Shown here: positions 1 to 40,391 of the stretch, piece after piece | Numbering within the stretch: position 1 is the stretch's first letter | Layout of the letters: each line of letters opens with the position of its first letter | Source of the DNA: an uncultured Clostridiaceae bacterium | GTDB taxonomy: Bacteria > Bacillota > Clostridia > Monoglobales > Firm-18 | Length of the DNA: 40,391 nucleotides | Reading direction: 5' to 3' | NCBI GenBank assembly: GCA_964455565.1 | Contig: CAYVWT010000002.1 | Coordinates: forward strand, 1 to 40,391 | The notes under the pieces: generated by a model | Seen by the model: the letters and a program-made list of their open reading frames with translations, nothing else | The model's database searches: none | What the model was told of the DNA's origin: nothing | Made by a program: the position numbers and the translations under genes

Positions 1-1272
1 ATCTAAAATGCTTTGAGCCTGTACATCTGTAAGCCCAAAACGCTCCATCAAATCAAGCTTTGCAGTATCATAGCTCTTTCTAATAGTTTCTATAACCTCG
101 TCAATGTGATCAAGTGCAATGCGAAGTCCCTCTAAAATATGCGCTCTATCCTCTGCCTTTTTCTTGTCAAACTTAGTCCTTCTAATTATAATTTCCTTTT
201 GGAAAAGTATATAATTATCAAGCACCTCACGCAGATTAAGGGTTTTTGGCTCGCCCTTAACAAGTGCAAGCATATTAACGCTAAAGCTATCCTGCATTTG
301 TGTATATTTGTATAAATTATTAAGCACGATTGAAGAATTTGCATCACGCTTTAGCTCAATTACTATACGCATACCCTCACGGTCAGACTCATCTCGAAGG
401 TCTGAAATACCCTCAATGCGTTTTTCGTGAACAAGCTCTGCCATTTTTTCTATTAAACGTGCCTTATTAACCTGATATGGTATTTCTGTTACAACTATGC
501 GGTTTTTAATGTCGCTCATTGGCTCAATTTCAGCCCTCGCACGCATAATAACTCTGCCTCTGCCTGTGTGATATGCGCTTCTAATTCCACTTCTGCCAAG
601 AATTAGCCCTGCTGTTGGGAAATCTGGGCCTTTTATATAATTCATAAGCTCTTCTATCGTTATTTCTGGGTCCTCAATCGTTGCAACTATGCTGTTTATT
701 ACCTCTGTTAAATTATGAGGAGGAATATTTGTTGCCATACCAACAGCAATACCTGATGAACCGTTTACTAAAAGGTTTGGAAAGCGTGAAGGTAGAACAG
801 TTGGCTCTAACCACTGCTCATCATAATTTGGTATTTTGTCTATTGTATCTTTTTCAATATCAGATAGCATTTCCACCGCAAGCTTGCTCATTCTTGCCTC
901 GGTATAACGATATGCAGCCGCTCCGTCACCATCTACCGAACCGAAATTTCCGTGTCCGTCAATAAGTGGATAGCGAAGTGAAAAATCCTGTGCCATACGA
1001 ACAAGGCTGTCATATACTGCTGCGTCACCGTGTGGGTGGTACTTACCAAGCACGTCACCGACGGTTGCCGCACATTTTTTGTATGGCTTGTCTGGTGTGT
1101 AGCCTGCCTCATGCATGGTATACAAAATACGCCTGTGAACTGGCTTTAAGCCGTCACGAACGTCTGGCAAGGCACGTCCAACTATAACACTCATAGCATA
1201 ATCAATATATGATTTTTTCATTTCCTTAACAAGCTGAACAGGTATAATTTTTTGATTCTCAAAATCTATCAT
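1..1272 (-). CDS. gyrA: DNA gyrase subunit A, N-terminal 424 codons (runs off the window edge; not in the ORF track)
   Basis: Manual translation from ATG at 1272: [50 protein letters not shown]...GKYHPHGD...[19 protein letters not shown]; AGGAGG RBS upstream; follows gyrB. Confidence 0.97.
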
Positions 1273-1303
1273 ACTTATTTTTTCCTCCTAATACTGCTAT
1301 ATA

Positions 1304-3214
<1,911 letters not shown>

Positions 3215-3234
3215 TTACATTCTCCTCCTGATTT

Positions 3235-3269
3235 ATACTAATTTCAATTTAAAATATTGAAATTAGTAT
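3235..3269. repeat. Perfect 14-bp inverted repeat between remB and gyrB
   Basis: ATACTAATTTCAAT-ttaaaat-ATTGAAATTAGTAT, just upstream of the gyrB RBS. Confidence 0.8.
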
Positions 3270-3274
3270 TACTT

Positions 3275-3547
3275 CTAAAAATCTATCTCTCCTGCTGTGC
3301 TTCTTATGGCACGTTTTTGCAGGGTTGTAGCAGAAATTTGCGAAATATACACTACGCTTTTATTATCAATTTCACATACAACAGCAGATTTTGGGAGCTC
3401 GGTCGAAACATTTACAACAAAGCCCTCTTCCTCTGCGGTTCTTAGAAAATTGTTAGTGATTTTTGAAACAGTAGCAGTTTCTAAGTCTATAATTGTTATT
3501 ACATTTTTCACGTTAACAACAGTATCCTCACCAAGGTGCATATACAT
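3275..3547 (-). CDS. remB: RemB/YaaB (DUF370-like) protein
   Basis: MYMHLGED start and YISQISATTLQKR end; canonical position between recF and gyrB. Confidence 0.85.
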   Translation of the reverse strand: MYMHLGEDTVVNVKNVITIIDLETATVSKITNNFLRTAEEEGFVVNVSTELPKSAVVCEIDNKSVVYISQISATTLQKRAIRSTAGEIDF

Positions 3548-4626
3548 TACAGCCTCACACCCTCTACATTTATTTTATTTACCTCGCCGATAAGGTCGAA
3601 TTTTTCTTTCTGGGTGCAAGTGATTATAACTTGAATTCCTTTTATATTTTGAAGTATATAATTTTGCCTTGAATCATCAAGCTCGGATAAAACATCATCA
3701 AGTAATAATATTGGCATTTCGCCTGTGTCATTTTCAATTAGCGCAACCTCTGCCATTTTAATTGAAATTGCCGCAGTTCGCTGTTGCCCTTGAGAGGCAA
3801 AAAGCCGTGCTTCTTTTCCATTTATAGATATTTTAAAATCATCTCTATGTGGACCTGTAAGTGAAATTCCAAAACGTTTTTCCCTCTCTAAATTTTTGCT
3901 TATTTCTAGAGAAAAATCGGCTATTATTGATGCTTTTTCATCAAAATTTGTTATATTTACACCACAGTCATATTCTATTTCAAGGCTTTCACCGCAAATA
4001 TCAAAATGTATTTCCTTTGCCCTTTTAGATAGCCCTTTTAAATAATTATTTCTATACCAAATAACGTTTGAGCCAGTTTCAACAAGCTTTTCATTCCAAA
4101 CCCAAAGGGATTCACTATTTGGATTTTCCTTTAACAGCTTGTTTCGTTGCTCTAAAATTTTGCCATATTGCGAAAGTGAGTGAAAATATTTTTGCCTAAG
4201 CTGGCAAATTCCTAAATCTATCATTCGCCTGCGCTCTTTCGGTGCACCTTTTACAAGGCGCAAATCCTCTGGGCAAAACATTACAACATTTAAAAAGCCC
4301 ATTAGCTGGCTTGCTCTATCTATTGGAACCTTATTTATTTTAATTTGCTTTTTTTTATCAGAAAAAAGCATTATTTCGCCAATATTATCACGCTTATGTG
4401 AGTTAAATTTTGCAGTAATTTTTGCATTTTGCTTGCCAAACATAATCATTTCAGTTTCACGGGCAAGCCTGTGTGAGCGTGCAGTAGATAATAGATAAAT
4501 TGCCTCTAAAATATTTGTCTTACCCCTTGCATTATCACCATAAATCACATTTATAGATTGGCTAAATTTTGTGTATCCACTTTCATAATTACGAAAATTA
4601 TTAAGGCATATTTCGTCAACGAACAT
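3547..4626 (-). CDS. recF: DNA replication/repair protein RecF
   Basis: NFRNY, Walker A GDNARGKTN, GPHRDD, SQGQQR, LLLDDVLSELD. Confidence 0.97.
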   Translation of the reverse strand: MFVDEICLNNFRNYESGYTKFSQSINVIYGDNARGKTNILEAIYLLSTARSHRLARETEMIMFGKQNAKITAKFNSHKRDNIGEIMLFSDKKKQIKINKVPIDRASQLMGFLNVVMFCPEDLRLVKGAPKERRRMIDLGICQLRQKYFHSLSQYGKILEQRNKLLKENPNSESLWVWNEKLVETGSNVIWYRNNYLKGLSKRAKEIHFDICGESLEIEYDCGVNITNFDEKASIIADFSLEISKNLEREKRFGISLTGPHRDDFKISINGKEARLFASQGQQRTAAISIKMAEVALIENDTGEMPILLLDDVLSELDDSRQNYILQNIKGIQVIITCTQKEKFDLIGEVNKINVEGVRL

Positions 4627-4819
4627 AAATCTCCTGCTCTCCGATAATTACCAAATCACCAGAACGAATTTTTTTTCCACGCTCTTTAACCTGCTCGCCA
4701 TTTAAAAGTATAACTTCATTTTGAATAATAAGTTTTGCGTCACCGCCAGAGCCAACAATGCCTGCAAATTTAAGAAGCTGGTCAAGCTTAATATATTCAG
4801 TGTTTATATCAATTGTCAT
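4616..4819 (-). CDS. yaaA: S4-domain RNA-binding protein YaaA
   Basis: EYIKLDQLLK..G...SGGDAK...RGKKIR.GD; between dnaN and recF. Confidence 0.92.
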   Translation of the reverse strand: MTIDINTEYIKLDQLLKFAGIVGSGGDAKLIIQNEVILLNGEQVKERGKKIRSGDLVIIGEQEIYVR

Positions 4820-5936
4820 TTTTCAGCCTCACAGGAAGCACTATAAACTTAAAGCTATCACCCTCGACAGGAGTAATTAGGCATGGGTTTATCGAGCCTA
4901 CAAAGTTAAGATATATTTCATCGCCAGTTGCCCCGCGAAGTGCCTCTAACATATATCTATTATTAAAACCAATTTCAATATCGTCCCCTGTCATTTCAAT
5001 TGGTATAAATTCCTCAACCTTACCAGCACTTGTTTCACAGTTTATAAAAATCTCACCATTTGAAATTTTCATAACAACTGGGCTTTTTGCAACATCACTT
5101 GTAATAATAAGAGAAGCACGCTCCACGGCGTCAACTAATGACCTAACACTTGCCTTAACTGTTGTTTTAAATTCTTGAGGAATTATTTTTTTATAGTCAA
5201 TATAATCGCCCTCTAAAAGCCTTGATGTAAACACAACATTTTCAAATTCAAAGCGCACATTTTTTTGTGAGCATAAAATTTTAATGTCGCCATCACTATC
5301 TTCTATAATTTTTGTAAGCTCATTTAATGTTTTTGATGGAATTACAAGTGAAACATCACCTAAATAGCCACTTACTGTTTCATTTTCTGTTGTAATTTTT
5401 TTGAGCGCAAGCCTAAAACCATCAACGGCAACCATATTTATATGTGTACCATAAGCCTCTAACAAACAGCCAGTTAAAATTAATTTAGATTCACTTGTGC
5501 CAACAGCAAAAATTGTATGACGAACAATATCTTTAAGCTGTTTTTGCGAAAGAGTAATGTTAAAATCGGCATCAAATTTAGGAATCTCAGGAAATTCTTC
5601 TGCACTAATTCCGTTTATGTTAAATTTTGAATTGCCACATTTAATTTTAGTTACATTATTTGAATTAACTTCAATAACAACCTGTTCGCCAGAAAGCTTG
5701 CGAATTATTTCACCAAATAATTTTGAATTAACAACAATACTTCCTTCTTCCTCAACATTTGCCTCAATAACGCTTTCAATACCAATTTCAAGGTCATTTC
5801 CAGTTAGTATAATTTTATTATCCTTAGCCTTAATCATAATACCTTCAAGTACTGATAAAGTAGAACGTGCTGCAACTGCTTTTTGAACTATACCAACTGC
5901 ATCGGAAATTGCTAATTTGTCACATGTGAATTTCAT
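4809..5936 (-). CDS. dnaN: DNA polymerase III beta sliding clamp
   Basis: 375 aa; NDLEIGI, AVDGFRLA, SRLLEGDYIDY, GFNNRY, VLPVR; downstream of dnaA. Confidence 0.97.
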   Translation of the reverse strand: MKFTCDKLAISDAVGIVQKAVAARSTLSVLEGIMIKAKDNKIILTGNDLEIGIESVIEANVEEEGSIVVNSKLFGEIIRKLSGEQVVIEVNSNNVTKIKCGNSKFNINGISAEEFPEIPKFDADFNITLSQKQLKDIVRHTIFAVGTSESKLILTGCLLEAYGTHINMVAVDGFRLALKKITTENETVSGYLGDVSLVIPSKTLNELTKIIEDSDGDIKILCSQKNVRFEFENVVFTSRLLEGDYIDYKKIIPQEFKTTVKASVRSLVDAVERASLIITSDVAKSPVVMKISNGEIFINCETSAGKVEEFIPIEMTGDDIEIGFNNRYMLEALRGATGDEIYLNFVGSINPCLITPVEGDSFKFIVLPVRLKNDN

Positions 5937-6407
5937 TTTAAAAAATCCCCTTTCGTTTGTTAGAATAGAATAGTATAAAATTTAGTAGTAGTAAGTAGTA
6001 GGTGTTGTTAGTCCTGTGGAAAACCATTAAATGCCTTGATATATTTGGTTTAATTGCCATTAAAAACTATGTTAGTAATATTTTTGGTTATAAACAATTT
6101 ATACAGCCAAATAAAATCTATTAAACTTATCAACATTTGTAAACAGACACTTAATTGTTTATAAACACTTAAACTGTGGATAACATTTTATTTTGCAATT
6201 TTTCAATGTTAATTCTAAATTAAATGTTGATAAGTTTGTGTAAAATTTATTAAAACAAGGTTAAATCCATATATTAAACAACTGAAATTTTGTTAACAAG
6301 CCTGTGGATAATGTGAATAAAATGTGGATAACCAAATTTTGGTTGTTAAAAAACAACAAATTATGACAAGATTATCTATATTTTTAACAACATTTTAAAC
6401 AAATTGT
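5937..6407. other. oriC: Chromosomal replication origin oriC (dnaA-dnaN intergenic)
   Basis: AT-rich 471-bp spacer with perfect DnaA boxes TGTGGATAA at 6175-6183, 6303-6311, 6323-6331 and 1-mismatch boxes at 6015-6023, 6127-6135, 6225-6233, 6312-6320, plus DnaA-trios. Confidence 0.92.
5983..6023 (-). promoter_or_regulatory. Origin unwinding module: DnaA box, degenerate box and DnaA-trio repeats
   Basis: Minus strand TTTTCCACA-GGAC-TAACAACA-CC-TACTACTTACTACTACTA followed by an AT-rich tract towards dnaN, matching the B. subtilis box/trio layout. Confidence 0.8.
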
Positions 6408-7736
6408 TTAACTTTCATCACTTTTTATATTTTTTATCAAATCATTAATGCTGTGCATAGTTGTTAAGTCCTTTTCCATTTCGTCTTTAATCTTTTTTAT
6501 GCCATACATAACTGTTGAATGGTCACGCCCACCAAATTCCTTGCCTATATCAGGCAGAGAAAGCTGTGTTAACTCTCTGCAAATATACATTGCAACCTGA
6601 CGAGGATAAGCACATTCTTTATCACGCTTTTTGCTCTTTATAACATCGTCAGTAAGGTTAAAGTGACGTTCTACTTCTTTAATTATGTAATCTGCATCAA
6701 TTCTGCGCTTGTGTGATGATGAAAAATAATCCTTTAAAATTCTTGTTGCTGTTTCAATGTCAATATTTTTTTTAGATATATCACTAAAAGCAATAATTGT
6801 TCTTATTGCTCCTTCAAGCTCACGAATGTTGGATTTAACCTGCTTAGCAACAAGGTTAAAAATTTCATCTGAAAGCTCAATGGGAAATTCTGATGTCTGA
6901 GCCTTTGAATGAAGAATAGCAAGGCGAGTTTCAAAATCTGGCGGTTGAAGATCGGTCATTAAGCCACCAGAAAGACGTGTTCTAAGGCGTTCTTCAAGTG
7001 GATATATATCCTTTGGGGGACGGTCACTTGTAAGCATAATTTGTTTATTTGAATTAATTAATTCATTAAATGTATGAAAAAATTCCTCCTGTGTTCCTTC
7101 TTTTCCTGCAAAAAATTGAATATCATCAATTAAAAGAACATCAATTGTGCGAAATTTATTGCGAAAATCCCTATTAGTTTCATTACGAATAGAATCTACA
7201 AAGCTATTCATAAATTTTTCAGCAGTAACATAAAGAACAGTTTTTGTTGAATCTTTATCTAAAATAGCATTACCAACAGCGTGAAGTAGATGTGTCTTTC
7301 CAAGCCCACTCCCACCATATAGAAGTAGAGGGTTGTAAGAATCTCTAACAGGTCCCTGAGCTACTGCGTAAGCTGCGGCACAGGCAAATTCATTATTACT
7401 GCCCACAATAAAATTGTCAAAGGTAAATTTAGAATTTAAAACACTTTCAGTTCTTGTGTTTTTAGGTGTGATTTGTGGCTCGCCAGCCCTTTCGGACGCA
7501 ACAACAACCTCGGCATTTGTCACATCAGTAGAAACCTGCATAAGGGCATCTTTTATTTTATCTAAGTATATATCTAACATACTTCTATAAATCTCGTGGT
7601 TAACTTCAAGCACAAGAGTATTATCTTTTATATAGGCTGGTGTTACCTTAACGAATGCAGTGTTAAAGCCAGTTTGCGAAACACTTTTTCGTATAAATGG
7701 CAAGGCAGCTTCCCATATCTCAGAAGCAATTTTCAT
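6408..7736 (-). CDS. dnaA: Chromosomal replication initiator DnaA
   Basis: FTFDNF, YNPL..YGGSGLGKTHL, LLIDDIQF, QEEFFHTFN, NIRELEGA, GGRDHSTV. Confidence 0.98.
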   Translation of the reverse strand: MKIASEIWEAALPFIRKSVSQTGFNTAFVKVTPAYIKDNTLVLEVNHEIYRSMLDIYLDKIKDALMQVSTDVTNAEVVVASERAGEPQITPKNTRTESVLNSKFTFDNFIVGSNNEFACAAAYAVAQGPVRDSYNPLLLYGGSGLGKTHLLHAVGNAILDKDSTKTVLYVTAEKFMNSFVDSIRNETNRDFRNKFRTIDVLLIDDIQFFAGKEGTQEEFFHTFNELINSNKQIMLTSDRPPKDIYPLEERLRTRLSGGLMTDLQPPDFETRLAILHSKAQTSEFPIELSDEIFNLVAKQVKSNIRELEGAIRTIIAFSDISKKNIDIETATRILKDYFSSSHKRRIDADYIIKEVERHFNLTDDVIKSKKRDKECAYPRQVAMYICRELTQLSLPDIGKEFGGRDHSTVMYGIKKIKDEMEKDLTTMHSINDLIKNIKSDES

Positions 7737-7766
7737 TGTCAGTTCCTCCTACGAATATTAAACTTA

Positions 7767-7795
7767 ATTATATCAAAAAAAATAGGATTTTACAA
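7767..7795 (-). promoter_or_regulatory. SigA-type promoter of dnaA
   Basis: Minus strand TTGTAA-17 nt-TATAAT with extended TGn; AGGAGG RBS downstream. Confidence 0.7.
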
Positions 7796-7847
7796 TAGTT
7801 TTTAGGCTTTATTTTCCTTTATATAATAATATTTTCTTTAATTATAA

Positions 7848-8288
7848 TTATTTATATTTTTCGATAGCCATAACGGCTAATTTGTCACAGCGCTCATTCT
7901 CACTATGTCCATTATGCCCTTTAACCCACACAAAATTAACAACGTGTTTTTCAAGCAAAATGAGTAGCCTTTCCCAAAGGTCACAATTAAGCGCTTTATC
8001 CTTTGAAGTTCTCATCCAATTATTGTTTTTCCAGCGCACCACCCAGCCCTTTTGAATTGAGTCTATAAGGTATTTTGAGTCACTATAAATAATAACGTTG
8101 CAACGCTCTTTAAGTGTTTCTAAGCCAACAATTGCGGCCGTAAGCTCCATTCTATTATTAGTAGTCTCTTTTTCCCCACCAGATAATTCTTTTTCTATAT
8201 CTCCAAAGCGAAGTATAGTGCCATAACCACCAGGGCCAGGGTTTCCACTACATGCGCCATCTGTATAAATTTGAACTGTTTTTAGCAT
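7848..8288 (-). CDS. rnhA: Ribonuclease HI
   Basis: [40 protein letters not shown]. Confidence 0.97.
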
Positions 8289-8305
8289 AATTTCACCTCT
8301 TAGTT

Positions 8306-8356
8306 ATTATAGCATAGTGAAATACCCTTTACAATATCAATAATTTATTATAAAAT
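8306..8356. promoter_or_regulatory. Back-to-back SigA promoters for rnhA and the second topoisomerase gene
   Basis: Plus: TTTACA(8328-8333)-17-TAAAAT(8351-8356); minus: TTGTAA(8334-8329)-17-TATAAT(8311-8306) with TGn; the two -35 hexamers overlap. Confidence 0.6.
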
Positions 8357-8374
8357 GTTAAGTGGTGGTGATAA

Positions 8375-10372
8375 TTGTTGAAAAAAGAAATTTATGATGA
8401 TAGTTCTATTTCCTCATTAAAAGGTGCGGATAGAGTTCGTGCAAGGCCTGGGGTAATTTTCGGCTCGGATGGGCTTGAGGGTTGCTGTCATTCAGTATTT
8501 GAGATACTTTCTAATTCAATAGATGAGGCTCGTGAGGGGTATGGTAAGCTTATTGAGGTTACCTATTTTCGTGATGGCTCAATACAAATTGATGATTATG
8601 GTCGTGGTGTTCCACTTGGTTATAATGAAAAAGAGGAACGCTATAATTGGGAACTTATTTTCTGCGAAATGTACGCAGGGGGCAAGTATAACAATAATTC
8701 TGGCAACAATTATGAGTTTTCGCTTGGGCTTAATGGTCTTGGTGCCTGTGCAACGCAGTATACCTCTGAATATATGGATGTTGAGGTTAGGCGTGATGGA
8801 AATATTTTCAAGCTATACTTTGAAAAAGGTGAAAATATAGGTGGGCTACAAACAGAGCCAACTCGTTTTAAGGCTACTGGCACTAAAATAAAATGGAGGC
8901 CAGATTTAGACGTTTTTACCGACATAGATATTCCCTTGGAATATTTTTTAAGCGTACTTAAAAAGCAGGCTGTTGTTAATGCAGGGCTTACCTTTAAGCT
9001 GTTTGTGGAAAAAGAGGATAAGTCCTTTGAAGAACAGGATTTCGTTTATGAAAATGGTATTATTGATTATGTAAAAGAGGTTGGCGGTCAAAAATCTATT
9101 ACAGATGTGCAATATTTCGAGGCAGAAAGAACAGGTCGTGACCGTGAGGACAAGCCAGATTATAAGGTTAAATTATCCGTTGCTTTTTGCTTTAATAATG
9201 AAGCAAATATGACGGAATATTACCATAATTCAAGCTTTTTAGAGCATGGTGGCTCGCCTGATAAGGCTGTTAAAAGTGCTTTTGTTTCGGTTGTTGACCA
9301 ATATATAAAGGCAAATGGTAAATATAATAAAAATGAAAATAAGGTTTTATTTACAGATATTTCTGACTGCTTATGCCTTGTTAGTAATTCATTTTCTACT
9401 GTAACAAGCTATGAAAATCAGACTAAAAAATCCATCACAAATAAGTTTATTCAAGAGGCAATGACGGATTTTCTGCGCCAGCAATTAGAGATTTATTTTA
9501 TTGAAAACAAGGTTGAGGCAGATAAAATTGCCGAGCAAGTTTTGATAAACAAAAGAAGCCGAGAAAGTGCAGAAAAAGCCAGAATAAATGTTAAAAAAAT
9601 GCTAAGTGGCAACACCGATATGATGTCACGAGTGCAAAAATTCGTAGATTGCAGAACGAAGGATTTAAAAAGGCGTGAGATATATATAGTTGAGGGTGAT
9701 TCAGCGCTTGGCTCGTGTAAATTAGGCAGGGACGCAGAATTTCAAGCTATTATCCCTGTTAGAGGTAAAATTTTGAACTGCTTAAAGGCAGATTATGATA
9801 AGATATTTAAAAATGAAATAATCCTTGATTTAGTAAGGGTTTTGGGCTGTGGGGTTGAGGCAAAGTCCAAGCATAATAAGGATTTTAACACCTTTGAACT
9901 TGAAAATTTGCGTTGGAGTAAAATTATAATATGTACCGATGCCGATGTTGACGGATACCAAATAAGAACCCTTATTTTAACTATGTTTTATCGCTTAATG
10001 CCAAGTCTTATCGAGGCTGGCTTTGTGTATATTGCAGAGTCCCCACTTTTTGAAATTACAACAAAGGAAAAGAATAAGGACAAGGTTCAATTTGCTTTTA
10101 CTGAGGCAGAAAAAGCAAAAATTATAACAAAGCTTGATGATAAAAAATATACCATTCAAAGAAGTAAAGGACTTGGTGAAAACCAACCTGAAATGATGTG
10201 GGAAACAACAATGAACCCAGAAACAAGGCGGCTAATTAGGGTAATGCCAGAGGAAGACAGCGCATTAGCGCAGGCTAAATTTGAGCTATTGCTTGGCGAT
10301 AATTTAGCAGGCAGAAAAGAACATATAGCTAAAAATGGAGCGAAATATATTGATTTAACGGATGTAAGTTAA
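8375..10372 (+). CDS. Second type IIA topoisomerase B subunit (GyrB/ParE-like)
   Basis: GHKL ATPase (EILSNSIDE, DYGRGVP, YAGGKY, GLNGLG) and TOPRIM (EGDSA, PVRGK, DADVDG, SKGLGE); clearly divergent from the gyrB at 1304-3214. Confidence 0.92.
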   Translation: MLKKEIYDDSSISSLKGADRVRARPGVIFGSDGLEGCCHSVFEILSNSIDEAREGYGKLIEVTYFRDGSIQIDDYGRGVPLGYNEKEERYNWELIFCEMYAGGKYNNNSGNNYEFSLGLNGLGACATQYTSEYMDVEVRRDGNIFKLYFEKGENIGGLQTEPTRFKATGTKIKWRPDLDVFTDIDIPLEYFLSVLKKQAVVNAGLTFKLFVEKEDKSFEEQDFVYENGIIDYVKEVGGQKSITDVQYFEAERTGRDREDKPDYKVKLSVAFCFNNEANMTEYYHNSSFLEHGGSPDKAVKSAFVSVVDQYIKANGKYNKNENKVLFTDISDCLCLVSNSFSTVTSYENQTKKSITNKFIQEAMTDFLRQQLEIYFIENKVEADKIAEQVLINKRSRESAEKARINVKKMLSGNTDMMSRVQKFVDCRTKDLKRREIYIVEGDSALGSCKLGRDAEFQAIIPVRGKILNCLKADYDKIFKNEIILDLVRVLGCGVEAKSKHNKDFNTFELENLRWSKIIICTDADVDGYQIRTLILTMFYRLMPSLIEAGFVYIAESPLFEITTKEKNKDKVQFAFTEAEKAKIITKLDDKKYTIQRSKGLGENQPEMMWETTMNPETRRLIRVMPEEDSALAQAKFELLLGDNLAGRKEHIAKNGAKYIDLTDVS

Positions 10373-10377
10373 TCAAA

Positions 10378-10405
10378 AGGGCTAACACAAATTTGTGTTA
10401 GCCCT
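10378..10405. terminator. Bidirectional terminator-like palindrome between the convergent topoisomerase and serS genes
   Basis: Perfect 28-bp palindrome AGGGCTAACACAAA/TTTGTGTTAGCCCT. Confidence 0.8.
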
Positions 10406-10410
10406 AAATT

Positions 10411-11679
10411 TTATTTAATCACATCTTGTCCTATATATGGCACTAAAACATCTGGAATTGTAACGCTACCATCAGCATTTTGAAAATTTTCAAGTATGCA
10501 GGCAACTGTGCGCCCAACTGCAACACCACTACCGTTTAGCGTATGCACAAATTCTGCCTTATCGCCCTGTTCACGCTTGAATTTTATGCTCGCCCTTCGT
10601 GCTTGGAAGTCCTCAAAATTACTGCAAGAGCTTATTTCAACATATCTGTCATAGCTTGGCATCCAAACCTCTATATCGTACGTCATTGCAGAGCTAAACC
10701 CTAAATCACCCGAGCATAAAAGCACAACTCTGTATGGAATTCCAAGTGCTTGCAATACGCTTTCGGCGTCACCAGTCAAATTTTCAAGCTCATCATAAGA
10801 CTTTTCAGGGTCTGCAAACTTAACAAGCTCTACCTTGTTAAACTGGTGCTGACGAATAAGTCCACGAGTATCACGCCCTGCCGAGCCAGCCTCTGCCCTA
10901 AAACATGCTGAGTATGCGCAATATTTAATAGGCAATTCACTGCCCTGCAAAATTTCGTCACGGTGCATATTAGTAACTGGAACCTCTGCTGTTGGAATTA
11001 GAAAATAATCAGAATTTGCAATTTTAAAAGCATCTTCTTCAAATTTTGGAAGCTGTCCAGTCCCAATCATAGAATTTCTATGTACCATAAATGGTGGGAA
11101 AATCTCTGTATAGCCAGCCTTCATTGTATGAGAATTAAGGTAAAAATTGATAATCGCACGCTCAAGCGCAGCACCTATGCCCTTGTAAAAGGTAAAACGA
11201 GATCCTGTAACCTTTGCTGCCCTTGCGGTGTCGAGTATGCCTAAATCCTCCCCAATATCCCAATGAGCCTTTGGCTCAAAATCAAACTTTGTTGGGTCGC
11301 CCCAGCTTCTAATTACTTGGTTATCCTCTTCTGATAGCCCAACTGGAACCCTTTCATTTGGCATATTTGGTATCGTCATAACTATATTTTGTAGCTTTTC
11401 ATCAAGCACTTTAACGCTCTCGTCAAGCTCTTTTATTTGGTTTGATAATTCTTTCATTTCTTCGAAAATACCACTAACATCTTTTCCCTCTTTTTTAAGC
11501 TGTGGTATTTGCTTTGACACAATATTTTGCTTATTTTTAAGCTGTTCAACCTCAACTAATGTTTCGCGTCTTTCTTTATCAAGGTCTAAAAACTCTGTTA
11601 AATCAAGCTTTGCGCCTCGCTTTTCCATTGCCTCGATTACTTTTTCTGGGCTTGTTCTTAATAATTTAATGTCTAACAT
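10411..11679 (-). CDS. serS: Serine--tRNA ligase
   Basis: [51 protein letters not shown]. Confidence 0.98.
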
Positions 11680-11697
11680 TATGCACTCACTCCTATA

Positions 11698-12162
11698 TTA
11701 TAGTTTGTATCCTCTTTTTGCAAGCTGGGTTTCTAAATTAGTGTAAAGCTCCTTTGCACTACTGCTTAGAACCTCGAAATTTACATTTTGCAATTGTGCC
11801 AAGCTGTTTTTATATTGACCTAAATCAAATAGATTTTTAGCTTTTATTAAAAAATCCATTGTTTCAGTTGCTTTTTTTGAATCATCATTATCTTTAGTAA
11901 GAGCGACGATTTTTGTTTGTAGCTCTGAAATTTTTTCAGTTGAAGCCTTTGCTTCGTCAATTAGCTTTTGTTTTTCGTCAACAAGGTCGGTAACACTTTG
12001 CTGAATTGTTTGGTTAAAGACGTTTTCTTCTTGCTGAACAGTTTTAACAGCTTGGTTTGGAGCAAGCCGAGTTTGCGACAGGGTTGAAACTAAAATTAGT
12101 AAAAGTGCAACAGCAAACATTAAAACGCTATAAAACCAAATAAAACGAACTTTGTTTTTCAT
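11698..12162 (-). CDS. Hypothetical membrane-anchored coiled-coil protein (154 aa; start reassigned to ATG 12162)
   Basis: AGGAGG upstream of ATG 12162; hydrophobic N-terminal segment FIWFYSVLMFAVALLLILVS, Q/E/K-rich helical middle, TPR-like C-terminal helix pair. Confidence 0.75.
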   Translation of the reverse strand: MKNKVRFIWFYSVLMFAVALLLILVSTLSQTRLAPNQAVKTVQQEENVFNQTIQQSVTDLVDEKQKLIDEAKASTEKISELQTKIVALTKDNDDSKKATETMDFLIKAKNLFDLGQYKNSLAQLQNVNFEVLSSSAKELYTNLETQLAKRGYKL

Positions 12163-12187
12163 ATAGGTTGATTTTCCTCCTTTAAAA

Positions 12188-12203
12188 TGTTTCACGTGAA
12201 ACA
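12188..12203. promoter_or_regulatory. parS site (ParB/Spo0J binding)
   Basis: Perfect palindrome TGTTTCACGTGAAACA, the canonical parS consensus, 135 bp from parB. Confidence 0.93.
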
Positions 12204-12325
12204 AAACCCAATTTGCTAATATTTTGCCCTTAATTAAAAAATATATCCAAAATGACATATTACATTATGTAATGCCTGAAAATCCAGCACAAACCAATTT
12301 TGAGCACCCATATTTTTGTAAATAT

Positions 12326-12332
12326 TGTCGAA
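12326..12332 (+). promoter_or_regulatory. Candidate Spo0A box
   Basis: TGTCGAA (exact 0A-box consensus) just past the parB stop; a 7-mer can occur by chance. Confidence 0.35.
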
Positions 12333-12337
12333 TAATG

Positions 12338-13189
12338 CTATTTCTTCAATAAATTTAACAAACGTTCTAAATCATCATTAGAATAGTATTGAATTTCAAT
12401 TTTGCCCTTTCCTTTGTTGTGGTGAATTTTTACCTTTGTTCCAACCTGACGAGAAACGTCGTTTTCCAAATCTGAAAGGTAACGACCCAGCTCGGTGTCG
12501 GTTTTTGGCTTGTCGGTTTTTGGCTTGCCAAGCATTTTAACATAATTTTCTGTGTCACGAACACTCATGCCTTTTGAAACTATCAATTTTGCAAGCTCTA
12601 ATTGCTGTGCTTTTGATGAAAGCGATAGTATCGCTTTTGCGTGCCCACCCGAAATTTCACCCTTTTCAAGCATAGCTTGTATTTCTTTTGCAAGGTGTAA
12701 TAGGCGCAGAGCGTTTGCAACTGCACTTCTGCTTTTGCCAACTCTTTCGCTTATTTTTTCTTGTGTCATATTAAATTTTTCCATAAGTGAGTGATACCCC
12801 TGAGCTTCTTCTACTGGGTTTAAGTCCTCTCGCTGAAGGTTCTCGATCAGAGCAATCTCCATAACGGTCGTATCGTCATATTCACGAATAATAGCAGGAA
12901 TAACCTTAAGTCCTGCGTTTTTTGCCGCACGCCATCGTCTTTCCCCTGCAATAATTTGGTATCTATCGTCTTTTCTTACAACTAATATTGGTTGAATAAC
13001 ACCGTGAATTTTAATTGAGCTTGTTAGCGAGTCTAATTTTTGTATGTCAAACTGTTTACGTGGTTGATCCTTGTTTGGCTCTACATCAATAATTTTCAGT
13101 TCAACTGCTCCACTTGTTTCGACCTCTGACATACTGTAATCAGGGATTAATGCGCCAAGCCCTCTGCCTAAGCTACTTTTTTTAGTCAT
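12338..13189 (-). CDS. parB: Chromosome partitioning protein ParB/Spo0J
   Basis: LGRGLGALI, QPRKQF, IIAGERRWRA, ALIENLQREDLNPVEEA, GKSRSAVAN.LRLL. Confidence 0.97.
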   Translation of the reverse strand: MTKKSSLGRGLGALIPDYSMSEVETSGAVELKIIDVEPNKDQPRKQFDIQKLDSLTSSIKIHGVIQPILVVRKDDRYQIIAGERRWRAAKNAGLKVIPAIIREYDDTTVMEIALIENLQREDLNPVEEAQGYHSLMEKFNMTQEKISERVGKSRSAVANALRLLHLAKEIQAMLEKGEISGGHAKAILSLSSKAQQLELAKLIVSKGMSVRDTENYVKMLGKPKTDKPKTDTELGRYLSDLENDVSRQVGTKVKIHHNKGKGKIEIQYYSNDDLERLLNLLKK

Positions 13190-13227
13190 ACAATCACCTC
13201 TTTATTTATTATATAGTTAATTTCAAG

Positions 13228-13989
13228 TTATTTATTGTTATCAATAATTTCCTGTGCCAATGCCCTGTAACATTCTGCACCCTTGCTTGATGAATCGTGC
13301 ACGATTATCGGTTCGCCAAAGCTTGGAGCCTCGGAAAGCCTAACGTTTCTTGGAATAATGGTCGAACAAACCTTGCGAGGAAGCACCCTTTTAACCTCCT
13401 CTACAACCTCAATAGAAAGGTTTGTACGAGAGTCGAACATTGTAAGTAGTGCGCCCTCTATGTCAAGCTGTGGGTTTATGCTACGTCTAACCTGTTTTAT
13501 TGTGCTTGTAAGCTGTGACAATCCTTCAAGTGCGTAGTAGTCACATTGAATTGGAATAAGTATTGTATTTGCGGCGGCAAGCGCATTAAGTGTAATTAGG
13601 CTAAGTGATGGCGGACAGTCAATAAGCACAAAATCGTAGGAATTTTCCAGCCCAGAAAGAGCATCTTTAAGTCTAAATTCACGCCTCTCCATACCTACAA
13701 GCTCTATTTCAGCGCCTGAAAGCTGTATGTTTGAAGCGCAAATATCAAGGTTTTTCCACTTTGTAGGAGTTATAGCATCTTTAATTGGTGTAGAGTTTAT
13801 GAGCACATCATAAATTGAGTATTTAACCTTGTTTTTGTCGATTCCAAGACCACTTGTGGTATTGCCCTGTGGGTCGGTATCTATGACGAGTGTTCGTTTG
13901 CCCTTTTCAGCAAGGCAAGCACTTGCATTTACAGAGGTTGTCGTTTTACCCACTCCGCCTTTTTGGTTGGCAACTGCAATAATTTTCAT
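13228..13989 (-). CDS. parA: Chromosome partitioning ATPase ParA/Soj (likely start ATG 13989)
   Basis: ANQKGGVGKTT, DPQGN, IDCPPSL, IPRNVRLSEAPSFG; GGGGTG RBS before ATG 13989. Confidence 0.97.
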   Translation of the reverse strand: MKIIAVANQKGGVGKTTTSVNASACLAEKGKRTLVIDTDPQGNTTSGLGIDKNKVKYSIYDVLINSTPIKDAITPTKWKNLDICASNIQLSGAEIELVGMERREFRLKDALSGLENSYDFVLIDCPPSLSLITLNALAAANTILIPIQCDYYALEGLSQLTSTIKQVRRSINPQLDIEGALLTMFDSRTNLSIEVVEEVKRVLPRKVCSTIIPRNVRLSEAPSFGEPIIVHDSSSKGAECYRALAQEIIDNNK

Positions 13990-14011
13990 CTGTTCACCCC
14001 AATATAATTTC

Positions 14012-14047
14012 ATATTCTAATTATACCACATATAATTAGAATATCAA
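14012..14047 (-). promoter_or_regulatory. parAB SigA promoter overlapped by a 14-bp inverted repeat
   Basis: Minus TTGATA-16-TATAAT with TGn; inverted repeat ATATTCTAATTATA-ccaca-TATAATTAGAATAT at 14012-14044. Confidence 0.6.
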
Positions 14048-14055
14048 CATAAAAA

Positions 14056-14071
14056 TGTTCCACGTGGAACA
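14056..14071. promoter_or_regulatory. parS site
   Basis: TGTTCCACGTGGAACA, core of a 30-bp perfect palindrome 14049-14078, between the parA and rqcH promoters. Confidence 0.92.
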
Positions 14072-14085
14072 TTTTTATAAAAAGT

Positions 14086-14114
14086 TTGTAATTGTCACTG
14101 ATTTAGGGTATAAT
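14086..14114 (+). promoter_or_regulatory. SigA promoter of rqcH
   Basis: TTGTAA-17-TATAAT; GAGGTG RBS before ATG 14135. Confidence 0.65.
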
Positions 14115-14134
14115 ACTATACGAGGTGAACATAT

Positions 14135-15889
14135 ATGGCGTTTGACGGAGTAGCAATTTCTTGCTTAAAATACGAGCTACAAAACCTGCTAAAAGATGGC
14201 AGGGTTGATAAAATAGCACAGCCAGAGAAGGACGAAATATCAATTGTTATAAGGGCAGGGGGCAAAAATCAGCGTTTGTTAATCAGCGCAAGCTCATCAA
14301 GCCCACGAATACATTTGACAAGTAATCAAAAAGATAACCCGGAAAAAGCTCCAATGTTTTGTATGCTACTTAGAAAACACCTTTCAAGTGGGAAAATTGT
14401 AGATTTTAGCCAGCCAGAGTTTGAACGTGTGCTAAATATTCACATAGAAAGCCATGATGAATTAGGCGATTTATCAATAAAAACCTTGATTGTGGAGATT
14501 ATGGGCAGGCATAGCAATATAATTCTTGTGGATAGTGAGGATAAAATATTAGGCAGCATAAAGCACGTTGATTTTACCGTGTCAAGCGTGCGACAGGTTT
14601 TACCTGGCATGAGGTATGAAATGCCACCATCACAAAACAAGCTTAACCCTATGGAAACTCTTGCAAGTGAAATTCTGCCAGATATTCGCACATCGGTGCA
14701 AACTGCGGATAAATTTTTGTTAGATACCTTTACAGGTATAGGTCCACTTACTGCAAGGGAAATTGCATATTTAAGCCTGAGGGATCACTCGGCCGATTTA
14801 TCAACAATTTCAGACCTTAAAAAAGAGCTTTTTGCAAGGTTTGTGGCGTCATATTTTGAAAACATAAAAAAATGCAACTATTCGCCTGTTTTGCTTTATA
14901 AAAACGAAAAAAAGGTGTGGGATTTTAACGCCCTTGACATAACACAATACGAGGGAAAAGTGATAGTTAAAAAAAGAGATAGCCTAAACGAGGCACTTGA
15001 TGAATTCTACACAACGAGGGATTTGCAAGAGAGAATTAGCCAAAAAACAGCAGGATTACTTAAATTTGTGGATAATAACATACAGCGTTGCCAGAAAAAG
15101 CTTTCCCTGCAGCATCAAAAATTAAAGGACTGCGAGGACAAGGAAAAGGATAAAATGTTTGGGGATCTAATAATTTCTAACCTATATAAAATAGAAGAAA
15201 ATCAGAAAAGCGTAGAGATAGAGAATTACTATAATAATATGGAAAAGGTTAAAATAAACCTAAAACCAGAGCTCTCACCCTCGCAAAATGCTCAAAGGTA
15301 TTACATGCTTTACCAAAAAGCAAAGAATGCAGAGAAAATGACAGCTGAGCAGGTTGTTCTATCAAAGCAGGAGCTTGAATACTTAGAAAGCGTGCAGGAT
15401 AGCTTGCTTAGAAGCGAAAGTGAAAAGGATATAAACGAAATAAGAGATGAATTATATTCACAGGGCTACTTAGTCAAGAAAAAAACATCATCTAAAATTA
15501 GAAAAGCAGTAATCACACAGCCGCTTAAATTTGTAATAGGCGAGGGTGATGAGGCTTATGAGGTTTATGTAGGTAAGAATAATATTCAAAATGACACACT
15601 AACCCTTCGCAGCTCTAAGCCTAATGACCTGTGGTTTCATACTAAAAATATTCCTGGAAGCCATACTGTGATTAAAACGGATGGCAAAATGCCATCAGAA
15701 GATGTGATTGTTCAGGCGGCAAAAATATGTGCATATTTTAGTAAAGCAAAGAATTCTGCGAATGTTCCTGTCGATTATACTATTATTAAAAATGTTAAAA
15801 AGCCAAGTGGTGCAAAGCCTGGAATGGTAATATACGATAATTACAATACTGTAAATGTAATACCTACCCCTCCGCCGAAAAATAATTAA
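14135..15889 (+). CDS. rqcH: Ribosome quality control protein RqcH/Rqc2 (FbpA, NFACT family)
   Basis: MAFDG start, PMFCMLLRKHL, EIMGRHSN, NAQRYY..Y.K.K, VGKNN.QND.LT, WFHTKNIPGSH, KPSGAKPGMVIY. Confidence 0.95.
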   Translation: MAFDGVAISCLKYELQNLLKDGRVDKIAQPEKDEISIVIRAGGKNQRLLISASSSSPRIHLTSNQKDNPEKAPMFCMLLRKHLSSGKIVDFSQPEFERVLNIHIESHDELGDLSIKTLIVEIMGRHSNIILVDSEDKILGSIKHVDFTVSSVRQVLPGMRYEMPPSQNKLNPMETLASEILPDIRTSVQTADKFLLDTFTGIGPLTAREIAYLSLRDHSADLSTISDLKKELFARFVASYFENIKKCNYSPVLLYKNEKKVWDFNALDITQYEGKVIVKKRDSLNEALDEFYTTRDLQERISQKTAGLLKFVDNNIQRCQKKLSLQHQKLKDCEDKEKDKMFGDLIISNLYKIEENQKSVEIENYYNNMEKVKINLKPELSPSQNAQRYYMLYQKAKNAEKMTAEQVVLSKQELEYLESVQDSLLRSESEKDINEIRDELYSQGYLVKKKTSSKIRKAVITQPLKFVIGEGDEAYEVYVGKNNIQNDTLTLRSSKPNDLWFHTKNIPGSHTVIKTDGKMPSEDVIVQAAKICAYFSKAKNSANVPVDYTIIKNVKKPSGAKPGMVIYDNYNTVNVIPTPPPKNN

Positions 15890-16170
15890 AATAATTGCCC
15901 GTCCACAAAAGTGGCGGGTAAATTTATGCCATCTTTTAGCCCCTTGTGGTAGAAAAAATTTATAAGATGCTCAGCTTGGGCATTATCGGCACAAATAAAA
16001 TTATCAAATTCAACCCAATCTACATTCATCATTTTGCTTTTTAAATTCAAAAGAGCAACATTCTTGCTTTTAACAAGGCTTAAATAATCTTCACAATTGC
16101 CCAAGGACTTTTCCAATTCTATAATTCGTTTATCAATTATTTTAGATACATATTCATTAGATATTTGCAT
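15886..16170 (-). CDS. Hypothetical 94-aa protein divergent from the XRE/S24 repressor
   Basis: AGAGGG RBS and a near-consensus promoter upstream; helical protein with FFYHKGLKDG near the C-terminus; 4-nt stop overlap with rqcH. Confidence 0.7.
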   Translation of the reverse strand: MQISNEYVSKIIDKRIIELEKSLGNCEDYLSLVKSKNVALLNLKSKMMNVDWVEFDNFICADNAQAEHLINFFYHKGLKDGINLPATFVDGQLF

Positions 16171-16187
16171 AACATTACCCTCTTTCG

Positions 16188-16240
16188 TTCACGTATTGAA
16201 AACTATATACTAATTATACACCCAAAACGTGAAAAGTCAA
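16188..16240 (-). promoter_or_regulatory. Promoter of the 94-aa gene with two candidate operators
   Basis: Minus TTGACT-16-TATAAT (16240-16213); TTCA-CGTAT-TGAA at 16188-16200 and related CCCA-AAACG-TGAA at 16221-16233. Confidence 0.6.
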
Positions 16241-16331
16241 GCTAAAATTCTACAAAAATTTACAAAATTGTATAAAATGCTTTGTTTTTTTCACAAAATA
16301 GTATATAATACATTCAAAGGGGTGAATAAAT

Positions 16332-16964
16332 ATGGTTTTAGCACAAAGACTAAAACAATTAAGGTCAGAAAGTAAGCTAACTGCAACAGAGGTTGCTTCA
16401 AAATTAGGTGTAGCAAAATCAACAATTTCAAATTACGAAAAGGGAATACGAGAGCCTAACCTTACCACTCTAAATAGCTTAGCGAAAATGTACGGAACAA
16501 CTCTTGATGTTTTGTTAAATTTTAGTGGGGATGATGTTCCACCTAGCACTTCGGTTGTGCCAGTTGATGAAATATCGCAAATACCAATTTTGAGCGTCAT
16601 TCGTGCTAGCGAGCCAATCTATGCAGAGGAAAATGTGATGGGCTATACTGATTTAGGAAGTGAATATAAGGGTAAGGGCGATTACTTTGCAATATACGTT
16701 GAGGGCGATAGTATGAACAAAAGTAGAATTTATGAAGGAGATATGGTTATTGTTCGCAAGCAAGCAACAGTTGAGAACAACGAAATTGCTGTTGTATTAA
16801 TTGATGAAGAATGCTCCACAATTAAAAAAATTTTTCGTACAGAAAAAACCGTAACACTAATACCAAGTAGCACAAATACAAACCACAAACCAAGGCTTAT
16901 TGACCTTAAAACATCAAGCGTTAAAATATTGGGAAAAGTTATCGAGGTTAAAATTAAATTGTAA
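16332..16964 (+). CDS. XRE-family HTH + peptidase S24 (CI/LexA-like) repressor
   Basis: N-terminal HTH_3 (RLKQLR...VASKLGVAKSTISNYEKG.REP); C-terminal S24 domain with V.GDSM (Ser127) and TIKK (Lys165). Confidence 0.9.
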   Translation: MVLAQRLKQLRSESKLTATEVASKLGVAKSTISNYEKGIREPNLTTLNSLAKMYGTTLDVLLNFSGDDVPPSTSVVPVDEISQIPILSVIRASEPIYAEENVMGYTDLGSEYKGKGDYFAIYVEGDSMNKSRIYEGDMVIVRKQATVENNEIAVVLIDEECSTIKKIFRTEKTVTLIPSSTNTNHKPRLIDLKTSSVKILGKVIEVKIKL

Positions 16965-16993
16965 GCATTCCCCGATTTTTTAAAAAGTTTCAT

Positions 16994-17023
16994 GCACCTA
17001 TTTTTTATTGTTAGGGTATACTA
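16994..17023 (+). promoter_or_regulatory. Candidate SigF-type promoter of pdaA
   Basis: -10 GGGTATACTA fits GGnnAnAHTR; 15-nt spacer; weak -35 (GCACC vs GYATA). Confidence 0.4.
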
Positions 17024-17052
17024 AACAAATAAAAAATAAAGGGGTGCAAAAA

Positions 17053-17901
17053 ATGAAAAAATTATTTTTAATATTATTAGCGTTTCCACTTGTTATTATT
17101 ACTTCGTGTGTTAACCCAAATAATCCTATGATAGAGCAAAACCCAGATACGAATTATCCAAGTGACCAAAAAGTTATAATGCCCTCGCCTATGCAGGTGG
17201 TTCAGGGAACGGGCTATGATAATAAAACAATCTCTTGGGGCTTTAAAAAAATTAAAAATGCACAGCCCGAGGTTCCGCAGGGTTGGAAGGATATTTTGTC
17301 AAGGTTTGATGGTTATTATATAGGTGATACTTCAAAAAAAGTTCTGTATCTAACATTTGATGAGGGCTATGAAAATGGCTATACAGGCAAGATTTTAGAT
17401 ACCCTAAAAACAACATCAACGCCTGCTGCATTTTTCGTTACAGGCCCATATTTACAGCAAGAGACGGCGCTAATAAAAAGAATGGTTGACGAAGGGCATA
17501 TAGTTGGAAACCATACTATAAATCACCCAAGTATGCCATCCGTTACTGATGATGAGAAGCTAAAAAAAGAGCTAACTGGGTTAGATGAAAAGTTTTTTGC
17601 CCTAACACAAAAAAATATGAAATTTGTAAGGCCACCAATGGGTGAATTTAGCGAAAGAACGCTGGCACTTTCAAAAAATTTAGGTTATAAGACTATATTT
17701 TGGAGCAGTGCGTATGTGGATTGGAATGTTAAAGCCCAAAAATGTGCAGATTATGCATTTGAGCAGGTAACCAGTCAATTCCATAATGGGTGCATTATTC
17801 TACTTCACGCAGTATCCGAGGATAATATGGAAGCACTCCCAGAAATAATTAAAGATGCACGGTCAAAGGGATATACGTTTGAAAGCTTGAATGAATTATA
17901 A
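17053..17901 (+). CDS. pdaA: PdaA-like polysaccharide (N-acetylmuramic acid) deacetylase, lipoprotein (start reassigned to ATG 17053)
   Basis: YLTFDEGYENGYT..ILD.LK, GH.VGNHT.NHP, RPP.G.FSER, AYVDW, ILLHAVS.DN; signal peptide ending ITSC; AGGGGTG RBS. Confidence 0.87.
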   Translation: MKKLFLILLAFPLVIITSCVNPNNPMIEQNPDTNYPSDQKVIMPSPMQVVQGTGYDNKTISWGFKKIKNAQPEVPQGWKDILSRFDGYYIGDTSKKVLYLTFDEGYENGYTGKILDTLKTTSTPAAFFVTGPYLQQETALIKRMVDEGHIVGNHTINHPSMPSVTDDEKLKKELTGLDEKFFALTQKNMKFVRPPMGEFSERTLALSKNLGYKTIFWSSAYVDWNVKAQKCADYAFEQVTSQFHNGCIILLHAVSEDNMEALPEIIKDARSKGYTFESLNEL

Positions 17902-17940
17902 TATATGGGCAGAAATCACTCTATCAATAATATATTTACA

Positions 17941-17970
17941 GCATATTAAATGTCGAAAAAGGTTAATTTA
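17941..17970 (+). promoter_or_regulatory. SigF-type promoter of spoIVB with a Spo0A box in its spacer
   Basis: GCATA-15 nt-GGTTAATTTA; TGTCGAA at 17951-17957. Confidence 0.65.
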
Positions 17971-18005
17971 ATTCTGTAATCAATGTATTTTAGATAGGGG
18001 GGATT

Positions 18006-19169
18006 TTGGTGATAAGAAAAAATAGAAGGCTTTTGTTTGTTTTAACTGTTGCGACAATTTTTTCAATTCAAATATATAACTTAGCTCCACAGCATTTAAC
18101 CTTGCGTGATGGTGAAAATTATCCACTTCCACCATTTATAAGTGGTTTAAGGGATAACTCGGATACACAGCTAAAATTGTTTGGATTTGTTCCAATAAAA
18201 ACTGTCGAGGTAGATATTGTACCTAAAATTGATTTAATTCCATGCGGGAACACTGTTGGGGTTAAGATAAATATTGATGGAGTAATGATTGTTGGATTTT
18301 CTGAAATTCGTAGTATAGATGGAAAACGTCATAACCCTGCAAAGGACGGAGCGCTAAAAATTGGTGATGTTATAAAGAAAATAAATGGAAATTTTGTAGA
18401 AAATATTGACAATTTGTCAAAAATAGTAGAAAATGGTAATGGAGAGGATTTATCTGTTGAAGTTGCAAGGGGAAACGCCACTCAAACATTCCATATTAAG
18501 CCCGAATTAGCAAGAGAGGATAATATCTATAAAATAGGTGCATTTGTAAGGGATAGCACCTCTGGTATAGGAACTTTAACCTTTATAGAGCCAAAAAGCA
18601 AGGTTTTTGCCGCACTTGGGCACCCAATAGCCGATTCAGACACAGGTGGCATTATTACAGTTGGCAATGGTGAAATTCTTCGTTCTAATATTGTAGGTGT
18701 GCAAAAAGGTGCAAGAGGCTCACCTGGAGAGCTAAAAGGTGTTTTTAGCATAAGTCAAAAAATTGGCGATATTCTGCAAAATAACGAGGCAGGCATATAT
18801 GGAAAAATGAAAATTGTAAATTCCGAAAATAAACCAATGCCTATGGCTATGCGTTCACAAATTAAAGTTGGCAAGGCGTATATACTTTCAAATATTGAAA
18901 GCGATAAGGTTGGAAAATATGATATAGAAATCCAAAAGGTAATGCGAAATTCTTACGATAATAAAGGGATGGTAATTAAGGTAACAGACGAACGCCTTAT
19001 AAAAAAGACAGGTGGAATAGTGCAAGGTATGAGTGGTAGTCCTATAATACAAAATGAAAATATCGTTGGTGCTGTAACACATGTATTTGTAAATGACCCA
19101 ACAAAAGGATACGGAACATTTATCGAGTTAATGCTTGATAAAGCTATTAATATCGACAAAAGTGAGTAA
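18006..19169 (+). CDS. spoIVB: SpoIVB peptidase (PDZ + S55)
   Basis: KLFG..PIK.V, RDSTSGIGTLTF, FAALGHPI.D.DT, G.PGELKG, TGGIVQGMSGSPI, GAVTHVFVNDPT.GYG; upstream of spo0A. Confidence 0.96.
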   Translation: MVIRKNRRLLFVLTVATIFSIQIYNLAPQHLTLRDGENYPLPPFISGLRDNSDTQLKLFGFVPIKTVEVDIVPKIDLIPCGNTVGVKINIDGVMIVGFSEIRSIDGKRHNPAKDGALKIGDVIKKINGNFVENIDNLSKIVENGNGEDLSVEVARGNATQTFHIKPELAREDNIYKIGAFVRDSTSGIGTLTFIEPKSKVFAALGHPIADSDTGGIITVGNGEILRSNIVGVQKGARGSPGELKGVFSISQKIGDILQNNEAGIYGKMKIVNSENKPMPMAMRSQIKVGKAYILSNIESDKVGKYDIEIQKVMRNSYDNKGMVIKVTDERLIKKTGGIVQGMSGSPIIQNENIVGAVTHVFVNDPTKGYGTFIELMLDKAINIDKSE

Positions 19170-19174
19170 TAATG

Positions 19175-19218
19175 CTAATTTTCGTTTAAAATAGATAGCT
19201 ATTTTAAACGAAAATTAG
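19175..19218. repeat. Perfect 20-bp-arm hairpin between spoIVB and spo0A (terminator or palindromic element)
   Basis: CTAATTTTCGTTTAAAATAG-atag-CTATTTTAAACGAAAATTAG. Confidence 0.8.
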
Positions 19219-19267
19219 TATAAATAATACAATTGTAAAATAAATGGGGAAAATTAGCAAAAAACAC

Positions 19268-19296
19268 TTGTAAAATATTACCAACTAATGTATAAT
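19268..19296 (+). promoter_or_regulatory. SigA-type promoter of spo0A
   Basis: TTGTAA-17-TATAAT; GAGGAGG RBS before ATG 19339. Confidence 0.65.
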
Positions 19297-19338
19297 ATTG
19301 ACAGTTACTAAATACACATTACGAGGAGGACTTTTGAA

Positions 19339-20115
19339 ATGGGGAAAATAAGGTTAGCGTTGGCAGATGACAACAGAGAATTTTGTTCATTAGTTGTGGA
19401 TTATATATCTATGATTGATGACATTGAGCTTGTAGGTATAGCTAATGATGGACTTGTTGCGCTTGAGTTGGTTGAGCAAAAACAGCCAGATGTTTTGATT
19501 TTGGATAATGTAATGCCACAGCTTGATGGACTTGGAGTTCTTGCGAGGCTTCAAAATGTAACAGCTTTTAAAAGGCCAAAGGTTATAACAATAACCGCAA
19601 GCCTCACAGAGGACTTTATGATAAATGCATATAAATTAGGTGCAGATTATCAAATGTCTCGCAGAATTGACATCGAGGAAATAATTAAGCGTGTGCGTAT
19701 GATTATGGAAAAACCAAAACATCGCATTCCACAAAATCCTTCAATAAACAAAGGCACAATTGATGTTGAAACAACTGTAACATCAATAATACATGAGGTA
19801 GGCGTTCCTGCACATATTAAAGGATATGTTTATTTGCGTGAAGCAATAATGCTTGTGCTTAAAGATACAGATATGGTAAATTCCATTACCAAACAGCTAT
19901 ACCCATCTGTTGCAAAGACATATAATACCTCTGCAAGCAGGGTAGAGCGTGCAATTCGCCATGCGATTGAGGTTGCGTGGGATAGAGGCGACACAGATAC
20001 ACTAAATAAAATTTTCGGCTTTACTATAAACCAAGCAAAAGGCAAGCCAACAAATAGTGAATTTATAGCAATGATTGCAGATAAATTAAGATTAGAAATG
20101 AAATACGCAAATTAA
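19339..20115 (+). CDS. spo0A: Sporulation master regulator Spo0A (atypical receiver C-terminus)
   Basis: ADDNRE, D56 in LILD..MP.LDG; output domain [47 protein letters not shown]. Confidence 0.97.
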
Positions 20116-20124
20116 AACTATACT

Positions 20125-20146
20125 GGACTATCCAAATGGATAGTCC
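20125..20146. terminator. Terminator hairpin between the convergent spo0A and cof genes
   Basis: GGACTATCCA-aa-TGGATAGTCC followed by a T-rich tract. Confidence 0.75.
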
Positions 20147-20153
20147 TAATTTT

Positions 20154-20984
20154 TTAACTTATTTTTTTCATTGTTAACTTTCCACAATCAAGGTCAGCTA
20201 TTACTTTTGCTACTGCATCAAAATTATTTGTTACGGTTATATGGTTTGCTGCCTCTTTTACACGAGGCATAGCGTTTCCAACAGCAACACCGAGGGCTGC
20301 GTCTTGCACCATTTCCAAATCATTTTCATTATCACCAATGCCAATTGTCATTGACATTGGAATTCCAAGCCTTTTTGCAAGCTCCTGCATCGCTCGTCCC
20401 TTTGATGATTCTAAGTTGATTACCTCAAAATATTTTGGAGAGCTTTGCACAAATTTGTACTTGCCAACAAAGTGAGATTTTAATAAAAAATCCTTAACAA
20501 TTGGCAATTCCTCTGGCGTTTGTATAAAAAGAATTTTCGTCCATGGTGCTGGTAAATTTTTATAATTTGAATTATTAAGAGGAAAATGCTCTAAAACTCT
20601 ATGCTCCTCTACCGTATCATTCATTTTGCAAAAATGGACGGTGTCACCTATAACAACCTCAACCCCTGCAAATGGTATGTTTTCAGTAACATAATCAACA
20701 ACCTCGGAAACTTTTTCATCCAGCCCAAGTTGCCAAACAAATTCATTCTTGTTAAAATCATATATTGCAGAGCCATTATGGCTTATTACTGGTGCATTTG
20801 GTTTAACCTTGTCCAAAAACATCCTCATTCCACTTGGAACTCTACCAGTCGCTAAGGTGAATATACCACCCTCGTTTTTAAAATATTCAATAGCTAATTG
20901 ATTTTTAAGTGACACCTTATGCTCATCATTTATAAGCGTGCCATCAATATCGCTACATAAAAGCATACCACTAAACTTACCCAT
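20154..20984 (-). CDS. Cof-type HAD-IIB family hydrolase
   Basis: SDIDGTL, LATGR, SHNGS, SKG.A, IGDNENDLEM, AVGNA. Confidence 0.93.
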   Translation of the reverse strand: MGKFSGMLLCSDIDGTLINDEHKVSLKNQLAIEYFKNEGGIFTLATGRVPSGMRMFLDKVKPNAPVISHNGSAIYDFNKNEFVWQLGLDEKVSEVVDYVTENIPFAGVEVVIGDTVHFCKMNDTVEEHRVLEHFPLNNSNYKNLPAPWTKILFIQTPEELPIVKDFLLKSHFVGKYKFVQSSPKYFEVINLESSKGRAMQELAKRLGIPMSMTIGIGDNENDLEMVQDAALGVAVGNAMPRVKEAANHITVTNNFDAVAKVIADLDCGKLTMKKIS

Positions 20985-21014
20985 TATGTAATCTCCCTTA
21001 AATCTTTTTTTATA

Positions 21015-21043
21015 ATATTACCACAAATCGTATTAATTGTCAA
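21015..21043 (-). promoter_or_regulatory. SigA promoter of the cof gene
   Basis: Minus TTGACA-17-TAATAT with TGn extension. Confidence 0.65.
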
Positions 21044-21068
21044 AACGGAGCAAAATTTGCTCCGTTTT
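21042..21068. terminator. Intrinsic terminator downstream of spoVM
   Basis: AAAACGGAGCAAA-a-TTTGCTCCGTTTT. Confidence 0.8.
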
Positions 21069-21074
21069 CTAAAT

Positions 21075-21146
21075 TTAATTCATTCTAAATATACTCTTTA
21101 GTATTCCACTAAAAAACTTAGGCATTTTAAGTACAACAATTTTCAT
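21075..21146 (-). CDS. spoVM: Stage V sporulation protein SpoVM (23 aa; not in the ORF track)
   Basis: MKIVVLKMPKFFSGILKSIFRMN aligns with B. subtilis MKFYTIKLPKFLGGIVRAML including Pro9; GAGAGGTG RBS; downstream of thiN. Confidence 0.88.
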   Translation of the reverse strand: MKIVVLKMPKFFSGILKSIFRMN

Positions 21147-21173
21147 ACAAGACACCTCTCAAATTTTATATTT

Positions 21174-21320
21174 CTATAGGCGCAAAAAGCAACAACCAAG
21201 TCCAACAATAAGCACAGCCTCTATCACTACTAAAAACCAAGCTGGAATAATAAAAGCGAGCAGAATTCCTATGCCTAATGCCACTATTAGTGCACCAGCT
21301 ATGCAACAATTGTGAAACAA
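21174..21320 (-). CDS. Small two-TM membrane protein (48 aa; not in the ORF track)
   Basis: AGGAGGTG RBS + TTG; MFHNCCIAGALIVALGIGILLAFIIPAWFLVVIEAVLIVGLGCCFLRL; fits between thiN and spoVM without overlap. Confidence 0.78.
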   Translation of the reverse strand: MFHNCCIAGALIVALGIGILLAFIIPAWFLVVIEAVLIVGLGCCFLRL

Positions 21321-21376
21321 ATGGCGCACCTCCTAAACTATATCTTAGTATAGTATATTCGGTGTGCAAAATAATG

Positions 21377-22012
21377 TTACTCTGTTTCACATATAATATA
21401 AAGTAGCCCACTTTTTATTTCAATAGTTGCAGTGCTACCAAAAAATTCGTTGCTAATTCCGTGGTTATCAACCTGATGAAGTGTCGCATTTTCAAGAGGA
21501 TATAAAAGCCCAGTTGTGGTTACTCCCTCTACCTTGTCGGTTAGGGGAATTAGTGAAATATTTGTGCAATAACCACGGCTAAGCTCGGCCCTGTCCTTTA
21601 TTAAACAAACCTTGCTGTGCTTTGTAAGGAGCATACCCTCTGCTCCCATTTCTAAAATATATCTAAGCAGGATAATTGCCCCTAAGCTGTGGTCAATCCT
21701 GCCACCAAACGCTCCAAGCAGGATAATTTCATCACAGCCCTGCTCGATAGCGTAATCGACACAAAGGTGCAAATCGGTCTTATCCTTTTTCTTTGGGTGA
21801 ACTATTGTTTGAATGCTCTTTGGAATTCGTGCAACTATGGAATCCATATCGCCAATAATAACATCAGGGGTAACACCAATAAGCTGTGCAACGTCATAGC
21901 CACCATCTGCACAAATAACTAAATCCTCACCCTTATGTTTAAGGCGCTTGTAAAAAGCTATATCGTCAATACGAGGGTTTCCTGCCGCATAAATCCACGC
22001 ACGTCTGCTCAT
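21377..22012 (-). CDS. thiN: Thiamine diphosphokinase
   Basis: ICADGG, PD.IIGDMDSI, KKDKTDL, GAFGGRIDH, GL.YPL, GISNE; after rpe. Confidence 0.95.
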   Translation of the reverse strand: MSRRAWIYAAGNPRIDDIAFYKRLKHKGEDLVICADGGYDVAQLIGVTPDVIIGDMDSIVARIPKSIQTIVHPKKKDKTDLHLCVDYAIEQGCDEIILLGAFGGRIDHSLGAIILLRYILEMGAEGMLLTKHSKVCLIKDRAELSRGYCTNISLIPLTDKVEGVTTTGLLYPLENATLHQVDNHGISNEFFGSTATIEIKSGLLYIICETE

Positions 22013-22665
22013 ACTTCCTCTCCCCTTCGAGCTTCATTCCTAAGCTCGCTAACAGCGAAAACAGAGTCACTCGCCCCAAAAATAGCTGTTCCTGCAACAA
22101 TAACATTTGCCCCAGCACGCACAAGCTCTGCTAAATTGCTTGCATAAATTCCACCGTCAACCTGTAAATCTACATCATTTCCAATCATTTTTCTAATCGC
22201 TGAAATATTTTCTATTGCACATTTTTCAATGCTTTGCCCACCAAAGCCAGGATATACAGTCATTTGCAAAACCATATCTACTTTATCTGCAAGGTGCGCA
22301 ATCTTGCTTGGAGGCGTATTAGGGTTAAGCGCAATTCCTGCTTTAAGCCCAAGTGATTTTATTAATTTAATGCACTCATCGGCATCGTCAGGGCATTCAA
22401 TATGTACAGTTATAATATCTGCACCTGCCTTTGCAAAAGGCTCGATATATTTTAGTGGATGCTCAATCATAAGGTGAACATCAAGCGTAAGGTCTGTAAT
22501 TTTATTTATAGCATTAACAACAGGAACTCCAAAGCTTAAATTTGGCACAAAATGCCCATCCATAACGTCAATGTGAAGCATATCGGTGCAATTTTCAATT
22601 TTTTTTATCTCACTACTAAGGTTTGCAATGTCTGATGCAAGTAGTGACGGTGAAATTTTTATCAT
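22009..22665 (-). CDS. rpe: Ribulose-phosphate 3-epimerase
   Basis: ISPSLL, HIDVMDGHFVPN, DVHLM, MTV.PGFGGQ, QVDGGI. Confidence 0.97.
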   Translation of the reverse strand: MIKISPSLLASDIANLSSEIKKIENCTDMLHIDVMDGHFVPNLSFGVPVVNAINKITDLTLDVHLMIEHPLKYIEPFAKAGADIITVHIECPDDADECIKLIKSLGLKAGIALNPNTPPSKIAHLADKVDMVLQMTVYPGFGGQSIEKCAIENISAIRKMIGNDVDLQVDGGIYASNLAELVRAGANVIVAGTAIFGASDSVFAVSELRNEARRGEEV

Positions 22666-22669
22666 AGAT

Positions 22670-23542
22670 TTAGTCCCACTCCTTAATGTCTTTTAATATA
22701 TCATAAAGGGCAGTATAATTATTATACCTACTATCCCCTATTAAGCCCTGCTCTAATGCGCTTAAAACAGCGCAATCCTTTGGTTTTCCACCAATATGCA
22801 CGCAATCATCAAAGCGACAATTGTTGTTATAAATTTCAAATTCATTAAACAAATTTTTAAGCTCATTTGCCTTTACATTAGTTATTTCAAGCAGGCTAAA
22901 CCCTGGTGTGTCCATAACAAATCCGCCGCCACTAAGGGGCATAAGCTCAATATGGCGTGTTGTGTGCTTTCCACGTTCAATTTTACTGACTATACCTGTT
23001 TCAAGGCTAAAACCAAGGCAGTTTAATATGCTGGATTTACCAACCCCAGAATTTCCTGCGAATGCTGTGATTTTGCCCCTTATCAACTTTTTAAGGTCTT
23101 CTACTCCCTCACCAGTCGAGGCGCAAATGGGTGTAACCCTGTAACCAGCTAAAGAGTACATTTCTATAATTTTATCTGGATCTAAAAGGTCCGTCTTGTT
23201 AACTGCAATAATAACATCAATATTGCCCTTTTCGGCGGTAACTATTAGCTTGTCTATCATAAAAAAATCTGGATTAGGGCTTGTTGCGGCGATAACAATA
23301 ACAACCGTATCAACATTTGCAACAGCAGGGCGAATAAGGTAGGTTGTTCGTGGGGAAATCTCCTCTAACGCACCCTCAAATGGGTTTTCATTAACAATTG
23401 TAATTTCAACCTTGTCGCCAACCATTGGTGTAATTTTTTGCTTGCGCATTTTGCCACGAGCATGACATTCTACAATGCCACGCTCGGTAGAAACATAATA
23501 AAAACCACCAATGCCCTTAGTAATTACGCCGGATAGCCTCAT
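22670..23542 (-). CDS. rsgA: Ribosome small subunit-dependent GTPase A
   Basis: RP.VANVD, NKTDL, GNSGVGKSS, RGKHTTR, DTPGF, CRF.DC.H......C. Confidence 0.96.
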   Translation of the reverse strand: MRLSGVITKGIGGFYYVSTERGIVECHARGKMRKQKITPMVGDKVEITIVNENPFEGALEEISPRTTYLIRPAVANVDTVVIVIAATSPNPDFFMIDKLIVTAEKGNIDVIIAVNKTDLLDPDKIIEMYSLAGYRVTPICASTGEGVEDLKKLIRGKITAFAGNSGVGKSSILNCLGFSLETGIVSKIERGKHTTRHIELMPLSGGGFVMDTPGFSLLEITNVKANELKNLFNEFEIYNNNCRFDDCVHIGGKPKDCAVLSALEQGLIGDSRYNNYTALYDILKDIKEWD

Positions 23543-25476
23543 AGAGTCACCGTTTTAGAGGCATATAAAGCGCCATTAAAGTAGATTTCAAGATTTACTG
23601 CCCCATTACCTGTGATATTTATATTAAATGCTTTTTCATCTTTGCTATGTGTCATATTGTGTATTGTTTTTCCGTCCTGCAAAATTTTAATTGTGGTTTT
23701 TTCTTGTTCCTGCGGAATATTAATAGTCATTGACTTTGTTTTAATGATGGTAGCTGGCTTTACTGGTGTCGGCGTTTGTTGGATTATTTGCGTATTGCCT
23801 GTGCTTGCTGATGTGCCAGAGCTTACAGTTAGGTCAATTTCGGTATATTCGTCTACACTTGTTCCACGGGAAACACTTTGAGTTAGGACAACATTTTTCG
23901 GTTTATCACTCGGAACATCTGTAATTTTGCCCTCACGAAGCTTGTTATCAGAAATAACACGCCTTGCCTGTTGAACGTCCTCACCAATTAAATTAGGCAT
24001 AGTAATTTGGTTCTTCCCTGCACCTTGGCTTACATAAATTGTAATTTCCTCGCCTGCTTTTAATGTATAGCCTGCTTGGGGAACTGTTCGAGTTATAACG
24101 CCCTCTGTAACGGTGTCGCTTGATTCTTTGATTTCCTTAACATTAAGCCCTAATTTTTCAATATCAAGCCTTGCATCAGTTGCAATTTTATTAACATAAT
24201 TATCAATAGTAATGTCTTTTATTCCTGCACTAACTACAACATTAATTTCAATTGGAGTTTTAATCATCTTGCCTGTTTTCGGGTCCTGCGAGATTATAAC
24301 ACCCTTTTCATATTCCTTTGAGGGAACCTGTTGCACCATATTTATAGTAATCTTTTTATTTTTATAGGTATCTTTTATATCATCATATTTTTGCCCTACT
24401 AAATCAGGAACAGGCATTTCAACACTTTTAGAGCTACTAAATGCACCAGGGTAAACAACGGCAATCGTGCCAAAAATAAGTATGCTTACAATAACGACAG
24501 AGGTTATAATAGCCCAAATAACAGCTTTTTTATCCGAAGCAGTTTTAGGTTTTTTCTCTTTTTCTGGTTGCTCACCTACCTCGGCAATATTAATGGCAGG
24601 AATTTTGCGTGTAGAAAAATTGTTAGCTAATTCTGGCACTTCATCTGGAACAATATCTGGTTGTTTTTGTGCAGCGTAAAGGTCATCAAGCAACCCAGCA
24701 GAGGACTGATAGCGCAAAGATTGTTCCTTGCTCATTGCTTTTAATATAATTGCCTCTACTGCAAGTGGTATAGCAATATTATATTCCTTTGGTGAAACTG
24801 GCTTTTCTTGCAGGTGTTTAATTGCAATAGAAACAGGGCTATCACTCTCGAAAGGAACTCTACCTGTAAGCATTTCATACATAACAACACCAACAGAGTA
24901 AATGTCGCTTTTTTCGTCAGTATAGCCACCTCGTGCCTGCTCGGGTGAAAAATAATGCACCGAGCCAATAGTATTGCCACCCATAGTAACAGTAGCAGAT
25001 GTAGCAGCACGAGCAATGCCAAAATCGGTAACCTTTAAAACACCCTCAGGGGTAAGTATTATATTATGAGGCTTAATATCACGATGAACTATGTGGTTTT
25101 TATGTGCGTGTTCTAAGCCCTTACAAATTTGGATTGAAAATTCAACAGCCTGCTGCCAGGATAATTTTTTGTTTGCATCGATATAATCCTTTAAGGTTTG
25201 CCCCTCAACGTATTCCATAATAATATATTGCAAACCGTCCTCAGAACCAACATCATAAATGCTAACAATATTTGGGTGTGAAAGTGCAGCGGCAGCCTGT
25301 GCCTCTGTATTAAAGCGTGCAAGAAATTCTTGGTCCTTTGCAAGCTCAGGGCGAAGCACCTTAACTGCAACATTACGGTTAAGCAGTCTGCAATGTGCCC
25401 TAAAAACTCTTGCCATACCACCGTTTCCAATTTCCTCGAGTATTTCATATCTATTGCCTAATATTTTACCAACCAA
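23539..25476 (-). CDS. prkC: PASTA-domain Ser/Thr kinase PrkC/PknB
   Basis: IG.GGMA.V, VAVK, HRDIKPHN, DFGIA, GSVHYFSPEQ; TM helix; three PASTA repeats. Confidence 0.96.
   Translation of the reverse strand: MVGKILGNRYEILEEIGNGGMARVFRAHCRLLNRNVAVKVLRPELAKDQEFLARFNTEAQAAAALSHPNIVSIYDVGSEDGLQYIIMEYVEGQTLKDYIDANKKLSWQQAVEFSIQICKGLEHAHKNHIVHRDIKPHNIILTPEGVLKVTDFGIARAATSATVTMGGNTIGSVHYFSPEQARGGYTDEKSDIYSVGVVMYEMLTGRVPFESDSPVSIAIKHLQEKPVSPKEYNIAIPLAVEAIILKAMSKEQSLRYQSSAGLLDDLYAAQKQPDIVPDEVPELANNFSTRKIPAINIAEVGEQPEKEKKPKTASDKKAVIWAIITSVVIVSILIFGTIAVVYPGAFSSSKSVEMPVPDLVGQKYDDIKDTYKNKKITINMVQQVPSKEYEKGVIISQDPKTGKMIKTPIEINVVVSAGIKDITIDNYVNKIATDARLDIEKLGLNVKEIKESSDTVTEGVITRTVPQAGYTLKAGEEITIYVSQGAGKNQITMPNLIGEDVQQARRVISDNKLREGKITDVPSDKPKNVVLTQSVSRGTSVDEYTEIDLTVSSGTSASTGNTQIIQQTPTPVKPATIIKTKSMTINIPQEQEKTTIKILQDGKTIHNMTHSKDEKAFNINITGNGAVNLEIYFNGALYASKTVTL
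23860..23875. promoter_or_regulatory. Candidate parS site inside prkC
   Basis: TGTTCCACGGGAAACA, 1 mismatch to TGTTNCACGTGAAACA. Confidence 0.6.
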
Positions 25477-25498
25477 TTATCATCACCCCTTAAATTTA

Positions 25499-26200
25499 CT
25501 AAATTTTAATCAATATTGCAGTAATATTATCCATACCACCGTTTTCGTTTGCAAGGTTTATAAGCTCTTTAACTGCCGTGTCTATATCATTATTTTTAAT
25601 AACCTGTGTAATTATTTCATCCTCAACAAAGGTAGTAAGCCCGTCGGTGCAAAGCAAAAAGTAATCTCCCTTTTTGAACACAATATGAGTTATGTCAACC
25701 TCGATATTCGGCTCTGTGCCAATAGCACGGGTAATAAGGTTTTTCTGTGGGTGCGTTTTTGCCTCGTTAGGTGTAATTTTGCCGAGGTCTACAAGCTGTT
25801 GAACAATAGAATGGTCGGTTGTTACCTGCCTAAAACCAAGCTCGCCAAGGTGATACGCCCTGCTATCGCCAACATTTGCAATGGTTGCTGTTCTGCCCTC
25901 AAAATAACAAACAATACCAGTCGTGCCCATTCCCAAAAGGTTTTTGGTGTGAATCGACATATCATAAACAGTTTTATTTGCAGCATATATTGCGTTTTTT
26001 AGGCAAACATCAACGTTTGTTGGCTTGCAATCGATGTTATCTTTTATAACATCAACAGCAGTTTTGCTGGCAATCTCTCCACCATTATGACCGCCCATTC
26101 CGTCTGCAATAATGCACCATTTGGCGCGTTCATCTATATAAAAATTGTCTTGATTTGTTTCCCTTACCTTGCCCTTGTCTGTAAGCCCTCGTATTTGCAA
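25499..26200 (-). CDS. prpC: PP2C-type Ser/Thr phosphatase PrpC/Stp1 (likely start TTG 26200)
   Basis: TDKGKVR..NQD, ADGMGGH..GE.AS, GMGTT, NVGDSR.Y, LLCTDGL, GG.DNIT. Confidence 0.95.
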   Translation of the reverse strand: MQIRGLTDKGKVRETNQDNFYIDERAKWCIIADGMGGHNGGEIASKTAVDVIKDNIDCKPTNVDVCLKNAIYAANKTVYDMSIHTKNLLGMGTTGIVCYFEGRTATIANVGDSRAYHLGELGFRQVTTDHSIVQQLVDLGKITPNEAKTHPQKNLITRAIGTEPNIEVDITHIVFKKGDYFLLCTDGLTTFVEDEIITQVIKNNDIDTAVKELINLANENGGMDNITAILIKI

Positions 26201-26243
26201 CCCAATCACCACCTTAGTTCCTTAAATATGTTAATTTTCGTTT

Positions 26244-27278
26244 TTAACGAGAATTAGCATCAATTCCTTTTTGCCTTAGTTGACCGCACGAAGCGGAAAT
26301 ATCACTGCCAAGCTCACGACGCACCGTTGCGTTAATGTGTAGCTTTTCTAAACTATTGCGAAAAGCCGAAACGGTATTTGAACTGCTTTTTTTCAGCCCA
26401 CTTTCCGGAACAAAGTTCGCAGGGATAAGGTTAACATGGCATAACATTCCTTTTAAAAGCCTTGCCAATTCCTCTGCACACTCCATGGTGTCATTAACCC
26501 CATCAATTAGTATATATTCAAAAGATATTCGTCTATTCGTAATATTTATATAATCACGGCAAGCCTTAATTAGCTTTGCAACTGGGTGTTTTTTGTTTAT
26601 TGGCATAATCGAGTCTCTAATTTCATCATTTGGGGAATGAAGCGAAACGGAAAGAGTTATTTGCATATTTTCCTCTGCAAGCTGATATATTTTATCCACA
26701 AGCCCACAAGTAGAAAGCGAAATATGCCTGTAACCAATGTTGATGCCCTTTTCGTCGTTAATATTTTTTAAAAAGGTTATAACATTTTCATAGTTATCAA
26801 GAGGCTCGCCAATTCCCATAAGAACTACATTAGAAACACGCTCACCAAGGTCACGCTGAACTATGGCTACCTGCCCTAATATCTCACCAGCTGTAAGGTT
26901 TCTAACCCTGCCACCAATTGTAGATGCACAAAATTTGCAGCCCATAAGGCAACCAACCTGCGTGGAAATGCAAACGGTAATTCCGTGCTTGTATTTCATA
27001 GCGACACTTTCGATAAAATTATCGTCACCTAATTTTAACAGATATTTAGTGGTTTCGTCTACCTCTGAAACAAATTTTTTTTCAATTTCCACCGTTGAGA
27101 GTGAAAAATTAGCAGAAAGCTTGTCCCTAAGGGCTTTGGAAAGGTCACTCATCTCGTCAAAAGAGGTTACCCCTCGTGAAAACCACTTGTAAATTTGCCC
27201 TGCACGAAACTTTGGCTCGTTTATAGACTTAATTTCGTTTTCAAGCTGTTCATATTTCAAATCATTTAGACTAATCAT
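26244..27278 (-). CDS. rlmN: 23S rRNA/tRNA m2A methyltransferase RlmN (likely start ATG 27278)
   Basis: CISTQVGC.MGC.FCAS, MG.GEPL.N, STCG, SLHSP, FEY, ASCGQL. Confidence 0.96.
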   Translation of the reverse strand: MISLNDLKYEQLENEIKSINEPKFRAGQIYKWFSRGVTSFDEMSDLSKALRDKLSANFSLSTVEIEKKFVSEVDETTKYLLKLGDDNFIESVAMKYKHGITVCISTQVGCLMGCKFCASTIGGRVRNLTAGEILGQVAIVQRDLGERVSNVVLMGIGEPLDNYENVITFLKNINDEKGINIGYRHISLSTCGLVDKIYQLAEENMQITLSVSLHSPNDEIRDSIMPINKKHPVAKLIKACRDYINITNRRISFEYILIDGVNDTMECAEELARLLKGMLCHVNLIPANFVPESGLKKSSSNTVSAFRNSLEKLHINATVRRELGSDISASCGQLRQKGIDANSR

Positions 27279-27468
27279 CCCAAACCTCATCCATAATTTT
27301 TTCTACGTCAGCTTTTCTCTTTTTTGTTTCCATCACATCAATTTCTATGGAAATTACACTGCCCTCTTTTGCATCTGGAAAAAGGTATTTTGGAAGGTTA
27401 TACATTGTTTTATCAGGCATTTCAACAACTGCAAAATCACCCTCAAATCTATCAATAATTATTTTCAT
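27271..27468 (-). CDS. DUF3006-like small protein
   Basis: IIDRFEGDFAVVE...P..AKEG.V; directly after the ComEC-like MBL gene. Confidence 0.8.
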   Translation of the reverse strand: MKIIIDRFEGDFAVVEMPDKTMYNLPKYLFPDAKEGSVISIEIDVMETKKRKADVEKIMDEVWDD

Positions 27469-27480
27469 TTTTTCACCGTC

Positions 27481-28317
27481 CTATTTTATTTCTATGTTTT
27501 GACCGTCACTTGTTGCAACTATTGTTCCATTTATATCTGTTTGGTAAATTTTAACCCCAGCATTTTTAAGTGCGTTTAATATTTTCTGCGCTGGGTGACC
27601 ATAAGTGTTGCCATTACCAACTGAAATAACTGCAAATTTTGGCGCAACTGCCTTTAAAAATTCTGCCGAGGTTGAAGTGCTACTTCCATGGTGCCCAACC
27701 TTTAAAAGGTCTGCCTTTAAATTATATTTAAACATTTCGCCCTCTGATATATTATCTGCATCACCAGTTAGCAAAAACGAAGTATTTCCAAAGGTAATTT
27801 TTGTTACTGCCGAGTAGCTATTCATATTTTCATAGTAATCACTATTTGGTGCTAATAATTCTATTTTTAAATTATCATTATTTAAAATTGACACACCAGC
27901 CCTTGCGGTGTTAACCTTTAAGCCTTTATTTTTAATTGCAAGCAGGGCATTTTCAAAGGTTTTAGTGTTGCTCGATACCTTTGGCATATAAATGCTTCCA
28001 ATATCAAAAGAATTTATAACCTCTGCAAGCCCTCCAATATGGTCCTCGTGTGGGTGCGTTGCAATTAGATAATCAATTTTCTTAATTTGCTGTTTTTTAA
28101 TGTAGCTAATAATAGTATTGCCATCTTCTCTGTTGCCTGCATCAATAAGAATTGTTTCGCCATTTGGAAGTATTCCAAGCATTGAATCTGCCTGCCCAAC
28201 GTCAATAAAATGGAGTGAAAACTGGTTTGTTGTTTGCACCTGCACAGGCTTTGGCGCATTAAAATATGAGTAAATTATTGCTGAAATTATAATAATTACT
28301 ATTATGTATTTTTTCAT
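27481..28317 (-). CDS. Membrane-anchored MBL-fold metallohydrolase (ComEC/Rec2 C-terminal-like)
   Basis: N-terminal hydrophobic anchor; HFIDVGQAD, IDAG, THPHEDHIGG, LTGDA, KVGHHGS, YGHP. Confidence 0.9.
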   Translation of the reverse strand: MKKYIIVIIIISAIIYSYFNAPKPVQVQTTNQFSLHFIDVGQADSMLGILPNGETILIDAGNREDGNTIISYIKKQQIKKIDYLIATHPHEDHIGGLAEVINSFDIGSIYMPKVSSNTKTFENALLAIKNKGLKVNTARAGVSILNNDNLKIELLAPNSDYYENMNSYSAVTKITFGNTSFLLTGDADNISEGEMFKYNLKADLLKVGHHGSSTSTSAEFLKAVAPKFAVISVGNGNTYGHPAQKILNALKNAGVKIYQTDINGTIVATSDGQNIEIK

Positions 28318-28318
28318 C

Positions 28319-29110
28319 TTATAACCTCAACAATCCTTCTGCATTTTTGTGCATTATCAAGCTTTTTTCATACTCTGTAAGGGGTAGTGACATAATTTTT
28401 TCAACATCTTCCTCTTGACTTTTCCAAGGAGAATCTGTTGCAAATAATATTTTGTCTGCTCCGTGGCTACGAACTATTCGCAAAAATTGTTCATCACTAA
28501 TTTTGCCAAGAATATAGCTTGTGTCCAAATAAACCTCCTTACCAACTAAAAATTCCTCAACATCATCATAGCACAGGTATCCTCCCAAATGTGCGATAAT
28601 AAGCTTTGCGCCCTCTATGTGCTTTAAAAGTGTGCATACACGCTGTGGGGTGCAGCGGCTTTCCCCAGGGATACCAATATCCACGCCACTATGAAAAATA
28701 ATTGCAAGCCCAAGCCTTGCGGCGTAATGTAGCATTGGGAAAATACTTTCATCATCAACAAAAAAGTTCTGATAATCAGGGTGCAATTTAATGCCCACAA
28801 GCCCTAAGCTTTTTATTCTATCCAGCTCATTTTTCCAATCCTCATATAATGGATGAATGCTCCCAAAGGATATTATACCATCTTTTCCTGTAATTTGCGA
28901 GGCAAAAGTGTTAATTGACTGGGTCTGTTTTGGAACAGTTGCAATAGGTAACACAACGGAATAATCAATGCCTGCATTTTTCATAGAAAATTTAAGGCTT
29001 TCAAGCGTTCCATCTGTGTACGCCTTAATATTTGCCTTGTTTTGCAGGTGCTCTATTGTAGCCTGCGCAATTTTATCTGGGAATATGTGAGTGTGAAAGT
29101 CAATAATCAT
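28319..29110 (-). CDS. Amidohydrolase family (TIM-barrel metal-dependent) protein
   Basis: IIDFHTH, GIKLHP, FHSG.D, AHLGG, YLDTS, ILFATDSPW. Confidence 0.9.
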   Translation of the reverse strand: MIIDFHTHIFPDKIAQATIEHLQNKANIKAYTDGTLESLKFSMKNAGIDYSVVLPIATVPKQTQSINTFASQITGKDGIISFGSIHPLYEDWKNELDRIKSLGLVGIKLHPDYQNFFVDDESIFPMLHYAARLGLAIIFHSGVDIGIPGESRCTPQRVCTLLKHIEGAKLIIAHLGGYLCYDDVEEFLVGKEVYLDTSYILGKISDEQFLRIVRSHGADKILFATDSPWKSQEEDVEKIMSLPLTEYEKSLIMHKNAEGLLRL

Positions 29111-29928
29111 ATTTTTGAAGTAAACCTTTCTTTATATGTGCATTTTCTGCATAGCTCCTCTGTTGCATGCCTGCGTGAAAAATTTTCTGCCATTAACCTT
29201 GCCCGAGGGCTGTTTATAATATCAGCAAAGCTGTTTTCGTATATATTTCCAAGGGCAATAACCCCCTCGCTATCCAAACAGCACGGAACAACCGTTCCAC
29301 AAACCAAAATCCCAACCTGAGAGCGCATACCATAGCAAAAACCTCTGTTTGAAATATGTGGCATATCAAGGCTTGGCCAGTCAAACTGTTCTGCTTGGCT
29401 TAAAAAAACATTATCCTTAAGCTTTGTGCTGCGCTGAATGTTGATGCTATCTAAGTTAAATTCTTTCATTAAGTACAACTTTGTGTAGTCGTTTTCATCA
29501 CTTGCCACCCATTGACGAAGCACAACAACAGTTGGAGTTTTTTCTGTTATTTCCCTTGCGAAATCAGTTACACTTTGCAAATATTGCTGTGGGTTATCAC
29601 TTTCAAAGCTGTGAAGCGAAATATTAATCTGCCGAACAGGGTTATTTATAAGAATTTCCTTATTTTGCTTTAAAAGAGTGCCGTTTGTTGTTATGTCAAC
29701 CTTAATGCTGTTTTCGGCACATAGCCTTAAAATATTAGAAAGCTGTGGGTGAAGCATTGGCTCTCCCTTAATATGCAGGTAAATATGGCTACCAAAAGGC
29801 TTTATTTGTCCTAAAATATATTCAAATTTATCTATTGAAATAAATTCTCTTTTGCGTGTAACCTCCGAGCAAAAGCTACAATTTAGGTTGCACACATTTG
29901 TTATCTCAACATATACCTTTTTAAACAT
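29107..29928 (-). CDS. Radical SAM protein with C-terminal SPASM/twitch-like domain
   Basis: EITNVCNLNCSFC (CxxxCxxC), GEP.LHP, TTNG; C-terminal CYG...GTVVPCC.D...LGNI...CRKC. Confidence 0.9.
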   Translation of the reverse strand: MFKKVYVEITNVCNLNCSFCSEVTRKREFISIDKFEYILGQIKPFGSHIYLHIKGEPMLHPQLSNILRLCAENSIKVDITTNGTLLKQNKEILINNPVRQINISLHSFESDNPQQYLQSVTDFAREITEKTPTVVVLRQWVASDENDYTKLYLMKEFNLDSINIQRSTKLKDNVFLSQAEQFDWPSLDMPHISNRGFCYGMRSQVGILVCGTVVPCCLDSEGVIALGNIYENSFADIINSPRARLMAENFSRRHATEELCRKCTYKERFTSKI

Positions 29929-31195
29929 CCTCCTTCCTCATTTTGCAGATATAAAAGCCATCACAATTATTTTCGCTTGGCAAGAGTGTGGTTTCTTCTA
30001 ATATTTCAAAAGGGTTATTTTTAATAAATTCTTTGGTAATACCCTCATTTTCGTCCTTGTTAATTGTACAGGTAGAATAAACCAAAATACCGTTTGGCTT
30101 TAAATATTTTGCAGATATTTCAATGATTTTCTTTTGCATTTTCATTATTTCCAGTATATCATCAGGGGTTTTAGTCCATTTTATATCCGGCTTTTTGCGA
30201 ATAATTCCAAGACCACTGCAAGGCACATCTGCAAGAACTTTGTCTGCCTTTTCAATATAGGCATTATTCAAAATGGTTGCATCACTAATTTGTGCATTTA
30301 TTGATGTAATTCCAAGGCGTTTCGCATTTTTTTGTATCAATTCAATTTTGTGTGGGTGTATGTCAAAAGCTAATATGCTTGCTTTATCCTCTGACATTTC
30401 GGCCATTTGTGTTGCCTTGCCACCAGGCGCAGCGCACACATCTATAATAAGCTCGTTTTTTTGTGGGGAAATAGCCCTTGCAGATAGATAAGCGCCAGCA
30501 TCTTGCACAGTAAACAAACCATTTTTAAATTCATCAAGAGTCGAAATATCACCGAATTTTGCAATTTCAATTATATTTTCAATGCTTGTTTTGGTAACGA
30601 TTACTCCTTTTTCAGAAAGCGCCTTACATAGCCCATCTGCTGTTGTTTTAAGGGTATTTACCCTAACGGTAACTGGTGGGTTTATGTTGTTTGCGATTAA
30701 AATTTCCTTTGCGTGCGCATCACCATATTGCGTGCAAATTAAATCAACAAGCCACGCAGGGTGGGAATAATAAATACATAGTCCATCTTGTCCTTTTGGA
30801 TATTCAACGTCACCTGTGCGTGAAACCGAGCGAAGCACCCCATTAACAAAGCCAGAGGATGCCTTATGACCATAGCGTTTTGCAAGGGTTACACTTTCAT
30901 TAACAGCCGCAGAATGCGGAATTTTATCAAGAAAAATCATTTGATACACGCCAATTCTAATTGCGTTTAGTATCCAAATTGATAACTTTTTAAGCTTTTG
31001 TGAGCTATATGTTTGAATTATAAAATCAATACGAGATTTATTTTTAATAACGCCATAAACAAGCTCGGTTGTAAACGCCCTATCCTGTGGAGAAAGCTCT
31101 GCAAATGGCAGGGCTTTTTTAAGTGCCTTATCGCTGTATGCTCCGTTTTTTTCAACCTCATATAAAATTTTCAACGCACATTCTCGTGAAGTCAT
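29921..31195 (-). CDS. rsmB: 16S rRNA m5C967 methyltransferase RsmB (Sun)
   Basis: NusB-like N-terminus; YSHP.W, VQD, DVCAAPGGK, DVPCSGLG..R.KPDI, YSTCT. Confidence 0.95.
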   Translation of the reverse strand: MTSRECALKILYEVEKNGAYSDKALKKALPFAELSPQDRAFTTELVYGVIKNKSRIDFIIQTYSSQKLKKLSIWILNAIRIGVYQMIFLDKIPHSAAVNESVTLAKRYGHKASSGFVNGVLRSVSRTGDVEYPKGQDGLCIYYSHPAWLVDLICTQYGDAHAKEILIANNINPPVTVRVNTLKTTADGLCKALSEKGVIVTKTSIENIIEIAKFGDISTLDEFKNGLFTVQDAGAYLSARAISPQKNELIIDVCAAPGGKATQMAEMSEDKASILAFDIHPHKIELIQKNAKRLGITSINAQISDATILNNAYIEKADKVLADVPCSGLGIIRKKPDIKWTKTPDDILEIMKMQKKIIEISAKYLKPNGILVYSTCTINKDENEGITKEFIKNNPFEILEETTLLPSENNCDGFYICKMRKEDV

Positions 31196-32118
31196 AAGTT
31201 TTCTCCTAAAATTGTACCTATTTCAAGCTGATGCCCTCGCAAAAATTCATCTGCTTGCATACGCTTTTTTCCCTCTAATTGAAGCTCAGTAATAATAATT
31301 GCGCCACCATCACACGCAACAGTTAAACCATTATTAATGCCAATAATTTCACCGTTTTTTCCATTTCCTGTTGTTATTTTTGCACTATATATTTTAAGCG
31401 ATTTATCCTTATATTTTGTATGTGCTGTTGGGAATGGGTTCATTCCACGAATTAAATTTATAATGTTTTGTGGAGTTTCATTCCAGTCTATTTTGCAACT
31501 ATCTTTTGTTAACATTGAAGCATAGCAGGAAAGGGAATCATCTTGTTTTTGTGGCGTAATTCCCCCTTTTTCTAAACATTCAAGTGTATCAAGTAAAACC
31601 TTTGGGCTAATCTCACAAAATTTATCGTGAAGCTCCCCTGCAGTCATAGTTTCGGTTATTTCAACCTCGCCTTTAAGCAGCATATCACCAGTATCAAGCC
31701 CAACGTCCATCTGCATTGTGGTAACACCACTAACCCGCTCGCCATTCACTATTACCCATTGAATAGGCGCCGCACCACGGTATTTAGGCAGTAGCGAAGC
31801 ATGCACATTAATACACCCATATTTAGGATAATCTATAACATATTTAGGCAAAATTTTGCCATAAGCAACAACTACAATAACGTCTGGCTTATACATTTCT
31901 AAAACCTCTAAAAATGCACCATCTTTAAGGGTTTGTGGCTGATAAACATCAATATTTAATTGTAGTGCAAGCTCCTTAACAGGAGGGAAAGCCATTTTTT
32001 GCCCTCTGCCCTTTGGCTTGTCCGTTTGGGTAACCACGCAAACAACATTATGCTTTTCTATAAGTGATTTAAGGCAACTCACAGCAATATCTGGTGTGCC
32101 CATAAACATTATATTCAT
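31192..32118 (-). CDS. fmt: Methionyl-tRNA formyltransferase
   Basis: [33 protein letters not shown]. Confidence 0.97.
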
Positions 32119-32591
32119 TCCTTGTCCTCCGTATCCTTGTCTTGCTCCACATACTCGGTCACAAGCTCAACAAAAAGGTGTCCGTCAAGGTGGTCGATTT
32201 CGTGGCACAGGGCACGAGCAAGAAGGTCCTCACCAGTTATTTCAAATATTTCGCCATTTCTGTTTTTTGCACGAACTGTAACAGTTTTAGGGCGCAGGAC
32301 ATACCCATATTTCCCGGGAACACTAAGGCAACCCTCTAAATCATTAACCACACCAAGCTGTTTTATTATTTCTGGGTTTATAAGCTCAATAAGCCCCTCG
32401 CCAGCATCAATAGTAACCACTCTTTTAAGCACGCCAACCTGTGAGGCAGCAAGCCCAACACCGTTAGAAGCATACATAGTATCTGCCATATCGTCAAGCA
32501 GGGTTAAGATTTTAGAATCTATATCCTCTACCACTCTGCATTTTTTGTTTAATACCTCATCACCAATTTTAACAATATTTCGCATCGCCAT
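32115..32591 (-). CDS. def: Peptide deformylase
   Basis: GVGLAA.Q, EGCLS, HEIDHL.G. Confidence 0.97.
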
Positions 32592-32610
32592 TTTTTTGCC
32601 TCCACTCGTA

Positions 32611-35028
32611 CTAATTCATATTATTTGGGTTTATATCTATTGTAAGTAAATTATATTTTTTTGTATGCTCTATAATTATATTATGCAAAACAGGTAGAAT
32701 TTCCTCAATATTTTGGCATTTTATAAGAATTCGCCATCTGTATTTATTCTTAATTTTAGCATAAGGTGCAGGCACAGGCCCTAAAATTTGAATGTTCAAG
32801 CATTTTAATTTTTCTGCAATCTGCATAAGGTCAAATTGCACGCTTTTTTCGTCATTTCCCTGCATAAGTATCATAACAAGGTCACAAAATGGTGGAAAAT
32901 TAAGCTGTCTACGAATGTTTATTTCGTGGTTGTAAAATGAAACATAGTCGTGATTTTTCGCAAGCTGAACAGCATAATGCTCTGGCTGATAGGTTTGCAC
33001 AATCGCACGACCAGATAAATCTCCTCGCCCTGCACGCCCACATACCTGTGTAAGCTGACTAAATGTGCGCTCTGCCGCACGGAAATCGTCTATATTAAGT
33101 GATAAATCTGCAACCAAAACTCCAACTAACGTAACATTTGGAAAGTCTAAACCCTTTGTAACCATTTGTGTGCCAAGTAGAATGGGTATATTTTCACGCT
33201 CGAACCTATTTAAAATAATTTCGTGCGAATTCTTTCCTGCTGTGGTGTCTGCGTCCATTCTAATAAAGGATTTTATGCCAAAAAGGCTAATAATTTCCTC
33301 CTCTATTTTTTCTGTGCCTGTGCCAACAAAGCGAATATGACTGCTATTGCACGTGGGGCACGTTGTAACATTTTCACGCTCGAACCCACAATAATGGCAT
33401 TTAAGCTGACCTGTGTGCTTGTGGAATGTAAGGGTTACGCTACAATTATCACACATAAGAGATTCCCCACAGGTGCGACACATAACAAAGCTATTAAAAC
33501 CACGCCTGTTGTGAAAAAGTATTGTTTGTTGCCCATTTTCAAGGTTTTTTTCAATCTCGCCCTTTAATTTTAGGCTAAAAACACTCCTATTTCCATTTTG
33601 TAATTCATTCCTCATATCCACTATTTCAACGTGTGGCAGGCTTGCAAAATTATGCCTGCTGTGCATTTCAAATAATTTATATTCACCAGTTTTTGCCCTG
33701 TAATAGCTGTCAATTGATGGCGTAGCCGAGGCGAAAATAACCATTGCGCCCTCGTTTTTACTGCGAAATATTGCAACCTCTTTTGCGTTATAATGTGGAG
33801 TACTTTCAGATTTATACGTTCCCTCTTGCTCCTCATCAATTATAATTATGCCCAAATTTTCAAAGGGTGCAAAAATGGCAGACCTCGCACCAACAGCAAC
33901 TTGGACTGAGCCACTGCGAATTTTGCTCCATTCGTCATACCTCTCACCAAGCGAAAGACCACTATGTAAAACGGAAACCTGCTTGCCAAACCTCGCAACA
34001 AAGCGTGAAACCATTTGTGGAGTAAGCGAAATTTCAGGAACAAGGACAATTGCCTGCTCTCCCTTTGATATAATATGCTCTATAATTTGCAAAAAAACCT
34101 CTGTCTTGCCACTACCAGTTACACCTTTAAGCAAAATTGGTGTCAATTCTTTAGTATCTGCCGAATGTTTAAGGTTAGATAACACAGCTAATTGCTCGTC
34201 AGTTGGTGTAAGTGAGGTCGTCTTTGCGTAATTTTCTTCGTCATAAGCATTGCGGTGGATTATTTTATCCTCGTAGGCTACTAAGCCTTTTAAATGTAGG
34301 GAATTAACTGCTGTATATGAGCCACCAGAAAATGCCACTAAATCGGCAACTGAAATCAAGCCAGTTTGTCGCAAAATTTCAAGCATTTTAGCCTGCTTTG
34401 GTGCTTTTTTATGTAGCAAATGAATGCTGTCTGCAATTTCGTCATAGGTGGTTGTTATGTCAACCATTCTAATTTTTTTGCTCCTTACATTTTGCGCTGT
34501 GGATTCATCAAGTGAAACAATTCCCTTTTCTGCAAGGGCTTTAATTGCTATGCGTGCAGAGGATATATCGGCTATCGAGCCAAAATCCAAAGTCCCCCCT
34601 GCCTCTATAAGCCGAAGAATAATATTTTTTTTGGTGGCAGATTTGCCACAGGTTTTTTCTATATCAATATTTGAATTTATAAGTGTTATCCATTCGGTAG
34701 TTTTAACAGAAATGCCAGACGGCATAACGGATTTTAGCGCTTGGTAGTATGTGCAAAGGTATTTTTTGCGCATCCAAAGTGCAAGGTCACAAAGCCCATT
34801 TGTGCAAAGTGGCGCAGTGTCTAAAACAGTCGCAATATTTTTTAATTTTGTGTAAATGCTCTCATTTACAAAGCCCACAATTATACCCTCGGCAGTTTTG
34901 TTCCCCATACCAAAAGGCACAAGAACTCGTGAGCCAACCGACACGGAAACTTCATTTGGCACATTATAGTGAAATATTCTGTCGAGCTCTCTTGAAGCGT
35001 TAGCAATAACTATTTTTGCTATTTGCAA
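32611..35028 (-). CDS. priA: Primosomal protein N' (replication-restart helicase)
   Basis: [33 protein letters not shown], four CxxC motifs, GTQM..KGLDF, GRAGR. Confidence 0.97.
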
Positions 35029-36215
35029 ATATTATCAATCCCTTTTGCCCTATTTAATATTTCATTTGCGAGTGCCTCTTTTGTCATTAGTGGCAGGGCT
35101 TCAACTTCTCCATTTTTGTGAAAAATTTTAACTATATTTGTGTCCACGCCAAAGCCTGCACCCTCTTGCGTTAAATCATTTGCAACTATGAAATCAGCAT
35201 TTTTATTTATAAGCTTTTGTGTGGCATTTTGCGTTAAATCGTGTGTTTCCATACAAAAACCAACAAGCGTAAATTTTTTATTCTTGCCAAGCTCCTGCAA
35301 TATATCGATATTTTTTTCAAGCTCAATTGTTGTAAATTTATCTTTTTTCAGCTTACCATTTGCTGAATTTTTAACATAAAAATCACCAACTGCTGCGGCT
35401 TTAATTATAATATCTGCGGTTTTGGAGCTTTTCATAACCTCGGCATACATTTCCATTGCACTGTCGATATAAACTGTTTCAATTCCACTAATTTTTGGCA
35501 AATTTACTCGCCCACTAATAAGTGTAACCCTTGCGCCACGCCTTTTTGCAACCTGTGCTAACGCATAGCCCATTTTACCTGATGAATGATTGGTTACAAA
35601 GCGAACATCATCAATTTTTTCACGTGTAGGCCCTGCTGTTATAACAATATTTTTGCCTAATAAATCTTTTTCATAAAGGGCATATTCAATAACCGTGCTT
35701 ATAATTTCATCAACCTCTGCAAGCCTGCCCTTGCCATCTACTCCACAGGCTAAGCGCCCATAAGCTGGCTCTATAAAAACATAACCCAAGCTATTCAGAG
35801 CGTTAATATTGCGCTGAACGATAGGGTTAGCATACATATTACAATTCATTGCAGGGGCAAAAATAACCTTGCCATGCGTTGCCATAACGGTTGTTGTAAG
35901 AAAATCGTCTGCAATTCCGTTTGCCACCTTGCCAATAACATTTGCAGTTGCAGGAACGATTAGCATAATATCTGCTGAATTTGCAAAGGAAATATGCTCA
36001 ATATCCCAATTACTCTGTTTTTCAAACATATCTGTTGCAACGTTATTTTGCGAAAGGCTTTGCAGGGTTAGTGGCGAAATAAACTGTTGGGCAGATTTCG
36101 TCATACACACCCGAACATTTGCGCCCAGCTTTTTAAGACGGCTGGTAATATCCGCCGCCTTGTATGCCGCAATGCCCCCACATACGCCTATGACAATAGT
36201 CTTGCCACTAAGCAT
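35019..36215 (-). CDS. coaBC: Bifunctional phosphopantothenoylcysteine decarboxylase/synthetase (likely start ATG 36215; alternatives 36224 and 36233)
   Basis: GGIAAYK, PATAN, PAMN..M, LACG..G.GR, TAGPT.E.ID.VR...N.SSGKMG, VAND. Confidence 0.96.
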   Translation of the reverse strand: MLSGKTIVIGVCGGIAAYKAADITSRLKKLGANVRVCMTKSAQQFISPLTLQSLSQNNVATDMFEKQSNWDIEHISFANSADIMLIVPATANVIGKVANGIADDFLTTTVMATHGKVIFAPAMNCNMYANPIVQRNINALNSLGYVFIEPAYGRLACGVDGKGRLAEVDEIISTVIEYALYEKDLLGKNIVITAGPTREKIDDVRFVTNHSSGKMGYALAQVAKRRGARVTLISGRVNLPKISGIETVYIDSAMEMYAEVMKSSKTADIIIKAAAVGDFYVKNSANGKLKKDKFTTIELEKNIDILQELGKNKKFTLVGFCMETHDLTQNATQKLINKNADFIVANDLTQEGAGFGVDTNIVKIFHKNGEVEALPLMTKEALANEILNRAKGIDNICK

Positions 36216-36474
36216 TTCTAGCATCTCTGGCATCTTTTATATCTTTAGCCTCTCTGCCATAATATACTTTTACTTGCTTGTCAGATGCTTCGTCAAAGGT
36301 TATTGACGAATTGTAAATCTCGTTTATTGCAATAGTAACAGGCTTGTCGTTGTTACATTTTACAAGTGGCTCTGCGCCCTCTACAAGCTCTCTTGCACGT
36401 TTTGCAGTTGCAACAACAAGTGAATATCTGCTGTCAACCTTTTCCATTAACTTACTTAGTGAAGGATAAATCAT
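36208..36474 (-). CDS. rpoZ: RNA polymerase omega subunit
   Basis: MIYPS...L..KVDSRYSLV...AKRAREL...KPVTIAI.EI; between gmk and coaBC. Confidence 0.94.
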   Translation of the reverse strand: MIYPSLSKLMEKVDSRYSLVVATAKRARELVEGAEPLVKCNNDKPVTIAINEIYNSSITFDEASDKQVKVYYGREAKDIKDARDARNA

Positions 36475-37103
36475 AATCCCAGCTCCTTTTTTATGTGTGT
36501 AATACAGTGGTTTTTGCGACAGTTTTCTGCCACAATTATTGATTTAATCTGCTTTGCTGCACCCTCGACTGTGTCATTAACAACTATATAATCGTAATGG
36601 TCGATAAGGTCAAATTCCTCATACGCCCTTTTAAGGCGCTTTTGAACAAGCTCGTCTGTTTCGGTACCACGCCCACGCAGACGGTCTTCAAGGTCGGCAA
36701 GTGTTGGAGGAACAACAAAAATCATAACCGTTTCAGGGTATTTTTGCTTAATATTCATACCACCTTGAACCTCTATCTCTAAAACAACATTTTCCCCATT
36801 TTCAAGATGTCGCATACACGGTGCAAATGGCGTGCCGTATGTACTTGTAATATAATGCGCATATTCTAAAAGCTCATCATTTGCAATCATATCGTCAAAT
36901 TCCTGCTGAGTTTTAAAATAATAATGTACACCGTCAATCTCGCCAACTCTCGGTGCTCGTGACGTTGCAGAAATAGACAGGAAAATGTCTGAATTATTTT
37001 TTACAAGCTCGGCGCAAACCGTGCCCTTGCCAACGCCAGAAGGCCCAGAAACAACAAGCATAACGCCCTTTACACCCTCATTGCATAGGTTATTCGTGCT
37101 CAT
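36471..37103 (-). CDS. gmk: Guanylate kinase (likely start ATG 37103)
   Basis: [42 protein letters not shown]. Confidence 0.96.
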
Positions 37104-37350
37104 CGGCCGTGCCCCCCTTAGAGCCCATTCTGTGTGCAACCGTTTCTGGTTGAACAGCGCTAAGAATTATATGGTCACTATCTGCAATTATTACTGCTCT
37201 TGTACGCCTGCCACAGGTTGCGTCAATTAACATTCCACTATCCTTTGCCTCTTGAATAATCCTGCGAATAGGCGCAGAATCTGGGCTAACTATGGCAATT
37301 ATACGGCTTGCAGATGCAATATTACCAAAACCAATATTTATTAACTTCAT
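37090..37350 (-). CDS. remA: RemA (YlzA, DUF370) regulator
   Basis: LINIGFGN.....[38 protein letters not shown]. Confidence 0.93.
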
Positions 37351-37370
37351 TATTTATCTCCATTTCTGCT

Positions 37371-37516
37371 ACGGTCGAAATGAATTCTCCCTTGCATAAC
37401 CAAAAAGTTATACAATAACTTTTTTATGGGATAAATTTCATTTAATTCGCCCGTGCCATTTATTTTTTAGTGCCTAAAAAATAGGCACATGGTCAAAGTC
37501 TTTCAGACTTACACCA
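37371..37516. other. Three tandem hairpins filling the yicC-remA spacer (structured RNA or palindromic repeat element)
   Basis: 84-nt imperfect hairpin 37371-37454; hairpin 37453-37488; hairpin 37490-37516. Confidence 0.6.
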
Positions 37517-37517
37517 C

Positions 37518-38396
37518 CTATTCAATATTTTGCAATTGCTCACGAATTTTTTCAAGCTCTGATTTTATATTTACAACAATTTTTGCAATATCAAGGTTGT
37601 TTGATTTTGAGCCAATTGTGTTAATTTCTCTGTTCATTTCTTGCAAAAGAAAATCAAGCTTTCTGCCAACTGCCTCGCCCTGCCCCATTATAAGGTCGAA
37701 TTCATCTAAATGACTGCTTAGGCGAATTATTTCCTCTGTAATAGATAATTTATCAGCGTAAATAGCAGTTTCTGTAAGCAATCTATTTTCGTCGATAGTT
37801 GCATTTGCAAGCAGCTCACGAATTCTTTGCTCTATTTTTTCACGATACTCTATAACAGTTTGTGGCGCTATTTCCTCTATGCGTTTAAGCTCATTTCGTA
37901 TTAAATTATTCCTCATTAGCATATCGTTTGCAAGTTTTTCACCCTCACGAGTTCGCATTTCTAAAAAGCCTTCAAGTGCAGAATCTAAAACAGCTATAAC
38001 CATATTTAAAATTTGGCTCTCGTCCTCGTCCTTGTGCTTAACATCGAAAATATCGTTATACCTTGCAACGGTAGAAACGCTTATATCATCCTTAATTCCA
38101 AAATCGGTAGCCAAGGTGCGAAGTGCCGTTATGTAGCTTTCGGCAAGTGAGGAGTTAAGCAAAATCTCCTTGCTATCGTCAACAGTTTTGTATACTGAAA
38201 TAAATACATCAACCTTGCCCCTTGAAATGTTTTTTTGCAGGTGGGACTTAACTTTTTCCTCTAAAAAGCTATAAAATTTAGGAACTCGAATGTTATAATC
38301 AGAATATCTGTGGTTTACAGATTTAATCTCAACAGACACATCAAAATTATCAATTGTTTGCTCATTCCTGCCGTATCCTGTCATACTTCGTATCAT
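37518..38396 (-). CDS. yicC: YicC/YloC family endoribonuclease
   Basis: MIRSMTGYG, EIKSVNHRY, RGKV, EEI.RL.SH, GRKLDFL.QEMNRE.NTIGSK, EKIREQ.QNIE. Confidence 0.95.
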   Translation of the reverse strand: MIRSMTGYGRNEQTIDNFDVSVEIKSVNHRYSDYNIRVPKFYSFLEEKVKSHLQKNISRGKVDVFISVYKTVDDSKEILLNSSLAESYITALRTLATDFGIKDDISVSTVARYNDIFDVKHKDEDESQILNMVIAVLDSALEGFLEMRTREGEKLANDMLMRNNLIRNELKRIEEIAPQTVIEYREKIEQRIRELLANATIDENRLLTETAIYADKLSITEEIIRLSSHLDEFDLIMGQGEAVGRKLDFLLQEMNREINTIGSKSNNLDIAKIVVNIKSELEKIREQLQNIE

Positions 38397-38427
38397 ATTA
38401 TTCCCCCTAAGTTTACATACATACTTT

Positions 38428-38455
38428 ATTATATCACAAAAATAGGATTAGCGAA
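38428..38455 (-). promoter_or_regulatory. Probable SigA promoter of the yicC operon, overlapping the MTase 3' end
   Basis: Minus TTCGCT-16-TATAAT with TGn; the MTase stop codon lies within the -10 hexamer. Confidence 0.55.
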
Positions 38456-40246
38456 AGTATTTTTTTGAATTGTAGAATGTATTTCTTTAGTTTCTAATTC
38501 ATTTAGGTTATACAAACCCATTACTATTTTATCAATTTCCTCATAAATAGTCGGTGCTATTGTATTTACTTTATCTATTATTTTCTGCTGAGTGGCAGAA
38601 TCTACAACAGGAATTGGTATGCCCTCAAGGTGAGAGCGCAGAATTTTTATAGAATTATATTTAAGCGAAAAATAAAACTGTGTAGCCCTTGAATTTAAAA
38701 CCGCTAAAATATATTTTATATCTAAGCCATCTATTTTTGGTATCAAAATATTTGCGCTGTTAAGTGACAGGGTTTGTGAATTATCATACGCAAAAATTAA
38801 TCTATCACATATAAAACGGTATAAAAGCTTTTCTTTCGCCCTGTACATCTCGGTGGGCGCAACCTGTTGGAAATTATTTGGCTGGAATTCTATATAATTA
38901 TTTGGTGTTTTAAACGAATATTTATAAATATCGCTTCCTTTTAAGATTATTTCTGAATTTTTTCGTTTTTCATTATGAATAAATTTAGAATTATCGCCTG
39001 TTACAATTCCAAGCGCAAAATCTGCATTGTTTTTAAGGTAAGCTACGGTCTTTATATTTTCAATTTTTTGTATTATTTCATATTGTGCATCAGTTATATT
39101 AAAATTGATATTTTCCTTGGAAAATTTGCGATTAGTCTTTATTTCAAAGGTTGTTTTTTCATTGTGAATTATAATGCCCTTTGTTGCAAAAGAATTATTT
39201 TTGATTAAAGTTAGGGTTATTGCAGGAGTGTACACCCCACTAAACACATTTCCCCAATATTTTATAGACTGTATTTTGCAGTTTGCAATTATATATTCCC
39301 TAATTTGGTTATGTATTTTCACATTTAAAATTGCCTCTGGAAGTATAAAGCTAATCGTGCCATTATCCCTGCAAATATCTATTGCCTTTTCTAAAAATAA
39401 GCAAAAGGATTCAATCTGCTTGGCTTTTTTAGGCTGAATTAAATTAGCCCCCCAAGGTGGGTTGCCAATTATTACGTCATACTTATTTTTTGCAATTAAG
39501 CTATCCTCACAGCGAAAATTTTTATATAGTAATTCTATATTATTAGTTTTAGAAACTAAAAGCATATTTATGCGAGTTAGCATAATGCTAACCTCGTCAA
39601 TGTCCGTGCCATAAATATTTTCTATCGCTATATTTTTATGTAAATAAGCATTGATTAAAAAATTACCAGTGCCACAGCATGGGTCAATTATTGCTTTTGA
39701 TGTAGGTACTTGCAAATTTTCTATCGTATCCCTCACAACGCTAAAAGGGGTGTAATAAACTCCGTTAGATTTCCTGCTATTAAGGGTTTGAAGTGACATA
39801 TACAGCGCTCCTAAAAAGTCTTGTCCTGCTGTGAATTCAACATCAAAAATAAGTGCTGGCTTTATTTCGTCATTAATAGAATTATTGCCTAATAAATCAT
39901 CAATTAGCGGATTTTTTATTAAACCAACACTACGAAGCAATTTTAAGGCATATTCGGCTAAAATAACCCTCTCGTAACCCTTTATAGAATTGCTGATTAT
40001 GTTGCATATGGTTTTGTAGCTATCATCATTAACATAGCCCTTTGGCGCAAAAACACCTGAAATGTGTGTTTTATTTCGTCTGCTTTTTAATTTATCTATA
40101 TTATTATTTTGTATATCAATTAATAATTTGTGTATAGCCTGCTTTGAGAAAGGAGTGGCTAAACGACCACTTTTAACCCAATTGCGACCAGTCGCAGTCG
40201 AAATAGATAAAATTTTGCACGCTTCATTTAAGTTTATATTATCCAA
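38429..40246 (-). CDS. Orphan N6-adenine DNA methyltransferase (gamma/TaqI-like) with N-terminal HTH
   Basis: G.YYTP, IDPCCGTGNFL (motif I), G.DID, IGNPPW (motif IV), C-terminal TaqI-like specificity region; N-terminal LNEACKILSISTATGRNWVKSGRL; AAGGGGG RBS + TTG. Confidence 0.88.
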   Translation of the reverse strand: MDNINLNEACKILSISTATGRNWVKSGRLATPFSKQAIHKLLIDIQNNNIDKLKSRRNKTHISGVFAPKGYVNDDSYKTICNIISNSIKGYERVILAEYALKLLRSVGLIKNPLIDDLLGNNSINDEIKPALIFDVEFTAGQDFLGALYMSLQTLNSRKSNGVYYTPFSVVRDTIENLQVPTSKAIIDPCCGTGNFLINAYLHKNIAIENIYGTDIDEVSIMLTRINMLLVSKTNNIELLYKNFRCEDSLIAKNKYDVIIGNPPWGANLIQPKKAKQIESFCLFLEKAIDICRDNGTISFILPEAILNVKIHNQIREYIIANCKIQSIKYWGNVFSGVYTPAITLTLIKNNSFATKGIIIHNEKTTFEIKTNRKFSKENINFNITDAQYEIIQKIENIKTVAYLKNNADFALGIVTGDNSKFIHNEKRKNSEIILKGSDIYKYSFKTPNNYIEFQPNNFQQVAPTEMYRAKEKLLYRFICDRLIFAYDNSQTLSLNSANILIPKIDGLDIKYILAVLNSRATQFYFSLKYNSIKILRSHLEGIPIPVVDSATQQKIIDKVNTIAPTIYEEIDKIVMGLYNLNELETKEIHSTIQKNTFANPIFVI

Positions 40247-40258
40247 ATCACAGCCCCC

Positions 40259-40321
40259 TTTTATGCTATATTATAGCATAAAACCAAAACACTTGCAAAA
40301 AAACCATATATTAGTTATAAT
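40259..40321. promoter_or_regulatory. Divergent SigA promoters sharing one palindromic -35, plus a palindrome over the MTase -10
   Basis: TTGCAA at 40293-40298 is 17 nt from a TATAAT on each strand (40275-40270 minus; 40316-40321 plus); TTTTATGCTATA-t-TATAGCATAAAA at 40259-40283. Confidence 0.7.
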
Positions 40322-40355
40322 TATTCTGTATGTTGAATAGGGGGTGGCTGGAAAA

Positions 40356-40391
40356 ATGATAGCAAAGGTACAAAGTTGTGGACTTGTGGGG
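40356..40391 (+). CDS. Start of probable YifB/ComM Mg-chelatase-like AAA+ ATPase (truncated by the window edge)
   Basis: AGGGGGTG RBS; MIAKVQSCGLVG resembles typical YifB N-termini; only 12 codons visible. Confidence 0.55.
   Translation, partial: MIAKVQSCGLVG

Follow-up and report, generated by a model that had tools for sequence, protein, structure and literature searches.

The stretch of DNA analysed here, 40,391 nucleotides referred to below as the window, carries an open reading frame on its forward strand (19339..20115) that encodes a protein of 258 amino acids followed by a stop codon. The frame scores 336.6 bits against the Spo0A equivalog profile TIGR02875, for which the cut-off is 200, and its translation holds a receiver domain with a (βα)5 fold (residues 1-125; 19339..19713, matched by PF00072 over residues 8-120) and a Spo0A_C DNA-binding and activation domain (residues 147-250; 19777..20088, matched by PF08769 at 2.4e-46). 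On the same strand a ribosome-binding site, GAGGAGG, can be read from the sequence at 19323..19329, 9 nt 5' of the ATG, and a terminator-like hairpin with a T-run (20125..20146; 9-bp stem, 5 GC) lies 3' of the gene. A promoter-like TTGTAA-17-TATAAT arrangement ahead of the gene (19268..19296, forward strand) has 10 of 12 consensus matches, and promoter-like sites in the region, this one included, are no more frequent than in shuffled sequence. The upstream neighbour is spoIVB (18006..19169, forward strand; TIGR02860, 411.6 bits against a cut-off of 305), so that the usual spoIVB-spo0A order is present, and a gene for a pdaA-type spore cortex deacetylase lies upstream at 17008-17901. By domain architecture, profile score, synteny and genomic company, we identify the frame as a Spo0A orthologue. 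A single Spo0A_C match was found in the whole genome, which is 98% complete; spo0A is thus single-copy, and the canonical paralogue that the first-pass annotation had wished to see sought is absent. The database cluster of the identical Spo0A protein contains five member sequences.

The DNA-binding domain aligns to 1lq1_A at 4.4e-49 (HMMER; E 4e-49 for 1lq1/1fc3) with 63-66% identity to 1lq1/1fc3, and the segment corresponding to the recognition helix is identical to that in these structures. It had been described as fully conserved at first reading; high conservation is borne out, full conservation is not. In an AlphaFold2 model with a mean pLDDT of 82.7, this domain superposes on 1lq1/1fc3 with an rmsd of 1.1-1.8 Å. 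The modelled receiver adopts a normal (βα)5 arrangement, with strands at residues 4-9, 29-35, 52-56, 81-86 and 104-107, helices between them, and R108 placed directly after β5; it superposes on the phosphorylated Spo0A-N structure 1qmp with an rmsd of 1.5-1.6 Å and a TM score of 0.92-0.93.

Nearby 0A boxes had also been reported for this locus. An exact heptamer, TGTCGAA, is indeed present upstream of spoIVB (17951..17957, forward strand), and it may be a chance match: the window contains two exact boxes where 2.6 are expected, and the 169-bp spacer upstream of spo0A contains none, even at one mismatch. Given this lack of enrichment, we did not count the boxes as support.

To read the active site we used HMMER alignments with the solved Spo0A receivers 9phz_E (B. 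subtilis) and 1dz3_A (G. stearothermophilus). The acidic metal-binding pair D10-D11 (19366..19371) is kept, as is the phospho-acceptor D56, which is followed by N57 (19504..19509), a clade-specific residue at a position held elsewhere by Ile, Val, Leu or Met. The motif DIIMP of the solved receivers accordingly reads DNVMP. T86-A87 are retained at the start of a remodelled β4-α4 loop (19594..19611) that reads T-A-S-L-T-E where B. subtilis has TAFGQE, the TAFGQED of the solved receivers becoming TASLTED. P60 and G64 are also kept. The segment at the end of β5 aligns on LGASYFILKPFD of the solved receivers. In it, S107-R108-R109 (19657..19665; codons TCT CGC AGA) stand in place of L-K-P, the four codons at 19657-19668 (TCT CGC AGA ATT) reading S R R I. 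Three residues before the lysine position, the normal seat of the aromatic switch residue Tyr or Phe is taken by Q105 (19651..19653).

Compared with the canonical proteins of B. subtilis, G. stearothermophilus and C. difficile, this Spo0A therefore shares the receiver and Spo0A_C domains, the synteny, and D10, D11, D56, T86, A87, P60 and G64, but differs by K108R, P109R, F/Y105Q, I57N, L107S and the TASLTE loop. Two of these changes, the loss of the aromatic residue at the K-3 position of β5 (F105 to Q) and L107S, were left unstressed in the first-pass annotation, whose other residue assignments (the kept D10, D11, D56 and T86, DNVMP, TASLTE and R108-R109 for Lys-Pro) agree residue by residue with the alignments to 9phz_E and 1dz3_A. 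Within the canonical receiver quintet, the acidic pair, D56 and T86 are present, and the lysine after β5, usually followed by a cis-proline, is replaced by R108-R109, which places the protein outside the canonical receivers. The six other receiver domains of the genome all carry Lys-Pro.

We then compared the variant with its homologues. The 69 closest homologues are the best 69 of 120 listed and were delimited by rank (at least 58% identity) and not by motif. Position 108 in this group is R in 64, K in three, C in one and H in one, and position 109 is K in 46, R in 18 and another residue in five, with P in none, so that it is basic in 64/69. The most frequent form in the clade is thus R-K (46/69) and not the R-R seen here. 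A register shift making K109 the true active-site lysine was considered and rejected for the present protein, which reads R-R without any lysine in the loop. Other features of the site also set the group apart: N57 occurs in 64/69 closest homologues versus 1/51 of the remaining ones, S107 in 68/69 versus 2/51, and an aromatic Y or F at 105 in 0/69 versus 47/51, the latter set having Lys-Pro in 49/51. The background set, taken among the matches listed, consisted of 80 Spo0A genes belonging to named Bacilli and Clostridia and recognised by two C-terminal peptide patterns common to Spo0A. Lys-Pro is found in 78/80 of these and an aromatic residue at 105 in 79/80; the two exceptions to Lys-Pro are one M-P and one R-K, the latter in L052, itself a member of the clade. 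The record for L052 is named 'uncultured Clostridiaceae bacterium' and that for P0010, 'Firmicutes bacterium ADurb.Bin193'.

The pocket itself is strongly conserved across the same group. D10 is found in 68 of the 69, D11 in 65, D56 in 68 and T or S at 86 in 67, while the accessory residues A/G87, P60 and C16 (helix α1) are present in 63, 69 and 69, respectively; G64, at D+8, is invariant in a 19-sequence alignment. Taken over the clade, D10, D11, D56, T/S86, the small residue at T+1, P60 and G64 are 91-100% kept. Compared with the DNA-binding domain, the receiver has diverged to a similar degree inside the clade (2.64) and outside it (2.11).

An order-level sample of 121 genomes, grouped into families f1 to f7 with the host's own family as f1 (22 genomes), places the variant more precisely. 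The main Spo0A copies of f1 carry it, 12 sequences reading S-R-[KR]; the exceptions are genus g9, which reads S-K-T, and two long-branch sequences with N-R-G and N-K-E. At positions 107-109 family f4 reads S-H-R and family f2 A-K-E, and Lys-Pro is found in the main copies of f5, in f3, in f7 and in every one of the 33 f6 sequences read, which come from 32 genomes. A quick IQ-TREE tree built on 67 rows groups f1 and f4 in one clade (SH-aLRT 91), sister to f5 and f6; this clade also draws in two very long branches of f5 paralogues, leaving its exact limits unsure. Extra Spo0A copies in the relatives G003, G013, G025, G031 and G045 fall inside the family clade and are likewise non-Lys-Pro. G018, a member of the sister family f6, shares an identical Spo0A with Ructibacterium gallinarum DSM 107454. 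The spread of motifs over the families suggests an initial loss of the proline, followed by replacement of Lys by Arg in most of f1. Across homologues, genome sample and tree, R-[KR] marks a clade, which answers the question that the first-pass annotation had posed for K108R/P109R, and on this distribution the Arg-basic pair is a property of the lineage, beyond chance or error.

The pocket has eroded further in places. Inside the clade, P0002, at 78% identity the nearest relative in the database, carries N10, N11 and C108, genus g9 has D11N, and P0068 has D11T and D56H. Outside it, 17 further Spo0A sequences from the sister family f6 (16 genomes) include 12 with a non-acidic residue at the second position of the acidic pair (A-D-x-D) and two with D56N. 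Members of the order thus do shed DD2 or D56 where they can, and the conservation of the pocket in the clade is not mere inertia. Across Spo0A-like sequences at large, 56 of the 128 full-receiver representatives of 50% clusters miss at least one quintet residue, a figure drawn from the best 150 representatives (22 of them without a full receiver) in a set that over-weights divergent sequences and may include paralogues. Of 129 Spo0A-like sequences, two carry S in place of D56, and a further 14 have E, G, N or Y there. As judged from these comparisons, atypical Spo0A receivers are common among uncultured relatives.

Given such losses, the gene could in principle be decaying or non-functional in a lineage that is giving up sporulation, or the motif could be an error of sequencing or assembly. 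The damaged pocket of P0002 fits decay, as does G033, an own-family genome in which neither Spo0A nor SpoIVA was found, but which is only 84% complete. Against this, the frame is intact with a ribosome-binding site and terminator, the identical protein recurs in its five-member cluster, the DNA-binding domain is highly conserved and R108 is shared by 64/69 relatives. Each of the changes from a Lys or Pro codon to CGC or AGA also needs at least two base changes, in keeping with the earlier argument that no single-base error is involved. The rest of the sporulation programme is in place as well: all eleven sporulation gene families checked are intact and above their cut-offs, which speaks against the general decay that had been named as a possible objection. 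Profile scores, with cut-offs in brackets, are 627.8 (490.8) for SpoIIE, 783.7 (459.9) for SpoIVA, 395.5 (348.6) for sigma E, 475.7 (411.8) for SpoVAD, 320.1 (294.8) for sigma H and 217.6 (209.6) for SpoIIGA; five SASP genes, SpoIVB and PdaA are intact in the genome, and sigma E is accompanied by sigma G/K/F-like neighbours. SpoIVA is found in 19/22 own-family genomes, including 8/8 of high quality. Together these data make decay or error the least probable of the explanations considered here, and indicate that the host family, all members of which seen here are uncultured, is likely spore-forming.

We next considered where the input to this Spo0A might come from. Six histidine kinases are encoded in the genome, three of them paired with regulators and one a hybrid fragment. 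A kinase of 587 amino acids, encoded at C34:7707-9470, has no adjacent regulator, and another of 265 amino acids, encoded at C25:11279-12076, is a sensor-less orphan with intact H, N and G boxes, so that the inventory of orphan kinases advised at first reading does yield candidates. The 265-aa kinase recurs as a short frame in 19/22 own-family genomes and has no short-frame counterpart in 91 f6 genomes. A complex prediction with receiver residues 1-125 and two copies of this kinase scored 0.30 against a mark of 0.32, in a run without controls. No Spo0B-type domain and no Spo0F-like protein were found in the genome, its seven receiver-domain genes including no stand-alone receiver. Since Spo0B- and Spo0F-like genes were not found, direct phosphorylation by kinases, as in clostridia, is expected.

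Control by Ser/Thr phosphorylation was among the inputs suggested for this protein; S107, T86 or T90 would be candidate targets, and a PASTA kinase the candidate enzyme. The region 23539-26212 encodes a PASTA kinase of the PknB type together with an Stp1 phosphatase, the kinase 3.4 kb downstream of spo0A, and S107 is nearly fixed in the clade. The two genes lie, however, inside a conserved priA-def-fmt-rsmB-rlmN-stp-pknB-rsgA-rpe operon, which we take to be a housekeeping arrangement as in B. subtilis, and for this reason their nearness to spo0A is uninformative. A precedent exists in the atypical regulator GlnR, which is phosphorylated on Ser/Thr according to the relevant section of a 2025 review of pseudo-receivers (J Bacteriol, PMC12632262). 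In the Spo0A sequence, by contrast, no kinase docking site is evident, and a Ser/Thr switch would leave the retained Asp pocket unexplained. We found no specific support for this input and regard it as very improbable.

The same review bears directly on the class to which this receiver belongs. By the strict definition in the part of it used here, under which a receiver that misses any of the five residues is a pseudo-receiver, the Spo0A described here is, from its alignment, a pseudo-receiver of the K-to-R class. According to that part of the review, phosphorylation need not be ablated when DD, T or K is substituted, and Arg is a common replacement for K. Many of the pseudo-receivers it covers lack the K-3 aromatic residue, as is the case here. 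It also reports that a small residue at T+1, a proline at D+4 and a glycine at D+8 erode once phosphorylation is abandoned; this protein keeps all three, alongside DD, D and T.

We therefore favour, at a probability of roughly 60%, the reading that this Spo0A is still phosphorylated, with Arg serving in place of Lys and with the switch and partner surface of β5 remodelled. In such a model the end of β5 would have been rebuilt at the base of the family through loss of the cis-proline and of the aromatic residue at 105, replacement of Lys108 by Arg, gain of a basic residue at 109, and fixation of Asn57 and Ser107. The phospho-acceptor chemistry (D10, D11, D56, T86, the small T+1, P60 and G64) would have been kept throughout. 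Orphan histidine kinases would phosphorylate D56 directly, and Arg108, perhaps with help from the basic residue next to it, would bind the phosphoryl group in place of Lys, whose positive charge it retains. The remodelled surface, comprising β5, the β5-α5 loop and D+1, would then alter the coupling between phosphorylation and dimerisation as well as the docking of partners such as kinases and phosphatases, and the lifetime of the phosphoryl group is probably altered too. That D56 is still phosphorylated, as well as which kinase acts on it and with what kinetic consequences, we infer. In C. difficile, the part of a preprint that covers these mutants (10.1101/2022.02.07.479450) describes sporulation as raised, not abolished, by Spo0A P109A, and sporulation and dimerisation as lowered by K108A. 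Because P109A raises sporulation there, Spo0A can function without Pro109, and its loss may relieve a negative input. The K108A effect counts against our preferred reading, as does the absence of the Y-T coupling aromatic residue in all 69 closest homologues.

A further argument against it comes from chemotaxis. CheY K109R is reportedly phosphorylated and unable to signal, so that Arg may not support the switch. The change is the same Lys-to-Arg at the end of β5, but in CheY it is a single engineered substitution with Pro110 and Tyr106 kept, whereas here it occurs naturally, across a whole clade, and at least four further changes around the site have been fixed with it.

The signalling defect of the CheY mutant fits better with a second, clearly less probable reading, in which the protein is a true pseudo-receiver, that is, a Spo0A whose activity in its own family no longer depends on Asp phosphorylation. 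Tentatively, R-[KR] and the rebuilt β5 might hold the receiver in an active, dimer-competent state or allow such a state to be induced by a partner or ligand. Entry into sporulation would in that event, itself doubtful, be set by an interacting protein or by the abundance of Spo0A, through transcription or through the dosage of a gene close to oriC. Consistent with such a loss of dependence, one of the five residues that define a receiver (PMC12632262, in the part covered) is missing, and the Y-T aromatic and the cis-proline are each lost in 69/69. Sub-lineages that lose more of the acidic pair keep an intact frame, and genus g9, despite its damaged pocket, retains SpoIVA in 3/4 genomes, a hint that function may survive damage to the pocket. 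The share of Spo0A-like representatives, among the best 150, that miss a quintet residue points in the same direction. The position of spo0A does too: the gene is origin-proximal here, 11.6 kb from dnaA, and adjacent to dnaA in two relatives, at a distance of 290-601 bp. This was the one unexpected hint in favour of gene dosage, an input that the first-pass annotation had listed among several. On the other side, retention of the pocket and accessory residues at 91-100%, while sister lineages lose DD2 or D56, is difficult to account for unless phosphoryl chemistry is under selection; the K-to-R change is conservative and keeps the charge, and orphan kinases are present, one of them conserved in the family. 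On these grounds, and as substitution of K need not ablate phosphorylation, a non-canonical input, which had been put forward as the inference from the missing lysine, is not the likeliest reading of this locus.

Other atypical regulators offer limited parallels. The aspartate-less receivers (ALR; PLoS Pathog 2015, PMC4395418) are, in the part of that article consulted, also atypical receivers on otherwise conserved regulators, but they lack the phospho-acceptor Asp; D56 is present here and in 68/69 closest homologues, and this Spo0A is therefore not an ALR. Descriptions of a natural Spo0A without Lys-Pro were not found in the literature searched, subscription journals lying outside its scope. 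Streptomyces WhiI and BldM are atypical response regulators of sporulation whose receivers are without conserved pocket residues. They differ from Spo0A in belonging to an unrelated output family (NarL/FixJ), in serving an unrelated type of sporulation and in the residues that are missing. The portion of Davidson et al. 2018 (PMC6136694) consulted holds nothing on the lysine or on atypical or multiple Spo0A, and the text of the pseudo-receiver review, its supplements being outside our scope, makes no mention of Spo0A.

A more far-reaching interpretation may be entertained, though we consider it improbable. Across the host's own family, and perhaps more broadly through its order, the sporulation switch might have been uncoupled from the Lys-dependent phospho-switch, with R-[KR], Asn57 and Ser107 together forming a new activation device. 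Speculatively, that device could be a long-lived or differently coupled phospho-Asp fed by the sensor-less kinase, or else a phosphorylation-independent dimer. Sporulation might conceivably then be set mainly by the abundance of Spo0A or its kinase, an origin-proximal spo0A tying dosage to replication; we would hold this part, too, only loosely. Because so many of the representatives among the best 150 (56/128) are without a quintet residue, non-canonical control of Spo0A might even be the rule in uncultured gut Clostridia, a generalisation that we judge unlikely for now.

Spo0A is treated as universal to endospore formation, both as its marker and as its master switch, and its receiver is assumed to work like those of Bacillus and Clostridioides. 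The locus described here carries what is, on alignment and tree, a Spo0A subtype that is shared across the family and has an Arg-basic pair in place of Lys-Pro, within an apparently undescribed, wider diversity of Spo0A active sites in uncultured Clostridia; nearly half of the closest Spo0A-like receivers, counted as cluster representatives among the best 150, are incomplete. The variant provides a natural experiment on the roles of the conserved lysine and cis-proline, and illustrates how a protein that the definition makes a pseudo-receiver may nonetheless function as a receiver. Use of the presence of spo0A to predict sporulation from metagenome-assembled genomes hides diversity in how the switch is thrown.

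Active-site composition was evaluated among the best 150 Spo0A-like 50%-cluster representatives (P0121-P0268), and the 128 with a full receiver were counted. Only 72 of these 128 hold the complete DD/D/T/K set. The second acidic residue of the DD pair (DD2) alone is missing in 25, both DD2 and D in eight, and D alone in five. Within the same 128 full-receiver representatives among the best 150, loss of K only was found in five representatives and in the Spo0A of the window, all of them in the clade of the latter, an uncultured Clostridia family. In sister family f6, 17 further Spo0A sequences (16 genomes; loci L144-L163) include 12 with an A-D-x-D motif and two with D56N; K-P is present in all 12 A-D-x-D proteins and in both D56N proteins.

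Spo0A copy number in the window's genome is one. Two or three full-length Spo0A paralogues are carried by several other genomes of the family, namely G013 (contigs C5, C15 and C63), G003 (C7 and C4), G025 (C10 and C12), G045 and G031 (loci L032-L037). The additional copies form one subclade nested within the clade of the family, and they too lack the K-P pair, reading S-R-N, S-R-K or S-K-N at positions 107-109. Separately, the representatives P0121, P0123, P0124, P0130 and P0199 are proteins of 394-454 aa without a full receiver, in which the Spo0A C-terminal domain matches over three to four stretches; they are apparently tandem Spo0A_C repeats. In the background set of Spo0A genes from named Bacilli and Clostridia, Clostridium nigeriense strain B187 (L058) carries M-P rather than K-P (YYVVMPFD). 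Another C. nigeriense strain (L057) reads K-P, since only two loci of the set depart from that pair and L057 is neither of them. The M-P of strain B187 is possibly a strain-level loss-of-function mutation.

A sensor-less cytoplasmic histidine kinase, whose H, N, G1 and G2 boxes are all intact, is encoded elsewhere in the window's genome (contig C25, 11279-12076, minus strand), and no regulator gene adjoins it. Frames of this kinase span 256-390 aa (the copy in the window's genome and loci L132-L143), with a conserved C-terminal tail of ~35 aa. The short-frame form is present in 19 of the 22 family genomes and in both genomes of related family f5. In f6 it was found in none of 91 genomes, where just two matches were obtained, both long frames. 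We consider this enzyme a candidate Spo0A kinase.

Between spoIVB and spo0A lies a perfect-looking, AT-rich hairpin of 44 nt (19175-19218; 20-bp stem, 4-nt loop) with a terminator-like score on the minus strand only. Downstream of spo0A, the usual priA-def-fmt-rsmB-rlmN-stp-pknB-rsgA-rpe-thiN block includes genes for a PP2C phosphatase of the Stp1 type and a Ser/Thr kinase of the PASTA-domain type (23539-26212). An adenine DNA methyltransferase of 605 aa, resembling the Alw26I/Eco31I/Esp3I family (96 bits, below cut-off), occupies the window end (38429-40246).

The dnaA region is flanked by two GyrB-type genes. That at 1304-3214 scores as gyrB (1019 bits). The 665-aa product of 8375-10372 reaches 502 bits against a cut-off of 882 and, being under all gyrB/parE cut-offs, is a diverged B subunit of a type IIA topoisomerase. 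dnaN, recF, gyrB, gyrA and soj/spo0J also lie with dnaA (6408-7736) on the low-coordinate side, and spo0A (19339-20115) is origin-proximal, 11.6 kb from dnaA. The dnaA-spo0A gap is 601 bp and 290 bp in two same-family relatives (G035, C3:169251-172007; G019, C28:16875-19239), and the two genes are on separate contigs in six other family genomes. Through this origin-proximal position, spo0A dosage could be linked to replication.
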